Source: Oscillibacter sp.
GTDB taxonomy: Bacteria > Bacillota > Clostridia > Oscillospirales > Oscillospiraceae
DNA length: 64,000 nt
Direction of reading: 5' to 3'
Assembly: GCF_028693505.1 (NCBI RefSeq)
Contig: NZ_JAQUVF010000011.1
Location: 832 to 64,831, forward strand
Position numbers and translations under genes: made by a program
Part shown: positions 1-64,000 of the stretch, piece by piece
Position numbering within the stretch: the stretch's first letter is position 1
How the letters are laid out: each line of letters begins with the position of its first letter
Notes under the pieces: generated by a model
The model's database searches: none
Told to the model about the DNA's origin: nothing
The model's input: the letters and a program-made list of their open reading frames with translations, nothing else

Positions 1-1
1 C

Positions 2-616
2 GGCGCAAGGGAGACCTTCGGGCCGTACGAAGCCGTGGACCAGACCTTTTCCGGAACGGTGACGACGCGCCTTGCGGACCAAATCTCTCTCTACATCGTT
101 TTCCTTTCCCCGGACGGCACCCGACAAACCCAGCTGCTGGAGAGCTTTGAAGGGCTGCGCGCCGCCACGCTGCCGGAGGCGGAGGTGCTCAGTTACGGGC
201 ATCTGCTGGACCTGAAGGCGGATGAAACCGGCCGGGTGACGCTGCCGGAGCTTTTTCTCAGTGTCGGAAACGCCGCTTCCACCGCCGCCGTCAACGAGGC
301 GCTGGGCCAAGCAGAGCTTGCCACGGTGCGGGTGGGCCTTTTTCAAAACCAGACCCTCCTGCGGTGGCTGGAGCCCTGCGCCCAGCCGGGGAGCATCCAC
401 GGGGACTTCCCCCCGGCTGAGCAATTTTTTCGACTGGCGCAAACCGACGTCACCCTCACCGGTACGGATTCCATCTGCTTTGCCGCCGTGGTGACGGACA
501 CGTATGGCCGGGACGCGGTCTATAACGACATTCCCTACATTTTGCAAGACGGTGCCCTCACCTGGCCGGACAGCTCGGCGTTGGACCGGGATGCGGCCCA
601 CTGGACCTTCTCCTAG
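2..616 (+). CDS. Hypothetical protein, 5'-truncated by the window edge
   Basis: The reading frame is open from base 2 (GARETFGPYEAVDQT...) to TAG at 614-616 and is followed by a terminator hairpin. I recognise no domain. Confidence 0.7.
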   Translation, partial: GARETFGPYEAVDQTFSGTVTTRLADQISLYIVFLSPDGTRQTQLLESFEGLRAATLPEAEVLSYGHLLDLKADETGRVTLPELFLSVGNAASTAAVNEALGQAELATVRVGLFQNQTLLRWLEPCAQPGSIHGDFPPAEQFFRLAQTDVTLTGTDSICFAAVVTDTYGRDAVYNDIPYILQDGALTWPDSSALDRDAAHWTFS

Positions 617-623
617 CGCATAG

Positions 624-661
624 AAAACGCCGCCTGATGCATAAGCATCGGGCGGCGTTTT
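624..661. terminator. Bidirectional intrinsic terminator
   Basis: AAAACGCCGCC-tgatgcataagcatcg-GGCGGCGTTTT between convergent genes. Confidence 0.8.
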
Positions 662-665
662 GCGC

Positions 666-1241
666 TTATTTCAATTCGTCCAGCGTCAGGGAAAAGCTGT
701 CCATGAAGGTACTCAAAAAATAATCCACCTCCGGCAGGCCGTAGCTCTCCAGCGCCCGCCGGGTCTGGACAGCGGCCTCCCGAAACTCCGTGTTTCCCGC
801 CTTCAGCTCCTCCACGCACTTGATATAGGCGGAGAGCTTGTCCGCCGCCTTCACAAGACCGGCGATCTCGGCGTCCTGCATGGTGAGGATGGGGCGGTAC
901 ACCTCTCGCAGTTCCTTTGGCAGCAGCTCCGTGAGCTTTCGCTCCGCCACCGCCTCCACCTCCTTGTAGGCGCTGCGAATGGCGGGGTTATCGTACTTGA
1001 TGGGGGTGGGCATGTCGCCGGTGAGGATTTCCGACGCGTCGTGATACAGCGCCGCCACAGCTACTGCCCCGGGGTCCACCTGCCCGCCGAATTTTTCGTT
1101 GCGGATCACCGCCAGAGCGTGGGCCAATACCGCCGTCTGGTGGCTGTGCTCCTGCACGTTTTCCGGCGCCGTGTTGCGCATCAGCGACCAGCGCTGAATG
1201 AACCGCATGCGGGAAATATAGGCAAAAAAGTGGCTTTTCAT
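666..1241 (-). CDS. yfbR: 5'-deoxynucleotidase, HD superfamily (YfbR)
   Basis: MRFIQRWSLMRN, ENVQEHS, ALYHDASE..TGDMPTPIKY and KAADKLSAYIKC motifs. Confidence 0.9.
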   Translation of the reverse strand: MKSHFFAYISRMRFIQRWSLMRNTAPENVQEHSHQTAVLAHALAVIRNEKFGGQVDPGAVAVAALYHDASEILTGDMPTPIKYDNPAIRSAYKEVEAVAERKLTELLPKELREVYRPILTMQDAEIAGLVKAADKLSAYIKCVEELKAGNTEFREAAVQTRRALESYGLPEVDYFLSTFMDSFSLTLDELK

Positions 1242-1242
1242 A

Positions 1243-2532
1243 TCAGTCCTCCAAAAGTTCTCCCAGCAGGAGATGTCCGTTGCTTCCCGTGATGCGGACG
1301 GACTTCACCACATTGTGAAGCCCCTCGCCCACCACCGCCACCTCCATGTAATTGGGGGCGTGACCCACAAAGCGGCCGCTTCGCGGCTGCTCGAAGAGCA
1401 CGGCGCAAACCTCCCCCACGCAATCGGCAAGATACACCCGGTGCAGTGCGTCCGCCACCGCCGCCGCCCGGCGGGCACGGTCCTCCTTCACTGCCTTGGG
1501 GACCTGCTGCATCGCCGCGGCGGGCGTGCCGGGGCGGATGGAGTAGGGGAAAATGTGCATCTGGGCAAAGCCGCAGCGGAAAAGAAATTCCAGCGTCTGG
1601 GCAAACTCCTCCTCCGTCTCCTCCGGAAAGCCGGTGATGAGGTCCGTTGTGATGGCGGGATGGTGGAAAAACTCATTGAGCAGGTCCACCGAGCGCCCGT
1701 ATCGGGCGGTATCGTACTTGCGGTTCATCCGACGGAGGGTAGCGTCGCACCCGCTTTGCAGGGACAGATGGAACTGGGGGCAGAGATTCGGAAGGGCGGC
1801 GGCGCGGCGGCAGAACTCCTCCGTAATCGTGCGGGGCTCCAGACTGCCCAGCCGGACCCGCAGACGCGGCGCGGCGGCGCAGACGGCCTCCAGCAAGTCG
1901 ATGAGGGTCTCCTCCCCTGCAAGGTCCCGGCCCCAGGAGGAAATCTCGATGCCGGTGAGCACGATCTCCCGGTAGCCCTCCGCCTCCAGCGCGGCGGCCT
2001 GCGCCGCCGCCGTTTGAAGCGGGGCGGAGCGCACCGGCCCCCGGGCGTAGGGAATGATGCAGTAGGAGCAGAAATTGACGCAGCCGTCCTCCACCTTCAG
2101 CATGGCCCGGGTCCGCTCCGAAAGGCCCCCGGCGGGCAGCACCTCGAACGCCCGGCGCTCAAAGGGGCGGTCGATGGCCTCGATGCGGCGCTTTTCCGCG
2201 GCAGTTTGCTCCAGAAGGCTTACAAAGCCCTCCCGGTCGCCGGTCCCGGCGATCAAATCCACCTCCAGCGCCCGCACATCCTCCGCATGGGTCTGGGGAT
2301 AGCAGCCGCACACGGCCACCACGGCGTGGGGGTGCTGTTTTTTCACCCGGTGGATGGTCTGGCGGGATTTCTGGTCGCTCACCGCCGTGACGGAACACGT
2401 ATTCACCACGTAGGCGTCCGCCTCCGCCGTGAAGTCCACCACCTGATGGCCCCGGGCGCGAAGCGATTGCTCCATGGCCTGGGTCTCATATTGATTCACC
2501 TTGCATCCAAGGGTGTAAATTGCAACTTTCAT
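1243..2532 (-). CDS. mtaB: tRNA t6A37 methylthiotransferase (radical SAM)
   Basis: TLGCKVNQYE, NTCSVT, DGCVNFCSYC (CxxxCxxC) motifs and a C-terminal TRAM-like region. Start moved to MKVAIYT. Confidence 0.93.
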   Translation of the reverse strand: MKVAIYTLGCKVNQYETQAMEQSLRARGHQVVDFTAEADAYVVNTCSVTAVSDQKSRQTIHRVKKQHPHAVVAVCGCYPQTHAEDVRALEVDLIAGTGDREGFVSLLEQTAAEKRRIEAIDRPFERRAFEVLPAGGLSERTRAMLKVEDGCVNFCSYCIIPYARGPVRSAPLQTAAAQAAALEAEGYREIVLTGIEISSWGRDLAGEETLIDLLEAVCAAAPRLRVRLGSLEPRTITEEFCRRAAALPNLCPQFHLSLQSGCDATLRRMNRKYDTARYGRSVDLLNEFFHHPAITTDLITGFPEETEEEFAQTLEFLFRCGFAQMHIFPYSIRPGTPAAAMQQVPKAVKEDRARRAAAVADALHRVYLADCVGEVCAVLFEQPRSGRFVGHAPNYMEVAVVGEGLHNVVKSVRITGSNGHLLLGELLED

Positions 2533-2639
2533 GGTTTCTCCTTGCGCTTTTTGCAAATCCTCTATATAATAAACCGTATATGTTTGATTATACTTGGAAT
2601 TTCTCCATTCAGCAAGACCCAACCAAAGGAGTTATCGAT

Positions 2640-3773
2640 ATGATTTATCTGGATCATGCCGCCACCACCCCGGTCCCCCGGGCGGTGGCGGACGCTATGT
2701 ACGCCGTTTTGACGGAACAATTTGGAAACCCCAGCGCCCAGTACGCCATGGGGCTTCACATGAAAAATCAGGTTTCCGTGTGGCGCGAGACGGTGGCAAG
2801 GGCTTTGGACTGCCCGCCGGGGCAGCTCCATTTCACCTCCTGCGGCACGGAGGGCGACAACTGGGCGATTCAGGCCGCCCTGTGGCAAAACCGGCATTTG
2901 GGCCGCCACGTCGTCACCACGGCGGTAGAGCACAGCGCCGTGGGGCAGGCGTGCGCGTGGATGGAAAAGCAGGGCTGTGAGGTCAGCTATGTATCGCCGG
3001 AGGCAGACGGCGGGATTTCCGCAGAGAAGATTTTAAGCGCCGTCCGGCCGGACACGGCGCTTGTGAGCGTGATGCTGGTGAATAACGAGCTGGGCAGCGT
3101 CTACCCCGTCTCGGAGATTGCCCGTGGACTTCAGGAGAAAAACCCAAAAACGCTCCTCCACACCGACGCGGTGCAGGGCTTTTTGAAGGTAAACTGCTCC
3201 GCCCGGGCGCTGGGCGCGGATTTTGTCACCGTCTCGGCCCACAAAATCGGCGGGCCCAAGGGCATTGGCGCTTTGTATATCAGTCCCCGGGTGCGCAATC
3301 CCCGCCCCCTGCTGCCCGGTGGCGGGCAGGAGGGCGGTCTCCGCTCCGGCACGGAGGCCACCGCCCAGATCGCGGGCTTTGCCAAGGCCGTGGAGCTGCG
3401 CACGGAAAATCTTGCCCAAAAGCTCGCCCACATGGCGGCCATCAAGGCCTACGCCGTGGAGCAGCTCTGTGCCATTGACGATCTTACCATCATTGGCAGC
3501 GGCACTGCCCCCCACATTCTGGCGGTCTCTCTGGTGGGCTGGCCCAGCCAGAACATCGTCAACGACCTCTCCGAACAGGGGATCTGCATTTCCGCCGGTT
3601 CCGCCTGTCATCAGGGCAAGCCCAGTCACGTGGTGGCGGCATTAAAGCTGCCCAAGCGGACCGCCGGAGGCGTCATTCGCCTGAGCTTTGGCCCGGAGAC
3701 CACCCAAGCGGACATCGACGCCTGCGCCGCCGCGCTGCGCCGCCATCACGACACGCGCCTGCCCATGCTGTAA
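2640..3773 (+). CDS. iscS: Cysteine desulfurase (IscS/NifS family)
   Basis: YLDHAATT, HTDAVQG, SAHKIGGPKGIG (PLP lysine) and SAGSAC motifs; AAAGGAG RBS before ATG 2640. Confidence 0.9.
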   Translation: MIYLDHAATTPVPRAVADAMYAVLTEQFGNPSAQYAMGLHMKNQVSVWRETVARALDCPPGQLHFTSCGTEGDNWAIQAALWQNRHLGRHVVTTAVEHSAVGQACAWMEKQGCEVSYVSPEADGGISAEKILSAVRPDTALVSVMLVNNELGSVYPVSEIARGLQEKNPKTLLHTDAVQGFLKVNCSARALGADFVTVSAHKIGGPKGIGALYISPRVRNPRPLLPGGGQEGGLRSGTEATAQIAGFAKAVELRTENLAQKLAHMAAIKAYAVEQLCAIDDLTIIGSGTAPHILAVSLVGWPSQNIVNDLSEQGICISAGSACHQGKPSHVVAALKLPKRTAGGVIRLSFGPETTQADIDACAAALRRHHDTRLPML

Positions 3774-3839
3774 TCTTCAGGGGCTTTTTCGCGCAGGTCC
3801 CGGCACTCCCATTTTACACGAAAGACAACGAGGTTTTTT

Positions 3840-5228
3840 ATGCTGCAAACGCTGCGCCGGGAGCCCGGCTTTTATAAACGGCTCTGGAAGCTCTCCCTGC
3901 CCATGATCCTGCAAAATCTCATCACCTTTTCTCTGGGCCTCATCGACACCTTCATGGTCAGTCAGCTGGGCAATCAGGAGATGGCCGCCGTCACCACCGC
4001 CAATGTGCCGGTGTTTTTGCTCATCAGCATCGTTTTCGGCGTGCAGAGCGGGCTGGGGATTCTGGCAAGCCAATACTGGGGCAAGGGAGACACCAAAAGC
4101 ATCAGCCGCGCTCTGGGCGTGGCGTCCTTTTTGGGCACCGTCATCACGGTGGTGCTGGCGGTGGTGTTCTTTCTCTTTCCGGTTTCCGTGATGGACCTTC
4201 TTTCCAACAAACACGCTCTTTCCCTGCTGGGCGCGCCCTATCTGCGGGTAATCGGCTTTTCCTACGTGTTCAACATGCTCTCTTCCGCCTATGTGAGCGT
4301 GCAGCGCAGCGTGGAGAACGCCTCCTTCGGCATGAAGCTCTTCGGCTTTTCCACGCTTTTGAACACGGGGCTGAACTATCTTTTGATCTTCGGCCACGGC
4401 GGCTTTCCCGCCATGGGCGTTGGTGGTGCGGCCATTGCCACGCTCCTCGCCCGGGTGTGCGAGTTTTTGATCTGCGTGGTGTGCGCCCTTCGCAGCAAGA
4501 CCGTCCCGCTGGACCTTGCCTGCTTTTTCCGCCCCGGCACGGACATGGCGCGCCGCTTTGTGAAATACGCCTCCCCCGTGGTCCTCAACGAGGCCGCCTG
4601 GGGCCTTGGCAACTCCCTGCTGACGGTGATTTTGGGCTACACGGAAAACTCCGTTGCAATGCTGGCCGCCAACGCCGTGATGGGAAATCTCAGCCGATTG
4701 TTTTTGGTGGTGTGCTTTGGCCTTGGCGCCGCCACGGCGGTGATCGTGGGCAAAGCCATCGGAGAGGGCAAGAGCCACGCGCAGGTGACGGACCTGAGCC
4801 GCGCACTGCTGCATTTCGGCGTTCTGGTGGGCGGCGGCGTGGCGATTGTCTCCCTTTTACTGGTGCCGCTGGTCTTTGTGCCGGTGATCTTCCCCCTGTT
4901 CAAGCTCTTCGGGGAATCCGCCGCCATTGCCACCGCGCTGGCTGTAACGGGCTTTGCCGCCATCCCGCTTCACGCCTACGCCATCTCCTCCGTCACTGGC
5001 GTTTTGCGCGCCGGCGGGGACGTGGCCTGGGGCACCGCGCTGGACCTTGGTCCCCAGTGGCTTTTGTGCCTGCCGCTGACGGCGCTGGCCGCGCTGGTTT
5101 TGAAAACCGGGTACTGGCCCATCTGCATCGCCATTCAGGTGGAATCGATCGTGAAGGTCCCCCTTTGCATGTGGCGCATCAACAAGGGCAAGTGGATCAA
5201 CGACGTGACACGGGGGCATGACGCATGA
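3840..5228 (+). CDS. MATE family efflux transporter
   Basis: LSLPMILQN..DTFMVSQLG, PAMGVGGAAIAT and GVLRAGGD motifs; about 12 TM segments. Confidence 0.92.
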   Translation: MLQTLRREPGFYKRLWKLSLPMILQNLITFSLGLIDTFMVSQLGNQEMAAVTTANVPVFLLISIVFGVQSGLGILASQYWGKGDTKSISRALGVASFLGTVITVVLAVVFFLFPVSVMDLLSNKHALSLLGAPYLRVIGFSYVFNMLSSAYVSVQRSVENASFGMKLFGFSTLLNTGLNYLLIFGHGGFPAMGVGGAAIATLLARVCEFLICVVCALRSKTVPLDLACFFRPGTDMARRFVKYASPVVLNEAAWGLGNSLLTVILGYTENSVAMLAANAVMGNLSRLFLVVCFGLGAATAVIVGKAIGEGKSHAQVTDLSRALLHFGVLVGGGVAIVSLLLVPLVFVPVIFPLFKLFGESAAIATALAVTGFAAIPLHAYAISSVTGVLRAGGDVAWGTALDLGPQWLLCLPLTALAALVLKTGYWPICIAIQVESIVKVPLCMWRINKGKWINDVTRGHDA

Positions 5229-6046
5229 GTCTTTTCCGCTGCCCCGTCTGCAAGGAGCCGCTTTGCCGGGAAGCGGGCGTCTACCGCTGCGCCGATGGGC
5301 ACAGCTTCGACATCGCGAAGGAGGGCTACACCTACCTTCTGCCGCCCAACCAAAAGCACTCCGCCGCCCCGGGCGACGACAAGGGCATGGCCGCTGCCCG
5401 GCGGGAATTTCTCTCCAAAGGGTATTATGAACCGCTTTTGCATACGCTTTGTAGCTGTTTTTTGTCGCATTCCGGGGATTCCCCGGTGATTTTGGACACC
5501 GGCTGCGGCGAGGGGTACTATACCGCGGGCGTCTATCAGGCGCTTTGTGCCGCGGGAAAGGCGCCCCGGATGGCGGGCATCGACATCTCCAAGTCCATCC
5601 TGCGCTACGCCGCCCGGCGGGAGCGGGCCATCGAATTTGCCGTGGCCTCATCCTACCATCTGCCGCTTGCCGACGGCAGCGTGGACTTGCTGCTCAACTG
5701 CTTTTCCCCGCTGGCGCTGGAGGAGTTTCGCCGGGTCCTGCGCCCGGGCGGCACGTTCTTTTATGTGGTTCCGGCGGCGGATCACCTGTGGGAGCTCAAG
5801 CAGGTGCTTTACGAGAAGCCCTATCCCAACGAGGAGAAGGAGACGCCTTACGAGGGATTTACCTACGAGGCGGTGATTCCGGTGGAGGAAACCGTCACGC
5901 TGGCCACCCAGTCGGACATCCACGCCCTGTTCCAGATGACACCCTATTACTGGAAAACCCCCAAGGCAGGGGCGGAGCGCCTTTTGGCGCTGGACACGCT
6001 TAAGTGCCGCATCTCCTTCCGCATCCACGTTTTTCACAGGGATTGA
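5225..6046 (+). CDS. rlmA: 23S rRNA m1G745/748 methyltransferase (RlmA-like)
   Basis: N-terminal CPVC..C..H zinc motif, SFDIAKEGY, LDTGCGEGYY and MTPYYW. ATGA overlap with the MATE gene. Confidence 0.88.
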   Translation: MSLFRCPVCKEPLCREAGVYRCADGHSFDIAKEGYTYLLPPNQKHSAAPGDDKGMAAARREFLSKGYYEPLLHTLCSCFLSHSGDSPVILDTGCGEGYYTAGVYQALCAAGKAPRMAGIDISKSILRYAARRERAIEFAVASSYHLPLADGSVDLLLNCFSPLALEEFRRVLRPGGTFFYVVPAADHLWELKQVLYEKPYPNEEKETPYEGFTYEAVIPVEETVTLATQSDIHALFQMTPYYWKTPKAGAERLLALDTLKCRISFRIHVFHRD

Positions 6047-6088
6047 AAAAAGCACACCCGCTTCCTTTGGAAAGTGGGTGTGCTTTTT
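6047..6088. terminator. Bidirectional intrinsic terminator
   Basis: AAAAAGCACACCCGCTTCC-ttt-GGAAAGTGGGTGTGCTTTTT between convergent genes. Confidence 0.8.
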
Positions 6089-6126
6089 GATTCTCTTTTC
6101 TCGCGCAGCGTTGGCTTCCAAGCCGG

Positions 6127-7062
6127 TCAGGGCTTCGGCGCGCCGTCCTCCGGGCCCTTGCCATGGCGGTGGAAGATGCCGGGCAGGTGCAGCTTCCGCC
6201 GGCGCACCACCCGCACCGTCACCGCGATCACCCCTGCCAGCACCAGCAGATACATCCAGCCATACGCGATGCCCACCGCGAGAGACTCCAGTCCGGAGAC
6301 GAACGCCCGCCAGCCGTCTGTAAAGGAGGCCGCCATGCGGCTTGCAAAGCTGGTGGGAGCCTGGGGTACGTTGGAAAGCTGATATACTTCACTGAGGGAA
6401 ATGTTCACCGTGGCGTAGTCCACCTGCGCGTCGTAATGCTGGAGGGTGCCGGAGAGGTCGTCGATGGCCTGCTCCGTCTCCGAGACGGCGGATTCGATGG
6501 TGATGATATCCTCCATCTTCTCTGCCCGCTTCAAAAGCTCCTGCAAGCGCTCCAGCTTGATCTGCTGTGTCTTGAGCCGTCCGGCGGTATCGTAATAGGC
6601 TTCACTCACGTCCTCCTGACTGGTGCTGCGCCAAATTTCGTGGCAAAGCGCCCCCGCCTGATTCAAAAAGTCCTCGTACCGCTCCGCCGGCACCCGGACC
6701 ACATAGTTCGCCCAGCGGTAGTTGCTGCCCCGGTCGCCCACGCTGCCGGACTCATAGTAGCCGCCCAGCTGCTTCGTCAGATCCGAGAGGCCCTGCACGG
6801 CCTCGTCGAAGGCGGTGGTCTCCAGCTCCAGCTCCGCCCGGCGGATTAGCTTTTGCTCCCCGGCGCGGTCCGTCCCCGCCTGAGATTCCTCGTATGCAAC
6901 GCCCCCGCCGTACTCCGCCCCATTGGGTTCGGCAGGCGCCTCCGCGGCGGCAGTGTCGCTGGTCATCATACTCATCCCAGACATGCTGCTTTTGCTGCCG
7001 CAGGCCGTCAATCCCAGCAGCATCAGCGCCGCCAGTCCCCCCGCAAGCCATTTCTTTTTCAT
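6127..7062 (-). CDS. DUF4349 domain lipoprotein
   Basis: Lipobox LTAC, KLIRRAELELET, EDVSEAYYD, coiled coil and a C-terminal TM helix. Confidence 0.85.
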   Translation of the reverse strand: MKKKWLAGGLAALMLLGLTACGSKSSMSGMSMMTSDTAAAEAPAEPNGAEYGGGVAYEESQAGTDRAGEQKLIRRAELELETTAFDEAVQGLSDLTKQLGGYYESGSVGDRGSNYRWANYVVRVPAERYEDFLNQAGALCHEIWRSTSQEDVSEAYYDTAGRLKTQQIKLERLQELLKRAEKMEDIITIESAVSETEQAIDDLSGTLQHYDAQVDYATVNISLSEVYQLSNVPQAPTSFASRMAASFTDGWRAFVSGLESLAVGIAYGWMYLLVLAGVIAVTVRVVRRRKLHLPGIFHRHGKGPEDGAPKP

Positions 7063-7271
7063 CCTTCCAGCCTCCCTTTCTGTGGTTGTGTCGCGCCACT
7101 GCCCGGCTTTTGCTCTTTTAGACGGAGACGCTTTCAAATAGTTCCCTCTTTTTTCCACATTGAACGGGGAAAGCGTTTTACGTACCTTGCCTTTTTTTCC
7201 GGAGTGCGCTACAATGAAACAGACCCAATCCGCCATAAGCGGATCGAAATTTAACTTTTCGGAGGGAAACG

Positions 7272-8294
7272 ATGATGACCTATCAGGAAATTCTGGAAAA
7301 TGCCCGTACCTGTATGGGCCCCTATTGTAAATCTTGCCCGGTATGCAACGGCCTTGCCTGCCGCAACACGGTTCCCGGCCCCGGCGCCAAGGGGATCGGG
7401 ACCGGCTTTATTCGCAACTATCAAAAGTGGCAGGAGCTGTGCGTCAACATGGACACCATCTGTGAAAACAAGATTGTGGACACCTCGTTCACGCTGTTTG
7501 GTCAGAAGGCGGCGCTGCCGGTGTTTGTCGCGCCTGTGGGCGCACTGACGCTGCACTACGGCGACAAGCTGAGCGATCTTCAATACAACGACATTCTGGT
7601 CCCCGCCTGCGCGGACGCCGGCATTGCCGCCTTCACCGGCGACGGCACCAATCCCGCCGTGATGGAGGGGGCCGTCGGGGCGCTGAAACGGTCCGGCGGC
7701 TGCGGCGTTCCCACCGTCAAGCCGTGGAACATGGAGGCTGTGCGGGAGAAGCTGGAGCTTGTGAAAACCGCCGATCCCTTTGCCATCGCCATGGATATCG
7801 ACGCGGCGGGCCTGCCCTTCCTGAAAAACATGACGCCGCCCGCCGGCAGCAAAACCGTGGACGAGCTGCGCCAGATCGTGGAGTGGGCGGAAAAGCCCTT
7901 CCTGCTCAAGGGCATCATGACGGTGCAGGGCGCGAAAAAGGCGCTGGAAGCCGGGGCCAGCGGCATTGTGGTCTCCAACCACGGCGGCCGCGTGCTGGAC
8001 CAGTGCCCCGCCACGGCGGATGTCCTGCCCGCCATTGTGGACGCCGTGGGCGGTCGGATGACCGTTCTGGTGGACGGCGGCATCCGCACCGGTATGGACG
8101 TTTTCAAGGCGCTGGCACTGGGAGCCGACGCGGTTTTGATCGGCCGTCCCTTCGTGAACATGGTTTACGGCGGCGGCGCGGAGGGCGTGAAGGTGCTGGT
8201 GGAAAAGCTGAAGAGCGAATTGGCCGACACCATGGCCATGTGCGGTGCCCACACGCTATCGGAGATCAAGCGCTCCATGCTCTACGGATTCTAA
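7272..8294 (+). CDS. FMN-dependent alpha-hydroxy-acid dehydrogenase/oxidase
   Basis: LKGI, VVSNHGGRVLD and VDGGIRTGMDVFKALALGADAVLIGRP motifs. Confidence 0.92.
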   Translation: MMTYQEILENARTCMGPYCKSCPVCNGLACRNTVPGPGAKGIGTGFIRNYQKWQELCVNMDTICENKIVDTSFTLFGQKAALPVFVAPVGALTLHYGDKLSDLQYNDILVPACADAGIAAFTGDGTNPAVMEGAVGALKRSGGCGVPTVKPWNMEAVREKLELVKTADPFAIAMDIDAAGLPFLKNMTPPAGSKTVDELRQIVEWAEKPFLLKGIMTVQGAKKALEAGASGIVVSNHGGRVLDQCPATADVLPAIVDAVGGRMTVLVDGGIRTGMDVFKALALGADAVLIGRPFVNMVYGGGAEGVKVLVEKLKSELADTMAMCGAHTLSEIKRSMLYGF

Positions 8295-8315
8295 GTACAT
8301 AGAAAAGATGTTTAC

Positions 8316-8350
8316 AGGGCATCACCGCTTTCAAAAAGCGGTGATGCCCT
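8316..8350. terminator. Terminator-like perfect hairpin
   Basis: AGGGCATCACCGCTTT-caa-AAAGCGGTGATGCCCT between convergent genes. Confidence 0.75.
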
Positions 8351-8373
8351 TACTTGTTCTTATTCTCTAACCA

Positions 8374-8823
8374 TCAGCCCTTTTCATTCCAAACATGGGC
8401 TAAAATATCCTTTAGCACCAGACAGGCATCCACATCGCTGTAACCGTAGTCCCGCTTTAGATCATTGAGCAGTTTTTTCAGTTCAACGGCATACTTGTTT
8501 ATCGCTACTTCCTTTTGATAGGTGGATAAAATCGGATATTTTTTACTCCAAACCGTTGTCCAATTCACTCTTTTTTGTACTTCTTCGCTTGTGTTTTCAA
8601 TGGCTTGCTCGATTCTTTTTAATTCCACATCAAATGCAACCAGTTCATCCAACGTGAGGTGATACAAAAGAGCAAGCTTTTGGGATTGGTGTATATCAGG
8701 AGCCGTTTCATCCGTTTCCCATTTTGAAATGGTTTGTCTGCTGACGCCTAATTTCTCGGCAACTTCTTCCTGCGAGAGTCCGCTCTTTTTTCTTGCGTTA
8801 CATAAGCTGTTTCCCAAATTCAT
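8374..8823 (-). CDS. XRE-family HTH transcriptional regulator (AT-rich gene)
   Basis: RKKSGLSQEEVAEKLGVSRQTISKWE HTH_3 motif; GGGGG RBS upstream of ATG 8823. Confidence 0.88.
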   Translation of the reverse strand: MNLGNSLCNARKKSGLSQEEVAEKLGVSRQTISKWETDETAPDIHQSQKLALLYHLTLDELVAFDVELKRIEQAIENTSEEVQKRVNWTTVWSKKYPILSTYQKEVAINKYAVELKKLLNDLKRDYGYSDVDACLVLKDILAHVWNEKG

Positions 8824-8932
8824 CAACACTACCCCCCTTGTAAAAAGTACAGAATCAGTATAGCAATCCATAAAGCGGGAGTCCATCCATTCGATTTAAC
8901 ATTTTCGCACGTTTTCTTTCCGCCCTCACCGC

Positions 8933-9679
8933 TCAAAATACGCACAGCGCGGAAAAGCACGTGCCGTCGTTTCCAAGGCCCTCCATGCGGTATTCCGCCC
9001 CCTCGCGCCGCCCCAGAAGCCGCAGCTGCTCTCCCAGCGTCGCTTCCTTGCTGTAATTGATATAGAACTCCCGGGGCGTCTGCTCTTGCAGCGCGTCGGG
9101 CAGCGCGTCCCACACGATGTCGCCGTATCTGCCGCTGTACAGATGCCCGTTTCCGTCCAGATCGGACCACCGGACGGGGCGAAAGCCCAGCTCCTCCGCC
9201 CCCTCTTGGGGCAGGAAAAGCTTTCGAGGCTCCGGGCAGTCGATTTCCTTGGGGCACACCGTCAGAGATTTTGCCGTGAAGGACGCGGGACGCAGGATTT
9301 TCCGGGTCTTAGGGTCCACCAGAATCCAATCGCTCTTTGCGCTCACGCACACGGCGCCGGTTTGATCGGCCATCTCAAACACCCGCTGCATATGGGCGCC
9401 CCGGGTCCCGTTTTCCCACGTCGTGATGTCCAGCACCTCCCCGGCGCAGGGACACCTGTGCATGCGCAGGGCAACGCGGGAGAGGAGAAAAATCTCCCCC
9501 AGCGTGTACAAATAGTCATGGGTCAGGCCCCGGGCGTCGTAGTCATATCCCGCATACGCCCCCACCTTGCTCAAAAGCGCCGCAACGCGCGCCCGCTGAT
9601 TGCGGTCACAATCGGCAAACACCAGCTCCTCCTGCCGAAAATAGCTGTTTTCCGTCAAACACTGTTTAAAATCCTTCAC
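8933..9679 (-). CDS. Acyl-ACP thioesterase (FatA/FatM-like, double hotdog)
   Basis: FADCD, ITTWENG and VRWSDLDGNGHL motifs; GTG start. Confidence 0.85.
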   Translation of the reverse strand: MKDFKQCLTENSYFRQEELVFADCDRNQRARVAALLSKVGAYAGYDYDARGLTHDYLYTLGEIFLLSRVALRMHRCPCAGEVLDITTWENGTRGAHMQRVFEMADQTGAVCVSAKSDWILVDPKTRKILRPASFTAKSLTVCPKEIDCPEPRKLFLPQEGAEELGFRPVRWSDLDGNGHLYSGRYGDIVWDALPDALQEQTPREFYINYSKEATLGEQLRLLGRREGAEYRMEGLGNDGTCFSALCVF

Positions 9680-9797
9680 GCTTTGATGCCCCTTCTGTGA
9701 GATTTACCAGATAGTATACCATATTTTCTCTTTTTTCACAAGGTGGGCCGGTGGACTTTTGCGCCCGCCGCCGACGCCCGGTCATTTACAAAGAAAA

Positions 9798-10003
9798 GGA
9801 CTGGCCTAAGGCCAGCCCCCAGTCTGTCGATAACCCCTAAAATCCCAAAAAACGGGAAGGAAGATAGTTACGAAAGAAACCCAGGAAGGGTGTCTTTCGT
9901 TTTCAATCATAAGTTTTTGATACTTTTCACGGGTTTCAAAAACTTGCACAGCGTGTCGAAAAGACTTTTACGACATGCTGTGGACTGGCCTAAGGCCAGT
10001 CCC
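9798..10003. mobile_element. 161-bp MITE-like element, copy A (9820-9980), flanked by a 22-bp duplicated palindrome
   Basis: Core is the reverse complement of the copies at 33363 and 39092. Flanks are GGACTGGCCTAAGGCCAG(C/T)CCC at 9798-9819 and 9982-10003. Confidence 0.8.
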
Positions 10004-10007
10004 ATTT

Positions 10008-10847
10008 TTATTTCCGCAAAAACACAATGCCCAGCGTGTTGCCGCCGCAGTGGCAAAAGATGGTGCAGCCCGCCTTGGTCTCCAGCACCTCTTCAAACCC
10101 GCCCTCCGCTTGGAGAGTCTCCCGGGCGATGGCGGCGAGTGAATCGTCGGCGCAGCTGTCCACCAGAATGCAGCGCCTGCGGTCAATGTCCGTCCGGTCG
10201 GTCAGCCGCTCCCGCAGATAGTCCACGGCCACCTTCTCCATGGAGCCGCGGAATTTCCTTGTCACGGACATCTTGGCGTCAATAACCTCCACGCAGGGGT
10301 GCAGCTTAAGAAGATTCGCGCCCAAGGCCGTCACGGTGGAGCATCTCCCGCCCTTTTTCATGTAGTCCAGCCGGTCCAGCACGAAGCTCATCTCCACTTT
10401 GGCAGCCGTCTGTTCCACCAGATCCAGGATTTCACTCACGGATTTCCCGCTCTCCGCCGCCTCCGCCGCAGTCAGCACCAGCAGCCCGTGCCCCACGGAG
10501 AGGTTGCCGGTATCCACCACGTAGACTCCCGGGACCTCCTGGGCGGCAAGCCGTGCGTTTTGATGGCAGCTGGAAAAGCCCATCCCGATATTCAGATGGA
10601 TCACCGCGTCGCAAACTTGCATTTCGGCGCGAAACAGCGTTTCGTAGTCCGCAATGTTGACGGCGTTGGTGGTGGTGATGTCGCCGCCGGCATCCACATG
10701 GGCGGCGATGTCCGCGGGATGGATGTCCACACCGTCGCGATAGAGCTTCCCCGCCTTGACGATGCCGAGGGGGATCACCGTGATATGGTGCTGCTTTAGC
10801 AGCCACGCGGGCAAGTCGCAGGTACTGTCCGTGGTAATATGAATCAT
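10008..10847 (-). CDS. DegV family fatty-acid-binding protein
   Basis: ITTDSTCDLP, SSCHQNA, VVDTGNLSVGHG, LDYMKKGGRC and IFCHCG motifs. Confidence 0.92.
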   Translation of the reverse strand: MIHITTDSTCDLPAWLLKQHHITVIPLGIVKAGKLYRDGVDIHPADIAAHVDAGGDITTTNAVNIADYETLFRAEMQVCDAVIHLNIGMGFSSCHQNARLAAQEVPGVYVVDTGNLSVGHGLLVLTAAEAAESGKSVSEILDLVEQTAAKVEMSFVLDRLDYMKKGGRCSTVTALGANLLKLHPCVEVIDAKMSVTRKFRGSMEKVAVDYLRERLTDRTDIDRRRCILVDSCADDSLAAIARETLQAEGGFEEVLETKAGCTIFCHCGGNTLGIVFLRK

Positions 10848-11065
10848 GCAGGTTCTCCTTCCGTTATGGGACCAAAGCCGTCTCCGCCGGTTATTTCAGC
10901 GCGGCTTTTTCTGCAAGGGCATCGTGCCGGTTCCATCTTCTCCCAATGGGTATGGAATCCGCCTTCCTTTTCCATCTGCCGTCAACGGCGGTGAGAAAAA
11001 GGGTGAAAAGACGCATCCTTGCTTTTTCGGCTATTGTACCATAGCTCTTCTCAAAATTCCAGTCC

Positions 11066-12199
11066 TCAGCGAGGGAATCCTCCAATTTTCAAAAAGCGCA
11101 TCATATCCTCCACGGTGGAGCACAGGTCGCGCCGGGCGCGCAGCCGGGAAAGCTCATAGGGCAGCGCCACCCGGTTGATGGAAAAAACAGCCGTCACACC
11201 CAGATCGTAAACCGCCTCCGCGCCCTCTCCCACATCGCCCACCACGGCCACCACGGGTACGCCCCCCGCCCGCCGGGCCACGCCGGAGATCACCTTGCCC
11301 CGAAGGCTCTGGCCATCCAGCTTTCCCTCCCCGGTCAAAATCAGATCCGCGCCCGATGCCACCTCCGCAAAGCGGACGGTATCCAGCACCGTTTCGATGC
11401 CGGGACGGAGCGTACTGCGGAAAAAGGCCGCCATGCCCGCGCCCATGCCGCCTGCCGCGCCCGCGCCGGGCAGCGTCTCCACCTCCGTGCCAAGGTCCCG
11501 GCGCACAATGGACGCCAAATGGGCAAGGCCCCCGTCCAGCCGCCGCACCATGGCCGCGTCCGCCCCCTTCTGGGGACCAAACACCGCCGCCGCGCCCGCC
11601 GCGCCGCAAAGCGGGTTATCGATATCGCACATGGTGACGATGGGAAGGTCCCGCACCGCCGGGTCCATTGAGGCGATATCCACGGCGGAAATATCCCCCA
11701 GCGTCCCGCCCACGGGAACGAAGGGGTTTCCCGCCCTGTCCAGAAACCGGACGCCGCACGCCGCCGCCGCGCCGCAGCCGCCATCGTTGGTGGCGCTGCC
11801 GCCAAGGCACATCACCGCCCGCTTTGCGCCGTGGTGCGCCGCGTGGCGCAGCAGCTCTCCCACGCCGAAGGTGGTGGTCCGCTCCGGGTCCTTTTGTCCA
11901 AGCACCTGGGGAAGCCCCGCCGCCGCCGCCATCTCCACCACCGCCGTCCCGTCGGGCAGCAGGGCGTAAAAGCTCTCCAACGCCGCGCCCTCCGGCCCGG
12001 TGACCCGCAGGGAAACGCGCGCGCCGCCAAGGGCCGTCAAAAATGCTTCCGCGCTGCCCTCGCCGCCGTCCGCCACCGGCAGGGAAATCACCTCCGCCGC
12101 CGGAAACACGGCGTGAATCCCTTCCGCCATGGCATCGCAAACCTGCGCCGAGGACATGGTGCCCTTAAAGGAATCCGGGACCAAAACCACCTTTTTCAT
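11066..12199 (-). CDS. glxK: Glycerate kinase (GlxK/GarK family)
   Basis: PDSFKGTMS, PVADGGEG, GGSATNDGG, GAGAAGGMG and TGEGKLDGQSLRGK motifs. Confidence 0.92.
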   Translation of the reverse strand: MKKVVLVPDSFKGTMSSAQVCDAMAEGIHAVFPAAEVISLPVADGGEGSAEAFLTALGGARVSLRVTGPEGAALESFYALLPDGTAVVEMAAAAGLPQVLGQKDPERTTTFGVGELLRHAAHHGAKRAVMCLGGSATNDGGCGAAAACGVRFLDRAGNPFVPVGGTLGDISAVDIASMDPAVRDLPIVTMCDIDNPLCGAAGAAAVFGPQKGADAAMVRRLDGGLAHLASIVRRDLGTEVETLPGAGAAGGMGAGMAAFFRSTLRPGIETVLDTVRFAEVASGADLILTGEGKLDGQSLRGKVISGVARRAGGVPVVAVVGDVGEGAEAVYDLGVTAVFSINRVALPYELSRLRARRDLCSTVEDMMRFLKIGGFPR

Positions 12200-12259
12200 A
12201 GAACCCCTCCCCACAAAAAAATACACTCTGTGGTCAGTGTACCACAGAGCGTATCGCTT

Positions 12260-12832
12260 TTACAACCGCAGAATTTTGGCTTCCAGCGCGGCGGCGGACG
12301 CCGCCTCATGAGTCACCAGTATCACTATCTTCCCCGCGCTGCGGCGGCGGATGCTCTCCATGGCGCGGGAGCGGTTTTCCCCATCCAGCCCGGTAAACGG
12401 TTCGTCCAGCGCCAGCGCGTCGGAGGGGGCCAGCAACGCCCGGCAAAGCGCCAGACGGCGCTTCATGCCGCCGGAGTACGCCCGGACCGGTTTCCCGCCT
12501 GCGTCGCCAAGGCCCAGCTCCTTCAACATTTGACGGGCCTGCGATTCCTCCAGCGCCGCGCCCAGCACAAAGCGCAGATTGCCCAGCGCGTCCAGGTGCT
12601 CCAAAAGACGGTCCTCCTGAAAAACAGCCGCCCAGCGCAGTCCCTCCGGCACGATCACCCGCCCGCTGTCCGGCGTCTCGAGGCCCAGCAAAAGGCGCAG
12701 CAGCGTTGTTTTCCCACTTCCCGAGGGCGCCATCACGCAGGTGACGCCGCGCTCCACCGTGAAGGAGAGGTGATCCAGCACGGTTTTTCCGCCATAGGCC
12801 TTGCAAAGGTTCTCTACGCGCACTTCCATCAT
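12260..12832 (-). CDS. ABC transporter ATP-binding protein (SsuB/TauB-like)
   Basis: Walker A PSGSGKTT, signature YSGGMKRR, LDEPF and VTH motifs. Confidence 0.9.
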   Translation of the reverse strand: MMEVRVENLCKAYGGKTVLDHLSFTVERGVTCVMAPSGSGKTTLLRLLLGLETPDSGRVIVPEGLRWAAVFQEDRLLEHLDALGNLRFVLGAALEESQARQMLKELGLGDAGGKPVRAYSGGMKRRLALCRALLAPSDALALDEPFTGLDGENRSRAMESIRRRSAGKIVILVTHEAASAAALEAKILRL

Positions 12833-13647
12833 CTGCCCGCCTTTCCCGCAAGCGTATCCACCGCCCGCAAAAACAGCTTCTCAAACACCACGGACACCGC
12901 CACAATGACAGCGGTCCACGCGAAGAGGTCTGGCGTTTGGAAATACACCTTGGCGGTGTACAGCCGCTCGCCGATGGTTCCGGCGGGCAGGCCGATGACC
13001 TCCGCCGCCGCGCCGGCCTTCCAGCAAAGGCCCAGCGACAGCGACACGGCGGAGCGGAAATAAGGCAGCACCGCGGGCAGCCAAATACCCCGCAGTCGCC
13101 GCCAGAGGGGCACGTGAAAGACCGCCGCCATCTCCAGAAGGCTCCGGTCCGCCCCGTCGATCCCCGAGAGCACGTTGAGGTAAACCGGGGGGAATACCAT
13201 CAGGGCGGAAATGAACAGCGGCAGCGTATGGCTGTCAAGCCACACCAGCGCCAAAATGACGAAGGACACCACCGGCACCGCCTTGACCGCCGCCACCAGC
13301 GGATAGAGTAGCTCCCGGACGGCGGGCAGCCGGGCAGCCGCAGCCGCCAGCACCACCGCCAGTGCGCAGGAGAGCAGAAAGCCGCCGAAAATATGCGCCG
13401 TGGAATTACCCACCGCCTGCCAGAAGGCGGCGGTGCCCGCCAGCTCAAAAAGCCGGCTTAGCGCCGAGAGCGGGGACGGCAGCAGCAGCCCTCCGTGGGG
13501 GAGCGCGGCACGAAACGCCATGCTCGCCCCCTGCCACACCAGCAGCCACACGCCCACCGCCCAAGGCCGCAGGGCGTTTTTTTTACGCGCCGTAGTAGAA
13601 GTCGTCGCCGGGCAGCTTGCCGCCCACGGATTCCGCCGCTGCGTCAT
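12829..13647 (-). CDS. ABC transporter permease (SsuC/TauC-like); start codon uncertain
   Basis: LLLPSPLSAL, AVPVVSFVILAL, WKAGAAAEVIG motifs. The annotated start overlaps the upstream gene by 65 bp. Confidence 0.85.
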   Translation of the reverse strand: MTQRRNPWAASCPATTSTTARKKNALRPWAVGVWLLVWQGASMAFRAALPHGGLLLPSPLSALSRLFELAGTAAFWQAVGNSTAHIFGGFLLSCALAVVLAAAAARLPAVRELLYPLVAAVKAVPVVSFVILALVWLDSHTLPLFISALMVFPPVYLNVLSGIDGADRSLLEMAAVFHVPLWRRLRGIWLPAVLPYFRSAVSLSLGLCWKAGAAAEVIGLPAGTIGERLYTAKVYFQTPDLFAWTAVIVAVSVVFEKLFLRAVDTLAGKAGR

Positions 13648-14572
13648 AAAGCACCTCCAGATAGCCCGACAGCTTCTCCTTCATCTCGCTGCCGGTAATG
13701 CAGACAATATTGCACGCAGGCAGTGCCTTTTCCGCCACGGCGGCGTCCACAATGCCCATCTCGCCAATCTTCACGGCGGCGTCGGCAGTGTTTGCGTTCA
13801 CCCAGTCCACGGAGGCGGCGTAATCCTGCAAAAGCGTCTCCACCGCGGCGGGATGCGTTTCCACAAAGTCCTTCCGGGCCACCACCACGCCGGTGAGCAG
13901 GGCGGAGCCATTTTCCAGCGCGTCCCACTCTTTGGTAAGGTCCAGCGCCACCCGCAGATTTTCGATCTTCCCCTGTGCCACGGTGACAAAGGGCTGGGGC
14001 AGCAGGGCGATGGTCGCGGCCCCGGACGCCAGCGCCGCCACGCACTCGCTGTGCTCGCTCTTCCAGTCGATGATCACGTCCGTGTCCGGGTCCAGACCGT
14101 TTTGCTTAAGCAGATACTGCAGGGCGTACTCCGGCGTGGACCCCTTGCCGGACGCCGCGATGGTGGTGCCCCTCAGGTCCTTTATGGACTGCACGGCGTT
14201 GCCGTTTTCCACGATATAAAGGACGCCCAGCGTGTTGATGCCAATGGTCACGATCTGCCCCTCGGTCTTGTTGTAGAGCACGGAGGCGAGGTTTGCCGGC
14301 AAGCAGGCCACGTCCAGTTCGCCCTTGATGAGTGCCGGGGTCAGCTCGTCGGCGCTGGCGGCAATGTGCAGATCATAGCGCTCTGCCCCAGCCTCGCTCT
14401 CTTCCAGATTCACAAGGCCCATGGCGGTGGGACCCTTCAATGCCCCGATGCGGACGGTGACGTCCTCCTCCACCGGCGGGGCAGGTGTTTCCGCCTGTTT
14501 TCCGCAGGCGGTCAGCGACAGTATCAGCGCCGCGCTCAGGCACAGCGCAAGGCCTTTTTTCCATAGATTCAT
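13583..14572 (-). CDS. ABC substrate-binding lipoprotein (SsuA/NMT1-like)
   Basis: Lipobox LTAC, GALKGPTAMG, INTLGVLY, SGKGSTPEY and LLPQPF motifs. Confidence 0.88.
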   Translation of the reverse strand: MNLWKKGLALCLSAALILSLTACGKQAETPAPPVEEDVTVRIGALKGPTAMGLVNLEESEAGAERYDLHIAASADELTPALIKGELDVACLPANLASVLYNKTEGQIVTIGINTLGVLYIVENGNAVQSIKDLRGTTIAASGKGSTPEYALQYLLKQNGLDPDTDVIIDWKSEHSECVAALASGAATIALLPQPFVTVAQGKIENLRVALDLTKEWDALENGSALLTGVVVARKDFVETHPAAVETLLQDYAASVDWVNANTADAAVKIGEMGIVDAAVAEKALPACNIVCITGSEMKEKLSGYLEVLYDAAAESVGGKLPGDDFYYGA

Positions 14573-14589
14573 ATTGCAGTTCCTCTCTT

Positions 14590-14850
14590 TCACTCTCTGA
14601 GGGCGTCCTCCGGCGCGTACACGGTTTTCGCCGTGATGCCCGGCAGACGTCCGATTTTTCCGGACAGCGCGGAGATGGCATCCCCCGGCGCGTCCATGGC
14701 AACACTGATGATATTCACGCCCCGCTCCCGATACGGCACACCCATTCGGCCGATGATGTACCTGCCGTATTGGTGCAGCAGGTCGTTCAGCGCGGCGACA
14801 GAGTCGTCCCTACGCACAATGATGGCCAGCACGGCCACCCGCGTCTCCAT
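14590..14850 (-). CDS. TM1266-family (putative iron-only hydrogenase system regulator) ACT-like protein
   Basis: METRVAVLAIIV..LNDLLH..YIIGRMGVPY..INIISVAMDAP..ISALSGKIGRLPGI. Confidence 0.85.
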   Translation of the reverse strand: METRVAVLAIIVRRDDSVAALNDLLHQYGRYIIGRMGVPYRERGVNIISVAMDAPGDAISALSGKIGRLPGITAKTVYAPEDALRE

Positions 14851-14873
14851 ACAGTTTTCCCCCTTTCTCAGCG

Positions 14874-14912
14874 AAAAAATAACATCCCCTCTGCCGTTTC
14901 GCAGAGGGGATG
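14874..14912 (-). terminator. Leader intrinsic terminator upstream of the TM1266-ABC operon
   Basis: On the minus strand: CATCCCCTCTGC-gaaacg-GCAGAGGGGATG-TTATTTTTT, 23 nt before the ATG. Confidence 0.85.
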
Positions 14913-15040
14913 GATGCACCAAATGCCGCACGGAAGTCCGTGCCGCGTTTTCCCCGTCTTTCGGTTTGGAGCTTTCCTCACCGGCAGAACGACATATGAA
15001 GGCAGCGGGTCCTCCGGTCAGAAGCACTTTCCGGGGACGA
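14913..15040 (-). ncRNA. Candidate cis-regulatory structured leader (riboswitch-like, unassigned)
   Basis: Lies between a canonical promoter and a terminator. P1 is TCCCCG/CGGGGA, and its 3' strand can alternatively pair with the terminator 5' arm. Confidence 0.55.
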
Positions 15041-15044
15041 GGCA

Positions 15045-15073
15045 AGTATACTCTGCTTTTTCTCTCCCGTCAA
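15045..15073 (-). promoter_or_regulatory. Sigma70/SigA promoter
   Basis: TTGACG-17 bp-TATACT on the minus strand. Confidence 0.75.
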
Positions 15074-15095
15074 GAAGGCGGGGATGGCGCTTTCC

Positions 15096-16571
15096 TCAGC
15101 ACCGGCCGAAGGTGTGGGTGAGGTCCCGCATCTGCCTTGCCAGCGCCGGCGAGGTCGCCCCCGGTTCCATTCGCCACCGCCAGTTGCCGTTTGCAACGCC
15201 GGGCACATTGATCCGCGCCGCCGTGCCAAGGCCCAGATAATCCTGCATCTGGGCCACAAACAGCTCCGCCACGCTGCCACTGCCGCAGCGCAAAAGTGCC
15301 TGCGCCACGTCGCGAGCGTCGTCCCCCACGCCCAGATACGCCCGCGCGTAGGCCTGCTCCGCCTCGGTAGCTCCGGTATACCAGCCCACGGCGGTATCGT
15401 TGTCGTGGGTGCCGGTATAGCACACGCAATGTGGCCCATAGTTATGGGGAAGATAGGCGTTATCCGGTCCCGAGAAGGCGAACTCCAGCACCTTCATCCC
15501 CGGCAGGAGCGCAGCGCGGCGCAGTGCGTGCACCGCGTCGGTCAGCAGGCCCAAATCCTCGGCAATATAGGTGATTTGCGGAAACCATGCGGTGAGTACG
15601 CTCAAAAGGTCCATGCCCGGACCCTTTTCCCACGTGCCCTCCTTGGCGCTTTTGGCCCGGGCCGGAATCGCCCAGTAGCTTTCAAATGCCCGGAAGTGGT
15701 CCAGCCGGACGGCGTCGAACAGGCAGGAAACACCCTCCACTCGCCGAATCCACCAGCCAAAGCCGTCCCGTTTCTGGGCGGGCCAGTCGTAGAGCGGATT
15801 GCCCCACAGCTGCCCCTCCTCAGAAAAGTAGTCCGGCGGCACGCCCGCCACTGCGGCGGGTTTCCCGTCCCCGTCCAGCAGGAACTGCCCCCGCTCGCTC
15901 CACACGTCCGCAGAGTCCAGCGACACGTAGATGGGCAGGTCTCCGATGATCTTTACGCCCCGCTCGTTGGCATGGCGCTTCAAGGCGGCCCACTGGTCAA
16001 AAAAGCAGCATTGGACCCAGCTGTGAAAGGCAATTTCGCACTTGAGCTCCTCTCGCCAGCGCTCCACCGCGGCGCTCTCATGTCCCCGCAGCGCCAGATC
16101 CGGCCAGTCGTACCAGGGCGCGCCGCCAAAGTGGTCCTTCGCCGACTGGTAGAGGGCGTATTCCCGCAGCCACGGCGTCTTGCTTTCAAAAGCGCGGACC
16201 CTTTCCGCCTCCCTTTCATCGATCTGCGCAAAGGCCTTGCGCAGCAGTGCGCCGTGGCTCTTTTCCACCGCCGGGTAATCCAAAAGTCCGCCCTGCGGCA
16301 TCCGGGATGCAGCAAGGTCCGCCACCGAGAGCAGTCCCCGCTCCGCCAGCGATTCCAGATCGACAAAAAGCGGATTCCCGGCGAAGGTCGACGCGCTGGT
16401 ATAGGGGGAGTTTCCCGCCCCCGCCGGACCCACCGGCAAAACCTGCCACCAGCGCTGGCCCGCGTCGGACAGGAACTTTACGAATGCCCGGGCCTCCGCG
16501 CCCAGAGACCCGATGCCGTAAGGCGACGGCAATGAAAAAATCGGCAGCAAAATACCGGCGGAACGTTCCAT
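15096..16571 (-). CDS. malQ: 4-alpha-glucanotransferase (amylomaltase, GH77)
   Basis: GILLPIFSLP, IIGDLPIYV, AGVPPDYFS..GQLWGNPLY, RLDHFRAF, AEDLG and YTGTHDNDT motifs. Confidence 0.95.
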   Translation of the reverse strand: MERSAGILLPIFSLPSPYGIGSLGAEARAFVKFLSDAGQRWWQVLPVGPAGAGNSPYTSASTFAGNPLFVDLESLAERGLLSVADLAASRMPQGGLLDYPAVEKSHGALLRKAFAQIDEREAERVRAFESKTPWLREYALYQSAKDHFGGAPWYDWPDLALRGHESAAVERWREELKCEIAFHSWVQCCFFDQWAALKRHANERGVKIIGDLPIYVSLDSADVWSERGQFLLDGDGKPAAVAGVPPDYFSEEGQLWGNPLYDWPAQKRDGFGWWIRRVEGVSCLFDAVRLDHFRAFESYWAIPARAKSAKEGTWEKGPGMDLLSVLTAWFPQITYIAEDLGLLTDAVHALRRAALLPGMKVLEFAFSGPDNAYLPHNYGPHCVCYTGTHDNDTAVGWYTGATEAEQAYARAYLGVGDDARDVAQALLRCGSGSVAELFVAQMQDYLGLGTAARINVPGVANGNWRWRMEPGATSPALARQMRDLTHTFGRC

Positions 16572-16751
16572 AGCACACCCCAGCCCTTCTTCCAGTTTCC
16601 TTCTATTGTAGGTGCCCAAGGCGCAGGTGTCAAGTTACGTCCGCGTCTGCCCGCTTTGGCGGAAGGCTTTTCGACAAAGTTTTTCCCCCTCTTCACAAAT
16701 TTCGGAAAAAAGCGTATACTACATACATCTTAAAGGAAATCAGGTGTTACG

Positions 16752-17357
16752 ATGAGCAGCTTTTTCAAGCGCGTAAAAGCGGACGCGCTGATCTCCTCCA
16801 CACTGTATGCGCTTTTGGGGCTGGTGCTGCTGCTTTGGCCCGCTCCCTCCACCCGCCTTTTGTGCACGGCGCTGGGATTGGTGCTGTTAGCGTGCGGTCT
16901 GGGGGACCTTTTTGTCTTTCTGCGTCAGCGGGACGGAAGTCTCTATGCCGCGGGACATTTGATTCTGGGTGTGATTTTGGCGGCGGTGGGCATTTGGCTG
17001 ATGGCCCGTCCCACGCTGATCGCCGTCATCATCCCCCGCATCATCGGCGTTTTGATCTGCATCCACGGCGCGGGGAACCTTTCCGACGCCAATGCCCTGC
17101 GCAAGGCCGGGTCCGCCCGCCACCGAACGGCGCTGATTCTGGCGTTGGTGTCTCTGGCGCTGGGCGCCGTGCTGATTTTTGATCCTTTCGACGCCTTCAC
17201 CACGGTGGTCCGGCTCATCGGTGCGTTTTTGATTTATGACGGCGTCAGCGACCTCTGGATCACGACGCAGGTGAGTCGGGCGGTCAGGCAGGCGGAGCAG
17301 TTCACCGACGCGGAGAAAAACGCGGTGGATGTGGAATTTCGAGACACGGAGGAATAA
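16752..17357 (+). CDS. HdeD/DUF308 family membrane protein
   Basis: Six hydrophobic segments with G-rich helices. TTCACA-17-TATACT promoter at 16692-16720. Confidence 0.75.
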   Translation: MSSFFKRVKADALISSTLYALLGLVLLLWPAPSTRLLCTALGLVLLACGLGDLFVFLRQRDGSLYAAGHLILGVILAAVGIWLMARPTLIAVIIPRIIGVLICIHGAGNLSDANALRKAGSARHRTALILALVSLALGAVLIFDPFDAFTTVVRLIGAFLIYDGVSDLWITTQVSRAVRQAEQFTDAEKNAVDVEFRDTEE

Positions 17358-17395
17358 GGCGGCGGAGCGCATCCGCGGTTGGAACACCACAAACC

Positions 17396-18313
17396 ATGAA
17401 ACAGTATTTTTTGAATCAGGACACCGGCGAGCTGGGCCCCTCCCCTGCCGGAGACGGTGGGGACTGCGAGATCCGCTTGCTCAGTCTGGAATCCTTTTGC
17501 GCGCTGGAGGAGGTTTTGCCCTACAAGCGAAACCTCCTGCGCAGCATGTCCCCGGTGGTCTGCTGTAAAATCGAGACCCTGCGAGAGAGTATGCAGGGCA
17601 CGATGAAGGTCCCGGCGGAAACCGCCGAGAAAAGCGAGCCCATCTCCTTCGGTTTTTACATGCAGCCCCGACGCCTCTTTCTGGTCGGTCCGGAAGGGCG
17701 GCTTTCGGAGCTTTTGGAAAAGCTCTGCCGCACCGCCTATGGCAGCTGCACCTTACAGCAGTTTTTGCTGCGCCTTTTCGACACGCTGATTGCCGACGAT
17801 GTGGAGCAATTGCTTGCGGTGGAAGCGCAGCTTTCGGGGATGGAGGATGCTTTGCTGCAAAAAAGCCAAAGCCTCTTTTTGGAGACCTTCCTTGACTACC
17901 GCAAGCGTCTGGCCGCCCTGCACGGCTATTATGAGCAGCTGACCGGCATGGGAGAGAGCATGCAAGCCAATCTCAGTCGGCTTCTCACGGAGCCGGAGCG
18001 GACGGCGTGGCATCTTTTTTCCAACCGCACCCAGTGGCTGCACGCGCAGGTAGAGGCCCTGCGGGAATATCTCACGCAGCTGCGGATGCTCTATCAGTCC
18101 CAGCTGGAGGCGCAGCAAAACCGCATCATCACGCTGCTCACCGTGGTGACCACAATTTTTATGCCCCTGACACTCATCGTGGGCTGGTACGGCATGAATT
18201 TTGGCGGCATGTTCGCGCTGCACTGGCAATATGGCTATCTGTCTGTGATCGCGGTGAGTTTGCTGATCGTGGTGATCGAGATTCTCTATTTTAAACACAA
18301 AAAGTTGTTGTAA
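17396..18313 (+). CDS. CorA/ZntB family divalent cation transporter
   Basis: QNRIITLLTVVTTIFMPLTLIVGWYGMNF (GMN motif) followed by a second TM helix. Confidence 0.9.
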   Translation: MKQYFLNQDTGELGPSPAGDGGDCEIRLLSLESFCALEEVLPYKRNLLRSMSPVVCCKIETLRESMQGTMKVPAETAEKSEPISFGFYMQPRRLFLVGPEGRLSELLEKLCRTAYGSCTLQQFLLRLFDTLIADDVEQLLAVEAQLSGMEDALLQKSQSLFLETFLDYRKRLAALHGYYEQLTGMGESMQANLSRLLTEPERTAWHLFSNRTQWLHAQVEALREYLTQLRMLYQSQLEAQQNRIITLLTVVTTIFMPLTLIVGWYGMNFGGMFALHWQYGYLSVIAVSLLIVVIEILYFKHKKLL

Positions 18314-18317
18314 ACAA

Positions 18318-18354
18318 GAGACCCCCATCCGCTTGGATGGGGGTCTCGCTTTTT
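18318..18354. terminator. Intrinsic terminator
   Basis: GAGACCCCCATCC-gctt-GGATGGGGGTCTC followed by a T tract. Confidence 0.8.
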
Positions 18355-19792
18355 ATTTGGATTCTTTCAGCACTTCCAGCAAAAATGCCCAGACCCGCTG
18401 CACGGAGGAGATGCTCATTTTCTCCCGGGGCGTATGGATCTCGGTGAGGTCCGGTCCGATGGACACGCAGTCCAGCCCCGGCAGCTTGCCGCAGAGGATG
18501 CCGCACTCCACGCCGGCGTGAATGACCTCGATTTTCGGCTCACGGCCGTACTGGGCGCGGAAGATATCCGTCATCCGCGCACGCAAAACGGAATCCCGGC
18601 GGTATTCCCAAGCGGGATAATCCCCGGAGATCTCCACCCGGCCGCCCAGCTGTTCCGTCAGGCAGCGCAGACGGTCGTGGAGCATTTCCTTTTGCGTGGA
18701 GACGGCGCTGCGCACGCAGAAGGTGGCGGAAAGCGCCTCGGGTCCGCTTTCCAAAACGCCCAGATTCAAGGACGTCTGCACCAGGTCCGGCACGTCCTGA
18801 CTGTACGCCTGCACGCCGTTTGGCGCACAGGTCAAAAGGCACAGCGCACGCTGGGTAGAAGCCGCGCAAAGGGGCGTCTCCCCGGCGTCGGAAGCTTCCA
18901 CCATCACCGTAAGGCCCGGGTCCGTCAGGGCATATTCCCGCCGGAGCGTCTCCGCCATGGCTTTAGCGGCTTCCTTCGCCGCCTTGGCGTCCGCCACCGC
19001 CACCACCGCCTCCGCCGCGGTGGGAATGGCATTGTCCTTCAAGCCGCCCGCGGCACGCGCAAGGCGCAGCTGCGTCTTGGCGGCGATGGCCCGCAAAAGG
19101 CGGCCCAGCAGCATGTCCGCATTGGCGCGGCCCTTATTTATCTCCGTGCCGGAGTGTCCGCCGGTGAGGCCGCCGATGCGCACCGCGAGCCGCGCGCCGT
19201 CAAAGGCTTCCCGCACAAGGGGCAACGTGCAGCGGACCATGCTGCCTCCGGCGCAGCCCACCGTGAACACGCCCTCCTCCTCGGAGTCCAGATTCACCAT
19301 CTGCCGCCCTTGCAGGGGCGAAGCGTCCAGCGCGGTGGCTCCCAGCATCCCGATCTCTTCCTCCGTGGTCAGCACCACCTCCAGCCGGGGATGGGGCAGT
19401 GCGTCGTCGTCCAGCACCGCCAGCGCCATGGCGACGGCAATGCCGTCGTCCCCGCCCAGCGTGGTACCCACGGCACACACACTGTCGCCCTCCACTGAAA
19501 GGTCCAGTCCCTCCCGGTCCATATCCTTGGGACATCCCGGCTCCTTTTCGCACACCATATCCAGATGTCCCTGCAAAATCAGGGCCGGGGCGTTTTCATA
19601 CCCCGGGGACGCCGCCTTGATGATCATGACGTTGTTCGCGCTATCCTGCCAATACGCGAGGCCCCGCTCCCGGGCAAAGTCCACGCACCAGTCACTGATG
19701 GTCTTCGTGTTGCGGGAGCCGTGAGGGATGGCGCAAAGCTGCTCAAAAAAGTGGAACACGCCGCCCGGTTCCAGATGCTCCAAAGCTGCCAT
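18353..19792 (-). CDS. pepD: Aminoacyl-histidine dipeptidase (M20C)
   Basis: LQGHLDMV, TTLGGDDGI, TEEEIGM, NLDSEEEG, HAGVECG and HTPRE motifs. Confidence 0.93.
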   Translation of the reverse strand: MAALEHLEPGGVFHFFEQLCAIPHGSRNTKTISDWCVDFARERGLAYWQDSANNVMIIKAASPGYENAPALILQGHLDMVCEKEPGCPKDMDREGLDLSVEGDSVCAVGTTLGGDDGIAVAMALAVLDDDALPHPRLEVVLTTEEEIGMLGATALDASPLQGRQMVNLDSEEEGVFTVGCAGGSMVRCTLPLVREAFDGARLAVRIGGLTGGHSGTEINKGRANADMLLGRLLRAIAAKTQLRLARAAGGLKDNAIPTAAEAVVAVADAKAAKEAAKAMAETLRREYALTDPGLTVMVEASDAGETPLCAASTQRALCLLTCAPNGVQAYSQDVPDLVQTSLNLGVLESGPEALSATFCVRSAVSTQKEMLHDRLRCLTEQLGGRVEISGDYPAWEYRRDSVLRARMTDIFRAQYGREPKIEVIHAGVECGILCGKLPGLDCVSIGPDLTEIHTPREKMSISSVQRVWAFLLEVLKESK

Positions 19793-19807
19793 GAAATTTT
19801 TCCCCTT

Positions 19808-20944
19808 TCAATGTTCTTCCGGCGCGGTTTGCACCGCCGCGCCGCCCAAACCGAAATCCTCCGCCGCGCTGGCGGTGTCCCGCCGGAGCATGGTCTCCAT
19901 CACCCGGATATCGCTGTCCACATCCAGGACCTCCGCCTGATAAAGCTCGTCCAGCTGGTGCTCGAAGCCCTTGACGATGGCGTCCATCGTGGCCTCGATT
20001 CGGCTTTTGGCCTGCCGCAGATTCTCACCCTCCACGCCGGCAGACTCGAATTCCACATAGGAGTCCAGCAGCTTTTGCGTGGTGGGCAGGTAGTAGTTCA
20101 AAAAGGTGTCGATCCGCCCCCGCTTGTTGGGGTCCTCCTCCACCGCCTTAAAAATGCGGGCGGTGATCTCCTCCAGACGGTCGATCTTGGCGGAGAGCGC
20201 CGGGTCTGCGATACGGTCGTTTGCCCGGCGGATATTGCGCAGAATGCCGGAATACCCCGTCTCCGTCTCCTCCGGGGCCTCCGGGGCCTCTGGGGCCTCC
20301 TCCTGCTGCCGGCGCTTTACCTCTTCATAGGCTTTGTCGCTGCGGAAGAAGCGGCCCAGCTCCACATTTAAAAAAGCTCTGCCGCCAAAGTACCCCTTGT
20401 CGATCATCTTCTGAAGGTCTTTTTCCACCCGCTGAGGCGAATACCCCAGCGTCCGAGCCAGCTCCTCCACGGACATGGCCCCCCGGTCCCCCAGCACCGC
20501 CAAATACTTGGCGAAGCGCCGCAGGCCCCGGTCCATGGACATGCCGCTGCAAAGCATGGCGCCGCCGCCCACCATCAGCGCCAGCGCCGTGATGAGGTCC
20601 TCCAGCCAGAAGGAGATGTCATTTGGCGAGGCAAGCATAGCGGAAAACGGGTCGCCCACTGCCAGGATGCCCATGGCCGCCACCGCAGCGCCCACCACTT
20701 TCAGCCAGCCTGCGGTGGATTTTTTCGCCACCGGGGACTTTGTCACGGACCCCACCGCTGCCCGCGCCCGGTTTGACCGCTCCGGGGCGGGTGCCGCGCC
20801 TGCCTTGGCTGTGTTCTTTTTCCGGTCGTTTCCAAACAGCTTGGAAAAAAGCAGAAACAGTCCCACGGGCCAAAATACCCATAGCATGAAGATGATAAAG
20901 ACCCAGGAGCCCCAGTCGGTATTCTGTTTCTGCCGCTCCGCCAT
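19808..20944 (-). CDS. XpaC-like (5-bromo-4-chloroindolyl phosphate hydrolysis family) membrane protein
   Basis: N-terminal TM helices, a winged-helix-like VEELARTLG segment and C-terminal FLNYYLPTTQKLL..LDVDSDIRVM. Confidence 0.8.
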   Translation of the reverse strand: MAERQKQNTDWGSWVFIIFMLWVFWPVGLFLLFSKLFGNDRKKNTAKAGAAPAPERSNRARAAVGSVTKSPVAKKSTAGWLKVVGAAVAAMGILAVGDPFSAMLASPNDISFWLEDLITALALMVGGGAMLCSGMSMDRGLRRFAKYLAVLGDRGAMSVEELARTLGYSPQRVEKDLQKMIDKGYFGGRAFLNVELGRFFRSDKAYEEVKRRQQEEAPEAPEAPEETETGYSGILRNIRRANDRIADPALSAKIDRLEEITARIFKAVEEDPNKRGRIDTFLNYYLPTTQKLLDSYVEFESAGVEGENLRQAKSRIEATMDAIVKGFEHQLDELYQAEVLDVDSDIRVMETMLRRDTASAAEDFGLGGAAVQTAPEEH

Positions 20945-20947
20945 GGC

Positions 20948-21157
20948 TTACTCCCCCTTCTTTTTGAGCTTTTTTCGATTTCCCTTCTCGTCCACCAGAT
21001 AGGTATTGTCCAGCTGGCCCTGCAAACTGCCCAGCACGGAGTCCACATACTCCCGCCGCAGCGCGGCGCGCTCCATGGTCTCCGCCTCCGTCAATCCCTC
21101 GGGACTTTTGGCCTTTCTGGCCAGCTCGTTGATCCGGTCGATCCGCTTTTGTTCCAT
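20948..21157 (-). CDS. DUF896 / YnzC family protein
   Basis: IDRINELARKAK..GLTEAE..ERAALRREY motif. Confidence 0.9.
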   Translation of the reverse strand: MEQKRIDRINELARKAKSPEGLTEAETMERAALRREYVDSVLGSLQGQLDNTYLVDEKGNRKKLKKKGE

Positions 21158-21167
21158 GCGCTCCTCC

Positions 21168-21389
21168 TTAAGGGATGTCCGGGCACTCCCGCTCGAACAC
21201 CAAATCCAATGTCTCGATGAATCCGCCGGCCCGCTGCGTCCGCGGAATGCTGCCCGCATACCGCCAACCCTCGCCGGCCATCTTTTGAATGATCTCCCGG
21301 TGGTCTATGGTCTCCAGACCAATGCCGCCGAAAAGGCTGTATCCGCCGCCTCCGGTGCAATCCACCGTTTCAAACGCGTACTCCAGCAT
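21168..21389 (-). CDS. Small DUF4177-like protein
   Basis: HREII..MAGEGWRYAG..LDLVFER pattern; AAGGAG RBS; in-operon position. Confidence 0.7.
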   Translation of the reverse strand: MLEYAFETVDCTGGGGYSLFGGIGLETIDHREIIQKMAGEGWRYAGSIPRTQRAGGFIETLDLVFERECPDIP

Positions 21390-21399
21390 GGCTCTCTCC

Positions 21400-22197
21400 T
21401 TACAGATACCGCTTCACGACGATGGACGTGCGTCCCTTTTTTGTGACGCCGCCCACCTCCGCCAGCTGAAATTTTCCAAGTCCCCGGGCGGAGACGGTGT
21501 CCCCCGCCGCGAGCAGCTTGTCCGGTTTGCTGCAATCCCGCCAGTTCACCTGCACCCTTCCGCCGGTGATAAGGTCCGCCGCCTTGCCCCGGGCCGTTTT
21601 GAAGCCCGTGGCGGCCACGGCGTCCAGCCGCAGAGAGGACACGGTGTCCCGCACCTCCTCGCACTTTGTCTCCGGTATGTGAATTTCGTCCGGAGAAAGG
21701 GACGTGAGCGTCAGCTTTGCCCGGCCTGCGCCGCTCCAGCTTTGCAGCAGAAATTCCGCCACGGTGTCCAGCACAATGAGGTCCGCGCTCTCGCTTCCCA
21801 CCAAAATGTCCCCCACCTTCTCCCGGACAATGCCCATACCCATGAGACTGCCCAGAAAATCCCGGTGGGTCAGGGCGTACTCCGCCCGGAAGGCTGCCCG
21901 CAGAAGGCGGATGGGGCTTTGGGACGGGGCGTCCTCCGCCTCCAGCCAGTCCGGCAAAAAGAGGAACAGCTTTCGCTCCGCGCCCTCGTACCCCCCAAGG
22001 AGCACATAGTCCGTTTCCGCGATCCCCGCCAGACGCAAAAGGTCCACGCCCTGCATCTGCTGACTGGGACTGAGAAAATCCGTGGCGACGGGGATGCCGC
22101 GGCTGCGGGCGTGCTCCGCGCGGTCCAAGACTCCCGCCAGCAGCATCCGCTCCTCCCCGGCAAGGCCCATGCGGTCCAGCAGCTTCGTCTTATCCAT
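21400..22197 (-). CDS. ylmH: YlmH/Sll1252 family S4-domain RNA-binding protein
   Basis: TDFLSP, GGYEGAERK, LTHRDFLGSLMGMGI.REKVGDI and VSSLRLDAV motifs. Confidence 0.9.
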   Translation of the reverse strand: MDKTKLLDRMGLAGEERMLLAGVLDRAEHARSRGIPVATDFLSPSQQMQGVDLLRLAGIAETDYVLLGGYEGAERKLFLFLPDWLEAEDAPSQSPIRLLRAAFRAEYALTHRDFLGSLMGMGIVREKVGDILVGSESADLIVLDTVAEFLLQSWSGAGRAKLTLTSLSPDEIHIPETKCEEVRDTVSSLRLDAVAATGFKTARGKAADLITGGRVQVNWRDCSKPDKLLAAGDTVSARGLGKFQLAEVGGVTKKGRTSIVVKRYL

Positions 22198-23941
22198 GGC
22201 GCAGCTCCTGTGTGCGCACCAGGGCGGCATAGGCCCCGTTTCGCGCCATCAGCTCTTCGTGGCTGCCCAGCTCCGCAATGCGCCCCTCCTCCACCACGGC
22301 GATGCGGTCGGCATTGCGCACGGTGGAAAGGCGGTGGGCGATGATGAGGGTGGTGCGGCCACGGGAGAGCTTTTCAAAGGTCTTTTGCAGCTTTGCCTCC
22401 GTCACGCTGTCCAGTGCGGAGGTGGCCTCGTCCAAAATCAGGATGGGCGGGTCCTTCAAAAAGATGCGGGCAATGGAGATGCGCTGCTTTTGTCCGCCGG
22501 AGAGCAGAGCCCCCCGCTCTCCCACATAGGTTTCAAAGCCGTCGGGCATGGCCGCGATATCCTCGTAAATTTCCGCCTGCTTTGCCGCGCGCGCCACCTC
22601 TTCCTCCGTGGCGCCGGGTCTGCCGTAGCGGATATTTTCCAGAATGCTGGCGGCAAACAAAAACACGTCCTGCTGCACAACGCCCACGTTCTGGCGCAGG
22701 GATTCCTGCGTCACGGAGCGGATGTCGGCCCCGTCGATCCGGACGGCGCCCTCCGTCACGTCGTAAAACCGGGGGATGAGCTGGCACAGCGTGGACTTGC
22801 CGCCGCCGGAGGGGCCCACGATGGCCACCGTTTCTCCCGAGCGGATGTGGAGGTCCACATCGCGGAGCACCGCCAGATCGTCCTGATAGGCAAAGCCCAC
22901 ATGGTCCACGTCGATGCGCCCGGAAACGTTTGAAAGGATCTTGGCGTCGGGGGCATCCTGCATGGCGGGCTCCTCCCGCATCAGCTGGACGAAGCGGCCA
23001 AGGCCCGCGGTGCCGTTGGCAAACAGCTCCGCAAAGGTGGAGAGCTTGCGCACGGGATTGACGAACGTTGTAATGTAGAGGCTGAAGGTGATGAGGTCCA
23101 CCGTGTTCATTTTCCCCTCCATAATGAGGATGCCGCCGGCCGCGATCACCGCCACGGAAAGAATGCACAGGAAAAACTCCATCACGGCGTTGAAGCGGCC
23201 CATGGCCTTGTGGAACTGGCGCTTGGAGGTCTTATAGCCGTCGTTGGAGGTCTCGAACTTGCGCAGCTCCGCTTCCTCGTTGGCAAAGGCCTTGGCGGTG
23301 CGGATGCCGGAAAGGCCGGATTCGATGTCCGCGTTGATGAGGGCCGTCCGCTGCTTCACCCGGGCGGACGCCTCGCTCATATCCCGGCGGCACACCCCAA
23401 CCACCCAAAAAAAGACCGGCAGGATGATGGCGATCACCAGCGCCAGCTGCCACTGGATGGTGAACATGATGGCAAGCGCCCCCACGATGGTGACGCCGGA
23501 GATGAAGATGTCCTCCGGTCCGTGGTGGGCCAGCTCCGTGATGTCAAAAAGGTCGGCGGTGAGGCGGCTCATCAATGTGCCGGTGCGGTTGCGGTCAAAA
23601 TAATCGAAGGACAGCTCCTGCATGTGGCGAAACAGGTCCCGGCGGATGTCCGCCTCCACCAGAATGCCGAAGGTATGGCCCCAGTAGCAAATGACATAGG
23701 TCAGCGCCGCGCGCAGCGCGAAGGCCGCCAGCACCACCCCCATCACGGCAAAAAAGGTTTGGTAGGCGCTTCTTGGCAGCAGCTCGTACATGCACCACCG
23801 GGAAACATAGGGAAACGCCAGATCGATGAGCGAGATCAAAAGCGCGCAGAAAAGGTCCAGCAGAAACAACCGCCGATGCGGCTTAAAATAGGAGAGAAAT
23901 ATCTGAAGCGTTGATTTTTTCTGAAAGTCTCGGGTCGTCAT
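22190..23941 (-). CDS. ABC exporter, fused permease/ATPase
   Basis: TM domain plus GPSGGGKST, LSGGQKQR and LDEATSALD motifs. Confidence 0.93.
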   Translation of the reverse strand: MTTRDFQKKSTLQIFLSYFKPHRRLFLLDLFCALLISLIDLAFPYVSRWCMYELLPRSAYQTFFAVMGVVLAAFALRAALTYVICYWGHTFGILVEADIRRDLFRHMQELSFDYFDRNRTGTLMSRLTADLFDITELAHHGPEDIFISGVTIVGALAIMFTIQWQLALVIAIILPVFFWVVGVCRRDMSEASARVKQRTALINADIESGLSGIRTAKAFANEEAELRKFETSNDGYKTSKRQFHKAMGRFNAVMEFFLCILSVAVIAAGGILIMEGKMNTVDLITFSLYITTFVNPVRKLSTFAELFANGTAGLGRFVQLMREEPAMQDAPDAKILSNVSGRIDVDHVGFAYQDDLAVLRDVDLHIRSGETVAIVGPSGGGKSTLCQLIPRFYDVTEGAVRIDGADIRSVTQESLRQNVGVVQQDVFLFAASILENIRYGRPGATEEEVARAAKQAEIYEDIAAMPDGFETYVGERGALLSGGQKQRISIARIFLKDPPILILDEATSALDSVTEAKLQKTFEKLSRGRTTLIIAHRLSTVRNADRIAVVEEGRIAELGSHEELMARNGAYAALVRTQELRHG

Positions 23942-24061
23942 AGCCGTACTCCTTGTGTGATATCAATACAGAGAATAGCATACCACGTTTTTTGAAAAAA
24001 CGCAACGCAGCCGCCTGCGGGACTTCTCTATATTCTCGTTAAAACGGGCCGGACGCCCACG

Positions 24062-24096
24062 AAAAGCCCCCTGTTACCCAAACGGTAACAGGGGGC
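24062..24096 (-). terminator. Intrinsic terminator after trxA
   Basis: GCCCCCTGTTACC-caaac-GGTAACAGGGGGC with a U tract on the minus strand. Confidence 0.8.
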
Positions 24097-24134
24097 AATT
24101 GCGCCGTGGGACTCAGTCCGCCACCGGCCCTCTT

Positions 24135-24452
24135 TTAAAGTTCCTTGTCCAAAACGGCGGTAAAGGCTTCTTCGGGCATTACGCCCACCTTCCGGTCAAA
24201 TTCCTGCCCGTTTTTCAAAAACACCACGGTAGGAATGCTCATCACGCCGAATCGCCGGGCAAGGTCCGGCTCTTCATCCACATTCACCTTGCCTACCAGC
24301 GCCTTGCCCGCATACTGCTCCGCGATGGCTTCCACCACCGGAGCGAGCATTTTGCACGGACCGCACCAGTCAGCCCAAAAATCCACCATGGAAAGAGTCG
24401 CCGCCTCTACTTCCTGATCGAATTCCGCTGTCTTAAAATGTTTGATTGCCAT
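24135..24452 (-). CDS. trxA: Thioredoxin
   Basis: VDFWADWCGPCKM and SIPT motifs. Confidence 0.96.
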   Translation of the reverse strand: MAIKHFKTAEFDQEVEAATLSMVDFWADWCGPCKMLAPVVEAIAEQYAGKALVGKVNVDEEPDLARRFGVMSIPTVVFLKNGQEFDRKVGVMPEEAFTAVLDKEL

Positions 24453-24471
24453 ATTCCATACTTCCTTCCTG

Positions 24472-25299
24472 TCAGTTGTTTTTTTCTTTTCTCAAAAGCG
24501 CCGCAACATAGGCCGCGGCACTTTGTCCCGCAATCAATCCTTCTCCGGACGCCTTGGAGACCTGTAACAGTCCGCCGGTGCAGTCCCCCGCCGCAAACAC
24601 GCCGGGCAGATTGGTGGCCATCCGCCGATCCACCGCCACATAGCCGTTTTCCACCGCCAAATCCGAAAAGAGGTCCGTGGGCGCCATGGTAGGGCGAAGC
24701 AAAAATACCCCTGCCACCTCCGCCGTCTTTCCGTCGCAGACGATGCGCTCCACCTGCTTGTCACCGCTGATAGCGCAGGTTTTGGGCCGGTCGAAATACG
24801 TCACGGCGCAGCCCAGGCCTTCCAGAAATTCCGCCTCACGGCGGGCCGTTTGCGTGTAGCCCAGCACCGCCACCTTCTTGCCGCGATACAGCATCCCGTC
24901 GCAGGTGGCGCAGTAGCTGACGCCCTTACCCAAAAACTCGGCCTCGCCCGGGAATTTTTTTCCTCTCGCCACGCCGCCGGCCAAAATCAGCGCCCGGGCG
25001 TTTTCCATATCGGCGCCGATGCTCACGTACCAGGTTTCCCCCATTCGGACGGTGCTCAGCACCTTTCCGGCGGAAAATTCCACGCCCGCGTCCTTTGCAT
25101 GGCGGTGCATGGTGCGCAGCAGCTCCGCGCCCGTGACGCCGGGCAGACCCAAATAGTTCTCCACCCGCTCCGCCTTCCAAAGCGGACTCTCCTCCGGCGG
25201 ATTGGATACCACCAGCACACCGTACCCTCTGGCGCGCACATTCAGCGCTGCGGAAAGTCCCGCCGGACCGCCGCCGATCACCAACACTTCATAGGACAT
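24472..25299 (-). CDS. Thioredoxin-reductase-like flavoprotein with a shortened, degenerate NADPH domain
   Basis: VIGGGPAGLSAA, GVSYCATCDG and TNLPGVFAAGD motifs present; GGGxxA and HRRxxxR motifs absent. Confidence 0.88.
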   Translation of the reverse strand: MSYEVLVIGGGPAGLSAALNVRARGYGVLVVSNPPEESPLWKAERVENYLGLPGVTGAELLRTMHRHAKDAGVEFSAGKVLSTVRMGETWYVSIGADMENARALILAGGVARGKKFPGEAEFLGKGVSYCATCDGMLYRGKKVAVLGYTQTARREAEFLEGLGCAVTYFDRPKTCAISGDKQVERIVCDGKTAEVAGVFLLRPTMAPTDLFSDLAVENGYVAVDRRMATNLPGVFAAGDCTGGLLQVSKASGEGLIAGQSAAAYVAALLRKEKNN

Positions 25300-25588
25300 A
25301 TTGCTCCGTCTCCTCTTCAAACAGCGCTGCCATCAGCGCCGCCACTTCCCGGGACGCGGCGTGATAGTAAACCTCGTTGCCGGAACGCTCCGCCATCACC
25401 ACGCCTGCCGCCCGCAGTTTTTGCAAATGCTGAGAAACACAGGACTGGGACATCCCGCTGCTCTTTTCCATGCAGCCGACGTTGTGACAGCCGCCGGTCA
25501 GCAGGCTATGCACAATGCGCAGCCGAACGGGATGCGCCAGCGCCTTTAAAAGGGCCGCCCGCTCCTCATAGTCTATGTACTTTTCCAC
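25289..25588 (-). CDS. ArsR/SmtB family transcriptional regulator
   Basis: LKALAHPVRLRI..SQSCVSQHLQKLR motif. Start GTG 25588 or ATG 25600. Confidence 0.88.
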   Translation of the reverse strand: MEKYIDYEERAALLKALAHPVRLRIVHSLLTGGCHNVGCMEKSSGMSQSCVSQHLQKLRAAGVVMAERSGNEVYYHAASREVAALMAALFEEETEQYVL

Positions 25589-25925
25589 GCATATCACCAT
25601 CCTGTTTTTTATTAGAATATCATAATATTCTAAGTATGAAAGTTGTTTTTGCAACAGCGCAAAAATTTTCAAGGCGGTTGCTTTTAAAGCGGGAGTTTGG
25701 TACACTGAGAGCAATGCAAAACGGGAGCCGGCGGATGCCCCGCCGGCTCCCTATTCAAAAAAGCGGCGGCACCGTCCCCGGGGGCGGACGCTGCGCGGAA
25801 TCGTTGACCGGAGATGCCCTTGCCGCTTGCGCTATACTATGCGGCATCGCCCCCGGCAGCCACACCCACCCGCGTACCCGTCCCGGTCTCACTGCCCCGA
25901 AACCACCAGGAAATGAGGAATATCT

Positions 25926-26570
25926 ATGATTAAAATTGCGCCATCCATTCTTTCCGCCGATTTCGCAAATTTAGAGCGTGACATTGGGCGCATCGCCACC
26001 GCCGATTACGTCCATGTGGACGTGATGGACGGCATGTTCGTCCCCAACATCACCATCGGCGTCCCGGTGGTGAAATCCATTCGCCCCACCACCTCCCTGC
26101 CGCTGGACGTCCATTTGATGATCGTGCAGCCGGGGCGGTACGTGGAGCAGTTTTGCGACGCCGGGGCCGATCTTGTGACGATCCATGTGGAATCCGACAC
26201 GGAGGAGGCGTTGCACTGCGCCATTGACCGCATTCACGCCAAGGGCAAGCGGGCGGGCATCGTTTTAAAGCCCGGCACCCCGGCGGAGGCTGCCCTGCCC
26301 TTTTTGGAAAAGGTGGAATTGATTCTGGTCATGACGGTGGAGCCGGGGTTCGGCGGTCAGAAATTCATGACGGACATGATGCCCAAGGTATCCGCCCTGC
26401 GCGCGCTGATCGACGAGAAGAATCCCGCCTGCGAGCTGGAGGTGGACGGCGGCGTGGACCCGGAGACCTGCACGCTCTGCATTCGAGCCGGGGCCAACGT
26501 GCTGGTGGCGGGCAGCGCCGTCTACAAAGCCGCCGACATTCCCGTGCGCATCGCGGAGCTGAGAGGGTAA
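25926..26570 (+). CDS. rpe: Ribulose-phosphate 3-epimerase
   Basis: IAPSILSADF, HVDVMDG, DVHLMI, MTVEPGFGGQ and VDGG motifs. Confidence 0.96.
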   Translation: MIKIAPSILSADFANLERDIGRIATADYVHVDVMDGMFVPNITIGVPVVKSIRPTTSLPLDVHLMIVQPGRYVEQFCDAGADLVTIHVESDTEEALHCAIDRIHAKGKRAGIVLKPGTPAEAALPFLEKVELILVMTVEPGFGGQKFMTDMMPKVSALRALIDEKNPACELEVDGGVDPETCTLCIRAGANVLVAGSAVYKAADIPVRIAELRG

Positions 26571-26575
26571 GGCCC

Positions 26576-27553
26576 ATGCAGGATGGTTCTTTTCCCGACC
26601 GGGTCTCTCTGGGCGTGTTTCCAACGCCCCTTTGTGCCCTGCCCGCCATCAGCGCCCGCTACGGCCGAAACATCTGGATGAAGCGGGACGATCTGTGCGG
26701 CGTGGCGCTGGGCGGCAACAAGGTCCGCAAGCTCCAATACCTGCTGGCGCAGGCCAAATCGCAGGGCTGCGACACGGTGTTCACCACCGGCGGCGCCCAA
26801 TCCAACCACGCCATGCTCACCGCCGCCTGCGCATCCCGACTGGGGATGCAATGCATTCTCCTTTTAAAGCAGCGGGGCGTCACCGAGCTGCGGGGCAATC
26901 TGGTGCTGGATGCGCTGTACGGCGCACAGGTCCGCCTGATCGACACGGACCGCTACGAGGACATCTATGATGAGATGGACCGTCTGAGCAAAGAGCTTGC
27001 AGCCCGGGGGCACCGGGCCTATTCCATTCCGGTGGGCGGGTCCACGCCGCTGGGCGCCATCGGGTATGTGGATGCGGTGGAAGAGCTGGCGGAGCAGTGT
27101 GCAGCCCAGCATGTCCCCGTGGGCCACATCGTCAGCGCCACCGGCTCCGGTGGCACCACCGCCGGCTTGCTGCTGGGCGCGAAGCGGTATCTCCCCGGCG
27201 TCAAGGTCACCGGCATGGGGGTGGACGACTCTCCCTTTGCGGAGATCGTCCCCACGCTGGCGAAGGGCGCTGCCGAAATTCTGGGGTGGCAGTTTGAGCG
27301 GACGGCGGACGATTTTGAAATGATCTATCACGTGGGGCAGGGCTATGCCGTCCCCAACGCGGAGGACACGCCGTTTCTCGAAGAGCTTGCCCGGACCGAG
27401 GGCATTTTGCTGGACCCGGTATACACCGGCAAGGCGTGGGCAGGGATGCTCAAAAGGGTGCAATCCGGCGGTTTTTCTGACCGGGGCGACATTGTGTTCG
27501 TTCACACCGGCGGCGCTGCGGCGCTGTTTGCCATGGACCTGCCCCGGGCCTGA
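26576..27553 (+). CDS. D-cysteine desulfhydrase / ACC deaminase family PLP enzyme
   Basis: KRDDL..GGNKVRKL, GGAQSNHA, SATGSGGT, LDPVYTGK and VHTGG motifs. Confidence 0.9.
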   Translation: MQDGSFPDRVSLGVFPTPLCALPAISARYGRNIWMKRDDLCGVALGGNKVRKLQYLLAQAKSQGCDTVFTTGGAQSNHAMLTAACASRLGMQCILLLKQRGVTELRGNLVLDALYGAQVRLIDTDRYEDIYDEMDRLSKELAARGHRAYSIPVGGSTPLGAIGYVDAVEELAEQCAAQHVPVGHIVSATGSGGTTAGLLLGAKRYLPGVKVTGMGVDDSPFAEIVPTLAKGAAEILGWQFERTADDFEMIYHVGQGYAVPNAEDTPFLEELARTEGILLDPVYTGKAWAGMLKRVQSGGFSDRGDIVFVHTGGAAALFAMDLPRA

Positions 27554-27592
27554 ACGCCCTTTCCCCATTTTTATCGAAGGAGCATCGTCGTT

Positions 27593-28192
27593 ATGGAATA
27601 CTTTCCCGCACCGCTGGAAAATCTGGTGGAGCAGTTTGCCCGGCTTCCCGGCATCGGCGGCAAGTCCGCCCAGCGTCTGGCCTTCTACGTTCTGGGTCTC
27701 CCGGAAGAGGATGCCCGGGCCTTTGCCGACGCCATTTTAGACGCCAAGCACACCGTCACCTGCTGTCCGGCATGCCAGAATTTTACCGCCGGGGGACTTT
27801 GCCCCATCTGCGCCTCCCCCAAGCGGGATGGGACCACCATCTGCGTGGTGGCGGACCCCCGGGATGTGGCGGCGCTGGAGCGCAGCCGGGAATACAACGG
27901 GCACTACCACGTGCTTCACGGCGTGATCTCCCCCATGAATCACGTGGGGCCGGACGATCTTTCCATCAAGTCTCTCGTTGGCCGTGTGGCGGGCGGCGAC
28001 GTGAAGGAGGTCATCATGGCCACCAACCCGGACACCGAAGGGGAAGCCACCGCCATGTACATTGCCCGGCTGCTCAAGCCCTTTGACGTGCGCATCACCC
28101 GCCTTGCCTACGGCATTCCCGTGGGGGGTCATCTGGAATTCGCGGACGACGCCACGCTGATGCGGGCGCTGGAGGGACGGCGCGACATCTGA
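27593..28192 (+). CDS. recR: Recombination mediator RecR
   Basis: LPGIGGKSAQRLA, C4 zinc finger, YHVLHGVISP, ATNPDTEGEAT and TRLAYGIPVGG motifs. Confidence 0.97.
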   Translation: MEYFPAPLENLVEQFARLPGIGGKSAQRLAFYVLGLPEEDARAFADAILDAKHTVTCCPACQNFTAGGLCPICASPKRDGTTICVVADPRDVAALERSREYNGHYHVLHGVISPMNHVGPDDLSIKSLVGRVAGGDVKEVIMATNPDTEGEATAMYIARLLKPFDVRITRLAYGIPVGGHLEFADDATLMRALEGRRDI

Positions 28193-28203
28193 ATTTAGGT
28201 AAT

Positions 28204-28235
28204 AAAAAGCCCGGCGCGTCTGCGCCGGGCTTTTT
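28204..28235. terminator. Bidirectional intrinsic terminator
   Basis: AAAAAGCCCGGCGC-gtct-GCGCCGGGCTTTTT. Confidence 0.85.
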
Positions 28236-28284
28236 GTGCTCTTTGGGCAAATGCACTTTGCAAAGCGCATCTGTTCAGCGGGCA

Positions 28285-31200
28285 TTACATGAGGTTATAG
28301 AGGATTTTGGCCATCTGACCGCGGGTGATGTTGCTGTTTGGCTTAAAGCTGCCGTCGGTATAACCGCCGATGATGCCCTGCGCCGCCATGGTCTGGATAT
28401 AGTAGGCGGCATAGGCGGGAATCTTGGCCGCGTCCGTGAAGCTTAGCGCCGCCGCAGCATAGCCCTTTGCCTGTGTGCGGCCGATCATGGTGGCGGCCTG
28501 CGCCCGGGTGAGGCTGTTGCCGGGATTGAAGTAAATCTTTCCGTCCGGGCCGGTGGAACCGTTGATGATCCCTTCCGTGTAGAGCGCCTTGATGGCAGGC
28601 ACGGCGTAGTCCGCAATGGCCGCGTTATCCGCAAAGGGCAGCGTCACATCCGCGTACGCGCTCTCCTTCAGCCCCAGATACCGGTAGAGCATCACGGCGA
28701 ACTGCGCCCGGGTGATGTTCTGATTGGGCTGGAAGGTTCCGTTGGAATAGCCGGTGGTGACGCCGGAGTTATACAGGAAATCCACATAGGTAGCCGCCCA
28801 GTAGCCGTCAATATCCGTGAACTTATGCGCCACGCCGTAAGGCTCCACATCCACGGAGGAGCGGCCAATGTTGCCGGAGGCGTCCTTGGCGGTGACGGTG
28901 ACGCGCATGGCCTCGTAGCTTTCGCCGGGGCCGGGAAGCGAGAGCGTCACCTTGCCGGTGGCGGCGTCGTAGGTGAACGCGCTCTCGCTGCCGTTATACG
29001 TCACGCTGACGGCGCTCTTGGGCAGCACGCCGTCCACGGCGTCCTTCACGGTGGCGTTCACCTGCCAGTTGGCCTGATCCAGCGCGGCGGTGACGGCGGG
29101 GACCTCTTGGTCCACAGTGCCGCCGAAGGAGGCCACCAGGTGGTCAACATACACGGTACCTGCGCGGGCCGTGTCGGGATAGTCGGTGATGAAGTTGCCG
29201 AATCCGTCATCATAGACGTTGGCGCCGGTGGTGCTCACCCGCAGACCCTGCAAGGTAAAGTGCTGGTCGGGCAGCGTCACGGACACCTGCTTCCAGCCGG
29301 TAAAGTCCAGCGTGGTGACAGGCAGTGTCAGGTTTTCCTGCGTATCGTTGGCATACAGGAAGGTAAGCACGTTGCCGGAAGCGTCGCCATAGACCCAGAG
29401 ATTCAGGCTGGTATAGGGAATGGAGATCTCGGGGGCCGTGCCGTAGGTGCGCCACTGGGCGCTGTATCCAAGGTTTTCCGTCAGCGTGTAGTCCAGCGCT
29501 GCGGCGCCCCGGCCCAGCTTCACCTGTTCGCTGCCGGTGACACGGCGGAATTGCATGGAATCGCCGTTGCCGTCGGTGAAGATGGTCTGTTCGCTCTCGA
29601 AGTCCTCCACGGTCTTGAGGGCCACCTTGGAAACCGTCACCGCCACCACGGCGGATTTTCCGCCGGCGGAGACCGCAATGGTCCCGGTGCCGGGGGTCGT
29701 GGCGGTAAATTTGCCGGTTTGGTCAACGGTTCCGATATCGCCGGTGACCGTCCAGGTAAACGCCTCCGGATCGGCCTTGAGCGCAATGTGCCTGTACGCG
29801 GCGGAAGCGGAAAGCTGCGTGGTGGAACCGGGCGCCACGCCAAGGGTTGTGAGGATGGCGCTGCCGGCGTCGCGGACGGCCACGTTATCCGGGTCCGCGA
29901 TGGCGTTCACCGTGGTCGTTCCCGTCTTTCCGCCGCTGTCGGCAGTGACGGTGACCAGCCCGCCCTGCTTGGGGGTGGTCAGCACATTGCCGTCAAGCTC
30001 TCCGGCGTCGGCTTCCAGCTCATAGCTCTGATTCATGGGAATATAATTGGTATCCACCGCGGAGGCGGAGATATTCACCTTGCTGCCCGCCAGAACGTAG
30101 GCGTAATCCGCGCTGACATAGAAGTGGCTGAGATGGTCGGAGGGCTGGTTGTCGGATACCAGAAAGATCTGGTTGCTGACGGAGCGCTCGCCGCCGTCGG
30201 AAGGCTTGTTGATGGTCTTGGCGGTCCACTCATCCGGCTCCGTTACGGACAGCGTGGTGGAGCCGCCGCCATCGAGGCACAGCGCCGTGACACACCCCAG
30301 CTCGATGAGTCGCTGGGCCACCTGCGTGAGCGACGCGCCGATGGAATAGCCGGAGCGGCGGCCGTCAATGGTGTAAAACAGCAGCGAGCCGTCCGAGCGC
30401 TGGCCCACGGCGGTGCGGGGGCTGACGCCGGCGGCAAGACCCGGCGATACCGCGCCGTTTTCAACCAGCGCATAGAGTGCGCCCACACCGTTTTCCACGT
30501 TGTTCCACCCCTCGCTGGATGCGGTGGTGTTCAGCGTGATGGTGGTCCCCAGCGGCACATTGCGCAGCGCGTCGATATGATAGCTGTTAGACTGCTGGTT
30601 GACGGACAGCACCACCTGATTTTCTCCGATGGGCGTGGCGGAGGCACCCTCCAGCACCTGGTCCACCGTGAGGGTCAGCGTCCCGCCGATGGAGAGCTTT
30701 CCTTCTTGAATGGTGCACACCACATCCACCCCCGGCTCCGTGGTGCCGGTGGTGTGTTTGGCGTTGAAGTCATAAGTATAGAGGTAAATGCCGCCGGTGG
30801 ATACCCGGGCCTTATTGATGCCGGAGAGCTGGCGGATCACCTGCGTGGGCACCTCGTAGCTGTCCAGCAGCTGGTACCCCAGATCGGCGGAGACCTTCAA
30901 AGCGGGCTTGCCCATGATGGCTGTGCCGTCCGCATGGAAGCCGATGGCGTAATACCCGCCGTCGCTGCTGCGAATCTGTCCGTCGGCGACCACCATGCCG
31001 ATGGGAAGGCCGGTGCCGACATTGTAAAAGTCGCCATTGATGCCGGCCACCACCCGGTGCCCCTCTCCCTCCAGCTGCCGGGCCATGGAGGAGACCGTGT
31101 TCCGGTCCGTCAGGCTATTGCCGAAGGTGACAATGGGCGTCACGTTCTCACTGGGTGTATACGTAATCACATTCTCCGTCCGGAGATCCGAATACGCGGT

Positions 31201-31365
31201 ACTCCAGAACACGTTGGTGGAAAGCTGTGTCTGCTGATGCAGCAGCGTCTCCTTCACGGTCACATCCTCCCCCAGCGCGTTGGACGCGGCGGCGGAAAAG
31301 CTCACAGACCCCAAAAGGGACAGCGCCAGCAGCGCCGAGACGGATTTGCGAAAAAACTGTTTCAT
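28285..31365 (-). CDS. Secreted S-layer-anchored protein: phosphodiester glycosidase (NAGPA-like) domain, Ig-like and CBM-like regions, 3 SLH domains
   Basis: Signal peptide; AGINGDFY, PRTAVG, TIDGR and LDGGGSTT motifs; three C-terminal SLH repeats (ITRAQFA, LTRAQAA, ITRGQMA). Confidence 0.85.
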   Translation of the reverse strand: MKQFFRKSVSALLALSLLGSVSFSAAASNALGEDVTVKETLLHQQTQLSTNVFWSTAYSDLRTENVITYTPSENVTPIVTFGNSLTDRNTVSSMARQLEGEGHRVVAGINGDFYNVGTGLPIGMVVADGQIRSSDGGYYAIGFHADGTAIMGKPALKVSADLGYQLLDSYEVPTQVIRQLSGINKARVSTGGIYLYTYDFNAKHTTGTTEPGVDVVCTIQEGKLSIGGTLTLTVDQVLEGASATPIGENQVVLSVNQQSNSYHIDALRNVPLGTTITLNTTASSEGWNNVENGVGALYALVENGAVSPGLAAGVSPRTAVGQRSDGSLLFYTIDGRRSGYSIGASLTQVAQRLIELGCVTALCLDGGGSTTLSVTEPDEWTAKTINKPSDGGERSVSNQIFLVSDNQPSDHLSHFYVSADYAYVLAGSKVNISASAVDTNYIPMNQSYELEADAGELDGNVLTTPKQGGLVTVTADSGGKTGTTTVNAIADPDNVAVRDAGSAILTTLGVAPGSTTQLSASAAYRHIALKADPEAFTWTVTGDIGTVDQTGKFTATTPGTGTIAVSAGGKSAVVAVTVSKVALKTVEDFESEQTIFTDGNGDSMQFRRVTGSEQVKLGRGAAALDYTLTENLGYSAQWRTYGTAPEISIPYTSLNLWVYGDASGNVLTFLYANDTQENLTLPVTTLDFTGWKQVSVTLPDQHFTLQGLRVSTTGANVYDDGFGNFITDYPDTARAGTVYVDHLVASFGGTVDQEVPAVTAALDQANWQVNATVKDAVDGVLPKSAVSVTYNGSESAFTYDAATGKVTLSLPGPGESYEAMRVTVTAKDASGNIGRSSVDVEPYGVAHKFTDIDGYWAATYVDFLYNSGVTTGYSNGTFQPNQNITRAQFAVMLYRYLGLKESAYADVTLPFADNAAIADYAVPAIKALYTEGIINGSTGPDGKIYFNPGNSLTRAQAATMIGRTQAKGYAAAALSFTDAAKIPAYAAYYIQTMAAQGIIGGYTDGSFKPNSNITRGQMAKILYNLM

Positions 31366-31589
31366 AAATTGCCTCCAAAAGCTCAAAGCCAAGGTTACAT
31401 AACGTTTACCAGAATAACACAATCCGCATTCAAAGTAAATGTCAAAGAAGATACAAATTTTTGCCTTTCGTGGTAATGATTCTGTAAAAAGGACGTTTGG
31501 GAAAGCGGTTTCGTTCCACCAATCTTATTTTCTTCTTGGCGGGCGGAGGGTTCTGTATTACAATGGAAAAAAACAGAGGAGGGCCACCC

Positions 31590-31772
31590 ATGACCGTCAC
31601 CATCGATCCCGCCCGCTGCATCGGCTGCGGCATGTGCGCATTTACCGCGCCTGCCGTTTTTTGTATGAACGGCGCACATTCCACCGTTCTCGCCCAGCCT
31701 GACGGGCAGTCCTTCCGGGTGCTGGACGCCGCCAACGGCTGCCCGGTCAACGCCATCACGGTCCGCAAATAG
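31590..31772 (+). CDS. Small single-cluster ferredoxin
   Basis: CIGCGMC...CPVNAI motif; GAGGAGG RBS. Confidence 0.88.
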   Translation: MTVTIDPARCIGCGMCAFTAPAVFCMNGAHSTVLAQPDGQSFRVLDAANGCPVNAITVRK

Positions 31773-31774
31773 CC

Positions 31775-31807
31775 AAAAGAAGAGGAGCCTTACGGCTCCT
31801 CTTTTTT
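31775..31807. terminator. Intrinsic terminator
   Basis: AGAGGAGCC-ttac-GGCTCCTCT-TTTTT. Confidence 0.8.
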
Positions 31808-31850
31808 ATGATTCACACTCTGTAAAACCTCTGATTTTTCAGAAAGCTTT

Positions 31851-33107
31851 TCAGCACTTTTCAAAGACGGTGGCAACGCCCTGGCCGCCGCCGATGCACA
31901 GCGTGGCAAGACCCTTCTTGGCATCGTCGCGCTTTTGCATCTCGTGCAGCAGCGTGACAATGATCCGCGCACCGGAAGCGCCCACGGGGTGGCCCAGAGA
32001 GATGGCGCCGCCGTTGACGTTGACCTTCTTCATGTCGAAGTGCAGCTCGCGGGCCACAGCAATGGACTGTGCGGCAAAGGCCTCGTTGGCCTCCACCAGG
32101 TCGATATCCTCGATGGTCACGCCGGCCTTGGCCATGGCCTGACGGGAGGCAGGAACGGGACCGACGCCCATGATCTTGGGATCAACGCCGCCCTGGCCCC
32201 AGCCGATCAGCTTCGCCATGGGCTTGAGACCATACTTTTCAACGGCTTCGCCGGAGGCCAGAACGATGGCGGCAGCGCCGTCGTTGATGCCGGAGGCGGA
32301 GGCGGCGGTCACGCGGGGCGTGCCCTTGTCGGCGGCATCCTTGCAGCCGGTAGGCTCAAAGGTATGGACGACCTGAGGAGCGGGGGACTCGGGACCCACG
32401 GGGAAGGCGCCCTTCATCTTGGCAACGCCCGCCATGGTGGTGCCGGCGCGGGGGAACTCGTCCTTCTTGAATTCCACGATGTCCTTTTTGACCTTCACGG
32501 GAACGGGAACAATCTCGTCGTCGAATCTGCCGGAAGTCTGCGCGGTCTCGGTCTTATTCTGAGAGGAGACGGCGAACTCGTCCAGCTCTTCGCGGGTGAT
32601 GCCCCAGATATCGCAGATGTTCTCTGCGGTGGTGCCCATGTGATAGTTGTTGAACGCATCCCACAAGCCGTCTTTGATCATGGTGTCCACCAGCTTCTTG
32701 TCGCCCATACGAGCGCCCCAGCGGGCGTCGGGAGCGGCATAGGGCGCAGCGGACATATTCTCGGTGCCGCCGCAGACAATGACGTCGGCGTCGCCGGCGA
32801 GGATGGAACGGGCGCCCTCGATCATGGACTTCATGCCGGAGCCGCACACCATGCCCACGGTGTAAGAGGGGACAGAGAAGGGAATGCCTGCCTTCACGGC
32901 GACCTGACGGGCGACGTTCTGGCCCTGAGCCGTGGTCAACACGCAGCCGAACATGACCTCATCCACCTGCTCGGGGCTTACACCGGCACGCTTGAGGGCT
33001 TCCTTGACGGCAATCGCGCCAAGCTCAGCGGCGGGCGTGTTCTTCAGCGCACCGCCAAAAGAACCGATCGCAGTTCTGCAGCAATTTACAACATAAAGAT
33101 CTTTCAT
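31851..33107 (-). CDS. thlA: Acetyl-CoA C-acetyltransferase (thiolase)
   Basis: VCGSGMK (catalytic Cys), NEAFAAQ, GHPVGASG and LCIGGG motifs. Confidence 0.95.
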   Translation of the reverse strand: MKDLYVVNCCRTAIGSFGGALKNTPAAELGAIAVKEALKRAGVSPEQVDEVMFGCVLTTAQGQNVARQVAVKAGIPFSVPSYTVGMVCGSGMKSMIEGARSILAGDADVIVCGGTENMSAAPYAAPDARWGARMGDKKLVDTMIKDGLWDAFNNYHMGTTAENICDIWGITREELDEFAVSSQNKTETAQTSGRFDDEIVPVPVKVKKDIVEFKKDEFPRAGTTMAGVAKMKGAFPVGPESPAPQVVHTFEPTGCKDAADKGTPRVTAASASGINDGAAAIVLASGEAVEKYGLKPMAKLIGWGQGGVDPKIMGVGPVPASRQAMAKAGVTIEDIDLVEANEAFAAQSIAVARELHFDMKKVNVNGGAISLGHPVGASGARIIVTLLHEMQKRDDAKKGLATLCIGGGQGVATVFEKC

Positions 33108-33180
33108 GGTGTTCCTCCGTTTTATAAAGTATTTGATTGGCGATCATCTCTCGCCCTGCATCTTTTTTCGCGGGTCCACT

Positions 33181-33321
33181 TTGTCAAAAGCTTGACATGA
33201 TTGCTAATTTTTTGACAATTATGTAGATGGCTTGTATTTCTGTTTTTTATTATAATGGGTTTCCTCCCCCGCGTCAATGACAAACTTCCCGTTCTTTGAA
33301 ATTTTGTTAAATATTTATCAA
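33181..33321. promoter_or_regulatory. Three Rex-like operator boxes upstream of thiolase
   Basis: TTGTCAA-N4-TTGACAT (33181-33198), TTGCTAA-N4-TTGACAA (33201-33218) and TTGTTAA-N4-TTATCAA (33304-33321), compared with the clostridial Rex consensus TTGTTAA-N4-TTAACAA. Confidence 0.6.
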
Positions 33322-33325
33322 AATA

Positions 33326-33561
33326 GGCATGGTTTTCGTCACCTTGACGAAAACCATGCCCTCAGCTTGCCGAAAACTTCTTTTCGGCAAGCTGAGCAAG
33401 ATTTTTTGAACCTCTTGAAGTTCAAAAAACTTCTGATTGAAAACGAAAGACACCCTTCCTGGGTTTCTTTCGTAACTATTTTCCTTCCCGTTTTTGGGGT
33501 CATCAGGGTCTGCTGGCAGACTGCGGGCATGGTTTTCGTCACCTTGACGAAAACCATGCCC
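33326..33561. mobile_element. 161-bp MITE-like element, copy B (33363-33523), flanked by a perfect 36-bp duplicated palindrome
   Basis: GGCATGGTTTTCGTCACCTTGACGAAAACCATGCCC at 33326-33361 and 33526-33561; shares the core with copies A and C. Confidence 0.82.
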
Positions 33562-33581
33562 CACTCTACTCAGCTATTCGC

Positions 33582-34616
33582 TCAGCTATCCGCGCTCTCC
33601 CGCAGGCTTTGCAGCTTCTCAAAAAAATCGGCGGGATCAATTTTTTGATAGGCCTCCGCCTCTTCCACCACCGCGCCTTTGGCGGCCTCCTCCAGCAGGG
33701 AATCGAAGTACTCCCCCAGAATCACAGCGGAATCCACCGGCAGCCGCCGCAAAATGGAAAAGCCCTCCTCGGACTCCAGAATCCCGGAGCACTGCCCCTC
33801 CTCCAGCGTGGCGGCGGCCTCCTCCAGCGCGCTGGAGAGCGCGCCGTCCCCCACCGTCACCGTCCTTGGACCCTTTGGATCATCCCCCGCCGCGGAGAGC
33901 GCGGCAAACAGCGAGGCCTGATCCTCCGCGCTGTTGAGCTGGGAAAACAATTCCGCCGCCCGCTGCTGAGCCGCCGCCCGGTCGTCCTTGACGGCCACCA
34001 GAATGCGGTCCAGCGTCATCCGCTTCTCCTTCTCGGCAAAGGCCTTGAGGGCCGCCGGGTCCGGCGCGAGCGCGCTGCCCGGTGTTTGACACTGTGCAAA
34101 GAGTTTGGCGTACAGCCCCCCCACGCCTTGAAGCTCCTCCATGCGCTCCCGGTTCAGTCCCCGGTCCCGCAATTTGCGCAAAAACGCATCTTCTCCGTCC
34201 TTTGTCTCCTCGGCCCAGTCGCCCTCCAGCGCCTCCCGGTCGCTCTCACTCAGTGCGCAGCCGTACTTTACCGCCCAGTTTTCCACCGTGGCATACAGGG
34301 CCGTATTCGCCAAGGCCTGGTCTCTTGCATAGTCCGCAAGCGTTCCGCCGGTCACCGGCGTGTTCCAGTCCAGCCGCAGCCCCGCCTTTTCGTACTGCTC
34401 CTGAATCCCGTCGCAGGTATCCGCCAGCCAGTAAAGATACCGCCACGCGCTCACTTTTCGCCCGTCCACCGTCACCAGCACCGCCGTCTCCTCCAAGTCG
34501 GCGGCCTCTCCCAAAAATGAGGTCTGGCTCTGGTCGCTCCCCTTCCCGCCGCAGGCGGTCAAAAAAAGGCACACTCCCAGAGCCAGCGCACACACGCATT
34601 TTTTCAAGGCGCTCAC
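33582..34616 (-). CDS. PrsA/SurA-like lipoprotein (parvulin-like foldase region)
   Basis: Lipobox LTAC, SurA-like helical N-domain, RILV and SGILESEEGFSILRR parvulin-like motifs. GTG start inferred. Confidence 0.7.
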   Translation of the reverse strand: MSALKKCVCALALGVCLFLTACGGKGSDQSQTSFLGEAADLEETAVLVTVDGRKVSAWRYLYWLADTCDGIQEQYEKAGLRLDWNTPVTGGTLADYARDQALANTALYATVENWAVKYGCALSESDREALEGDWAEETKDGEDAFLRKLRDRGLNRERMEELQGVGGLYAKLFAQCQTPGSALAPDPAALKAFAEKEKRMTLDRILVAVKDDRAAAQQRAAELFSQLNSAEDQASLFAALSAAGDDPKGPRTVTVGDGALSSALEEAAATLEEGQCSGILESEEGFSILRRLPVDSAVILGEYFDSLLEEAAKGAVVEEAEAYQKIDPADFFEKLQSLRESADS

Positions 34617-34736
34617 TCCTCTCCCCCCAAGGTTGTCCATCCATGTGTATGCGGGGAAGGGGCGTATCATGCCTTGTTTCGTTTTTTCAAAAGCCGTGCC
34701 CGCTCCGGCGCGGGCGGCGCTTTGTGCGAGAGATAC

Positions 34737-37700
34737 TTAACCGGCGGCCAGCTTCAAATCCTCCACCAGCGTCAAAGCTGTCTCCAGCACGTCCTCGCCG
34801 GGCTTGAGCTTCAGCGTGAGGGCCGGATTCTCGCCTGCGGCCAGACTCAGTCGGTATTTGTATTTCGTCTGGGCGCACACGGCAACCAGGCTCTCCGGCC
34901 GGAACAGGGCCAGCTGGAAGCGCAGAAGGTCTTTCTTCTGCGAAATATCGGAGATCCCGGCCTTGGCGGCGGCGGCGCGCAAAAGCGCCACATCCAGCAG
35001 CGCCAGCACGGACTTTGGCGCCTCGCCGTAGCGGTCCAGCAGCTCGTCCAGCACCTCGGAGGCGTCGTCGTTGCTGCGGATGGCGGCAATGCGGCGGTAG
35101 AGGTCCATCCGCTGCTCGGGCGCGGGCACATACCGCTCCGGAATGTTGGCGCTGACGGTAAGGTCGGCGGAGCACTCCGTCTCGATCTGCTTTTCCTCGC
35201 CCCGCTCTTCCAAAACGGCCTCTTCCAGCAGCTTCAAATAGAGATCGTAGCCCACGCTCATCAAATAGCCGGACTGCTCCGGTCCCAGCAGATTTCCCGC
35301 CCCGCGAATCTCCAGATCCCGCATGGCGATCTTGAAGCCGGAGCCGAACTCCACATATTCCCGAATGGCGGAAAGCCGTTTGGAGGCCACCTCCTGCAAA
35401 ATTTTGCCCTTGCGGAAGGTCAGATACGCATACGCCCGTCGGGCGCTGCGTCCGATCCGGCCCCGGATCTGGTGGAGCTGGGCAAGGCCCAGACGGTCCG
35501 CGTCCTCGATGATGAGGGTGTTGACGTTGGGGATGTCGATGCCGGTTTCGATGATGGTGGTGCACACCAGAATGTCCGCCTCGCCGTCTACCATGGCCTG
35601 CATCACGCCGGAGAGCTCCTGCTCCCCCATTTTGCCGTGGCCCGTCACCACTCTGGCCTCGGGACCCAGCATTTTCTGGATACGGGAGGCGGTGAGGTCA
35701 ATGCTCTCCACCCGGTTGTGGAGGTAATAGATCTGCCCGCCGCGGCCCAGCTCCTTGCGCATGGCGTCCTCCAGAATGGCCCAATCGTGCTCCAGCACAT
35801 AGGTTTGGACCGGTTGGCGGTCGGCGGGGGGCTCTTCGATGGTGGACATGTCCCGCAGGCCGGAGAGGGCCATGTTCAGCGTGCGGGGAATGGGCGTGGC
35901 CGTCAGCGTCAGCACGTCCACCTGCCGGGACATCTCCTTGAGGCGCTCCTTGTGAGTCACGCCAAAGCGCTGTTCCTCGTCAATGACCAAGAGGCCCAGA
36001 TTGTGGAATTCCACGCCCTTTTGCAGCAGCTTGTGGGTGCCGATCAAAAGGTCTATGGCCCCTCGCTTTGCCGCGTCCAGAATCCGCTTTTGCTCCTTGG
36101 GCGTTGTAAAGCGGGAGAGGACCTCGATCTTCACGGGAAAGTCCTTAAAGCGACCGGAGGCGGTGGCGTAGTGCTGCTGAGCCAAAACCGTGGTGGGCAC
36201 CAGAATGGCCGCCTGCTTGCCGTCCAGCACGCATTTCATCACCGCCCGAAGCGCCACCTCCGTCTTGCCGTAGCCCACGTCGCCGCAGAGAAGGCGGTCC
36301 ATGGGCCGCTGCTTTTCCATGTCCTTTTTGATGTCTGCAGTGGCGCGGAGCTGATCGTCCGTCTCCGTATAGGGGAAGGACTCCTCAAATTCCATCTGCC
36401 AGGGAGAGTCCGGCGAAAAGGCGAAGCCGGGGCGGCGCTGCCGCTCGGCATAGAGGGCGGTGAGGCCCTTGGCAAGGTCCTTGGCCGCCTTTTTCGCCTT
36501 GCTCTTTTGCTTGGCCCACTCGGTGCCGCCCAGCTTATTGAGCTTTTGCCGCTCCTGCTCCTCCCCGCCGCCGATGTATTTGGAGACCATGTCCAGCTGC
36601 GTGGCGGGCACATACAGGCAGTCGCCCCCGGCGTAGTCGAGCTTGATATAGTCCTTTTCCACCCCGTCCACCGGCAGACGCTGAATGCCCGCAAACCGCC
36701 CGATGCCGTGATGGACGTGGACCACCAGATCCCCCGGCGACAGGTCCGTGTAGGACTGGACCTTTTGCCGGTTGGATTCCTTCTTCAGCTTCGCCCGCTT
36801 TTGGGGCGCGGCGGTGAGCTGGCCCTCGGTCAGCACCGCCAGCTTCAAAACCGGCCATTCGCAGCCGGCGGAGAGCGCGCCCAGCGAGATGCGCACCTCG
36901 CCGGGGACAGGCATCGCCGCGTTTTTCAAATCCAGCACGGCGGGAATCTCCCGCTCCTCCAGCAGTCGCTGCAGATTCTTCGCCCGACTCTCTCCGCCGC
37001 ACAGCAGCAACACCGCCCGGCCGTTTTTGCGGTACTGCTCCAGATCGCTCACCGCCGTCTCCAGGCTGCCGCCGTAGGAGCTGAGCTGGCGGGCGTTCAT
37101 GGAGAGCAGACCCTTGGGCTGGAGCGGGTGGCGGGAGATGGGCAGCGAATCCGTCATCACCACCGGAAATTCCTCCAGCGCGCCGTAAAACTCCTCGCCG
37201 GAGAGGCACAGGTGGGCATACTCCCCCGCCACCAATCCCACCTCCATCAGCGCTTCCAGATCCTGCCGGAGGGTCAGCAGCGTTGCCTTGACCCGCTCAT
37301 CCACCCGTCCGCTCTCGCACAAAAACACCACGGCGTCTTTGGGCAGATAGTGGACGCCCGCTGTAAGCTCCGGATAGACAGCGGCAAGATAGCGGTCCAT
37401 GCCGCCGGGCTCCGCCCCGTTTTTCAGTTTTTCCGCATCCTCCCGCAGCCGGGCGACGGCAGCTTCCGTCTTTTGCTTTTTGGAAAGCTTCTCCGCCAGC
37501 GCGGAGAGCTTCTCGCCAAGGCCCGCAAGCCCGCCCTGCGCACAGTGGGGCAGCACCTCCGCCGCCGGCAGCAGCAGCGCGGACTTCACGTTGGCGGTCC
37601 GCCGCTGGGTGCCGGGGTCAAAGGCGCCCATGGAGTCAATTTCATCGTCAAAAAATTCGCACCGCACTGGCTGGTCCATCAGGGGGGAAAACACGTCCAA

Positions 37701-38237
37701 AATGCCGCCCCGCAGCGCAAACTGGCCCACGCCCTCCACCTGCTGGCACCGGGTATATCCGGCAGAGAGCAGCTTTTCCGTCAGGTCCTTGAGGTCGGCC
37801 CTGCCGCCCACCTTCAGCGCCACCGCCAAGTCCTTGAGGAGCTTGGGGGGCAGCGTTCTGGCCATCAGCGCGTCGGCAGTGGTGACCGCCACGCGACTCT
37901 TCCCCCGGGAGAGCGCATGCAGCGCCGCCAAACGGCCACGCTCCCATTCCCGAGAGGAGACCGCGCCGGGGCGAAACTGCCACTCCCGGGGCAAAAGCAG
38001 CACCGGCTCCTCCCCCGTGAGCGTCCGCAGATCCCCCGCCAGCTGGCGGACCTCCCGCTCGTCTCCGCAGACGAACACGGCGGGACGGTCCGTGGCCCGG
38101 GCCAGCGCGGCCCCCACGCAGGCCCGCTGCACCGGCTGAAGGCCGCTGACCGCTGCGGGACAGCCGCCCTCGTCCACCCGGCGAATCAGCTCCCTTACCT
38201 CGCCAATCGTTTGTAATTGTTGCAGGAAGTGTTCCAT
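34737..38237 (-). CDS. mfd: Transcription-repair coupling factor
   Basis: UvrB-like N-terminus, CarD/TRCF RID ([12 protein letters not shown]), [28 protein letters not shown] and C-terminal TRCF domain. Confidence 0.97.
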
Positions 38238-38439
38238 AACGCCCTGCCCCCTGTCAAAATTTGGAAATTGATATGCGCACGCAGCCCGCACCGCGCCGCA
38301 AGGGGCAGGGTGTGGGTATCCTCCGTGTGCAAAGGGCAATGCGCCCCGGACACACGGAGGGTGGTGTGTCTTGATGCAATTTTATGCGCTTTGCGTCAAG
38401 AAGTTGCAAGCGGAATCCGGCCCACGCGGGCCGGACGTC

Positions 38440-39027
38440 TCAATTGAATTCGTTCATGGCCTTCTGGCAGCCGTCCGTCACAATGCGCTCTGCCGCTTCG
38501 ATGGCCCGGTCAAACGTTTCCGCCAGCGCCTTCCGCTCGCCCTGAGAGGGGACCCCGATGACCCAGTCGATCATGTCTCCTCCCTCGCCGGGGGCGCCGG
38601 TGCCGATCTTGATGCGGGGAAATTCCTGGGTTCCCAGATGGGCGATGATATTTTTAATGCCGTTATGACCGCCTGCGGAGCCGGAGGGCCGCACCCGGAG
38701 TTTTCCCACCGGCAGGGACACGTCGTCATAGATCACCAGCACGCGCCCGGCGGGAATTTTATAAAACTGCGCCGCCTCCCGCACCGCCTCGCCGGAGAGA
38801 TTCATATAGGTCTGGGGCTTCATCACAAGGCATTTTGCCCCGGCAAAATCCATCACATTATAAGCGGCCTTGAACTTCACCCGGTTGAGCTTCACGCCCT
38901 GCCGCTGCGCCAGCAGGTCTACGGTGAGAAAGCCCATGTTGTGGCGGGTATGCTCGTATTTCTCCCCCGGGTTTCCAAGGCCGACGATCAGCCAGTCCAC
39001 GGCGGAGGATTTGTTTCCAAGCAGCAT
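38440..39027 (-). CDS. pth: Peptidyl-tRNA hydrolase
   Basis: IVGLGNPG..TRHNMGF, KPQTYMNLSG, YDD and GGHNGIKNII motifs. Confidence 0.97.
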   Translation of the reverse strand: MLLGNKSSAVDWLIVGLGNPGEKYEHTRHNMGFLTVDLLAQRQGVKLNRVKFKAAYNVMDFAGAKCLVMKPQTYMNLSGEAVREAAQFYKIPAGRVLVIYDDVSLPVGKLRVRPSGSAGGHNGIKNIIAHLGTQEFPRIKIGTGAPGEGGDMIDWVIGVPSQGERKALAETFDRAIEAAERIVTDGCQKAMNEFN

Positions 39028-39056
39028 AGAACGCTCCTTTCGGACAAATGGCAGTG

Positions 39057-39288
39057 GAGCAAGGCGGGAAAGAAGTCTTTCCCGCCTTGCTCAGCGTGTC
39101 AAAAAAGTCTTTTCGACACGCTGTGCAAGTTTTTGAAACCCGCAAAAAGTTTCAAAAACTTATGATTGAAAACGAAAGACACCCTTCCTGGGTTTCTTTC
39201 GTAACTATCTTCCTTCCCGTTTCCCGGGATTTCAGGGTTTAATTGATAGCCTGAGCAAGGCGGGAAAGATTTCTTTCCCGCCTTGCTC
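39057..39288. mobile_element. 162-bp MITE-like element, copy C (39092-39253), flanked by a 36-bp duplicated palindrome
   Basis: GAGCAAGGCGGGAAAG-(AAGT/ATTT)-CTTTCCCGCCTTGCTC at 39057-39092 and 39253-39288; shares the core with copies A and B. Confidence 0.82.
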
Positions 39289-39340
39289 TTTTTGGGGTGC
39301 CGCATTGGCGTGCCGCACCGTTTTCTGCGCAGCGGAAAGC

Positions 39341-39696
39341 TTCCGCCTCCCCCGTCCGTCTCCGACGCGAAGGCGCGAAGCGTTTGCGTCGGAGACGTAG
39401 GAAGAACGTAGCGGTGTGAGGAATCGGCAACGCCGGTTCCGAATGAAGCGCAGTTTCTTCCGCGTCCCCCGTCCATCTCCGACGCAAAGGCGCGAAGCGT
39501 TTGCGTCGGAAGAGGAGGAAGAACGTAGCGGTGTGAGGAATCGGCAACGCCGGTTCCGAATGAAGCGCAGTTTCTTCCGCGTCCCCCGTCCATCTCCGAC
39601 GCAAAGGCGCGAAGCGTTTGCGTCGGAAGAGGAGGAAGAACGTAGCGGTGTGAGGAATCGGCAACGCCGGTTCCGAATGAAGCGCAGTTTCTTCCG
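39341..39696. repeat. Tandem array of three 117-bp palindrome-rich units (REP/BIME-like)
   Basis: Units start at 39341, 39458 and 39575. Units 2 and 3 appear identical; unit 1 has a few substitutions. No spacers. Confidence 0.92.
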
Positions 39697-39701
39697 ACGA
39701 C

Positions 39702-40661
39702 TCAGCGGAACAGTTTGGAAATGGAGACCTCCTGATAAATGCGCTCAATGGCCTCGCAGAACATGGGGGCAACAGAGAGATACTTGATCTTGCTGCTGCG
39801 GGAGGCGTCGATCTCCGGCACGGTGTTCAAAAGCGCCAGCTCCTGAATCACGCTGTCGTTGATGCGGTCGATGGCGGGGCCGGAGAGAACGCCGTGGGAT
39901 GCGCAGGCGTGGACGCTCTTGGCGCCGCCGACTTCGATCAGCGCCTTGGCGGCGTTGCACAAAGACCCGCCGGTATCCACCATATCGTCAAACAGGATGC
40001 AGTCCTTGCCGGCCACATCCCCGATGACGTTCATGACCTCGCAGCTGTTGGCCTTTTGACGGCGCTTGTCCACGATGGCCAGATTCATGTGCAGCTTCTG
40101 CGCGAAGGCGCGGGCGCGGGACACGGAGCCAACGTCGGGAGAAACCACCATCATATTCTCGCAGTCGGTGCCAAACTTCTTGGCGTAGTAATCCACGAAA
40201 ATGGGGTTGCCAGCCAGATTGTCCACAGGGATATCAAAGAAGCCCTGAATCTGGGAGGCATGCAGGTCCATGGTCAGCACGCGGTCGGCGCCGGCGGTGG
40301 TCAGCATATTGGCCACCATCTTGGCGGTGATGGGATCGCGGGCCTTGGCCTTGCGGTCCTGCCGGGCATAGCCGAAATAGGGGATGACTGCGGTGATGCG
40401 GCCTGCGGAGGCGCGCTTGAGCGCGTCGATCATGATGAGCAGCTCCATCAGATTGTTGTTGACGGGAGTGCTGGTGGACTGGATCACGAAAACATCACTG
40501 CCGCGGACCGTTTCGTACAAAGAGACAAAAATCTCGCCGTCAGAGAAAGTTCCGACTTCGGATTCACCCAGCTTTGTCCCCATGAGTTTGCAGACTTCCT
40601 CTGCCAGCTTCGGGTTCGCATTTCCGGAAAACACCTTAATATCCTTGCCGTGAGAAATCAT
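39702..40661 (-). CDS. prs: Ribose-phosphate pyrophosphokinase
   Basis: FSDGEI, PYFGYARQDRK, MDLHASQIQGFF, VSPDVG and DDMVDTGGS motifs. Confidence 0.97.
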   Translation of the reverse strand: MISHGKDIKVFSGNANPKLAEEVCKLMGTKLGESEVGTFSDGEIFVSLYETVRGSDVFVIQSTSTPVNNNLMELLIMIDALKRASAGRITAVIPYFGYARQDRKAKARDPITAKMVANMLTTAGADRVLTMDLHASQIQGFFDIPVDNLAGNPIFVDYYAKKFGTDCENMMVVSPDVGSVSRARAFAQKLHMNLAIVDKRRQKANSCEVMNVIGDVAGKDCILFDDMVDTGGSLCNAAKALIEVGGAKSVHACASHGVLSGPAIDRINDSVIQELALLNTVPEIDASRSSKIKYLSVAPMFCEAIERIYQEVSISKLFR

Positions 40662-40741
40662 TGGAAAACGCCCTCTTTCTATATTCTATCATTCTATATT
40701 CTATCATTTTCTAAAACAACGAAATAAACGGAAGGTACGGT

Positions 40742-41869
40742 TCACTGCTCTTTGCCGTGGAGCCGTCTGCGGCGCGCGGCCCATCCCTCCAGATTTTTCT
40801 GTCTGGTCCGTGCCACGGCCAGCGCGTCGGCCGGCACTTCCTCCGTAATGGTGCTGCCAGCGGCGATGTACGCGCCCTGCCCCACCTTGACCGGTGCGAT
40901 CAGGTTCGTATTGCAGCCGATAAACGCGCCGTCCTCAATGGTACAGCGGTGCTTTTGAAATCCGTCGTAATTGGTGGTGATGGTGCCGCAGCCGAAATTG
41001 ACGTTGCTGCCCACATCGGAATCCCCCACATACGTAAGGTGAGACATCTTGGTCCCCTCGCCCAGCGTGCAGTTTTTCAGCTGGACAAACGCTCCCACGT
41101 GGCACCGCGGCCCCACGGTGCAGTTGGGGCGGACATGGGCGTAAGGCCCCACGTCGCACCCATCTCCAAAGGTGCTCCCGTAAACCTGAGAGGCGTTGAT
41201 CTCCACGTCGTCTCCCACCGTGCAGCCGTCCACCACGGCGTTGGGGCCAAGGGTGCAGCCCCGGCCGATGTGCGTCTCGCCCCGCAAAATGGTTCCGGGC
41301 AGGATGGCGGTCCCCCGGTCGATGGTGACCCGGGGGTCAATATAGACGCTGGCAGGGTCCAGAATCCGGACGCCGCCGCGCAGATGCTCTTTGACAACGC
41401 GCTCCCGGAGCAGCGGCTCCAGCTCGGCAATGGTCTCCAGCGAGAAAACCGGCAGCCAACCGGGAACCAGCTCCGCCGCGGCCACCTGATTGGTCATTCG
41501 TTCCTTCCAGCTCTCCTGCAGCTCATAGCCGGGCGCCGCGTAAGCAAACCCCGCTCCCGCCTCCGCCATGGGCAGCGCCGCTCTGGGCAATACCAGTACC
41601 GGGTCCGGACTGTTCAAAAATGCCGTAAGATCCTTTTGCTGCTCGGATACCGTCACATCCGCCTCCGGCGGGAAGCAGTTTTTTGCCTCGGTTGCAAAGC
41701 GGGGACCGCAGACAACAAAAAACCGCTGCACACCGTCAGCCAGCAGTTTCCTGCTCACCCACGTTAAAAGCGGGCAGAAAAGAGCGGTCTCCAGCATAAG
41801 CGGTTTGGAATCTTCCGGGACGGAGGCGTCTTCTTCCAGAAAGAACAAAGCGTTCTTCGGACAACTCAT
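40742..41869 (-). CDS. glmU: GlmU-like protein: intact LbH acetyltransferase domain, degenerate N-terminal uridyltransferase domain
   Basis: C-terminal VGPYAHVRP, SHLTYVGD, NFGCGTITTNYDG and AAGSTIT motifs. The N-terminus lacks LAAGxGTRM and PK. Confidence 0.85.
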   Translation of the reverse strand: MSCPKNALFFLEEDASVPEDSKPLMLETALFCPLLTWVSRKLLADGVQRFFVVCGPRFATEAKNCFPPEADVTVSEQQKDLTAFLNSPDPVLVLPRAALPMAEAGAGFAYAAPGYELQESWKERMTNQVAAAELVPGWLPVFSLETIAELEPLLRERVVKEHLRGGVRILDPASVYIDPRVTIDRGTAILPGTILRGETHIGRGCTLGPNAVVDGCTVGDDVEINASQVYGSTFGDGCDVGPYAHVRPNCTVGPRCHVGAFVQLKNCTLGEGTKMSHLTYVGDSDVGSNVNFGCGTITTNYDGFQKHRCTIEDGAFIGCNTNLIAPVKVGQGAYIAAGSTITEEVPADALAVARTRQKNLEGWAARRRRLHGKEQ

Positions 41870-42226
41870 GGTGCGCTCCTCCTCTGATTATTTTATCGTC
41901 AGGGCAGGGCTATCCCCCTGCCTTGGCGCGTCACGCGCAGCTTTATTATATCAAACTTTTACAGGAAATCCAGTGTTTCCGGCGAATTTATTGGAGAAAT
42001 TTCTCCCAAATCTTTTTTTAATTCCCGTCTTTTTTTGTCGGAGGCAACGGAATTTTCTTCTTTCCCTTCGCATTCCCTTTTTTCTCTCCGGATTTTGCCG
42101 CCACCGGGCGGCAATCATTGCTCTTTTCTGCAAAATTTCATTTTCTTTCCCATATTGTAGTTGAATTTGTACACGTAAAAGATTACAATATCACTTGCTT
42201 ACAGAAAAGTGGAGGTTTCGTCTTTT

Positions 42227-42718
42227 ATGCTGAATGTGGTTTTGGTAGAGCCGGAGATTCCGCAAAATTGCGGCAACATTGCCCGCACCTGCGCGGCCAC
42301 GGGCAGTCGGCTCCATCTGGTCCGCCCGCTGGGCTTTGACATTTCGGACAGGGCCGTCAAGCGCGCGGGTCTGGACTATTGGCATCTGGTGGAGGTTTTC
42401 GATTACGAAAACCTCGACGCGCTTTTTCAGCGGCATCCGGAAGCCGCCGCGGGCGCCTGGCTTACCACCACCAAGGCGCCCCGTTCCTATCAGGAGGCTG
42501 ACTTTTGCGCGGACAGCTGGCTTTTCTTCGGGAAAGAGACCGCAGGACTGCCCCTCGCCTTCCGGGAAAAATTCCGCGACCGCTGCATCCGCCTTCCCAT
42601 GCGTCCCGACGCCCGCAGCCTGAATCTCAGCAACACCGTGGCTGTGTGCGTTTACGAAGCGCTGCGGCAAGCTGGTTTCCCGGGCCTTCAGGACGCCGGT
42701 GAGATGGCGCAGGGCTGA
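42227..42718 (+). CDS. trmL: tRNA (cytidine/uridine-34 2'-O)-methyltransferase, SPOUT
   Basis: [29 protein letters not shown] and RSLNLSN motifs. Confidence 0.94.
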
Positions 42719-42801
42719 ATTTCCTGCAAAGTGCCGATACTATTTTAGGAACCCCGGCGCAGCCGCGCCGCAAACTATACCAAATCAAGGAGGACTTCCT
42801 C

Positions 42802-43995
42802 ATGAATTACAGGAAAAAGACCGTACGGGACGTGGACGTCAATGGCAAAAAGGTCCTACTGCGCTGTGACTTCAATGTGCCCCAGGACAAGGAGACCGGC
42901 GAGATCACCAGCGACAAGCGCATTGTGGCCGCACTGCCGACAATCCAGTATCTGCTGGACCAGCACGCCGCCGTCATCGCCTGTTCCCATCTGGGCAAGC
43001 CCAAAAACGGGCCGGACCCCAAGCTGAGCCTCGCCCCTGTGGCCCAGCGCCTGGGGGAGCTTTTGGGCAAGAGCGTGCTCTTCGCCCGCGACGTGGTAGG
43101 CGAGGACGCACAGGCCAAGGCCGCCGCCTTGCAGCCCGGCGAACTCCTTCTGCTGGAGAACACCCGCTTTGAAAAGGGCGAGACGAAAAACGACCCCGAG
43201 CTGGCAAAGGCCATGGCCTCCATGGCGGACGTGTACGTGTCCGACGCTTTTGGCGCGGTCCACCGGGCCCACGCCTCCACCGCCGGCGTCGCGGCGTATC
43301 TGCCCGCCGTCTCCGGCTTCCTGATTCAAAAGGAGCTGGAGGTTCTGGGCAGCGCCATTTCCAGCCCCAAGCGGCCGCTGGTGGCCATCCTTGGCGGCAG
43401 CAAGGTGTCCGGCAAGATTGGCGTCATCAACAACCTGCTGGAAATTGCGGACACCATTATCATCGGCGGCGGCATGGCCTATACCTTCTCCGCCGCTCAG
43501 GGCGGGAAGATTGGCGACAGCCTGCTGGAGGCCGACTGGATGGAGTACTCCCGGGAGATGGTGGAAAAAGCCGCCGCAAAGGGCGTGAAGCTTTTGCTGC
43601 CGGTGGACACCGTCTGCGCCGACGCCTTCGCCCCCGACGCCAAGTCGCAGGTGGTCAAGGCCGGGGAGATTCCCGACGGCTGGCAGGGTCTGGACATCGG
43701 ACCGGAGACTGTCAAGCTTTACTGCGCGGCGGTGGCTGACGCCGGTACCGTGATCTGGAACGGACCCATGGGCGTTTTTGAATTTCCCGCCTTTGCCAGA
43801 GGTACGGAAGCCATGGCCAAGGCCCTGAGTGAAACAGACGCCATCACCATCATTGGCGGCGGCGACAGCGCAGCCGCCGTGGAGCAGCTGGGCTACGCCG
43901 ACAAAATGACGCACATCTCCACCGGCGGCGGCGCCTCTCTGGAATTTCTGGAGGGCAAGGAGCTGCCGGGCGTGGCTTGTCTGCTGGACCGGTAA
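42802..43995 (+). CDS. pgk: Phosphoglycerate kinase
   Basis: [32 protein letters not shown] and [13 protein letters not shown] motifs. Confidence 0.97.
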
Positions 43996-44107
43996 ACGGC
44001 CCGCCGGACATCTGACAGGCGGAAACAGAGCACGGGGGAACTGGTGGTTCCCCCTCCTCTTTCCGGTTATAAAATCTCCATATTTTTTGGAAAACGCCGG
44101 GAAATGC

Positions 44108-44136
44108 TTGACAAATTCGGCGGTTTTCGTTATAAG
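44108..44136 (+). promoter_or_regulatory. SigA promoter upstream of tpiA-gpmI
   Basis: TTGACA-17 bp-TATAAG. Confidence 0.7.
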
Positions 44137-44253
44137 TTAATAGGTTTCCACGTCCGCTCTTTCAGCGGCCGTCGTTTTTTCCTCTACACAGATTTTTTTG
44201 CGGTCAGCGGTGCTGAGCGCGTGATTTTCAAACAATAAAGGAGCATGAAGAAC

Positions 44254-45027
44254 ATGAACCGCAGATATCGCAAAACCGTCATTGCCGGCAACTGGAAAAT
44301 GAACATGACCGCCACCGAGACCAAGAAGTTTGCCGAGGAGCTGAAAAAGATCCTGCCCCGCGCCAAATGGTGCGAGACGCTGATCTGCGTGCCCTCCTGC
44401 AACCTCTCCGTGGCTGCCAAGGCCTTTAAGGACCTGCGCATCTCCGTGGGCGCCGAAAATGTATATTTTGAAGAAAAGGGCGCCTACACCGGCGAGATCT
44501 CCGCGGAGATGCTCAAGGATCTGGGCGTAAAATACGTCATCGTGGGCCACAGCGAGCGCCGTCAGTACTTCTGCGAAACGGACGCCACCGTCAATAAGAA
44601 GGTCCACGCCGTGCTGGGCGCGGGCATGAGCCCCATCATCTGCGTGGGTGAGAGCCTTGCCCAGCGGGAATCCGGCGTCACGGAAGAGTGGATTGCGCTG
44701 CAGGTAAAGAGCGCGCTGTGCGGCGTTCCCGCCGACAAGCTGCGCCGCTGCATCGTCGCTTACGAGCCCATTTGGGCCATCGGCACCGGCAAGACCGCCA
44801 CCGCCGAGCAGGCCGGCGAGGTCTGCGGCGGCATCCGCGCCACGATCCGCAGCCTGTACGGCGCCCGCGTCGCCCGCTCCGTCACCATCCAGTACGGCGG
44901 GTCCATGAATGCCAAGAACGCCGCAGAGCTGCTCGCTCAGCCCGATATCGACGGCGGCTTGATCGGCGGGGCCGCCCTGAAGCCGGACCAGTTCGTGGAG
45001 ATCATCAACGCCGCGAATCAGGACTGA
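44254..45027 (+). CDS. tpiA: Triosephosphate isomerase
   Basis: AGNWKMN, GHSERR, AYEPIWAIGTG and YGGS motifs. Second ATG chosen on RBS spacing. Confidence 0.96.
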   Translation: MNRRYRKTVIAGNWKMNMTATETKKFAEELKKILPRAKWCETLICVPSCNLSVAAKAFKDLRISVGAENVYFEEKGAYTGEISAEMLKDLGVKYVIVGHSERRQYFCETDATVNKKVHAVLGAGMSPIICVGESLAQRESGVTEEWIALQVKSALCGVPADKLRRCIVAYEPIWAIGTGKTATAEQAGEVCGGIRATIRSLYGARVARSVTIQYGGSMNAKNAAELLAQPDIDGGLIGGAALKPDQFVEIINAANQD

Positions 45028-45148
45028 CGGCGCTTTCCGCGCCCCGGCAAAGAGTCTTTCCTTTGCAAGCTCCTTTCCATCTTTTCGGACGGTGGAGACC
45101 GTCTGCTTTTGTCCGGCTTCGGCCAGTGAAATGAGGAATTTAATTCAT

Positions 45149-46663
45149 ATGAATAAAACACCAACTACCTTGATCATCATGGATGGTTTCGGCATGACGG
45201 ACGGCGTCTCCGGCAATGCCATCCGCGCTGCGAAAACGCCCCGGCTGGACCAGTTCTTTCAGGAATTTGCCCACACGGAGCTGTCCGCTTCCGGTCTGGA
45301 CGTGGGTCTGCCGGCAGGTCAAATGGGCAACAGCGAGGTCGGGCACACCAACATCGGCGCCGGCAGGGTAGTCTTTCAGGATCTTCCCCGCATCACGAAA
45401 TCCATTGCCGACGGGGACTTTTTCCAGAATCCCGCCTATCTTCACGCCATGGACGCCTGCGCGGAAAAGGGCGCCGCCCTTCATTTGATGGGCCTTTTGT
45501 CCGACGGCGGCGTGCACTCCCACTTAGAGCATCTGTTTGCTCTTTTGAAGCTGGCCCGGAGCAAGGGACTGGAAAAAGTCTATATTCACGCGTTTCTCGA
45601 TGGGCGGGACGTCTCTCCCACCTCCGGCGCTGATTTTGTGGCCCGCACCGTGGAAAAGTGCCGGGAAGTGGGCGTTGGCAAAATTGCCACCGTCATGGGC
45701 AGATACTACGCCATGGACCGCGACAAGCGCTGGGACCGGGTGGAGGAAGCATACGACGCCATGGTTTACGGCGAAGGCGCGTCCTTCAATCCCCTGCCCG
45801 TCGCCGCCGTGAAAAGCTCTTACGCCGCCGGAATTACCGACGAATTTATGGAGCCCGTGGTGTGCGACGCCGACGGCACCATTTCCGACAATGACAGCGT
45901 GATCTTTTTCAACTTCCGGCCGGACCGCGCCCGGGAAATCACCCGGACCCTGGTGGACCCGGCCTTTGACGGCTTTACCCGCCAATATTTCCCCGTCACG
46001 TTTGTGTGCAACACGGAGTACGACGCCACGATGCCCAATGTGGAGGTGGCCTTCCCCCGCACCGGCGTGCGCAACGGACTGGGCGAATATCTCAGCCAGA
46101 TGGGTCTTTCCCAGCTGCGCATCGCGGAGACGGAAAAGTACGCCCACGTCACCTTCTTTTTCAACGGCGGCAGCGAGACCGTGTTCCCCGGCGAGGACCG
46201 GGTGCTCGTCGCCTCTCCCCGGGTGGCGACCTATGATCTCCAGCCGGAAATGAGCGCGCTGGAAGTGACGGACAAGTGCGTCGAGCGCATCGAATCCGGC
46301 GCCTACGACGTCATCATTCTGAATTTTGCCAACTGCGACATGGTGGGCCACACCGGCATGCTTGAGGCCGCCGTGAAAGCCGTTGAGACCGTGGACGCCT
46401 GCGTTGGCCGGGTGGTGGACGCCACCTTGAAGATGGGCGGCATCGCCATGATCACCGCCGACCACGGCAACGCCGAGCAGATGGCGGAGCCGGACGGCAG
46501 TCTCATGACCGCCCACACCACCAATCCGGTCCCCTTCATTCTCTGCGGCGCGGGAACGGAGCTGCGCCGGGGCCGTCTTGCGGACATCGCCCCCACCATT
46601 CTGGATGTGATGGGCCTTGCGTGCCCCCCGGAAATGGACGGAAAAACGCTGATCGTCAAATAA
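45149..46663 (+). CDS. gpmI: 2,3-bisphosphoglycerate-independent phosphoglycerate mutase
   Basis: MDGFG, QMGNSEVGH, GRYYAMDRD, AETEKYAHVTFF, NCDMVGH and TADHGNAE motifs. Confidence 0.97.
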   Translation: MNKTPTTLIIMDGFGMTDGVSGNAIRAAKTPRLDQFFQEFAHTELSASGLDVGLPAGQMGNSEVGHTNIGAGRVVFQDLPRITKSIADGDFFQNPAYLHAMDACAEKGAALHLMGLLSDGGVHSHLEHLFALLKLARSKGLEKVYIHAFLDGRDVSPTSGADFVARTVEKCREVGVGKIATVMGRYYAMDRDKRWDRVEEAYDAMVYGEGASFNPLPVAAVKSSYAAGITDEFMEPVVCDADGTISDNDSVIFFNFRPDRAREITRTLVDPAFDGFTRQYFPVTFVCNTEYDATMPNVEVAFPRTGVRNGLGEYLSQMGLSQLRIAETEKYAHVTFFFNGGSETVFPGEDRVLVASPRVATYDLQPEMSALEVTDKCVERIESGAYDVIILNFANCDMVGHTGMLEAAVKAVETVDACVGRVVDATLKMGGIAMITADHGNAEQMAEPDGSLMTAHTTNPVPFILCGAGTELRRGRLADIAPTILDVMGLACPPEMDGKTLIVK

Positions 46664-46736
46664 TTTTTTGGCAGACTCTTTTTAAAAGCAATGAAAGCGG
46701 CGCCCTCTGGGCGTCGCTTTTCCGTTTTTCCATCAT

Positions 46737-46765
46737 GTATGAATTTTTGAAATTTTGTCCATACT
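46737..46765 (+). promoter_or_regulatory. Putative forespore (SigG/SigF-type) promoter
   Basis: GTATG-18 bp-CATACT upstream of the M23/SpoIIQ-like gene. Confidence 0.5.
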
Positions 46766-46850
46766 TTCCTCAAACCTATGGAAGCTCTGACGGAATCAAC
46801 GTGTGCGATGATCGAATCAGAGGTTCCCTATAAACGAGGGAGGAACCTGC

Positions 46851-47549
46851 ATGAAAAATAAACTGAAAACCCTGTTGGGAAACGGCGGCTTTTATGCCGC
46901 ACTGGTCGCCTGTGTGCTGGCGGTGGGCATTGGCGGATACTACCTGCTGCTGGACCGGGACGGGACGAATCCGGCATCGGAGATCCCGACGCAGGCCGAA
47001 GTGACCGCGCCGGCCCCGGAGCTGCAAGAGACGGAGGAGCCCGCCGTGGTGGAGACCATTCAGCCCACGCCGGTGGCAGAGGAACCGCCCTCCATGCCGG
47101 AGGAGGAGATTGACAGCACACCGGTGGTGGCGGAAGCGCCCCGGCTGATTGTCTCGCCGCTCAAAGGCGACGTTCTCACCGCGTTTTCCGTGGACCAGCT
47201 GGTTTACAGCGAAACCCTGAACGACTGGCGGACCCATGACGGGCTGGACATCTCCGCCAGGGCCGGCACCACCGTTCTGGCCGCCTGCTCCGGCACCGTC
47301 TCCGGCATCACGGACGACGCGCTGATGGGCACCACCGTGGTCATCGACCACGCCGGCGGCTATCAAACCACCTACGCAAGCTTGCAGACAACGCCCAATG
47401 TGGAAGTGGGCGACGCCGTATCCGCGGGACAGATTGTCGGTGCCGTGGGCACCACCGCCGCCGCGGAGTCCGCCCAGGGACCTCACCTGCATTTCTCCGT
47501 CACCAAGGACGGAGACGCCGTGGACCCGGATGAATTTTTAAAGCGTTGA
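46851..47549 (+). CDS. M23 family peptidase-like membrane protein (SpoIIQ-like)
   Basis: N-terminal TM helix, low-complexity linker, WRTHDGLD and PHLHF LytM motifs. Confidence 0.85.
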   Translation: MKNKLKTLLGNGGFYAALVACVLAVGIGGYYLLLDRDGTNPASEIPTQAEVTAPAPELQETEEPAVVETIQPTPVAEEPPSMPEEEIDSTPVVAEAPRLIVSPLKGDVLTAFSVDQLVYSETLNDWRTHDGLDISARAGTTVLAACSGTVSGITDDALMGTTVVIDHAGGYQTTYASLQTTPNVEVGDAVSAGQIVGAVGTTAAAESAQGPHLHFSVTKDGDAVDPDEFLKR

Positions 47550-47553
47550 ATGC

Positions 47554-47591
47554 AAAAAGCACCGCCCGCTGAAAACGGGCGGTGCTTTTTT
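47554..47591. terminator. Bidirectional intrinsic terminator
   Basis: AAAAAGCACCGCCCG-ctgaaaa-CGGGCGGTGCTTTTT. Confidence 0.85.
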
Positions 47592-47609
47592 GTACAGTTG
47601 CGCTTTCCT

Positions 47610-49028
47610 TCAGGTGTTGTCCCGGCTAATGGGTTCGCGGATGAGAAGGCGGCGAAGCGCCTTGCCGTCAAAGGGAATCAGCGGATAGAGGTATCCCCTT
47701 CCCACCAGCGGCTTGGTGGTGGCCAGCAACAGCAAAATGCCAAGCAGCCCCAGCACAAACCCCACCACGTCCAGCGCGGCGGTGAGCAGCAGCAGCGCCA
47801 CCCGTAAAAGCTTAAAGGCATAGCCCATCTCGTAGCTGGGCTGGGCAAATCCGGCCACGGATACAAACGCCATATACACCAGAACCTCCGGCCCCAGCCA
47901 GCCCGCCTGCACGGCAAAATCGCCCAGAATCAACGCGCCCAGCATGGAAAAGGAGTTGGAGAGGGCGTCCGGCGTGTTCAGCGACGCCAGCTTCAAAACA
48001 TCCACCATAAACTCCACCGCCAGCAGCTGCCACAAAAGATCCAGCGCCGCAGGCTCCGGCGAGGAGAGAAACAGCAGCCACTCCGGCAGCCGCCCCGGCG
48101 CGCGGACCATCAGATACCAAACCGGCGTAATGAGCAGTGAGATTAAAAACACGGCAATGCGCAGCAAGCGCAGATACGTCCCAACCAGAGGCGGAAAGTA
48201 AAACTCGTTGGCCTCCTGCGTAAAGTCGAAAAAGCCGGTGGGCAGAATCATCACTGACGGGGAGTTGTCCACCATCAGCACAATATTTCCCTCCATGACG
48301 CTGGCGGCGGCGCTGTCGGGCCGTTCCGTGTAGCGAACCTTTGGAAACGGGTTATACCACTGCTTGGGCCGGATCGCCTCCGCCACGCTCTCCTGCCCCA
48401 TGGAAAGGGACTTGACGGCGATGGCGCTTAGCTTTGCCCGCACCTCCTCCAAAAGCGCGGCGTCCACCTTGTCATCCAGATAGCACAGCACCGCGTCGGT
48501 GTGGGAGCGGGTCCCCACCTTGCAGCCCTCCATGGTGAGGTGTGGGTCCCGGATGCGGCGGCGCAGCAGCGCCATATTGGGTACCACCGCCTCCACAAAT
48601 CCGTCGTGGGAGCCGCGCAGCACCTTGCCGTCCGGCGGCTCCGATACGCCCCGGGAGGGATAGTCCTTGGCGTCCATCAGCGCCGCGCCGTAGATCCCCT
48701 CGATCAGCAGCAATGTCTTTCCCAGCAGGACGGAGGTCACAATATCCGTCCCGTCAAAGCTGACGTTGGTTTCGGAAAATGTAATGAATCGGTCCGCAAA
48801 GCGCTGCATTTCCGTTAAGTCCATCAGCTCCGCCGCCGAAAGCGACAGCCAGAAGGCCCCCATCCGTTCGAGCGTTCCGTCCTTACCATAGCCGTCGATG
48901 ACCCAAAGGCGGGCGCGCCTGCCGCCGATCACATAGTCCCGGCTGACCAGATCGCAGCTGCGCCCCACGCCCAGCGCGGCGTCGAACCGCCGCACATTTT
49001 CCGCGTAATCGTTTGATAATTTCTCCAT
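47610..49028 (-). CDS. GerA/SpoVAF family spore germination membrane protein
   Basis: RGSHDGFVE..NMALLRRRIRDP, NPFPKVRYTERPD and VDNSP motifs. Confidence 0.92.
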   Translation of the reverse strand: MEKLSNDYAENVRRFDAALGVGRSCDLVSRDYVIGGRRARLWVIDGYGKDGTLERMGAFWLSLSAAELMDLTEMQRFADRFITFSETNVSFDGTDIVTSVLLGKTLLLIEGIYGAALMDAKDYPSRGVSEPPDGKVLRGSHDGFVEAVVPNMALLRRRIRDPHLTMEGCKVGTRSHTDAVLCYLDDKVDAALLEEVRAKLSAIAVKSLSMGQESVAEAIRPKQWYNPFPKVRYTERPDSAAASVMEGNIVLMVDNSPSVMILPTGFFDFTQEANEFYFPPLVGTYLRLLRIAVFLISLLITPVWYLMVRAPGRLPEWLLFLSSPEPAALDLLWQLLAVEFMVDVLKLASLNTPDALSNSFSMLGALILGDFAVQAGWLGPEVLVYMAFVSVAGFAQPSYEMGYAFKLLRVALLLLTAALDVVGFVLGLLGILLLLATTKPLVGRGYLYPLIPFDGKALRRLLIREPISRDNT

Positions 49029-49050
49029 GCTCCACCTCCGTGAATAAAGG

Positions 49051-49079
49051 TAGTATGTGCGGCAGAAGGTGGATTATTC
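49051..49079 (-). promoter_or_regulatory. Putative SigG promoter
   Basis: GAATA-17 bp-CATACTA on the minus strand, upstream of the GerA/SpoVAF-like gene. Confidence 0.6.
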
Positions 49080-49142
49080 CAATACGATCTGTCATATTTT
49101 TGCAAAATATAACATTTTTTATCATTTTTGCACAATGAGACA

Positions 49143-49175
49143 AGGGACAGGCACGGCTGCGCCGTGCCTGTCCCT
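49143..49175. terminator. Terminator-like perfect hairpin after phoR
   Basis: AGGGACAGGCACGGC-tgc-GCCGTGCCTGTCCCT. Confidence 0.7.
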
Positions 49176-49213
49176 CTGTTAAGAAAGTCTTTTCGATACC
49201 CCGGGCAAGCTTT

Positions 49214-50875
49214 TTATTCGCTCACCTTTGGAAATTGCAGGGTGAAGGTACTTCCCTTTCCCATCTCGCTCTCCAGCGTCACGCCGACGCCAAGATACGC
49301 CGCGCCGTGCTTCACGATGGAAAGTCCCAGACCTGTCCCCCCGCTGGAATGGCTTTTATCCACCCGGTAGAAGCGCTCGAACACCCGCTCTCTTGCTTCC
49401 CGCGGGATGCCGATGCCCGTATCCCTGACAGTGACCCGGGCGCCCGCCGGCGTATCCGCCACGGTCATGGCAACGCTGCCGCCGGGATGATTGTACGCCA
49501 CGGCGTTATCGCAGAGATTATACAAAATCTCCTCCACGATCTGCGGCACGCCCCGCGCCGGTACGCTCTCGCCGGTAAGGCGCATGTCCACCTGCTTTTT
49601 TTCCGCCGCGGCGGCAAGCTGGCGAAAAACCGCCTGCGCCTGGGCGTAAAGGTCCACAGTTTCCCACTGGGCCGTGGGGCCGCCCTCATCGAGACGGGAG
49701 AGCTTGATGATGTCGTTGACAAGCCCGATCAGGCGCTGGGCCTCCCGGTGGATGTTCCCGGCAAAATGGGGGATGTCGGCGGGCTTCACCATGCCGTTTT
49801 CCAGAATCTCCGCCGTGCCGAGGATGGAGGTCAGGGGCGTTTTCAACTCGTGGGAGACGTTTGCGGTAAATTCCCGGCGCAGCCGGTCCCGCTGCTCCTT
49901 CTCCGTCACATCCAGCACGATGAGCACCGCGCCCGCCACGGCGCCCTCCTCCATCACGGGACTTGCCAATACCCTGCGGCAGTCGTCGGAGCGCTCCAGC
50001 AGCTCCTCGCAGCGGCGACCGGCGAGGGATTCCTCCACGCAGCGGCGGAAACCGGCCTCCCGGTCCAGCGCCAGGACGCTCTGCCCCTCCTCCACCGGGC
50101 CTCTCGCCCCCAAAAGGTGCAAGGCCGCCGAGTTATAGGACAGCACCCGGGTCTCCTGATCCACCACCAGCAGTCCCTCGCTCATGTTTTCCGTGATGGC
50201 GGCAAATTCCTCCCGCCGCTGCTTGAGGTCCAGCACTTGGCGCTGGATCTGCCGGTTCTGGCTGCGGATTTTTCCCACCAGAGGAGAAAGCTCCTCATAG
50301 ACCGCCTCCTCGCCGGGGTTTCCGAGATCGATGGCGTTGATGGGCTCCACCAGCTGCTGGGCCACCCGACCCGCCAGCCACAAAGCCATGCAAAACGCCG
50401 CCAGCATCATAAAGGCCACCGGCTGGATCGCTTGCAGCACCAATATCCAGACGGAGTATTGGGCGCTGGCCGTGCGCAATACGGAGCCGTCGGTCAGCCG
50501 CAGCGCGTAATAGAGCGTCCTTTGAGAGAGCGTGCTGGAATAGCGGGCGGCACTGCCCTTGCCCAGCGCCAGCGCCTCGCGGAATTCCTCCCGGTCGGCG
50601 TGGTTGCCCATATCCGCCGGTTCCTCCCGGTTATCAAAGAGGACCGTGCCGTCGGCCGCGATCCACGTGACGCGGCTCTCGTCGGGAAATTCGCTTTGAA
50701 GGTAGGCGATGCCCTCGTGCTCCACGCCCCGGGCTATGTAGGCGGTGCTCCGGGCCAGTTCTGCGGCCACCCGGTCCTGAAAATAGCCGTGCAGCACCCC
50801 GACGATCAAAACGAAACTGGAAACCAGCACCGCCAGCGTCACGGTCAGGATGGAGCGGAAAATCCGTTTTGTCAT
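49214..50875 (-). CDS. phoR: Phosphate regulon sensor histidine kinase
   Basis: Two TM helices, PAS region, FTANVSHELKTPL, NLCDNA, FERFYRVDKS and GTGLGLSI motifs. Confidence 0.9.
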   Translation of the reverse strand: MTKRIFRSILTVTLAVLVSSFVLIVGVLHGYFQDRVAAELARSTAYIARGVEHEGIAYLQSEFPDESRVTWIAADGTVLFDNREEPADMGNHADREEFREALALGKGSAARYSSTLSQRTLYYALRLTDGSVLRTASAQYSVWILVLQAIQPVAFMMLAAFCMALWLAGRVAQQLVEPINAIDLGNPGEEAVYEELSPLVGKIRSQNRQIQRQVLDLKQRREEFAAITENMSEGLLVVDQETRVLSYNSAALHLLGARGPVEEGQSVLALDREAGFRRCVEESLAGRRCEELLERSDDCRRVLASPVMEEGAVAGAVLIVLDVTEKEQRDRLRREFTANVSHELKTPLTSILGTAEILENGMVKPADIPHFAGNIHREAQRLIGLVNDIIKLSRLDEGGPTAQWETVDLYAQAQAVFRQLAAAAEKKQVDMRLTGESVPARGVPQIVEEILYNLCDNAVAYNHPGGSVAMTVADTPAGARVTVRDTGIGIPREARERVFERFYRVDKSHSSGGTGLGLSIVKHGAAYLGVGVTLESEMGKGSTFTLQFPKVSE

Positions 50876-51555
50876 CAGACCCCGCCGCCTTCCTGCGTGA
50901 TCTTATAGCCGTAGCCCCGAATGGTCTCAATGTAGGCCCCCGCGTCCCCCAGCTTTTGTCGGAGCGTGCGCACATGCACGTCCACGGTGCGGCTTTCGCC
51001 TGTAAAGGTATAGCCCCACACCTCCTCGATCAGCCGTTCCCGGGAGAGCACCTGTCCCCGGTTTTTCAAAAGCAGGCACAGTACCTCGAATTCCTTCTGG
51101 GTAAGGACCACCTCCTGATCGTTTACCGTCACCGTGTGGCTGCCCGGGTCCACCGTCAGCGCGCCGCAGCGGTACGCCCCGCCGTCCTCCCGCTCCACCC
51201 TGCGCAGCAGCGCCCGAATGCGGGAGAGCAGCTCCATCATGCCGAAGGGCTTTGCCACATAGTCGTCCGCCCCGGCGTCCAGCCCCAGCACCTTGTCGTA
51301 TTCGGTGCTCTTGGCGGTGAGCATAATGACCGGCGCCTTCGCCGTGCGGGCGGAGGCGCGGAGCTTTTTCAAAACGCTCACGCCGTCCTCCTCCGGCAGC
51401 ATGATATCCAGCAGCACCAGCGTGGGCGCCTCCTCCGCCACAGCCGCCCAGAAGGCGGAGGGCAGGGCAAAGCCCCGCGTCTCCATGCCCTGATGGCTCA
51501 GCGTATAGATTACAAAATCCCGGATGCTGTCGTCGTCTTCCAGCAAATAGATCAT
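50875..51555 (-). CDS. phoB: OmpR/PhoB family response regulator
   Basis: EDD, LLDIMLP, LTAK, ADDYVAKPF and RTVDVHVRTLRQKL motifs; located in the pst operon. Confidence 0.9.
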   Translation of the reverse strand: MIYLLEDDDSIRDFVIYTLSHQGMETRGFALPSAFWAAVAEEAPTLVLLDIMLPEEDGVSVLKKLRASARTAKAPVIMLTAKSTEYDKVLGLDAGADDYVAKPFGMMELLSRIRALLRRVEREDGGAYRCGALTVDPGSHTVTVNDQEVVLTQKEFEVLCLLLKNRGQVLSRERLIEEVWGYTFTGESRTVDVHVRTLRQKLGDAGAYIETIRGYGYKITQEGGGV

Positions 51556-51651
51556 AAGGGCCTCCTGTATGTGAAAACATGCGGCCTCAAAGGGACTGCG
51601 GACGCTTCCGCAGTTCTTTTGAAGCCGGGGGGAGCGGGTTTGCCGCCCCCG

Positions 51652-52311
51652 TTAAATCAATTGCTGTTCGTTAATCATCAGCTTGAACTGCAAGCCCAGC
51701 TTCTCCGCCGCCTTGCGGCAGAGGATCATGCGCTGCATGAAAATCTCAAAGTAGTCCATCACGGAGCCGTACTTCGTATCCACGGAGAGCTTGAGCTTGA
51801 TGAGGGTGTGCTCCTCATTGATCTTCAGCTGCGCTTTTTTCACAGAGTAGTTCACTCGGTCGTGGATGTCGAAATTGGCCAGCTCCTGATTGCGGACCCG
51901 GCTGCGGCGCACGTCGGACTTATCCGCCAGAATCAGCGCCGCCGCCACGGCGTTCACCGGCTGACCGGTCCCCTCGTCGTGGTTGCCGATGGCGGTGACG
52001 ATGGTGGCGATCTCCTCCGGGTCGCAGCTGAGATTGTCCAGAATCCGAAAGGCCATCACAGCGCCGGACTGGGAGTGGTCGATGCGGTTGACGAGATTGC
52101 CGATATCGTGGAGGAAGCCTGCAATTTTTGCCACCTCCACCGTCCGGGCGGGATAGTCCAGCGTTTCGAGAATATACCCCGCCGTCTCCGCCACCAGCGT
52201 CACGTGGGCGAAGCTGTGCTCCGTAAAGCCTGCGGAAACCAGCGACTCGTCGGCCCGCTGGATATAGGTGCGGATGGCGGGGTTGTTTTTCACGTCCTCA
52301 AAGGTCAGCAT
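51652..52311 (-). CDS. HD-domain phosphohydrolase of unknown substrate
   Basis: TEHSFAHV, FLHDIGN, DHSQSG, GNHDE and ADKSD metal-binding motifs. Confidence 0.88.
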   Translation of the reverse strand: MLTFEDVKNNPAIRTYIQRADESLVSAGFTEHSFAHVTLVAETAGYILETLDYPARTVEVAKIAGFLHDIGNLVNRIDHSQSGAVMAFRILDNLSCDPEEIATIVTAIGNHDEGTGQPVNAVAAALILADKSDVRRSRVRNQELANFDIHDRVNYSVKKAQLKINEEHTLIKLKLSVDTKYGSVMDYFEIFMQRMILCRKAAEKLGLQFKLMINEQQLI

Positions 52312-52361
52312 CCTCGTTTCCTCCTCTTGTGCGGGAAAACAGCTCTGCCGCCCCCGCCTGT

Positions 52362-53009
52362 TTAGTTGTTGGACGGATGGATTCCGGTGATGGAGTATTC
52401 CACCCATTCCGCCACGTTGGTGGCATGGTCGCCGATGCGCTCGAGGTACTTTGCCACCATCATCAGCTCCAGCCCCTGCTCCCCGCTGGCAGCGTCCGCC
52501 GCGATGAGGGCCACAAGCTCCCGTTTCACCTTGTCGAACAATTCGTCCACCCGGTCGTCCGCGGCGCACACCGCCCGGGCAAGCTCCAGATCATGCCGCA
52601 CGAAGGAGTCCACGCTGTCCGTCACCATGCCGATGACGGCCCGGGCCATGTCGGCGATGTGCAGCGCGCCCTGCCCGTCCGGCAGGCGCACGAACCGGGT
52701 AAGCTCCGCAATGTCCGCCGCCTGATCGCCGATGCGCTCCAGATCGGAGATCATCTTCAGCGCCGCGGAGATTTCCCGCAGGTCCCGGGCCACGGGCTGC
52801 TGCTGCAAAAGGAGCTTCAAGCAGAGGTTTTCCACCTCCCGCTCCTGCCGGTCCAGTTCCCGCTCCGCCTCCTCGGCGGCACGGGAGAGCGCCTCGTCGT
52901 TTTTTAAAAGAGCCTCTGCCGCCGCAGAAATCGCGTCCTCACAGGTCGCGCCCATCTGGATCAGCTCCACATGCAGCCGCTCCAGCTGCTCATTAAACGT
53001 ATTTCTCAT
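52362..53009 (-). CDS. phoU: Phosphate signalling protein PhoU
   Basis: QQPVARDLR..KMISDLERIGD, DDRVD and YLERIGDHATNVAE motifs. Confidence 0.96.
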   Translation of the reverse strand: MRNTFNEQLERLHVELIQMGATCEDAISAAAEALLKNDEALSRAAEEAERELDRQEREVENLCLKLLLQQQPVARDLREISAALKMISDLERIGDQAADIAELTRFVRLPDGQGALHIADMARAVIGMVTDSVDSFVRHDLELARAVCAADDRVDELFDKVKRELVALIAADAASGEQGLELMMVAKYLERIGDHATNVAEWVEYSITGIHPSNN

Positions 53010-53020
53010 GGTTCCCCTCC

Positions 53021-53776
53021 TTAACCAAACCGTCCGGTAATGTAGTCCTCGGTGCGCTGATCCTTCGGCGTGGAGAAAAGCTCCTCCGTCCGGCTGAACT
53101 CCACCAGATCGCCCAGCAGAAAGAACGCCGTATTGTCGGAAACGCGGGCGGCCTGCTGCATGTTGTGGGTTACCATGATGACAGTATACTTGTTTTTCAA
53201 TTCCACTGCAAGGTCCTCGATCTTGGAGGTGGAAATCGGGTCGAGCGCACTGGTGGATTCGTCCATCAGCAGCACCTCCGGCTCCACCGCCAGCGCCCGG
53301 GCGATGCAAAGCCGCTGCTGCTGTCCGCCGGAGAGGCTCAGCGCGCTTTTTTTCAGCCGGTCCTTCACCTCATCCCAGATGGCGGCGGAGCGCAGGGATG
53401 CTTCCACGATCTCGTCTAGCTGCACCTTGGAGCGGGTGCCATGGGTCCGGGGACCGTAGGCCACGTTGTCGTAAATGCTCATGGGAAAGGGGTTGGCTTT
53501 TTGAAACACCATTCCCACCTGTCGGCGCAGCCACGTGGGGTCCACCCCGTCGTCGTAGATGTTTTCGCCCCGATAAGAAACCTCCCCGGTGATGCGGACG
53601 GAGGGGATCAGGTCGTTCATGCGGTTGAGCGTGCGCAAAAAGGTGGACTTGCCACAGCCCGACGGCCCGATAAACGCCGTGATCTCATGGGCTGGAATGT
53701 CCACGTTGATGCCGTGGAGGGCATGGTTGGTCCCATACCAGAGGTTCAGGTCTTTTGCCTGTATCATCGTACCCAT
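53021..53776 (-). CDS. pstB: Phosphate ABC transporter ATPase
   Basis: [32 protein letters not shown] and VTHNMQQA motifs. Confidence 0.97.
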
Positions 53777-53850
53777 CGTATTCTCCCGTTACTTTTTTAG
53801 GAATCTCTGATGAAATCAACGCGTTCGGATTGGTGAGCGCGGGGATTTCA

Positions 53851-54702
53851 TCAGATGTTCCTTAGTTTCCTGCCCGCAAAATTGGCGGCCAGATTGATGA
53901 GGAATGTCAGCACCATCAAGATGGCGGCAATGGCGAAGGCCACGCCGGTCTCGCCCCGTTCGTTGGCGTAGACGTACAGCGCCACCGTGAGCGTTGCGGA
54001 GGAGGATTGCAGCGCGGTGAAAAAGTCGTTCAGCACGAGACCGAAGCCCGCCGTGAACAGCAGTGCCGCGCTCTCGCCCACGATTCGTCCCACCGCCAGA
54101 ATACAGCCGGTGACGATGCCGTCCACGGCGTTGGGCAGCACCACGGTGCGCACCATGTGCCACTTTCCCGCTCCAAGACCCAGCGCGCCCTCCCGATAGG
54201 ACTGGGGCACCGTTTTAAGGCTTTCCTGCGTCGTGCGGATGATGGTGGGCAGAATCATGATGACCAGCGTCAGTCCGCCGGCCAGAATGCCCGGCGCCAG
54301 CCCCAGCTTCTGGACAAAAAACAGCATGCCCACAAGGCCGAAGATGATGGAAGGGATGCCCGTGAGGGTCTCGGCGGCAAATTCAATGGCGGCCACCACC
54401 TTGGCCTTGGTGGCGTACTCCGTGAGATAGATGGCGGCCCCCACGCCCAGCGGCAGCACAAGGAGCATCGCCACCAGAATGATATAGAGCGTATTGAGGA
54501 GGTTTGGCAGGATGCCGATGGTATCCTTGATATAGCTGGTCTGAGACGAGAGCAGCTGCCAGGAGAGATTGCCAAGGCCCCGGTAGAAGATATACCCGAT
54601 GAGGAAGATCAGCAGCGCGCAGGTGATCCCACTGCACAGCCACAACAGCGCCCGCAGTCCCGTGTCATAGACCCGGCGGCGGGGAGAGAGCTTTCGGTCC
54701 AT
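53851..54702 (-). CDS. pstA: Phosphate ABC transporter permease
   Basis: AAIYLTEY, IPSIIFGLVG and GRIVGESAAL motifs. Confidence 0.95.
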   Translation of the reverse strand: MDRKLSPRRRVYDTGLRALLWLCSGITCALLIFLIGYIFYRGLGNLSWQLLSSQTSYIKDTIGILPNLLNTLYIILVAMLLVLPLGVGAAIYLTEYATKAKVVAAIEFAAETLTGIPSIIFGLVGMLFFVQKLGLAPGILAGGLTLVIMILPTIIRTTQESLKTVPQSYREGALGLGAGKWHMVRTVVLPNAVDGIVTGCILAVGRIVGESAALLFTAGFGLVLNDFFTALQSSSATLTVALYVYANERGETGVAFAIAAILMVLTFLINLAANFAGRKLRNI

Positions 54703-54703
54703 G

Positions 54704-55657
54704 TCAATCCTCCTTCTTGTTTTTGATGAACACGTTCAAAAGCACATTGATGAGCATGATGAACAAAAACAGCACCAGTCCGATGGAGTAGAGCGCGTTG
54801 CGCTGGAGACTGCCGTAGGCGGCGTAGGACATCTCCGAGGCGATGGCGGTGGTGAGAAAGCGCACGGAGGTGAAAATCCCCGGCATATTGGCAACGTTGC
54901 CCGCCACCATGATGATGGCCATGGCCTCGCCGATGGCGCGGCCCACGCCCAGTACCACCGCCGTTGCAACGCCGCTGCCCGCGGCGGGCAGGGACACCCG
55001 GAAATAGGTCTCGATCTCCGTGGCCCCCAGCGCCAGCGACGCTTCCTCATACTCCTTGGGCACTGCCCGCAGCGCCGTTTCGGAAACGCTGATGATGGAG
55101 GGCAGAATCATGATGGAGAGCACCACGATGGCCGCCAGCAGGCACGCGCCGGAGCCAAGGCCAAACACATTCTGGATGGCGGGCACCAGCACGATCATGC
55201 CCACAAGGCCGTATACCACGGACGGGATGCCCGCCAGCAGCTCCACTGCGGTCCGGATGACCTTGGCGGCCTTTGGCGGGGCCACCTTTGCAAGAAACAT
55301 GGCGGTCATCAGTCCCACAGGCACCCCCACCGCCACCGCCCCGGCGGTTCCGTAGACGGAGGTCAGGATGAAGGGCAGGATGCCAAAGGACGGGGCCACC
55401 GTGGTGGCGGTGGGCGCCCAGACCCTTCCAAAGAGAAAGTCCGCAAGTCCGATTTCCCGGATGGCGGGCAGGCCGGAAACGATCAGATATAAACTGATAA
55501 ACAGCACAAACGCCACCGCTACAATGCCGCACAGCAAAAACAGCAGGTGGAAGGTCAGCTCCATCCTCTCCCGGCGGTTTTTCCGCCCTGCGGGGATCGG
55601 TATTTTTCCGGCGGCGTGCTTCGCGGCAACGTGGGGCAGCGCATTTCCCATTTCCAT
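54704..55657 (-). CDS. pstC: Phosphate ABC transporter permease
   Basis: ELLAGIPSVVYG, EASLALGAT and RAIGEAMA motifs. Exact start uncertain. Confidence 0.95.
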   Translation of the reverse strand: MEMGNALPHVAAKHAAGKIPIPAGRKNRRERMELTFHLLFLLCGIVAVAFVLFISLYLIVSGLPAIREIGLADFLFGRVWAPTATTVAPSFGILPFILTSVYGTAGAVAVGVPVGLMTAMFLAKVAPPKAAKVIRTAVELLAGIPSVVYGLVGMIVLVPAIQNVFGLGSGACLLAAIVVLSIMILPSIISVSETALRAVPKEYEEASLALGATEIETYFRVSLPAAGSGVATAVVLGVGRAIGEAMAIIMVAGNVANMPGIFTSVRFLTTAIASEMSYAAYGSLQRNALYSIGLVLFLFIMLINVLLNVFIKNKKED

Positions 55658-55743
55658 CGTCTTATGACTCCTTCCATCGGTGGGAACAGCCCCCGCCCAA
55701 TTTTTGAAGCGGGCGGAGGCGTTCCAAAGAGAGGGCTGTTCCT

Positions 55744-56610
55744 TTATTTCGCCACGGGCACCGCACCGGCGGTGCGGATCAAATCGTTGGCGGAGGCGGA
55801 GGTTGCAAAGTCAAAGAAGGCCTGTGCCTGCTCGCTCAGCGCCGTGCCGTCCTTGGTGACCAAGACGAAGGGGCGCTGGATGGCGTAGCTGCCGTCCAGC
55901 ACGGTTTCCTCCGTGCAGGCGACGCCGCCCACCGTGACAGCCTTGATGCCCTCTTTACCCTCGACTGCGGAGAGGGAGGCGTAGCCGATGGCGTTGGGGT
56001 TGCCCTTCACCGCCTCAATGACAGCACCCGTGGAGGTCAGCTCCTGACTGAGCAGGCAGGTATCCTTGGTGCCGGTGATCGTCTCAAAGCCGTCCCGGGT
56101 GCCGGAACCGGCCTCCCGGCCGATGCAGGAGATGGCGCTGGCCGCGCCGCCCACAGCGCTCCAGTCGGCGCTCTCGCCGGTGAAGATCTGGGCGATCTGC
56201 TCCACGGTCAAATCGGACACCGTGCTCTGGGCGTTCACGATGACGGCAATGCCGTCCAGCGCGACGGTGGTCCCCACCAGCCCATTGGCAGTCTCTTCCT
56301 CCTTCAGTCCACGGGAGGAAAGGCCGATGTCGGTGGACCCATTGGAGACCGCCTCGATCCCCGCGCCGGAGCCGGTGGCGTCGTAGGTGACGGTGACGCT
56401 GCCGTTATCCGCCATAAACTGCTCGCTCAAAACGCCGATCACTTTTTCCATGGAGGTGGAGCCGTTGGTTGCCACTGAGCCGCTGAGCTTGACCTGCTCG
56501 GGAGCGGGCGTGCCGTTTCCTTGGGCAGGAGCTTCCTCCTTGCTGGCGCAGCCCGCCAGCAGAGACAGGGCCATCGTCAGCGTCAGCAGACGTACAAAAC
56601 CTTTTTTCAT
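55744..56610 (-). CDS. pstS: Phosphate-binding lipoprotein
   Basis: Lipobox LAGC, GSTSM, TGSGAG, ALDGIAV, REAGSGTR and QRPF motifs. Confidence 0.95.
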   Translation of the reverse strand: MKKGFVRLLTLTMALSLLAGCASKEEAPAQGNGTPAPEQVKLSGSVATNGSTSMEKVIGVLSEQFMADNGSVTVTYDATGSGAGIEAVSNGSTDIGLSSRGLKEEETANGLVGTTVALDGIAVIVNAQSTVSDLTVEQIAQIFTGESADWSAVGGAASAISCIGREAGSGTRDGFETITGTKDTCLLSQELTSTGAVIEAVKGNPNAIGYASLSAVEGKEGIKAVTVGGVACTEETVLDGSYAIQRPFVLVTKDGTALSEQAQAFFDFATSASANDLIRTAGAVPVAK

Positions 56611-56656
56611 CAAAATGAACTCCTTTTTTATGTCGTTTTCCGTTTGGTACAGCCTT

Positions 56657-56712
56657 AGTATAGACAACTCCACGTAAAATCCGTCACCAGGGCTTTGTAA
56701 AGTCTGTGTAAA
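56657..56712 (-). promoter_or_regulatory. Pho box and -10 element of the pst operon
   Basis: TTTACA-cagac-TTTACA (11-bp period, 56696-56712) upstream of TATACT (56657-56662). Confidence 0.65.
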
Positions 56713-56775
56713 ACCGCGTTTTTTCATAAAATTTTTAACGGCGGCAGCGTATAAAAATTCCCTGCACAGTCGCTG

Positions 56776-56804
56776 TTGAAACGTTTGCGCAAATGTGCTA
56801 TTCT
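56776..56804 (+). promoter_or_regulatory. SigA promoter of the dehydratase-eda-kdgK operon
   Basis: TTGAAA-17 bp-TATTCT; palindrome GGAAGCGTTCC downstream at 56844-56854. Confidence 0.5.
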
Positions 56805-56903
56805 GGAAACAAGCAATGGGCAGACGGCGCCGCTCCCCAGTTTGGAAGCGTTCCGCCGCCACGCAGCCGTAATCCCGCAACTTGACGAAAAGGAGTATAT
56901 GGT

Positions 56904-58649
56904 ATGATTAGTCAGGACATCCGGGCGCTAGCGCCGGAACAGGACCCCCTGCGCATGGGTATGGGGTGGAAGGTGGAGGATCTCTCCAAGCCCCAAATCA
57001 TGATCGAGAGCACCTTCGGCGACAGCCATCCCGGCAGCGCCGGTCTTTTTGAGCTGGTGAATGAGGCCGCCCGCGGCGTTGCAGACGCCGGCGGCAAGTC
57101 CGCCCGCTTCTTCACCACCGACATCTGCGACGGCATGGCACAGGGCCACGACGGCATCAACTATTCTCTGGCCAGCCGGGACGCCATCTGCAACATGATC
57201 GAAATCCACGCCCAGGCCACCCCCTTTGACGGCGGCGTGTTCGTCACCAGCTGCGACAAGGGCATGCCTGCCCACCTCATGGGCATCGGCCGGGTGAATA
57301 TGCCCTCCATCATGGTCACCGGCGGCGTGATGGACGCCTATCCTCTGAAGGAACACGTGGAAAACATCAAGGAGGACCTTCTCACGCTGGAGCAAATCGG
57401 CATCTACTCCGCCAAATGCGAGCGGGGAGAGATCAGCGCGGACGAGCTGACGTGGTACAAGCAGCACGCCTGCCCCTCCTGCGGCGCCTGCTCCTTTATG
57501 GGCACCGCCTCCACCATGCAGATCATGGCCGAGTCGCTGGGACTGATGCTGCCGGGTTCTGCCCTGATGCCCGCCACCTGCCAGGATTTGCAGGAGTTTG
57601 CCTACAAGGCTGGCGTGCAGGTGCTGGAGCTTGCCAAAAAGGGCTTAAAGCCCCGGGACATCGTCACCATGAAGTCCTTTGAAAACGCCATCATGGTCCA
57701 CGCCGCCATCTCTGGGTCCACCAACTCCCTGCTGCACATCCCCGCCGTGGCGAAGGAATTCGGCCTTGAGATCGACGCCGACATGTTCGACCGGATGCAC
57801 CGTGGCGCCCACTACCTGCTGGATATTCGTCCCGCCGGAAAGTGGCCCGCCCAGTTCTTTTACTATGCCGGCGGCGTGCCCCGGATCATGGAAGAGATCC
57901 GCTCCATGCTGCATCTGGACGTGATGACCGTCACCGGCAAAACGCTGGGTGAAAACCTGGACGAGCTGAAAGAGAGCGGCTTCTACGACCGGTGCGACGC
58001 ATACTGCGCCAAGTGGGGCACCACCTGGCAGGACATCATCCACCCCTTCGACAAGGCCATCGGCACCGACGGCGCCATCGCCATCCTCAAGGGCAATCTG
58101 GCCCCCGAGGGCGCGGTCATCAAGCACACCGCCTGCCCCAAGGAGATGTTCCACGCCACGCTCAAGGCCCGCCCCTTCGACAGCGAGGAAGAGGCCATTT
58201 ACGCCGTTTTGCACAAGCAGATCCATCCCGGCGAGGCGGTGTTCATTCGCTACGAGGGGCCCAAGGGCTCCGGTATGCCGGAGATGTTCTACACCTCCGA
58301 GGCCATCTCCTCCGATAAGGAGCTGGGACGCACCATCGCCCTCATCACCGACGGGCGCTTTTCCGGCGCGTCCACCGGCCCCGCCATCGGCCACGTCTCG
58401 CCCGAGGCCGCCGAGGGCGGTCCCATCGCACTGGTGGAGGAGGGCGACCTCATCCACATTGACATTCCGGAGCGGAAGCTGGAGATCGTGGGCATCCACG
58501 GCGAGGAAAAGACGCCCGCAGAGGTAGCTGCCGTTCTGGCCCAGCGCAAGGCTGCTTGGAAACCCAAGGAGCCCAAGTATCCCTCCGGCGTTTTGAAATT
58601 CTTCTCCCAGCACGCGGTCTCCCCCATGAAGGGCGGCTACATGGACTAA
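56904..58649 (+). CDS. IlvD/Edd family dehydratase, probably a sugar-acid dehydratase
   Basis: DICDG, SCDK, ACSFMGTASTM, GSTN, YEGPKGSGMPEM and ITDGRFSG motifs; co-located with eda and kdgK. Confidence 0.9.
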   Translation: MISQDIRALAPEQDPLRMGMGWKVEDLSKPQIMIESTFGDSHPGSAGLFELVNEAARGVADAGGKSARFFTTDICDGMAQGHDGINYSLASRDAICNMIEIHAQATPFDGGVFVTSCDKGMPAHLMGIGRVNMPSIMVTGGVMDAYPLKEHVENIKEDLLTLEQIGIYSAKCERGEISADELTWYKQHACPSCGACSFMGTASTMQIMAESLGLMLPGSALMPATCQDLQEFAYKAGVQVLELAKKGLKPRDIVTMKSFENAIMVHAAISGSTNSLLHIPAVAKEFGLEIDADMFDRMHRGAHYLLDIRPAGKWPAQFFYYAGGVPRIMEEIRSMLHLDVMTVTGKTLGENLDELKESGFYDRCDAYCAKWGTTWQDIIHPFDKAIGTDGAIAILKGNLAPEGAVIKHTACPKEMFHATLKARPFDSEEEAIYAVLHKQIHPGEAVFIRYEGPKGSGMPEMFYTSEAISSDKELGRTIALITDGRFSGASTGPAIGHVSPEAAEGGPIALVEEGDLIHIDIPERKLEIVGIHGEEKTPAEVAAVLAQRKAAWKPKEPKYPSGVLKFFSQHAVSPMKGGYMD

Positions 58650-58695
58650 GTCTCCCCTGACGTTAATTCACACCAGAAAGGATGTTTCAAATCAT

Positions 58696-59343
58696 ATGAC
58701 AGCTCTTGAAAATCGTATTTCCGAAATCGGCGTCGTGCCGGTCATCAAGCTCAACCACCCCCAGCGGGACGCGGCCAATCTGGCCCGCGCCTTGTGCGCA
58801 GGCGGCGTTGCCGTGGCGGAGGTCACCTTCCGCGCCGCCGGGGCGCCCGACGCCATCCGCAGCATGAAGGAGGCCTGCCCCGACATGCTGGTGGGCGCAG
58901 GCACCGTTCTCACCACCGCGCAGGTGGACGAGGTGATCGCCGCAGGCGGTCAGTTTGTGGTCACCCCCGGTCTCGATCCAGAGATCGTGACCTACTGCCA
59001 GGAAAAGGGCATCGCGGTGTTCCCCGGCTGCACCACCGCAACCGATTATCACACCGCTTACAAGCTGGGCCTCACCGTGCTGAAGTTCTTCCCTGCGGAG
59101 CAGTCCGGCGGCCTCGCCAAAATCAAGGCGCTCAGCGCCCCCTTCTCCATGTTCAAGATCATGCCCACCGGCGGCGTCTCTTTGAAGAACCTGAAGGAAT
59201 ACCTCTCCGCCCCCGTCATCTGCGCCTGCGGCGGGTCCTACATGGTCACCGCCGACCTGATCGACAACCAGAAGTGGGACGAGATCACCGCGCTTTGCAA
59301 GCAGTCCATTGAAATTGTGAAGGAGGCCAGAACGCATGGCTAA
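58696..59343 (+). CDS. eda: KDPG/KHG aldolase
   Basis: EVTFR, VGAGTV, LKFFPA and MPTGGV motifs. Confidence 0.95.
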   Translation: MTALENRISEIGVVPVIKLNHPQRDAANLARALCAGGVAVAEVTFRAAGAPDAIRSMKEACPDMLVGAGTVLTTAQVDEVIAAGGQFVVTPGLDPEIVTYCQEKGIAVFPGCTTATDYHTAYKLGLTVLKFFPAEQSGGLAKIKALSAPFSMFKIMPTGGVSLKNLKEYLSAPVICACGGSYMVTADLIDNQKWDEITALCKQSIEIVKEARTHG

Positions 59344-60358
59344 AATTGTAACGTTCGGCGAGCTGATGCTGCGCCTTGCCCCCAACGGATATTACCGCTT
59401 CTTCCAGGACGACCAGCTGCAGGCCACCTTCGGCGGCGGCGAGGCCAACGTGGCGGTGTCCCTTGCCAACTACGGTCTGGATGTTGCCTTTGTGACCAAG
59501 CTCCCCAGCCACGCCATCGGACAGGCCGCGGTGGATTCCCTGCGCCACTTCGGCGTGGACACCAGCAAGATCGTCCGCGGCGGCGAGCGCGTGGGCATCT
59601 ACTATCTGGAAAAGGGCGCCTCTCAGCGGGGCAGCGTGTGCATCTATGACCGCGCCCACTCCGCCATTCAGGAGGCAGAAAGCGCCGAATTCGACTGGGA
59701 CGCCATCTTCGAGGGCGCGGACTGGTTCCACTTCACCGGCATCACCCCGGCGCTGGGCCCCAACATGGTGGAAGCCTGTAAGCAGGCCTGCATCGCGGCA
59801 AAGAAGCACGGCGTGAAGATCTCCTGCGACCTCAACTATCGCGGCAAGCTCTGGACCCGGGCAGAGGCCCGCGCCGCCATGACCGAGCTTTGCCAGTACG
59901 TGGACGTTTGCATCTCCAACGAGGAGGACGCCAAGGACGTGTTCGGCATCGAGGCGGAGAACACGGATATTTACAGCGGCAAGCTCAACCACGAGGGGTA
60001 CAAGTCCGTGGCCAAGCAGCTGGCGGACCAGTTCGGCTTTGAAAAGGTGGCCATCACCCTGCGCACCAGCATCTCCGCCAGCGACAACGACTGGGCGGGC
60101 ATGCTGTACGACGGGAAGGAGTACTGCTTCTCCAAGGGCTATCACCTGCACATCGTGGACCGTGTGGGCGGCGGCGACAGCTTCGGCGGCGGCTTGATCT
60201 ACTCCCTGCTCTCCGGCAAGTCCACCCAGGCGGCGGTGGAGTTCGCGGTGGCGGCTTCCGCACTGAAGCACTCCGTGGAAGGCGACTACAATCGCGTCAG
60301 CGTCTCCGAGGTGGAGAAGCTGGCCGGCGGCGACGGCTCCGGCCGCGTCCAGCGCTGA
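59336..60358 (+). CDS. kdgK: 2-keto-3-deoxygluconate kinase (PfkB family)
   Basis: FGELMLRL, GGGEANVA, YDRAHSA, DLNYRGKLW and DRVGGGDSF motifs. Confidence 0.93.
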   Translation: MAKIVTFGELMLRLAPNGYYRFFQDDQLQATFGGGEANVAVSLANYGLDVAFVTKLPSHAIGQAAVDSLRHFGVDTSKIVRGGERVGIYYLEKGASQRGSVCIYDRAHSAIQEAESAEFDWDAIFEGADWFHFTGITPALGPNMVEACKQACIAAKKHGVKISCDLNYRGKLWTRAEARAAMTELCQYVDVCISNEEDAKDVFGIEAENTDIYSGKLNHEGYKSVAKQLADQFGFEKVAITLRTSISASDNDWAGMLYDGKEYCFSKGYHLHIVDRVGGGDSFGGGLIYSLLSGKSTQAAVEFAVAASALKHSVEGDYNRVSVSEVEKLAGGDGSGRVQR

Positions 60359-60373
60359 GCTTCATCCATACAT

Positions 60374-60414
60374 AAAAAAGGTCTGCGGAGCAAATGCTCC
60401 GCAGGCCTTTTTTT
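60374..60414. terminator. Bidirectional intrinsic terminator
   Basis: AAAAAAGGTCTGCGGAGCA-aa-TGCTCCGCAGGCCTTTTTTT. Confidence 0.85.
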
Positions 60415-61691
60415 CACGCGCGCTCTGCGTCTCTGTGCCCAAACAAAAGGCCCACCGCGCCGCACACTGCCGCCGGGACCACCCAGCCAAACCCGTAAGA
60501 CGCCAGTGGCAGCCGCTCCAAAAAGTCCATCGGCATGCCGCGCCCCTTGAGAACGCTTAACAGACTAAAGGCCAGCGCGCCCAGCACTGCAAAACGGTAC
60601 ACCCAGTCATTGGGAATCCACCGGTGAAGAAATGCCAGCGCAATGAGCACCAGCGTCGGCGGATACACGATGTCCAGAATCGGCCCTGCGATGGCAACAA
60701 TCTGCTCCAGGCCAAAGTTGGAAACCTCCGCGCTGAACACAGAAATCAGAATCACCAGCAGCCGGTAAGGAATCCGCTCCCCGGAAAGGTGGGCGAAATA
60801 GGCGGCGGCCGAGCTTACCAGCGCCACGGCAGTGGTGATGCAGGCCAGCGCCACCACGATGGAGAAGAGGACGATGCCGCCGCTGCCCAGCAAATTTCGG
60901 ACAATGGAGGTCATGAGGAAGGTGCGCAGCACGGTAAGATCGAAAAAGCAGGAGGTGGTGACGCCAAGATAGGTGAGGCCAAGGTAGACCACCAGCAAGG
61001 CGACGCCTGCCACGACACCCGCGCCCGCCACCACCCGAAACTGCGCCTTGGGATCGGTGTGCCCCTTTTCCCGGGCGCTGTCCAGCAAAATGATGCCGAA
61101 TACCAGCGCTGCCAGCACATCCATGGTCTGATAGCCCGCCTCGATGCCGGTGCGGGGGACATTTTCCACCAAAATATGCGCCGGGACCGGTCCGATGGGG
61201 TCGATGACTCCTTTGACGATCAGCACCAAAAGCCCCAGCAGCAGCGCGGGCGTAAGCACCTTGCCCACGATATCCACAACGGCGGATTCATTGAGACAAA
61301 GCAGCAAAATGAGTGCAAAAAACAGCACGGAAAACCACACCGGCGAAAGGCCGGAGACCAGCGGCGCAACGGACATCTCGTATGTGGTGGCCGCCGTGCG
61401 GGGAATGGCCAGCATGGGGCCGATGCATAGAACGATGGCGCTCATCAGCACGGTGGAGGGGATTCGCCCAATGGGGCGGGTGATGCCGTCGGAACTTCCG
61501 CTGCGCAAAATCGCAAAAAGCGCCGCCAGCGCAAGGCCGATGTCGGCCAGATAGTAGCACAAAAAGCCCAGTACCCACTGCCTTCCGCAGCCCAGTCCCA
61601 GATAGGGCGGGAAAATCACATTGCCCGCGCCAAAAAACATGGAGAACAGGGCAAATCCAATGACAAACATGTCTTTTCGCTGGTGTTGCAT
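60414..61691 (-). CDS. brnQ: Branched-chain amino acid:cation symporter
   Basis: [37 protein letters not shown] and ACITTA motifs. Confidence 0.94.
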
Positions 61692-61854
61692 GAAAAAACC
61701 TCCTGAGAGTGAAGATGAGCAAGCGCGGTATAGCTTGTCCATTTTACACGAAATAAGAAAAGCGACGCAGAAAAGGGAACTTTTTCGATTCCGTCGCCGT
61801 CCTTCTAAACAGAATACAGCGACGCCTGTGGCGTCCCGAAAAAGGAGAGTTCAT

Positions 61855-62700
61855 ATGAAGCTGAGACTTTTGGCAGTCCTTTTGGCACTTGCCATGGCCC
61901 TGTCCCTGACCGCGTGCGGGAAGAAGGCCGCGCCGGAGGAGCCCGTGGCGCCGCCGGAGATCACAGAGCCCGCGCCGGAGGACAGCGGTGCGGTGGAGGA
62001 CAGCGACGCGGAGCAGCCGCAGGACGATTTGGAAAGCGACGAGACCCCCGCCGAGACCCCGGATGTGGGCGACGCCGCGGCAGACGCGGATAAGACCCAG
62101 ACGGCAGATACTGCGGAAAAGCCGGCGGCGGATACCGCGCAAAAACCGGTGAGCAAGCCCGTCGAGAAGCCTGCCAAGAAGCCCGTTCAAAAGCCTGCTG
62201 AGAAACCCGTCGAAAAACCCGCCGAGAAACCGGTTGAAAAGCCCGTCGAAAAGCCGGTTGAAAAGCCCGCCGAGAAGCCCGCGGAGCCGGTGAGCACTGT
62301 CGACCTCGGGGGGTTCTATGATACCCTCTCCACCATCGAGACCGCGCCCTCCCTGATGAAGATCGAGGGGGAGAGCGTGGATGCCTTCTACGCCGGGCTG
62401 GGCGACATCCAGACCAAGCAGTGCGCGGTGTACATGGCAATGATCTCCGCCGCCGTGGGGGAGCTGGCTTTGGTGGAGGTCGAGAATGCCGACGATGTGC
62501 AGAAGGTGAAGGACATCTTCCAAAGCCGCATCGACTACCAGGTGGGAGACGACACCAACCCCGGCGCAGCCTTTTATCCAAACAGCATTGAGGGCTGGAA
62601 GAACAACTCCCGCATCGTCTCGAACGGTAACTGCGTCATGCTGGTGGCCTGTGATGGCGCGGATGACGTGGTGGCATCCTTCAACGCGCTGTTTGCGTAA
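61855..62700 (+). CDS. DUF4358-like lipoprotein with an acidic and KPxE repeat linker
   Basis: Lipobox LTAC; C-terminal [23 protein letters not shown]; AAAGGAG RBS. Confidence 0.8.
62143..62286 (+). repeat. 12 x 12-bp coding tandem repeat (KP[AV][EKQS])
   Basis: [48 protein letters not shown]. Confidence 0.9.
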
Positions 62701-62721
62701 GCCTTTGCCGCCGGGCGGCAA

Positions 62722-62755
62722 AAAAGAGGGCAGGACATTCGTCCCGCCCTCTTTT
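62722..62755. terminator. Bidirectional intrinsic terminator
   Basis: AAAAGAGGGCAGGAC-attc-GTCCCGCCCTCTTTT. Confidence 0.8.
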
Positions 62756-62772
62756 ACGCTCTGTCGGGATAA

Positions 62773-63897
62773 TCAGATCTTGATCAGCTCGTATTCCTTG
62801 GTGCCCAGCCCCAGCTTTTCAGCGTGGTCCAGACACACCTGCCACTCCGTATCCGGGTGGGCGGCGTGGAGAAGGTCCCCGCAGGAGCAGTCGTATCCGC
62901 CGTCAAAGAGGACGCTGCCGGGTAGCGGCGGCTGGGAGATCACCGCGTCGGCGCAGGCCTGATCCAGCGCCACGGGATCAAAGGAGGCGAACATCCCCAC
63001 ATCCGCGGCGATGGGCGCGTCGTTTTCACCGTGGCAGTCGCAGTTGGGGGAGATATCCAGCACCAGAGAGACGTGGAAGCAGGGACGATTCGCCACCACC
63101 GCCTTGGTATACTCGGCAATTTTCTTATTTAGGATGGCAGGGGCCTCGTCATCCCGGGAGCAGATGGCGTCCTTGGGACAAATGGCAAGGCACCGGGCGC
63201 AGCCCACGCATTTCGCGGTGTCGATGGCGGCTTTCCCGTCCTCACCGAACTGGGGCGCACCGTGGGCGCAGATTTTGGCGCAGGCCCGGCAGCCGATGCA
63301 GCGCTTTTGCTTGACGAAGGGCTTTCCCGCGTTGTGCATCTCCATCTTGCCGGCCCGGGAACCGCAGCCCATGCCGATGTTTTTGAGGGCGCCGCCCATA
63401 CCGGCCTGTTCGTGGCCCTTGAAGTGGGTGAGGGAGACGAATACGTCGGCGTCCATCACGGCCCGGCCAATCTTGGCCTCCTTCACATACTCGCCGCCCT
63501 CCACGGCGACGCACACCTCGTCGTTGCCTTTAAGCCCGTCGGCAATGAGGATGTGGCAGCCGGTGGAGTAAGGGGTAAAGCCATTGACATAGGCGGATTC
63601 GATATGGTCCAGGGCGTTTTTTCGCCCCCCCACGTAGAGGGTGTTGCAGTCCGTCAAAAAGGGCTTTCCGCCCTGACTTTTTATAAGGTCCGCCACGGCC
63701 TTGGCCCAGTTGGGCCGAAGGTAGGCAAGGTTCCCCGGTTCTCCGAAGTGCATTTTAACAGCCACATACTTGCCATCCATGTCGATCTCGCCGAACCCGG
63801 CGGTCATCATGAGACGGGCCAGCTTCTGGGGCAGATTCTCCCGCCAGCTGGGGCAGCGGAAATCCGCAAAATAAACCTTGGACAGTTCTGCCATCAT
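62773..63897 (-). CDS. DUF362 domain Fe-S protein with a 2[4Fe-4S] ferredoxin module
   Basis: VKMHFGEPGN, TDCNTLY, HFKGHE, CIGCRAC, CVGCARC and NCDC motifs. Confidence 0.9.
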   Translation of the reverse strand: MMAELSKVYFADFRCPSWRENLPQKLARLMMTAGFGEIDMDGKYVAVKMHFGEPGNLAYLRPNWAKAVADLIKSQGGKPFLTDCNTLYVGGRKNALDHIESAYVNGFTPYSTGCHILIADGLKGNDEVCVAVEGGEYVKEAKIGRAVMDADVFVSLTHFKGHEQAGMGGALKNIGMGCGSRAGKMEMHNAGKPFVKQKRCIGCRACAKICAHGAPQFGEDGKAAIDTAKCVGCARCLAICPKDAICSRDDEAPAILNKKIAEYTKAVVANRPCFHVSLVLDISPNCDCHGENDAPIAADVGMFASFDPVALDQACADAVISQPPLPGSVLFDGGYDCSCGDLLHAAHPDTEWQVCLDHAEKLGLGTKEYELIKI

Positions 63898-63937
63898 TTG
63901 TTCTCCTTTATTTTTTATCGGCGGTAGGTCCCACCGC

Positions 63938-64000
63938 TCACTCGCCCAGATCCACGTTCACGTGGTCGGTGCCGTGGCGGTCGAACTCGGAAAGATAGGT
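63938..64000 (-). CDS. 3' end of a gene entering from beyond the window
   Basis: Frame TYLSEFDRHGTDHVNVDLGE* with genome-like codon usage, followed by a small hairpin. Confidence 0.5.
   Translation of the reverse strand, partial: TYLSEFDRHGTDHVNVDLGE

Follow-up and report, generated by a model that had tools for sequence, protein, structure and literature searches.

How does a short element without an open reading frame of its own come to lie, at several places in one genome, between two copies of a complete hairpin that differs from site to site, and which enzyme could have put it there? The window, that is, the whole 64,000-nt stretch of DNA analysed here, raises this question with three copies (A, B and C) of an ORF-less element of about 161 bp. 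CAG...CTG ends, an imperfect TIR (CAGnnTGTCGAnAA) and a core that hardly varies are common to all three, and we re-located them exactly where an initial annotation of the sequence had placed them.

Three insertions between duplicated hairpins

The copies, the hairpins that flank them and the neighbouring genes are as follows.

9820-9980, plus strand: copy A, MITE, 161 bp, left TIR CAGTCTGTCGATAA
9798-9819: left hairpin repeat of copy A, the degV terminator hairpin GGACTGGCC-TAA-GGCCAGCCCC, with a minus-strand T-tract next to it
9982-10003: right hairpin repeat of copy A, abutting the degV stop codon
10847..10008, minus strand: degV (Pfam DegV, E=8e-60)
33363-33523, minus strand: copy B, MITE, 161 bp, in the same sense as the PrsA-like rotamase gene upstream of it
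33326-33361: distal hairpin repeat of copy B, 36 bp, scoring as a minus-strand terminator with the tail ATTTTGAT
33526-33561: gene-proximal hairpin repeat of copy B, a perfect 36-bp repeat
34670..33582, minus strand: PPIC-rotamase (PrsA-like) gene, upstream of copy B
39092-39253, minus strand: copy C, MITE, 162 bp, in the prs-pth spacer, its end nucleotides common to the repeats
39057-39092: hairpin repeat of copy C on the pth side, 36 bp, some 30 bp upstream of where pth starts
39253-39288: second hairpin repeat of copy C, two loop bases different, followed by TTTTTGGGG on the plus strand
39027..38440, minus strand: pth, beside copy C

The flanking direct repeats measure 22 bp at copy A (one mismatch), 36 bp at copy B (perfect) and 36 bp at copy C (two mismatches, both in the loop). 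As the initial annotation had described, they bracket each copy and bear no relation to one another among the three loci; each proved to be a complete stem-loop. Microhomology leaves the boundaries of the window copies ambiguous by 1-3 nt. The hairpins at A and B lie 3' of degV and of the PrsA-like gene, respectively, and had been taken for the terminators of these genes, a reading borne out by a terminator consensus scan in which both score. At both loci the T-tract stands on the distal hairpin, while the gene-proximal one has been without a T-tract since the insertion. The notion that a terminator was left on both sides of the element thus stands for the stem-loop, present in each copy, but not for the T-tract, which accompanies the distal copy alone. 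At degV, the functional distal terminator is predicted to be the hairpin at 9798-9819. Beside copy C, the prs-pth spacer is filled by a tandem repeat at 39340-39696 (a 117-bp unit in 3.1 copies, 97% matches), each unit of which is rich in palindromes.

Family spread and geometry of the duplications

A BLAST search with copy A, together with the inspection of flanks that had been advised for all copies, identified nine copies in the 2.06-Mb, 49-contig assembly, 57-93% identical to one another; eight of the nine lie between direct copies of a 22-36-bp hairpin that is specific to the locus. Of the 25 same-genus genomes searched, 15 have the family, and an order-wide sample of 401 genomes showed it in three further genera; it was not found in 16 representatives of other families. 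Its ends, CAGnnTGTCGA(A/T)AA on the left and the inverse of this on the right, are conserved over about 50 copies. Shorter than about 300 bp and lacking a transposase ORF, with TIRs, locus-specific duplications, dispersed copies and ends that match an autonomous IS (see below), the element has the make-up of a MITE. A coding element was considered and rejected, as variants have lost its one ATG-initiated frame and the compensatory changes in its stems would alter any peptide. Solo 32-bp TIR-TIR palindromes outside MITE copies were not found in this genome.

Across 16 genomes, this one and its relatives, 50 copies have enough flanking sequence for the repeats to be assessed. A direct repeat abuts both ends in 34 of them, ranging from 16 to 45 bp with a median of 29 bp, and is perfect in 22, a pattern far beyond chance. 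The 34 duplications are symmetric about the dyad of the hairpin, and their length tracks stem length with no fixed ruler; the repeat starts no more than 1 nt from the base of the stem in about 21 of the 34, and the remaining repeats end where the G+C stem meets an A/T extension formed by pairing of an A-tract with a T-tract. In almost all cases (31 of 34) a stop codon is no more than about 90 nt away. With GC3-filtered ORFs, the element proved to be oriented at random with respect to the upstream gene: nine copies are sense and 12 antisense, 10 stand between convergent genes and three have none. These counts overturned the constant sense orientation that the first loci had suggested.

About a third of the MITE copies show no matching duplication and instead have unrelated hairpins on either side, or a hairpin on one side. 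Conjecturally, we put these cases down to chimeric assembly, to copies that recombined with one another and to decay. A further misfit is a variant element found behind the same gene in two species (L014, G021:C18, and L226, G022:C38). This variant has a different right half and a flanking repeat of about 41 bp that comprises the hairpin, the T-tract and about 15 more bases, which does not fit a duplication of the stem alone. In one relative, G011, a recent burst is indicated by sequence identity, since at least 18 of its copies are 96-99% identical; contig C110 of the same genome begins with a fragment, possibly decayed, of an IS1182-type transposase.

Empty and occupied orthologous sites

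Orthologous sites in relatives, which the initial annotation had proposed to align, carry one hairpin. Most relatives have a single terminator hairpin 3' of their degV orthologue, and the one in G022 (GACTGGCC...GGCCAGTC) resembles the window repeat at copy A. Likewise, at the site of one G011 insertion, G003 has one homologous hairpin (GGCAGAGAC-AAA-GTCTCTGCC). These empty sites all belong to other species. Exact-protein look-ups with DegV, Pth and the rotamase returned no empty allele from the same species; they led either to nothing or to contigs of a single sample (SRR22315505), which carry the insertions.

Other degV terminators are themselves occupied, those of L197 (G064) and L212 (G054) holding independent MITE insertions with other hairpins, and the degV terminator appears, from these sequences, to be a recurrent target of the MITE. 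It has been hit in three species, in both orientations and with different hairpins. At one G011 locus (L065, G011:C19), a convergent gene of about 600 bp that both L234 (G014:C28) and L235 (G003:C129) possess is missing beside the MITE; a deletion adjoining the insertion may account for its loss.

An IS1182-family partner

The window had been annotated as free of any transposase, and we likewise found no IS1182-type transposase there or in the whole 2.06-Mb assembly. Since this partner is absent and the copies have diverged to 57-93% identity, the window copies are old orphans. Across the family, 12 of the 15 MITE-bearing genomes show no partner IS.

The lead to the enzyme came from the literature on hairpin-targeting ISs, which pointed to IS1272 of the IS1182 family and, from there, to a transposase search in the genus. 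The first IS1182-like matches (L031-L033) had no matching ends. The matching subgroup was first met in G015:C88 (L034), where the end ...GGGTTTCTCGACAGGCTG is directly followed by a hairpin, and with the L034 protein as query we retrieved full-length ISs of about 1.57 kb in the same genus, that is, the longer element with the same ends plus a transposase that the initial annotation had recommended looking for. For example, the IS at L044 (G105) is 1,573 bp long, has the ends CAGTCTGTCGAGGAACCC... and ...GGACTTTTTCGACAGACTG, and has the 24-bp terminator hairpin of ftsH on both of its sides. Its 488-aa transposase scores 406.9 bits on the NCBIfam model NF033551, 'IS1182 family transposase' (cut-off 270), and matches the Pfam families DUF772 (PF05598), DDE_Tnp_1_6 (PF13751) and DDE_Tnp_1 (PF01609).

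What the MITE and these ISs have in common is limited to the terminal 17-19 nt of each end, which rules out a simple deletion derivative of the IS. The left end of the MITE corresponds to the IS end at which the transposase C-terminus is encoded, and the right end of the MITE to that of the N-terminus. A hairpin specific to the locus directly adjoins the CAG or CTG terminus at all IS ends inspected in the genus; in G085, the identical hairpin on both sides of an IS even allows contig ends to be paired. In G015, the IS1182-type IS ends about 27 contigs and is therefore a high-copy, assembly-fragmenting element. Its copy at L034 (G015:C88) has an IS30-family IS with a 365-aa ORF inserted in the transposase gene (121-1345).

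Footprint of full-length elements

A scan of one genome per species gave 80 loci in Oscillospiraceae and other Clostridia, among which 40 IS candidates have both ends. Perfect hairpin duplications of 23-38 bp lie flush (gap 0) with both termini in 18 of these 40. The complete genome of Chakrabartyella piscis (CP092441) has duplications at five of five ISs, two of them imperfect, and a Pygmaiobacter MAG with megabase contigs has a hairpin duplication at four of four, so that all nine ISs of the two most contiguous assemblies carry the duplication. About half of the IS candidates have no matching repeat and show unrelated hairpins on each side, mostly on short MAG contigs; we read them, conjecturally, as assembly chimeras or recombinants.

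The same footprint extends beyond the genus and even to Bacillaceae, where an IS1182-family IS with 46% identity on the Sutcliffiella horikoshii plasmid pBH-BAT-167 has duplicated a 30-bp hairpin. A relative in Enterococcus faecium shows no flanking hairpin duplication. Because ISs outside the genus, including the one in S. horikoshii, leave the hairpin footprint, duplication of the whole hairpin is a property of a broad IS1182 subgroup. The hairpin-duplicating ISs of C. piscis, Pygmaiobacter, Oscillospiraceae MAGs and S. horikoshii share with the MITE the end motif (CAGnnTGTCGA or CAGnnTGTAGA...AAAGTC) and the preference for terminators. They differ in being about 1.5-1.6 kb long and encoding a transposase, whereas the MITE has 161 bp, no ORF and an unrelated interior.

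Proposed mechanism of insertion

Our reading of these insertions, to which we give a probability of about 0.86, is that a DDE transposase of the IS1182 family moved the MITE in trans, that the hairpin was chosen by its shape and that the whole stem-loop was duplicated. We infer mobilisation in trans, ongoing or past, from the similarity of the ends and the common footprint. The target would be recognised by DNA shape, not sequence, as a palindrome rich in G+C, in most cases the intrinsic terminator that closely follows a stop codon. Each 3'-OH end of the element would then be joined to one strand at the 5' feet of the stem, which are 22-45 bp apart in linear DNA and would come to lie side by side once the palindrome is extruded as a cruciform. 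Subsequent gap repair would copy the stem-loop, giving a complete hairpin at each end of the element, and the original T-tract of the terminator would remain with the gene-distal hairpin copy.

A shape-reading mechanism is proposed because duplication length tracks the stem, the duplications have dyad symmetry, targets have no sequence specificity, orientation is random and the partner is a DDE enzyme. That the target is read as a cruciform or a hairpin, and the polarity with which strands would be transferred, are likewise inferred. That a non-autonomous element is joined at the two feet of a palindrome, which is thereby duplicated, had been anticipated in the initial annotation and agrees with the dyad-symmetric, stem-length-tracking duplications. 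The simplest reading of these duplications is the hypothetical 'pathway b' of Wan et al. (2017), in which attack at the 5' feet leads to the entire stem-loop being duplicated (PMC5678879). Wan et al. drew it only as an alternative to the deletion made by IS1272; the dozens of natural insertions gathered here point to an IS1182 subgroup whose duplication is set by DNA shape and takes in the whole stem-loop, at 16-45 bp. They also offer a clean system for studying how a DDE transposase reads a cruciform.

A conserved interior

The interior of the MITE is unrelated to that of the IS and more conserved than the termini, which a purely parasitic MITE would not lead one to expect. It contains three hairpins, placed in copy A as follows.

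about 9852-9905: hairpin 1, within the conserved core
about 9912-9946: hairpin 2
9949-9980: hairpin 3, the right-end palindrome, formed by the TIR and its own inverted copy

Compensatory changes are found in 15 of the 33 predicted pairs of these hairpins. The purine-rich core (ACGGGAAGGAAGA...CCC-AGGAR-GGG) is invariant. Hairpin 1 is enlarged in subfamilies by discrete blocks of about 46 and about 57 nt, as seen in two copies of the same genome (C3:53155-53355 and C48:18519-18736) and in L228, L230, L231 and L232 (G022, G019). The ~46-nt block (TCAAGGTGAATTGCCGCG.AGCGGCAAGAGA.GGTGGCCTGGGCCA) belongs to the 3' arm, and some copies have the further ~57-nt block in the 5' arm; each block has a hairpin of its own, both recur across species, and they resemble the expansion segments of structured RNA.

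Such features raise the possibility that the ~110-bp interior is a structured RNA or ssDNA module useful to the host and selected as such, with the IS1182 ends as its vehicle to terminator and 3'-UTR positions. This idea is compatible with IS1182 mobility and differs from a purely mobile element in what is maintained and why; if true, the roles open to the module would include those of a Shine-Dalgarno-like decoy, a stabiliser or a replacement terminator. The unusual conservation of an interior unlike the IS, the compensatory changes and the discrete expansions all speak for it. We nevertheless regard it as rather unlikely, given the random orientation (nine sense, 12 antisense, 10 convergent), the lack of a detectable internal promoter at copy A and the Rfam searches with copy A and expanded variants from relatives, in which nothing came near any gathering score. 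Furthermore, the strand asymmetry of wobble pairs is weak (16 G-T versus 7 A-C cells), and transposition machinery that needs DNA hairpins would yield covariation too. In a weaker version, the hairpins may be cis-acting DNA structures for a hairpin-reading transposase.

Other enzymes and known systems

The initial annotation could name no described element that matches this one, but relevant precedents exist, hairpin targeting having been published for IS1272 and variable inverted-repeat duplication for IS1630. One of these is IS1272/TnSha1 of staphylococci, an IS1182-family element that targets stem-loops and terminators with no primary-sequence specificity (PMC4923244, PMC5678879). Like the partner IS described here, IS1272 has a transposase of this family and inserts at the foot of a hairpin. 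However, it deletes all or part of the stem-loop without duplication ('stem-loop replacing'), a loss that Wan et al. explained by attack at the 3' feet (PMC5678879), whereas the MITE and its partner ISs keep the stem-loop and duplicate it. Targeting of palindromes by some IS1182 members is attributed to Siguier et al. 2015, as cited in PMC4923244 and PMC5678879. Both the MITE and the ISs analysed here display such palindrome targets, with hairpin duplications of 16-45 bp for the MITE and 23-38 bp for the ISs. For the IS1182 family as a whole, ISfinder gives direct repeats of 0-60 bp.

A MITE paired with an IS1182-family partner is likewise known from the archaeon Methanosarcina acetivorans, in the form of the ISMac2-derived MITEs (Kamoun et al. 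2013, PMC3852290). These resemble our element in being non-autonomous, 160-169 bp long and linked to the IS via terminal repeats, but differ from it in their direct repeats of 4 or 0 bp, with no whole hairpins, and in their archaeal host. Against this background, the MITE is a new example of a known, hairpin-aiming IS1182 family and establishes no new principle.

Another transposase that makes long duplications, either of the IS1634/IS1549 type with which the element had been compared or of the IS30 type like IS1630, could in principle have moved it. Both families are documented to produce long and variable duplications, of 19-26 bp for IS1630 (PMC2853133, PMC3317919), and an IS30-family IS does exist in the genus, within the IS1182-type IS of G015. 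We consider this explanation improbable, as both MITE ends match IS1182-family ISs with the same hairpin footprint and no IS1634- or IS30-type element with CAGnnTGTCGA ends was seen. The partner transposase, moreover, scores 24.9 bits on NF033559 (cut-off 100), against its 406.9 bits on the IS1182 model, which separates it by family from IS1634/IS1549 despite the shared long, variable duplications. To our knowledge, IS1634/IS1549 duplications are not palindrome-defined. Those of IS1630 from Mycoplasma fermentans come closer, in that inverted repeats of variable length are duplicated (Calcutt, Lavrrar & Wise 1999, J Bacteriol 181:7597, as cited in PMC2853133), but IS1630 has an IS30-family transposase and other ends, and is autonomous.

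The initial annotation had also likened the insertion to the work of Cas1-Cas2, and a constant insert beside a duplicated palindromic repeat does formally recall CRISPR adaptation. Cas1-Cas2 and casposons resemble our case in the staggered attack that flanks a (often palindromic) repeat and in the gap repair that duplicates it, yet the enzyme is a different one and both repeat length and target are fixed, while here the duplicated unit differs at each site. We therefore treat the likeness as an analogy alone and regard a non-DDE integrase, whether Cas1/casposase-like or a site-specific or RNA-guided recombinase, as highly improbable. Each locus has a duplication with its own sequence and length (16-45 bp), which excludes att-type recombination and a fixed Cas1/casposase ruler, and a DDE partner exists with the same ends and footprint. 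Finally, that the hairpins are part of the element, or owe their origin to a local tandem duplication or to slippage in replication and not to target-site duplication, is scarcely credible: loci with a hairpin on the right side only or with two different hairpins (L007, L010, L019 and L024) would fit it, but the hairpins are unrelated between loci, match the resident single terminator at orthologous sites and abut the TIRs exactly, with gap 0 in 18 ISs.

Consequences for annotation and transcription

Returning to insertion by an IS1182-family transposase at hairpins, the duplicated stem-loop provides an easy annotation signature in MAGs of gut Clostridia, where such elements break assemblies and double terminators. 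The position of the sites past genes, with a stem-loop on each side and the T-tract on the distal copy, suggests why insertions of this kind are tolerated.

Since the proximal hairpin is without a T-tract, transcription from the upstream gene probably runs past it into the element. Transcripts entering in antisense, as predicted at degV, would stop at the right-end palindrome of the element and its T-run, and those entering in sense would stop at the distal hairpin. Where a gene reads into the right end, as degV does at copy A, the element may thus supply a replacement terminator. The right-end palindrome at 33361-33396 in copy B and its equivalents in other copies, when read antisense, are followed by a T-run and score as intrinsic terminators.

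Follow-up and report, generated by a model that had tools for sequence, protein, structure and literature searches.

A conserved leader RNA with an intrinsic terminator ahead of a TM1266-ABC importer operon in Oscillibacter and its possible connection to [FeFe]-hydrogenase cofactor supply

In the pyr attenuators (Rfam RF00515) and in the trp leader of Bacillus, a small protein loaded with its ligand, PyrR or TRAP, binds an element of the leader RNA and favours an intrinsic terminator over an antiterminator. PyrR is encoded in the very operon that it regulates, and the outcome for both proteins is feedback repression of genes for biosynthesis and uptake. The SAM-III riboswitch (SMK box), which is found in metK leaders of Lactobacillales, carries the Shine-Dalgarno sequence within its aptamer and sequesters it upon SAM binding. 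Guanidine-II (mini-ykkC) consists of tandem short hairpins with ACGR tetraloops and exerts its control through the ribosome-binding site; tandem small modules are known in riboswitches such as guanidine-II and glycine. These systems are the background for the leader described here, which precedes a small gene of the TM1266 family and an ABC importer.

The window analysed, a 64-kb stretch of DNA from Oscillibacter sp., contains at 14874-15073 (minus strand) a segment that is supported as the promoter and 5' leader of a TM1266-importer operon, that is, a terminator-based cis-regulatory leader. A consensus scan of 900 nt (14500-15400) returned a single sigma-70-like site, where shuffled sequences give 0.2. 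It is formed by the -35 box TTGACG (15068-15073) and the -10 box TATACT (15045-15050), which are separated by a 17-nt spacer and together match 10 of 12 sigma-70 positions. TTGAC is aligned in the relatives, a TATAAT-like box is aligned in 28 of them, and the spacing indicates a likely transcription start near 15038. The 4-alpha-glucanotransferase gene malQ comes to its end upstream, at 15096, and has no terminator of its own before this promoter. Only one terminator-like site was found by the consensus scan of the 900 nt, namely an intrinsic terminator (14874-14912) with a 12-bp stem (14912-14883) and the U tract TTATTTTTT (14882-14874). The leader spans approximately 190 nt on the minus strand between the promoter and the TM1266-like gene, folds more strongly than its shuffled versions (z = -3.2, 0/200) and is present as a single copy in its genome (nhmmer E = 1.3e-19, next match E = 0.79).

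The first gene of the operon, including its ribosome-binding site GGGGG (14863-14859), occupies 14590-14863 on the minus strand; it starts with ATG at 14850 and encodes 86 aa. Its product matches PF21699 (E = 1.7e-30, 105.2 bits against a cut-off of 27), TIGR03959 (108.2 bits against 60.8) and the structure of Thermotoga maritima TM1266 (PDB 2NZC, E = 2.2e-12), and the gene occurs once in the window's genome. Profile and structure matches describe a small ACT/NikR-C-like protein that has no DNA-binding domain. HydE, HydG and HydF, the neighbours from which the family takes its name, do not accompany TM1266 at this locus, where it heads an ABC importer. The substrate-binding lipoprotein (13583-14593, minus) matches Phosphonate-bd, NMT1_2, NMT1 and SsuA_fam, its nearest solved structure is 3HN0, and its residues C294-N295 are invariant or nearly so among 66 homologues. 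It is followed on the same strand by an ABC permease (12829-13647, BPD_transp_1), whose true start is probably downstream of 13647, and by a compact ABC ATPase of 190 aa (12260-12832) that was recognised by profile matches.

All leader elements are given on the minus strand. Hairpin 1 (15009-15038) has an 8-bp stem with one bulged A, supported by covariation, and reads GUCCCCGG-AAAG-UGC-UUCUGA-CCGGAGGAC (15038-15009). Its tip is formed by the first copy of a small module, in which G-AAAG (15031-15027) stands opposite UCUGA-C (15022-15017). A linker (14989-15008) follows, which is variable among the aligned leaders apart from a conserved CUGYCGUUCUG that runs into hairpin 2. Hairpin 2 (14957-14988) is the second copy of the module and reads UUCUGCCGGU-GAGGAAAGCUCCAA-ACCGAAAGA (14988-14957), with the parts UCUGC-CGGU, UGAGG-AAAGC-UCCAA and ACCG-AAAGA; direct reading gives GAGGAAAGCTCC at 14979-14968 and AAACCGAAAG at 14967-14958. 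A purine internal loop, in which CUGA faces GAAAG, interrupts the helix of the module, and the two module copies have opposite topologies, copy 1 at the tip of its hairpin and copy 2 at the base. In copy 2 of the window (14987-14983 / 14962-14958), CUGC stands in place of CUGA. The purine tail AGA(C)GGGGA (14951-14959) is complementary to 14910-14903 and is a candidate antiterminator strand; its AGA doubles as the base of hairpin 2. Hairpin 3 (14925-14946), with the core GCACGG-ACUU-CCGUGC (14943-14928), varies between species and is missing from three aligned loci (L018, L024 and L026). The minimum-energy fold from the likely start consists exactly of hairpins 1, 2 and 3 and the terminator (-74.1 kcal/mol). 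A preliminary description of this DNA had listed the promoter, a pair of complementary hexamers TCCCCG (15037-15032) and CGGGGA (14956-14951), the GCACGG-ACTT-CCGTGC hairpin, a 12-bp terminator with U tract ahead of the ribosome-binding site and an operon of TM1266 with an SsuA/NMT1-type ABC importer. The letters of all these elements are in place and the operon is borne out by the Pfam/TIGRFAM-type profile matches.

Comparison of the upstream regions of orthologous operons showed the leader to be conserved in 28 species, in which its pairs undergo compensatory changes. The leaders of 28 Oscillospiraceae were aligned as the long form, and 500 column shuffles and slid registers served as controls. 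Hairpins 1 and 2 are paired in 92.1% of cells as compared to 87.8% after shuffling (0/500) and at most 53% in slid registers; changes on both sides of a pair occur in 9 pairs and 24 cells, where shuffled columns give 3.7 pairs and 6.5 cells (0/500). Within hairpin 1, such double changes affect five of ten pairs, including CG/GC/UA at columns 24-54 and CG/UA at columns 22-57, while hairpin 2 is paired in 95.2% of cells with double changes in four of nine pairs. The pairs that flank the module loops (columns 27-51, 30-48, 31-47, 89-121 and 90-120) are invariant or nearly so in the 28 leaders. The terminator is paired in 96.4% of cells against 88.5% when shuffled and shows double changes in 7 pairs and 24 cells; none of the 500 shuffles reaches its pairing percentage, its double-change cells or its covariation score.

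The structure that emerges differs from the one first proposed, a single 95-nt aptamer that resembles SAM-III and is closed by a long-range helix P1 (TCCCCG/CGGGGA), the 3' strand of which switches between P1 and the terminator arm. The two hexamers are indeed complementary in the window's genome, and the energy fold of a slightly longer transcript gives a similar outer helix. Across the alignment, however, P1 is paired in 69.0% of cells against 69.5% when shuffled, a level that 350 of 500 shuffles reach, with no excess of double changes, and it was rejected as a conserved structure because its pairing is no better than that of shuffled columns. The outer helix fared alike (75.5% against 76.0%, again with no excess of double changes). 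The covarying partner of the 5' hexamer is instead CCGGAGGAC, with which it forms the hairpin 1 stem, so that the alignment assigns the GUCCCC pyrimidine strand to this stem and to no long-range helix. What is conserved is a pair of separate hairpin modules. The supposed likeness to SAM-III found no Rfam match either, nor did any other Rfam family at E up to 10, and the P1-closed aptamer is considered highly improbable.

The same alignment bears on the idea that there is no switch at all, that the hairpins are incidental or belong to an N-terminal extension or a leader peptide, and that the terminator merely ends malQ. An open reading frame (14590-15045, TTG start at 15045) does run in frame with TM1266, and malQ indeed has no terminator between its end at 15096 and the promoter. 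Yet the compensatory pairs are found at the RNA level and the gap lengths are not multiples of three, and a leader peptide or N-terminal extension was rejected on these grounds. Moreover, a consensus promoter separates malQ from the leader, the terminator is located downstream of this promoter and 24 nt ahead of the start codon, and the module recurs with a terminator before functionally linked operons in many families. There is very little chance that the leader is inert in this way.

The leader could not be matched to any known class, as the preliminary description had stated. Rfam 15 gave no match at gathering score on the whole 64-kb window; with the threshold relaxed to E = 10, the segment 14700-15250 yielded no more than two noise matches, both outside the leader. 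Among 20 related loci, just a 5S rRNA and two tRNAs were detected at gathering score, and six short-form loci yielded noise only at E up to 5. No member match was obtained for the families in Rfam, including SAM-III/SMK box, TPP, xanthine-I (NMT1 motif), HMP-PP (thiS), THF, Moco and NiCo. Literature searches returned no description of an RNA motif or riboswitch tied to TM1266, hydE, hydG or hydF, and the literature searched is silent on the regulation of the genes that build the [FeFe]-hydrogenase cofactor and on an importer or alternative-maturation route. The leader represents an RNA family that is absent from the catalogues and papers searched. A reading of CUGA...GAAA as a kink-turn or hammerhead-like element was considered as well and rejected, as the alignments have no 3-nt bulge, no CUGAUGA core and no three-way junction.

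Relatives of the leader were obtained from 80 loci collected through TM1266 homologues. The leader can be aligned from promoter to terminator in Oscillibacter, Dysosmobacter and other Oscillospiraceae (L002-L030 and L033). More distant Clostridia have a short form, which runs CUGAC, a stem of 3-4 bp, GAAA, a cap, UUGAG, the second stem strand and GAAAG(A/G)YRC, followed by a terminator. Both of its strands read YUGA-N3/4-(G)AAR, a two-fold-symmetric helix with two 2x2 purine loops. In 46 short-form leaders the helix is paired in 99.7% of cells as compared to 90.6% when shuffled, with 47 double-change cells against 11.6 (0/500); this alignment was fitted to model R1 and hence leans towards the R1 structure. 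Long and short forms have in common a CUGA strand that faces a (G)AAAG strand, with a 2x2 purine loop flanked by C-G and U-A. Their central stem covaries in the long form at columns 93-117, 94-116, 96-115 and 97-114 (CG/UA, GC/AU, CG/UA) and changes in the short form between AU and GC in 14 cells and between CG and UA in 21 cells. An intrinsic terminator follows downstream, the 5' arm of which is complementary to the 3' strand or tail of the module. Long-cap intermediates link the two forms (L066, L124, L127, L153 and L177), and in family f105 the two module copies occur in reversed order (L154, L159, L165 and L172).

Hairpin 2 is the counterpart of the short-form motif and has the same architecture as model R1. 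Nevertheless, a search of the window's genome with R1, which was built from the 4-bp short form, found nothing above noise (matches at E = 7 and 9.5, both elsewhere); the long form differs from R1 by another cap and a C at a loop position. As the R1 score fails, membership of the window in the module family rests on anatomy and on the intermediates. Among 401 Clostridia genomes, 24 contain R1 matches, one each, of which about 21 are credible. Most matches directly precede TM1266, and others are located before hydG (L091, L101), before hydE-hydG (L100), between TM1266 and hydE (L088) or before FecCD-type permease operons (L085, L093). Short-form loci that were found via TM1266 run on into HydE, HydG, HydF or a FecCD permease. 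Taken over all forms, the module precedes TM1266-hydE-hydG(-hydF), hydG alone, hydE-hydG, FecCD-type importers and the SsuA-type importer of the window. It thus defines a regulon, to which the biosynthesis of the hydrogenase cofactor, TM1266 and ABC importers of two kinds belong.

The tail of the window's leader can pair with UCCCCUCU in the 5' arm of the terminator (14910-14903). This pairing is kept in 78% of cells of the 28 leaders, where slid registers give 49-60%; it stands at shuffle level and is thus a conserved complementarity with no covariation in a fixed register. A forced antiterminator fold reaches -65.8 kcal/mol as compared to -74.1 kcal/mol for the terminator fold. As the terminator fold is favoured by 8 kcal/mol at equilibrium, read-through would be kinetic or aided by an unseen factor. 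In 43 short-form leaders, the module 3' strand and tail are more complementary to the terminator 5' arm than shuffles are (mean z = -1.13; t-test p = 7e-8, Wilcoxon p = 1e-6), and this arm pairing frequently passes through the conserved GAAAG itself. A plausible OFF logic can be drawn from these observations, in which the purine tail competes for the terminator 5' arm. An effector, once bound, would lock the modules and retain the AGA in the base of hairpin 2, so that the tail (14959-14951) could not hold the arm, the terminator would form and the operon would be off. When no effector is present, AGA(C)GGGGA would pair with UCCCCUCU and RNA polymerase would read through. A bound or locked module that releases the terminator arm implies OFF on binding; since neither the antiterminator nor the long-range helices covary, this polarity rests on complementarity.

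The preliminary description had proposed a transcriptional OFF riboswitch on an importer, with an antiterminator that excludes both P1 and the terminator. From this proposal, the terminator leader, the plausible OFF logic and the complementarity of tail and terminator arm are retained, while the P1-closed aptamer and the part assigned to P1 in the switch, which shows no covariation, are not. The polarity could also be reversed, such that an effector on hairpin 1 keeps GUCCCC away from the tail, which in turn occupies the terminator arm and thereby switches the operon ON. By composition, GUCCCC, GACGGGGA, AUCCCCUCU and AGAGGGGAU do form a 1:2 / 2:3 / 3:4 set, and the terminator is the thermodynamic default. 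The 1:2 pairing, however, shows no covariation, and the short forms have no hairpin 1, while the 3' strand of their module itself pairs with the terminator arm, which points to OFF. An ON switch is therefore regarded as unlikely, and OFF on binding is the preferred polarity.

In the genome that contains the window (2.06 Mb, 97.65% complete), the TM1266 gene and the leader each occur once. Genome-wide profile searches found in it three HydA-type genes and no HydE, HydG or HydF, the known maturases of the metal cofactor of [FeFe] hydrogenases. Two of these three have all H-cluster motifs, TSC(C/S)PGW, MPCxxKKxE and ExMACPGGCxGGGGQP; in the remaining gene (contig C26), the first and last motifs are retained and the MPCxxKxxE pattern has no match. 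Among the genomes with the operon of TM1266 and an SsuA-type importer, HydA is present in 29/29, HydG above cut-off in 0/29 and HydF in 0/29; HydG and HydF are both present in each of the three TM1266-hydEG genomes that served as controls. Across 151 evenly sampled Oscillospirales genomes, in which the importer was scored as a homologue of the window's binding protein, HydA was detected in 148, HydG in 61 and the binding-protein homologue in 80. Both HydG and importer occur in 8 genomes, HydG only in 53, the importer only in 72 and neither in 18 (odds ratio 0.038; Fisher p = 9e-17, a test that ignores phylogeny). Stratification by family, which corrects partially for phylogeny, gives p = 6e-9; both states occur within 14 of the 30 families. 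Importer and maturases behave as alternatives across Oscillospirales. Five of the HydA-positive genomes with neither HydG nor importer carry TM1266, and in the one inspected (G256) the module is followed by TM1266 and a FecCD permease. Physical linkage of importer and HydA was also looked at; one clear adjacency (G467, 339 bp) and one case within 7 kb (G473) were seen among the matches listed, too few to be used as evidence.

The near mutual exclusion of importer and HydG suggests that the importer may replace cofactor synthesis. It is conceivable, though rather doubtful at this stage, that the SsuA-type importer, and the FecCD-type importer elsewhere, takes up a ready-made H-cluster precursor from the gut community; the [2Fe] subcluster itself or a product of HydG or HydE may be the imported compound. 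Import would then replace the HydE/F/G pathway in the many Oscillospirales in which [FeFe] hydrogenases are intact and all three maturases have been lost, and the leader RNA together with TM1266 would sense the imported compound. Such H-cluster salvage, if true, would explain why one RNA module governs either biosynthetic genes or importers. Organisms that have [FeFe] hydrogenases but no HydE/F/G have been described, and how they assemble the cofactor and obtain an active enzyme is unexplained (2024 Cell, PMC11216029). The genome of the window belongs to a gut bacterium of that kind, with intact HydA motifs in two of three genes and no maturases, and its sole TM1266-leader unit drives an importer that is complementary to HydG across the order. 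If the salvage view is true, this would be the first natural H-cluster salvage route and would account for the activation of HydA in organisms that have no maturases.

The most likely effector of the leader is its candidate RNA partner TM1266 together with a ligand, a reading to which we would give an even chance. Once loaded with its ligand, TM1266 would bind the two-fold-symmetric module as an oligomer, as PyrR or TRAP bind their leaders, and the ligand would be the compound brought in by the importer or made by HydE/F/G. All 21 credible R1-match genomes encode TM1266, in 15 cases beside the match; of the other six, which have no TM1266 directly downstream, five carry the gene elsewhere and one (G187) has it immediately ahead of the module. 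A second sample of 30 importer loci was drawn through the binding protein and is thus unbiased towards TM1266. The RNA is present in 4/30 loci (the window's own, L123, L124 and L127), and TM1266 is in the locus in all four. TM1266 is in none of the 26 loci that have no RNA and is absent genome-wide in 22 of these cases. From this distribution it follows that the transporter does not require TM1266, the occurrence of which goes with that of the RNA. Approximately ten of the 26 RNA-less loci have a Crp/Fnr gene and/or a GTTGC-N4-GCAAC palindrome: the palindrome lies ahead of the promoter at ten loci, and a Crp/Fnr-family gene is found at eight, of which two are confirmed by Pfam. The YUGA-N3/4-(G)AAR dyad resembles the sites of oligomeric proteins. 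It is the joint travel with the RNA, this dyad symmetry and the absence of a DNA-binding domain that make TM1266 the most likely effector.

Co-occurrence of TM1266 and the RNA could, however, merely mean that a riboswitch has TM1266 as its most frequent cargo gene. In a strict riboswitch, the CUGA/GAAAG modules would by themselves, without a protein, bind a small molecule or metal complex and favour the terminator, and TM1266 would be a frequent cargo, acting as a ligand-binding or buffering protein or as a regulatory subunit of the transporter. This is taken as a real possibility, albeit one held with less confidence. The succession of promoter, conserved structured domain, terminator and ribosome-binding site is the classical architecture of an OFF riboswitch on an importer, and the module also precedes hydG, hydE-hydG and FecCD operons with no free-standing TM1266 gene in cis. 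That the same importer is under a Crp/Fnr-type factor in other lineages fits as well, the replacement of a riboswitch by a transcription factor being familiar in comparative genomics. The ABC ATPase of FecCD-type operons bears a TM1266-like domain as a C-terminal fusion. Such a domain looks more like a substrate sensor through which the transporter is feedback-inhibited than like an RNA-binding domain, and the fusion suggests that its target is the compound being transported and not RNA. Against direct ligand binding, the conserved part is very small for a riboswitch, with two 2x2 purine loops, two-fold symmetry and neither junction nor pseudoknot. None of the 21 genomes with credible R1 matches and none of the three further motif-bearing importer loci is without TM1266, and among importer loci TM1266 comes and goes together with the RNA rather than with the transporter. 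TM1266 and its ligand are for these reasons kept as the favoured effector. TM1266 has until now been a "putative regulator" with no mechanism, and the conserved RNA operator offers a concrete object that can be tested.

When the leader is set beside the described systems, the model proposed for TM1266 most resembles PyrR and TRAP: a ligand-loaded protein would act on a leader element and thereby on a terminator, and the position of TM1266 as first gene is analogous to the arrangement of PyrR. The window's leader nevertheless has no sequence or Rfam relationship to these attenuators. Its operator is a two-fold-symmetric helix with CUGA/GAAAG loops in one or two copies, and the candidate protein TM1266, of an ACT/NikR-C-like fold, is not known to bind RNA. 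From SAM-III it differs in that the ribosome-binding site (14863-14859) lies 20 nt past the terminator stem (14883) and outside the conserved helices, in its control by a terminator and in its gene context. The TPP riboswitch (thiXYZ) and xanthine-I (NMT1 motif RNA) share with it the order of promoter, leader and terminator before an NMT1/SsuA-type operon; in contrast to them, the leader has no multi-helix junction, neither class gave a match in the window or its relatives at the thresholds tried, and the regulon of the window's family is hydrogenase maturation with no thiamine or purine metabolism. Guanidine-II is comparable in having two short hairpins with a tiny conserved element each, which probably act together. 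In the present leader, however, the conserved nucleotides form internal loops, control is by termination, and the two copies are of opposite topology, the first capping its hairpin and the second lying at the base of its own.

The [FeFe]-hydrogenase maturases HydE, HydG and HydF are all missing from the genome of the window, despite the presence of three genes for [FeFe]-hydrogenase catalytic subunits. These genes are located outside the window on contigs C36 (28324-29232, minus strand), C14 (2626-3486, minus strand) and C26 (34338-35048, plus strand). All three H-cluster cysteine motifs are intact in two of them, and no match to the MPCxxKxxE motif was detected in the third, on C26. In another sampled genome, G467, the binding-protein gene of the importer was found 339 bp downstream of a gene for the hydrogenase HydA (locus L138, G467:C1:414287-416502), with a terminator-like hairpin between the two genes; both HydG and TM1266 are absent from this genome. 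An in-frame stop interrupts the binding-protein homologue in two genomes (G529:C3:10551-11555 and G437:C5:2524-3447). G529 is one of the few importer genomes that also encode HydG, and decay of a redundant importer would fit this observation.

The RNA context of the importer operons was found to vary. In the window, a gap of 23 nt separates the end of malQ from the -35 box of the leader RNA, and malQ has no separate terminator in this interval (15096-15073), so that read-through transcription from malQ into the leader is possible. One HydG-negative, importer-positive family (loci L154, L159, L165 and L172) carries the two RNA modules in the order opposite to that of the window, namely a CUGA-GGCG...CGCC-GAGGAAA hairpin followed by a CCCG-AAGG-nnn-UUCUGA-CGGG hairpin and the terminator. 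The same RNA module also heads FecCD-type importer operons, in which the ABC ATPase bears a C-terminal TM1266-like domain (L115, 676-1734; L114, 403-1740, minus strand). The L115 operon continues with a NifH-like gene (1759-2526), and a HydE-like radical SAM gene follows the ATPase gene in L114. Among the importer loci of other Oscillospirales families (L120-L148, n=29), those without the leader RNA and TM1266 often have a Crp/Fnr-family regulator gene ahead of the importer (8 of the 29 loci), and a GTTGC-N4-GCAAC palindrome was detected upstream of it in 10 of the 29. The region concerned is situated approximately 60-90 nt 5' of the binding-protein gene; only five such palindromes occur in the entire genome of the window.

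Conservation in the extracytoplasmic binding lipoprotein (13583-14593, minus strand) was analyzed among 66 homologues. Residue C294 is kept in all of them and the adjacent N295 in 65, and further conservation was seen at LKGPT (52-56), D94, GKGxTPE (149-155), LPQP (198-201), W223 and Y258. A free conserved cysteine is uncommon in binding proteins of this class, and C294 may contact the ligand.

Follow-up and report, generated by a model that had tools for sequence, protein, structure and literature searches.

A probable IS1182-type MITE with a covarying folded interior between duplicated terminator-like hairpins in Oscillibacter

Positions 33363–33523 of the window (the whole analysed stretch of 64,000 nucleotides from Oscillibacter sp.) are the inside of a 164-bp element spanning 33362–33525, which is very probably an IS1182-type MITE. 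The element sits between two copies of one terminator-like hairpin duplicated on insertion, and paired mutations do preserve the shape of its three internal hairpins. As an explanation of these features as a whole, a MITE mobilised in trans, with an interior fold selected at the DNA level, accounts for them best, and we give it about an even chance of being right.

The element, its copies and its target hairpins

The features of this element (copy B) and of its two sister copies in the window (A and C) are as follows.

9820–9981, minus strand: MITE copy A, 162 bp, with 22-bp hairpin copies at 9982–10003 and 9798–9819
33326–33361, no strand: left copy of the target duplication, terminator-like hairpin GGCATGGTTTTCGTCACCTTGACGAAAACCATGCC(C), 36 bp, identical at 36/36 positions to 33526–33561
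33362–33525, plus strand: MITE copy B, 164 bp, from BLAST and nhmmer copies, its limits set by the flanking duplication
33363–33394, plus strand: HP1, CAGCTTGCCGAAAA (33363–33376) paired with TTTTCGGCAAGCTG (33381–33394), loop CTTC
33398–33432, plus strand: HP2, A/T-rich, AAGATTTTTTGAAC (33398–33411) paired with GTTCAAAAAACTT (33420–33432)
33434–33493, plus strand: core, 60 nt
33434–33442, plus strand: unpaired conserved lead-in TGATTGAAA, top-residue frequency 0.85–0.87
33443–33473, plus strand: HP3, the core hairpin, ACGAAAGACACCC - TTCCT - GGGTTTCTTTCGT, with near-invariant tip and covarying lower stem
33474–33490, plus strand: pyrimidine-rich conserved tail AACTATTTTCCTTCCCG, top-residue frequency 0.89–0.90
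33491–33509, plus strand: variable segment, top-residue frequency 0.59–0.61
33510–33525, plus strand: right terminal inverted repeat, worn in copy B, CTGCTGGCAGACTG followed by CG against the consensus TTTTCGACAnnCTG
33526–33561, no strand: right copy of the duplicated hairpin, 36/36 identity with 33326–33361
39093–39252, plus strand: MITE copy C, 160 bp, with 36-bp hairpin copies at 39057–39092 and 39253–39288

In HP1, one arm is the left terminal inverted repeat and the other an inverted copy of it inside the element. The identical 36-bp hairpins on both sides of copy B are GC-rich (GGCATGGTTTTCGTCACCTTGACGAAAACCATGCCC), and those flanking copy C agree at 34/36 positions, both differences lying in the loop. 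The core's first 46 nt are found without mismatch at exactly three places in the window (9864–9909 on the minus strand, from 33434 and from 39163) and not once in 100 shuffles. The three 60-mers differ at a single base, C/T at 33480, which bears out the 59/60 identity reported in the initial annotation, and the sequences that it quoted are all present where it had placed them. Directly downstream of copy C, at 39300–39700, lies a tandem array of palindrome-rich units of about 117 bp (GTCTCCGACGCGAAGGCGCGAAGCGTTTGCGTCGGAGAC ...), which is unrelated to the element.

The window's own genome (G000, an assembly of 2.06 Mb in 49 contigs) contains nine copies of about 160 bp, with three in the window. 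BLAST revealed the element in 15 of the 25 sampled genomes of the genus and in none of 16 genomes from 16 other families of the order. The relative G011 carries at least 40 copies, most of them 96–100% identical, a similarity that marks a recent burst. A degenerate pattern made from the tip of HP3 and the tail matched at least 118 stretches of public contigs. The matches listed were all labelled Oscillibacter, Dysosmobacter, Oscillospiraceae and similar, and they include the cultured Oscillibacter valericigenes An860/An890, Oscillibacter sp. 1-3 and Pseudoflavonifractor phocaeensis. The exact core pattern was present in 2/401 genomes sampled evenly over the order, and a reversed control pattern in none. 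From these order-wide counts, the matches at genus level and the public labels it was therefore concluded that the family is, as far as the sampled sequences indicate, narrow and essentially restricted to one GTDB genus of gut Oscillospiraceae with rare strays. In another family of the order, one genome of the 400 sampled matches the core pattern exactly, at a single place (G446:C49:2332–2370) and as the sole case of its kind, which could be due to horizontal transfer or to a binning error.

Flanking direct repeats were found around 40 of about 60 copies in the genus, with a median length of 31 bp (17–49) and a median folding energy of −23 kcal/mol; the hairpin that they form, at whose foot the element is inserted, is different at every site. 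The same flanking duplication accompanies 67 of 95 further copies on public contigs. Where G000 carries copy B, genome G052 lacks the element and shows one homologous hairpin (GGTTTGGTTTTCG...CGAAAACC); where it carries copy A, G055 and G275 are likewise empty and have a single terminator; and, reciprocally, sites that are filled in relatives (L015, L028) are single hairpins in G000. Because relatives carry these single-hairpin empty sites, insertion with duplication of the hairpin is proven. No older orthologous copies were found, every comparable site being empty in the other species. The orientation of the element with respect to the T-tract of the terminator was unbiased (5 plus, 7 minus, 11 two-sided).

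Two loci (L103, 5640–6040, and L155, 4050–4480) carry arrays of the form hairpin-element-hairpin-element-hairpin, in which near-identical elements are separated by a third copy of the target hairpin. Such arrays, the layout of which resembles a repeat-spacer array, may come from re-insertion or from unequal crossing-over between duplicated hairpins. At another locus of G000 (L016, contig C44, 1465–2019), a copy lies directly behind the RNase P RNA gene (RF00010, 270 bits, 1665–2019 on the minus strand); it has the orientation of this gene and lies within the gene's duplicated terminator hairpin.

Relation to IS1182-type insertion sequences

The consensus reads CAGnnTGTCGAAAA at the left end of the element and TTTTCGACAnnCTG at the right end. 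Of 88 copies with flanking duplications, 92% have a left repeat with at most three mismatches and 68% such a right repeat, against 0.5% for random sequence. The same ends bound a complete IS in a related family (L031, 1396–2999), which codes for an IS1182-family transposase (NF033551, 400 bits versus a cut-off of 270). In the window's genus, corresponding IS ends were read at L039 (CAGGCTGTCGAAAAAGTCGAGC), L048 (CAGTCTGTCGAAAAAGTTGGG) and L042 (right end, ...GGGTTTCTCGACAGGCTG), and a full IS scoring 402 bits at L211 (CAGCATGTCGAAAAAGTCC ... CCTCGACAGACTG); the match between the ends of the MITE and those of IS1182-type IS extends over 14–18 nt. Each of the IS ends at L039, L048, L042 and L211 adjoins the foot of a terminator-like hairpin, and the autonomous copies have subterminal hairpins of variable sequence beside both terminal repeats. 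Being short, non-coding and dispersed, the element has the properties of a MITE; no open frame is consistent across the 66 aligned copies described below (alignment A1), variants shifting the frame. A small protein gene was rejected, as its ATG is replaced by CTG in copy B, substitutions in the copy on C1 follow the pairing and not the codons, and a GCGCAGG variant shifts the frame. Assignment to the IS1182-type MITEs can be made with high confidence. The initial annotation had argued against a decaying IS fragment. This holds insofar as the interior is not passively decaying, its fold being maintained by compensatory change; the element is nonetheless a non-autonomous IS derivative, very probably of IS1182 type.

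Searches for an IS1182 transposase gave no match in G000, the copies of which are therefore orphans, and found no intact gene in G011, where a 74-residue C-terminal fragment stands at a contig start and its downstream end lacks the expected repeat; draft assemblies such as these may have lost IS copies. Intact IS1182-type transposase copies are present in G056 and G154 of the genus. Comparison of the MITE interior with 43 IS-bearing loci detected no similarity beyond the terminal repeats, and a derivation of the interior from the parent IS was rejected for this reason. A likeness between HP3 and the right subterminal hairpin of the IS (GGGTTTCTCGACAG against GGGTTTCTTTCGTAAC), noticed by eye, found no support by BLAST. 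The abundant transposases of G015 were discarded as drivers since their ends differ (TAATGACTACTGAATAAT type). A REP/REPIN or IS200/IS605-type element was likewise rejected, long target duplications and DDE-type terminal repeats being present, as was a group IIC intron, with no group II intron match in Rfam, a length of 160 bp, no ORF and a duplicated hairpin.

Several variant copies deserve mention. At L211 (1360–1400 and 2960–3000) and L216, a full-length IS lies between two different hairpins and not between two copies of one, which suggests that each end was joined at a hairpin foot; judged from this layout, it looks as if the ends were joined at separate neighbouring terminators and the DNA between them was lost. 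At L044 (G050:C84, 2400–2500), an IS1182-type transposase gene breaks off near residue 334 and runs into the left half of the MITE (HP2 and HP1) in inverted orientation, after which a hairpin follows; this locus is by its sequence a hybrid of the autonomous and the miniature element. The copies at L015 (G021:C18, 1380–1640) and L144 have kept the core hairpin, the tail and a hairpin-containing duplication of 34–47 bp, and have GC-rich left parts without a recognisable IS1182-type terminal repeat.

In the IS1182 family, IS1272 and TnSha1 of staphylococci have been reported to target hairpins irrespective of their sequence (PMC4923244). Wan et al. drew a model in which the 3' ends of the transposon attack a stem-loop at its feet once it is extruded; by one path the stem-loop is replaced, by another (path b) it is duplicated (PMC5678879, Fig. 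13). As with IS1272 and TnSha1, the element described here points to a DDE family that chooses hairpins or terminators by shape and not by sequence. Contrary to those two elements, which delete or replace part of the hairpin without duplication, here the whole hairpin is duplicated, and the mobile unit is a 160-bp non-coding derivative with a conserved folded interior. MITEs of the IS1182 family are represented by MITEPye1 of Paracoccus yeei (PMC11578231) and by elements of 160 and 169 bp in Methanosarcina acetivorans, the partner of which is ISMac2 (PMC3852290). Our element shares with them small size, absence of coding capacity, IS1182-like terminal repeats, presumed mobilisation in trans and a predicted fold. 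It differs in duplicating a whole hairpin, while 4-bp duplications or none were described for the others (PMC11578231, PMC3852290). Hairpin targeting, a covariation analysis, an invariant internal block or modular extra hairpins are reported for neither MITEPye1 nor the M. acetivorans MITEs.

A further comparison is offered by bcr1, the Correia/NEMIS elements of Neisseria and ERIC of enterobacteria, which are intergenic miniature elements with a predicted fold conserved partly by compensatory change and can be co-transcribed with their neighbours. They belong to different transposase families and make short fixed duplications (TA, TTTAT), and to our knowledge none of them duplicates a whole terminator hairpin. 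Our element resembles them as an intergenic miniature element with a conserved fold and departs from them in the duplication of the whole terminator hairpin.

Covariation and conservation of the interior

Alignment A1 comprised 66 distinct full-length copies from 15 genomes, and base pairs were counted for the three hairpins. Standard pairs occupy 91.6% of the cells, versus 81.5 ± 0.4% in 500 shuffles, none of which reached the observed value, and at most 52% of cells pair in a control with the 3' partner slid by 1–3 columns. Changes on both sides were observed in 25 of the 40 pairs (302 cells). RNAalifold, to which the structure was not given, arrived independently at the same three hairpins, and 19 of 31 pairs in its prediction are compensated; the hairpin that the initial annotation had placed in the core is HP3.

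Pairing is kept in 95.6% of the cells of HP1, where both partners changed in 7 of 14 pairs; in HP2, both-side changes affect 12 of 13 pairs across copies. The differences between copies B and C in these two hairpins are paired, as had been claimed. Up to four pair types occur at one position (CG 35, GC 26, AU 1 and UA 1 at columns 7/34; CG 32, UA 23 and GC 9 at columns 8/33). The left repeat covaries with the internal arm of HP1 and not with the true right repeat. In the stem of HP3, four positions have exchanged AU for GC or CG, and GCGCAGGGA..TCCCCGCGC stands in place of CGAAAGAC..GTTTCTTTCG in 14 copies; this hairpin also contains fixed mismatches, C.T in 28 copies and A.C in 30. In distant copies, the sequences of HP1 and HP2 are almost wholly different, the hairpins are retained, and the tip and the tail are fixed.

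The mean top-residue frequency differs between the parts of the element as follows.

HP3 tip ACCC-YTCCT-GGGT: 0.95
Tail AACTNTCTTCCTTCCCG (...CTTCCTTCCCG): 0.89
HP1 arms: 0.88
Lead-in TGATTGAAA: 0.85
HP2: 0.72
Right terminal repeat: 0.68
Variable segment: 0.59

The initial annotation had assigned selection on structure to the flanks and selection on sequence to an invariant core. A short block is indeed far more conserved than its surroundings, but this division is too simple because the core stem covaries as well: the tip ACCC-YTCCT-GGGT and the tail CTTCCTTCCCG stay fixed, whereas the stem of HP3 changes by pairs.

A depletion of mutations in the core was also observed among copies of recent origin. 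In a young subfamily of G011, represented by 24 copies with at least 92% identity to their consensus (only a quarter of that genome's copies being sampled), 3 of 50 substitution events fall within the 56-nt core where 17 were expected (p-value 2e-6), and 3 of 33 private substitutions do so (p-value 9e-4, about fourfold depletion), values to be read with the homopolymer-rich flanks and the origin of the copies from draft metagenome genomes in mind. This depletion of private substitutions hints at a constraint on resident copies and not only on transposing ones.

Some copies carry one or two additional modules inserted in HP3. Module X, an insert of 45–50 nt in the 5' arm, is found in six copies (G000 C3, L232, L233, L235, L098 and L120) and forms two hairpins, TGGCCcaGGCCA and TTGCCGC-TTCG-GCGGCAA. 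Module Y, an insert of 55–60 nt in the 3' arm, is found in three (G000 C48, L234 and L235). The module-bearing copies of the window's genome are the following.

C48:18538–18705: copy with module Y
C3:53155–53326: copy with module X

L235 is the sole copy with both, and its 268 nt fold into a five-hairpin junction closed by the base of HP3 (−107.9 kcal/mol, z −7.1). The modules show compensatory changes of their own (TGGCC..GGCCA versus CGGCC..GGCCG; GCCGC..GCGGC versus GCCCC..GGGGC), and several of their loops are UUCG or UGCG (UNCG type) on the plus strand. Neither module was found outside the element.

Possible roles of the interior fold

For the interior, we tentatively favour a cis role at the DNA level in mobilisation over a role as RNA, although its probability stays somewhat below one half. 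In the proposed mechanism, an IS1182-family DDE transposase would mobilise the MITE in trans. This structure-specific enzyme would link each 3' end of the element to one foot of a hairpin or cruciform extruded from the target, and repair would therefore duplicate the whole hairpin, as the IS1272 model foresees in its path b. Selection at the DNA level would act on the interior fold because only copies keeping the fold would go on transposing. HP1 would put the left cleavage site at a hairpin foot, the geometry that the enzyme seeks in its targets; extruded HP2 and HP3 would serve as hinges bringing together the two ends of an element which, at 160 bp, is about one persistence length long; and the invariant tip and tail may be a sequence-specific contact for a protein.

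The leaning towards a DNA role draws on the symmetry of the mismatches, on a left cleavage site placed at the foot of a hairpin, on the subterminal hairpins of the autonomous IS and on the physical need of a 160-bp element to have its ends joined. No strand asymmetry was detected in wobble pairs (49 G.U versus 77 A.C cells), and both strands fold equally well (z −6.7 and −6.6), a combination that apparently does not fit an RNA acting from one strand; for the choice of a strand, wobble pairs, folding energy and orientation were all uninformative. Against the DNA-level reading count the absence of a transposase from G000 with a mere fragment in G011, and the lower conservation of the right terminal repeat compared to the core. 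Furthermore, the sampled autonomous IS share only the terminal repeats with the MITE, and the transposase therefore does not obviously need the core, and a DNA role does not explain the most conserved block.

Selection on resident copies for a structured RNA module, acting in cis or in trans, is possible but doubtful. The element splits a terminator, and host transcription would read into it because the first copy of the hairpin loses its U-tract on splitting. The folded RNA would have an invariant CU-rich loop and tail, which are anti-Shine-Dalgarno-like on the plus strand and Shine-Dalgarno-like on the minus strand, and its candidate roles are that of a stabiliser or terminator at 3' ends and that of a partner binding a protein, ribosomes or mRNA leaders. 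Such a role would account for conserved unpaired nucleotides beside covarying stems, for the roughly fourfold shortage of private substitutions that the core shows in a young burst and for the absence of this core from autonomous IS copies. The modules in HP3, building a five-hairpin junction with its own compensatory changes and UUCG/UNCG loops, look RNA-like. HP1 followed by a U-run was scored as terminator-like on the plus strand by scan, and HP3 followed by UUUUCAAUCA is terminator-like on the minus strand when read directly from the sequence. RNA-level effects are known for other MITEs, namely bcr1 of the Bacillus cereus group and the Correia/ERIC elements.

On the other side, no Rfam family was matched at any threshold by the standard element or the large variant (Rfam 15; best scores 23–27 bits versus thresholds of 40–176, and nothing at gathering for the large variant). 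G.U pairs are not in excess over A.C and the two strands fold alike; the orientation is unbiased; the scan detected no promoter-like site inside the element; no reading frame is consistent; and the copies are lineage-specific insertions and not conserved loci. A CsrA sponge on the minus strand, considered for the GGA motifs in loop and tail, was dropped because the genome, 97.7% complete, has no CsrA gene, which removes one candidate partner. A guide-like RNA, one of the suggestions of the initial annotation, found no supporting evidence. Near the nine genome copies no neighbour recurred, be it a nuclease, a recombinase or an RT gene; the only shared "proteins" were translations through the element and ordinary ABC ATPase paralogues.

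A more specific form of the RNA proposal holds that the core is a modular, transposon-borne structured RNA (tip ACCC-YUCCU-GGGU, CU-rich tail, optional helices X/Y) made by read-through of the split terminator and acting by its sequence, for example as an anti-Shine-Dalgarno mimic or as a decoy for a protein or ribosomes. We regard it as improbable. If it were true, the MITE would be a vehicle seeding a regulatory RNA behind dozens of genes, and the longer persistence of the core compared to the terminal repeats would be explained by selection on that RNA rather than on transposition.

An interior devoid of function is likewise unlikely. Bacteria are well known to correct imperfect palindromes by template switching, and this process, acting without selection within the quasi-palindromic hairpins of the element during replication, could generate apparent covariation; the conservation of the core would then reflect youth, the way in which copies were collected and a lower mutability than that of the homopolymer-rich flanks. 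The narrowness of the family (2/401 genomes of the order, 15/25 of the genus), the collection of copies by similarity, which favours conserved blocks, and the position of many variable sites in A/T runs and loops agree with such an origin. However, the three hairpins and those of modules X and Y keep their pairing through CG, GC, UA and AU at single positions, and in some copies HP1 and HP2 have diverged almost completely while tip and tail are fixed. The fixed mismatches of HP3 (C.T in 28 copies, A.C in 30) should have been corrected away, and the depletion in the core holds inside a single young subfamily.

The weakest proposal, which we consider very improbable, names another enzyme as the mover, such as a Cas1-like or other structure-specific integrase, with coincidental or secondary IS1182-like ends: the hairpin-element arrays, the perfect duplications at L092, L144 and L015 without recognisable terminal repeats and the uncorrelated presence of the MITE and of IS1182 genes across draft genomes of the genus speak for it, but it is opposed by the 17–18-nt end match to IS1182-family IS of the same genus in 92% of copies, by the adjoining of those IS copies to hairpin feet in the same manner, by the junction of a truncated transposase gene with an inverted MITE left half at L044, and by the routine loss of multi-copy IS from draft metagenome genomes. 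In spacer integration, Cas1-Cas2 makes two staggered strand transfers flanking a palindromic repeat, which is thereby duplicated, and repeat-insert-repeat arrays are built; the duplication of a whole palindrome of 20–50 bp is similar to this repeat duplication. The analogy is a mechanistic one, as no cas genes take part here, the insert is a fixed 160 bp with terminal inverted repeats, and any terminator-like hairpin may be the target.

An IS1182-type MITE from a hairpin-seeking family is, as a category, already known. The consistent duplication of the whole hairpin, the covariation in all three interior hairpins, the persistence of tip and tail beyond that of the terminal repeats and the optional modules go beyond published descriptions. 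In well over a hundred natural insertions, the copies show a duplication as long as the hairpin, the footprint expected if the stagger of the two strand transfers is dictated by the shape of the DNA and not by the enzyme. They thereby illustrate a duplication mode that was drawn in the model for IS1272 and has been poorly documented. Miniature transposons are normally expected to conserve their ends alone, whereas the ends of this element are looser than its internal tip and tail. Given loose ends, a compensated fold and the acceptance of extra modules, the element therefore needs its interior for something. For annotation, these elements account for duplicated terminators and for "structured" intergenic repeats in gut Oscillospiraceae, and their cultured carriers (Oscillibacter valericigenes, Oscillibacter sp. 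1-3) make both the mechanism of transposition and the RNA role accessible to experiment.

What the first reader, a model, noticed from the sequence alone, without database searches (positions are those of the whole stretch)
39341..39696. Spacer-less 3 x 117-bp array of branched palindromes with a GCGAAGC mini-hairpin
Seen: the array begins 5 bp after the prs stop codon. Each unit has TCCGACGCAAA-GG-CGC-GAA-GCG-TTTGCGTCGGA, a second hairpin GGAATCGGC-AAC-GCCGGTTCC enclosed by GGAAGAA/TTCTTCC, and a GTAG upstream of that hairpin. 117 bp is 39 codons, so some frames stay open. Knowledge: d(GCGAAGC) is an exceptionally stable ssDNA hairpin, and GTAG plus an imperfect palindrome marks REP substrates of HUH/RAYT nucleases. 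Inference: a clostridial REP/BIME-like family amplified head-to-tail, possibly by rolling-circle-like replication, by an enzyme outside this window.
Basis: partly seen in the sequence, partly recalled or inferred. Interest (0 to 1): 0.68.

Follow-up and report, generated by a model that had tools for sequence, protein, structure and literature searches.

The report
Tandem copies of a folded repeat element

Summary
In detail: 3.1 head-to-tail copies of a 117-bp unit at 39340-39696. Units 2 and 3 are identical and unit 1 differs at 7 positions. The array ends 5 nt from the prs stop codon.

It is not a one-off. BLAST finds no other copy in this genome, but a covariance model finds 13 copies at 6 loci here. 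It finds 12 to at least 58 copies in five other genomes, and hits in 40 of 151 sampled genomes of the order (30 of 97 genera).

The fold is strongly supported. It has a hairpin with an invariant AAACC-A-GCGAAGC-GTTT apex, a purine-rich linker, and a two-tier 3' domain with a hypervariable tip. 95% of cells pair and 24 of 26 pairs show double changes. The fold belongs to the strand that ends in GACGAC, which here is antisense to prs-pth.

None of 29 congeners has the element in the prs-pth gap, so it is a lineage-specific gain. Copies in one genome share sharp ends with unrelated flanks, and show no inverted ends or target duplication. RNase P RNA of one genus holds 0, 1 or 2 copies.

Y1/RAYT and IS91-type transposases are absent, reverse transcriptase does not track copy number, and GTAG is not conserved.

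Verdict: a new non-autonomous structured repeat family, locally duplicated here, with an unknown mobiliser.

The parts
39340..39456 (+). Unit 1 of the array. It differs from units 2 and 3 at 7 positions, and its first hairpin is extended to 18 bp.
   Evidence: (I6); covariance-model hit 39351-39464, 70.5 bits
39457..39573 (+). Unit 2, identical to unit 3. Hairpin 1 is at 39478-39510 with GCGAAGC at 39492-39498. The purine-rich linker is at 39511-39536. Hairpin 2 is at 39537-39557.
   Evidence: model hit 39468-39581, 85.8 bits
39574..39690 (+). Unit 3, the one nearest prs.
   Evidence: model hit 39585-39698, 90.9 bits
39691..39700 (+). Terminal tail CTTCCGACGA(C). It closes the outer stem of unit 3 and supplies the family's 3' end motif CCGACGA. 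The stop codon of prs follows at 39702-39704 on the minus strand.
   Evidence: closing stem CGTC/GACG in the minimum-energy fold
39296..39339 (+). Older, diverged partial copy: a different hairpin 2 (GGTGCCGCATTGGCGTGCCGCACC) plus a tail-like GCGCAGCGGAAAGCTTCCG. The same 'extra 3' piece, then full units' layout occurs at other loci.
   Evidence: read by comparison with the unit tail; the same layout is seen. Inference, since the model did not score it.
39702..40661 (-). prs (ribose-phosphate pyrophosphokinase), context. The element's 3' tail abuts its stop codon.
38440..39027 (-). pth (peptidyl-tRNA hydrolase), context. It is the next gene of the same minus-strand operon.
39057..39288 (.). 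A separate neighbour that is not part of this family: a miniature element between two copies of the conserved prs-pth hairpin GAGCAAGGCGGGAAAGA/TCTTTCCCGCCTTGCTC.
   Evidence: (I4, I5); earlier finding e1-5226217

Best explanation
The array is a local head-to-tail triplication of one copy of a non-autonomous, non-coding, strand-asymmetric interspersed repeat. The repeat is 110-150 nt long and widespread in Oscillospirales.

**Shown**
- The family exists. It is multi-copy and has sharp ends with unrelated flanks.
- It comes and goes at orthologous sites.
- It keeps one fold through compensatory changes on the strand that ends in GACGAC.
- Its 3' tail lies within a few bases of gene boundaries far more often than its 5' end does.
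- The prs-pth copy is a lineage-specific gain.

**Inferred**
- The element spreads as a folded single strand.
- Its invariant hairpin apex (AAACC-A-GCGAAGC-GTTT) is the handle for a trans-acting enzyme that is still unidentified. Phyletic tests argue against a Y1 or Y2 HUH transposase and against a reverse transcriptase.
- Once a copy is in place, arrays grow by slipped-strand or unequal recombination between adjacent units. The very stable hairpins would favour this.
- In this window the element has no promoter of its own. It is transcribed only as its reverse complement inside the prs-pth operon RNA. There it is most likely a tolerated passenger that could at most stabilise the 3' end of the prs message.
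For: - **Array and fold:**
- **Family in the own genome:** 13 copies at 6 loci, and 4 of those loci hold more than one adjacent copy.
- **Relatives:** 23 of 36 congeners by BLAST, never beside prs or pth.
- **Core motif:** more than 120 stretches hold it, mostly Oscillospiraceae, Dysosmobacter, Oscillibacter and Vescimonas.
- **Copy numbers:** at least 58, 39, 30, 34 and 12 in five genomes.
- **Spread:** 40 of 151 genomes and 30 of 97 genera of the order.
- **Covariation:** 95.3% of cells paired against 67.4% in shuffles. 24 of 26 pairs change on both sides. Score 0.591 against 0.15, with 0 of 500 shuffles reaching it. Slid controls score 0.05-0.10.
- **Strand:** G.U 67 against A.C 18. The + strand folds better than the - strand.
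- **Mobility:**
  - Three copies in one genome share about 112 nt with unrelated flanks, no inverted ends and no target duplication.
  - The prs-pth gap is 73-323 bp without the element in 29 congeners, against 674 bp here.
  - RNase P RNA helix P12 holds 0, 1 or 2 copies within one genus.
  - tmRNA has a copy directly upstream in 19 of 30 congeners, directly downstream in 3, and none in 10.
- **Boundary bias:** the 3' end is within 6 nt of the next feature in 28 of 76 loci. The 5' end is that close in 6 of 76.
- **Local duplication:** tight arrays are 87-100% alike, against a mean of 62% between loci.
- **No own transcription signals:**
Against: - No mobilising enzyme was found. Y1, Y2 and RT are absent or uncorrelated. 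This genome has no multi-copy transposase.
- No autonomous parent with the same ends was seen in the richest genome.
- Copies at different loci of this genome are old (55-89% alike) yet still fold. That could mean selection for a function at each site and not only selfish spread.
- The tight fit of the tail to mature RNA ends and stop codons has no demonstrated mechanism.
- The copy number of the window's array could not be checked against reads.
Confidence: 0.66

Rival explanations
1. The element is a functional structured RNA. It would act as a leader or trailer module, or as a small RNA released by RNase P or other processing from tRNA, tmRNA and rRNA precursors, comparable to the RtT repeats behind tyrT in E. 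coli. On this reading the window's array is an extra, perhaps inactive, copy.
For: - Covariation is very strong and there is a G.U bias on one strand.
- In 19 of 30 congeners a sense-strand copy sits between the tmRNA promoter and the mature 5' end, so it must be transcribed there.
- Sense copies lie in an rRNA operon between 23S, tRNAs and 5S and inside RNase P RNA.
- Diverged copies within one genome still fold.
Against: - Orientation relative to neighbours is mixed: 18 loci are antisense to both flanking genes against 12 in sense.
- The window copy and the C10 array are antisense inside operons, with no promoter-like site.
- Dozens of near-identical copies with unrelated flanks occur in some genomes.
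- 10 of 30 congeners have no copy at tmRNA, this genome has none upstream of it, and two species of genus g7 have RNase P RNA without it.
- There is no Rfam match.
Confidence: 0.17
2. The units would be REP/BIME-type substrates of a RAYT or IS200/IS605 Y1 HUH nuclease, multiplied by rolling-circle-like copying.
For: - The structure is strand-specific and has an ultra-stable GCGAAGC DNA mini-hairpin (PMC13037366).
- There are no inverted ends or target duplication, and the hairpins are subterminal.
- A GTAG is present in this subfamily.
- Arrays carry an extra 3' piece upstream.
Against: - PF01797 is absent from the own genome and from the genome with at least 58 copies.
- The Y2 (IS91) transposase is absent from all 12 carriers tested.
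- GTAG is not conserved in the family.
- Size and architecture are unlike REPs of 20-40 bp (PMC3733652).
- Copies form head-to-tail arrays and not inverted pairs.
- Orientations are interleaved along a 377-kb contig, so there is no obvious replication-strand bias.
- No conserved target tetranucleotide was seen.
Confidence: 0.05
3. The element is a tiny ORF-less cassette that moves by site-specific recombination of a folded attachment site, in the manner of an integron attC. The 3' domain or tail would be the crossover site, so integration would leave one more tail than bodies and would allow tandem stacking.
For: - Arrays commonly show an extra 3' domain or tail before the first full unit.
- The 3' domain has a covarying outer stem, a conserved internal loop and a hypervariable tip, formally like an attC.
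- The tail abuts stop codons as attC sites do.
- Short tail fragments are reiterated after full copies in the richest genome.
Against: - There is no GTTRRRY/RYYYAAC core.
- No integrase association was examined or found.
- The upstream partial pieces vary in length and often belong to another subfamily, as expected for decayed older copies.
- prs is a core operon gene, not a cassette.
Confidence: 0.08
4. The array is an assembly artefact: one or two real units miscounted by the assembler.
For: Units 2 and 3 are identical over 117 bp, which short-read assemblers can miscount. The genome is a 49-contig draft.
Against: - Unit 1 differs at 7 positions, so at least two distinct units are real.
- Arrays of two or three units of the same family recur in many independent assemblies.
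- Two independent assemblies of genus g7 each hold two tandem units in RNase P RNA.
Confidence: 0.04

Closest known systems
REP / BIME elements and REPINs with RAYT transposases, including the GTAG- and CGTC-tagged REP superfamilies (PMC3733652, PMC3337134, PMC8266576)
   Same: - Extragenic, structured repeats that sit mostly behind genes.
- Strand-specific folding.
- A CGTC motif at the 5' side of many copies.
- Mosaic, module-wise make-up, as in BIMEs.
- CGTC-tagged REPs also lack a known transposase.
   Different: - 110-150 nt with three helices instead of a single 20-40-bp palindrome.
- Head-to-tail arrays instead of inverted dimers.
- No RAYT gene in the genome.
- GTAG is not conserved.
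- CGTC lies 12-15 nt from the stem, not directly at it.
Rickettsia palindromic elements (RPEs). That they insert in protein-coding genes and in tmRNA and RNase P RNA genes is from my own knowledge and from earlier finding e1-4859816; PMC3733652 only equates two RPE types with CGTC REPs.
   Same: A folded repeat of about 100-150 nt that is tolerated inside stable RNA genes; here it sits in RNase P RNA helix P12 and in the tmRNA leader. The fold is self-contained and closed by a short terminal stem.
   Different: There is no sequence relation. No in-frame copies inside proteins were demonstrated here. The phylum is different. This family also shows a strong preference for gene boundaries and forms tandem arrays.
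RtT repeats behind tyrT of E. coli (Rfam RF00391)
   Same: Tandem units of more than 100 nt next to a tRNA gene, co-transcribed with it at some loci, with function unexplained.
   Different: There is no Rfam match. The units do not end in a copy of the tRNA 3' end. They occur in both orientations and also far from tRNA genes.
IS200/IS605-derived non-autonomous elements (PATEs) and classical MITEs (Correia, RUP, BOX, ERIC)
   Same: Short, non-coding, multi-copy and folded. Like IS200/IS605 ends, they have no inverted termini and no target duplication. Like BOX, modules are repeated in tandem.
   Different: No Y1 transposase is present and no conserved target motif was seen. Unlike DDE-type MITEs, they have no terminal inverted repeats or duplications.

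Membership tests
REP/REPIN-RAYT | A short (20-40 bp) palindrome tagged by a conserved GTAG (or CGTC) directly at one end | tested here: not met
   The unit is 117 nt with three helices. GTAG occurs only in this subfamily, and the family consensus there is GGAGCGG. CGTC lies 12-15 nt from hairpin 1.
REP/REPIN-RAYT | A RAYT (Y1 HUH, PF01797) gene in the genome, usually flanked by the repeats | tested here: not met
   No PF01797 match in G000 (97.65% complete) or in G065 with at least 58 copies. The same search found matches in 4 other genomes and in 6 control genomes.
REP/REPIN-RAYT | Copies arranged mostly as inverted pairs | tested here: not met
   Clustered copies are head-to-tail. One inverted pair was seen in L067.
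IS200/IS605-derived PATE | Subterminal hairpins, no inverted termini, no target duplication | tested here: met
   Three copies with unrelated flanks have sharp ends and neither feature.
IS200/IS605-derived PATE | Insertion 3' of a conserved tetra- or pentanucleotide, and a Y1 transposase available in trans | tested here: not met
   The 20 flanks in G065 show no conserved target. No Y1 gene is present.
Classical DDE-type MITE | Terminal inverted repeats and a fixed-length target-site duplication | tested here: not met
   Only a 4-5-nt CGTC/GACG complementarity exists between the ends.
IS91 / rolling-circle (Y2 HUH) derivative | A Y2 transposase (PF04986) in carrier genomes | tested here: not met
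   0 of 12 carriers have it. There was one hit in a non-carrier, and no control genome rang, so sensitivity was verified only by that hit.
Retro-element copy (RT-dependent) | Presence of reverse transcriptase tracks presence or copy number | tested here: not met
   PF00078 is absent from 7 of 12 carrier genomes, including G065, G135, G171, G053, G190 and G067. It is present in 4 of 12 genomes that gave no match in the stricter order-wide scan.
Any Rfam 15 RNA family (incl. RtT RF00391) | A covariance-model match | tested here: not met
   No relevant hit at E <= 1 in the window region or in 11 other loci with copies.
Integron attC | RYYYAAC ... GTTRRRY core pair, and an IntI integrase | tested here: inconclusive
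   The outer stem reads GCAAG/CTTTGC-type, which does not fit GTTRRRY by eye. The integrase was not searched for.
Interspersed mosaic repeats (BIME/BOX-like) | Independent modules recombined in different combinations; modules repeated in tandem | tested here: met
   Hairpin 1 alone occurs in other mosaics. A 3' domain alone occurs in C13. Hairpin-1 subfamilies are swapped in G065. The tip of hairpin 2 is swapped between adjacent units in RNase P RNA.

The most novel reading that the evidence does not exclude
The family could be a new kind of mobile or recombining element. It would travel as a folded single strand and home to the exact edges of genes: mature 5' and 3' ends of tRNA, tmRNA, 5S/23S rRNA, a helix tip in RNase P RNA, and stop codons. 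It would use a host-encoded or still unrecognised enzyme that is neither an HUH transposase nor a reverse transcriptase. It might work as an attC-like, ORF-less cassette, with the invariant GCGAAGC-capped hairpin as the recognition handle.
Probability: 0.15. Interest if true: 0.8.

Novelty: new variant of a known kind. Interest (0 to 1): 0.5.

Why it matters
- Small structured repeats are poorly catalogued in gut Clostridia.
- This family spans at least 30 genera and reaches dozens of copies per 2-Mb genome.
- It sits in the leaders, trailers and even the body of essential RNAs, so it will confuse RNA-gene annotation and the assembly of these MAG-dominated lineages.
- Its one-sided fit to gene boundaries, together with the absence of every transposase class that normally handles hairpin-ended elements, points to an unknown way of moving or maintaining DNA.
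- The 0/1/2-copy series in RNase P RNA and the presence/absence series at tmRNA are ready-made natural experiments.
- For this window alone the consequence is modest: about 400 extra structured bases between prs and pth.

Tried and rejected
- **BLAST of the unit against the own genome:** it found only the array. That would have wrongly suggested uniqueness; the covariance model was needed.
- **Same-species material:** an exact-protein look-up of prs found nothing. Two metagenome pattern scans gave nothing or chance hairpins.
- **Phage and plasmid collections:** no match.
- **Autonomous parent in the richest genome:** only full-length or truncated non-coding copies were found. The one 5'-only copy is followed by an ordinary gene.
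- **Coding reading of the 39-codon period:** rejected (and the periods of sister arrays).
- **RT-mediated joining to mature RNA ends:**
  - I considered it because it would explain junctions at mature 5' ends and CCA ends.
  - I set it aside because RT does not track the family.
  - Filled tmRNA leaders also appear to keep 2-4 nt of the ancestral leader between tail and tmRNA.
  - It does not explain stop-codon junctions.
- **Replication-strand bias:** orientations are interleaved on a 377-kb contig. Origin and terminus are unknown, so this is only weak evidence.
- **Literature:** searches for the motif or for Oscillibacter repeats found no description.

Full report
**1. The observation**

Tandem Repeats Finder reports one strong array in the window: 39340-39696, period 117, 3.1 copies, 97% matches, no indels. 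Cutting it in TRF phase gives units at 39340-39456, 39457-39573 and 39574-39690. Units 2 and 3 are identical. Unit 1 differs at 7 positions.

prs is the minus-strand ORF 39702-40661 and pth is 38440-39027. The array therefore lies in the prs-pth spacer of a minus-strand operon and ends 5 nt from the prs stop codon.

The + strand unit folds clearly better than shuffles: DNA -33.2 kcal/mol (z -3.6) and RNA -59.1 (z -4.0). It also folds better than the minus strand, at -28.4 and -53.1. The minimum-energy fold has three parts:
- a short closing stem, CGTC/GACG;
- hairpin 1 with the GCGAAGC cap;
- a second domain made of an outer stem, an internal loop and hairpin 2.

**2. It is one member of a large family**

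BLAST finds no other copy in the 2.06-Mb genome. It does find partial 73-85% matches in 23 of 36 genomes of the same genus, and none of these lies beside prs or pth. Reading those loci showed a shared architecture:
- an optional C-rich 5' piece (CCCGTC);
- hairpin 1, whose lower stem varies while its apex AAACC-A-GCGAAGC-GTTT is nearly invariant;
- a purine-rich linker (GGAAGAGGAGGRGCAA);
- AGCGG on both sides of an internal loop;
- a hairpin 2 that differs completely from copy to copy but is always a hairpin;
- a tail ending in CCGACGA.

A covariance model built from 19 such copies gave these results:

| Search | Result |
|---|---|
| Own genome | 13 copies at 6 loci; includes a second three-unit array (period 123), two adjacent pairs, and single copies that abut a tRNA and the tmRNA gene |
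| 57 loci holding the 17-nt core | 71 copies |
| Five other genomes | at least 58, 39, 30, 34 and 12 copies |
| Even sample of the order | hits in 40 of 151 genomes, 30 of 97 genera |

Organism titles are mostly Oscillospiraceae, Dysosmobacter, Oscillibacter, Vescimonas and Butyricicoccus. No Rfam family matches. The papers I searched describe nothing like it.

**3. The fold is real and belongs to one strand**

On the 71-copy alignment 95.3% of cells pair, against 67.4% after shuffling. 24 of 26 pairs change on both sides. The covariation score is 0.591 against 0.15, and no shuffle of 500 reaches it. Slid controls score 0.05-0.10.

One caveat applies. The alignment was fitted to the model, which favours the structure. 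The RNAalifold result on an independent MAFFT alignment already gave 16 of 26 pairs with compensatory changes.

G.U-type pairs outnumber A.C 67 to 18 on the strand that ends in GACGAC. That strand is therefore the folded one. In the window it is the + strand, antisense to prs-pth.

**4. It behaves as mobile or dispensable DNA**

- In one Butyricicoccus MAG, three copies share about 112 nt and have unrelated flanks. They show no terminal inverted repeats and no target duplication. Twenty further copies confirm sharp 3' ends.
- The prs-pth gap is 73-323 bp in 29 congeners. It contains a conserved hairpin but never this element, and it is 674 bp here. The window's array is therefore a gain in this lineage.
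- In another genus of the order, RNase P RNA is 348 nt in two species, 491 nt in one and 625 nt in two. The extra 1 or 2 tandem units sit at the tip of helix P12, on the sense strand, closed by TCGTC/GACGA.
- Of the 30 tmRNA loci fetched from 41 sampled genomes of the window's own genus, 19 have one to three copies in sense orientation between the promoter and the mature 5' end. 3 have a copy on the opposite strand abutting the 3' end, and this genome is one of them. 10 have none.

**5. A one-sided fit to gene boundaries**

In 76 loci the 3' tail lies within 6 nt of the next called feature in 28 cases. The 5' end does so in 6 cases. Inspection adds tmRNA, 5S and 23S ends that the automatic caller missed. 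The partners are of three kinds:
- mature 5' ends of tRNA, tmRNA, 5S and 23S on the same strand;
- CCA ends of tRNA and tmRNA on the opposite strand;
- stop codons of convergent genes, as at prs.

Some of these cases share ancestry, for example the tmRNA leader, so the count overstates the number of independent events. Relative to both neighbours the element is antisense-antisense in 18 loci and sense-sense in 12. This orientation-blindness argues against a single RNA-level role. I have no demonstrated mechanism for the boundary fit.

**6. How the array arose**

Units in tight arrays (gaps of 1-9 nt) are 87-100% alike. Copies at different loci of this genome average 62%. Since this subfamily has no other copy in the genome, the window's three units must descend from one another locally. 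The most likely route is slipped-strand mispairing or unequal exchange between neighbouring units.

Pairs of copies separated by 27-35 nt are only 59-77% alike, which indicates independent arrivals at the same spot. The diverged partial copy at 39296-39339 looks like such an older arrival. Comparable 'extra 3' piece, then full units' layouts occur elsewhere.

**7. What moves it**

This is unknown.
- PF01797 (Y1/RAYT) is absent from this genome and from the richest carrier.
- PF04986 (IS91 Y2) is absent from all 12 carriers tested.
- PF00078 (reverse transcriptase) is missing from most high-copy genomes and present in several genomes without a detected copy.
- This genome has no multi-copy transposase.
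- No autonomous parent was found.
- CGTC-tagged REPs, which also lack a known transposase, are much shorter and built differently (PMC3733652).

**8. What it does here**

No promoter-like site lies in 38300-40800. The only terminator-like site is a + strand hairpin at 39253-39288, just upstream of the array. In this window the element is therefore expected to be transcribed only as its reverse complement, within the prs-pth message. The open frames across it show no coding signal. I read it as a tolerated passenger. An effect on prs mRNA 3' stability, as known for REPs, is possible but untested.

**9. Limits**

- No same-species sequence was found.
- Many genomes are MAGs, which can lose mobile genes.
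- Only three enzyme families could be tested phyletically.
- Earlier notes of this scan describe similar tRNA-linked and stop-codon-linked folded repeats in gut Clostridia. I used them as leads only.

Noticed in passing
window 39057-39092 and 39253-39288; loci L166-L194: A hairpin of the form CAAGGCGGGAAAG-NNNN-CTTTCCCGCCTTG is conserved in the prs-pth spacer of all 29 congeners examined. It sits about 25-35 nt behind the prs stop. In this window it is present twice, on either side of a separate miniature element. Its role is unknown; it could be an attenuator, a processing site or a pth leader.
   Followed up: partly
loci L245-L250 (RNase P RNA of another genus of the order): RNase P RNA length is 348, 491 or 625 nt, depending on 0, 1 or 2 tandem copies of the repeat at the tip of helix P12. 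Adjacent units differ only in the tip of hairpin 2, as if that tip were exchanged as a block.
   Followed up: partly
loci L253-L282 (tmRNA genes of the genus); own copy G000:C6:6215-6578: The tmRNA promoter region carries a conserved palindrome (e.g. AATCGTAACACACTTCC...GGAAGTGTGTTATGATT) that includes the -10-like TATGAT/TATAAT. Genomes without a recognisable repeat in the leader sometimes show decayed tail-like remnants there (L255, L256, L261).
   Followed up: no
loci L080, L074, L064, L068: The hairpin-1 module (AAACCAGCGAAGCGTTT apex) also occurs alone inside a different mosaic repeat. It is preceded there by an AATTTGTGCGC...GCGCACAAATT hairpin and followed by other hairpins and a terminator. 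These genomes apparently shuffle hairpin modules.
   Followed up: no
G000:C26:24900-25500: A 196-bp tandem duplication includes one copy of the repeat (with a plain CGGAG loop instead of the GCGAAGC cap) plus what looks like the 3' end of a coding region. Part of the first copy reads as N.
   Followed up: no
G065 loci L205-L224: In the genome with the most copies, many full elements are followed directly by short reiterations of the tail (…GCGAC CGCGAC AGCGAC…) or by the 3' half of a copy from another subfamily. No explanation was tested.
   Followed up: partly
window 62155-62281: A 24-bp (or 12-bp) tandem repeat of 5.3 copies, AAGCCCGTTGAAAAGCCCGCCGAG, probably a peptide repeat inside a gene.
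   Followed up: no
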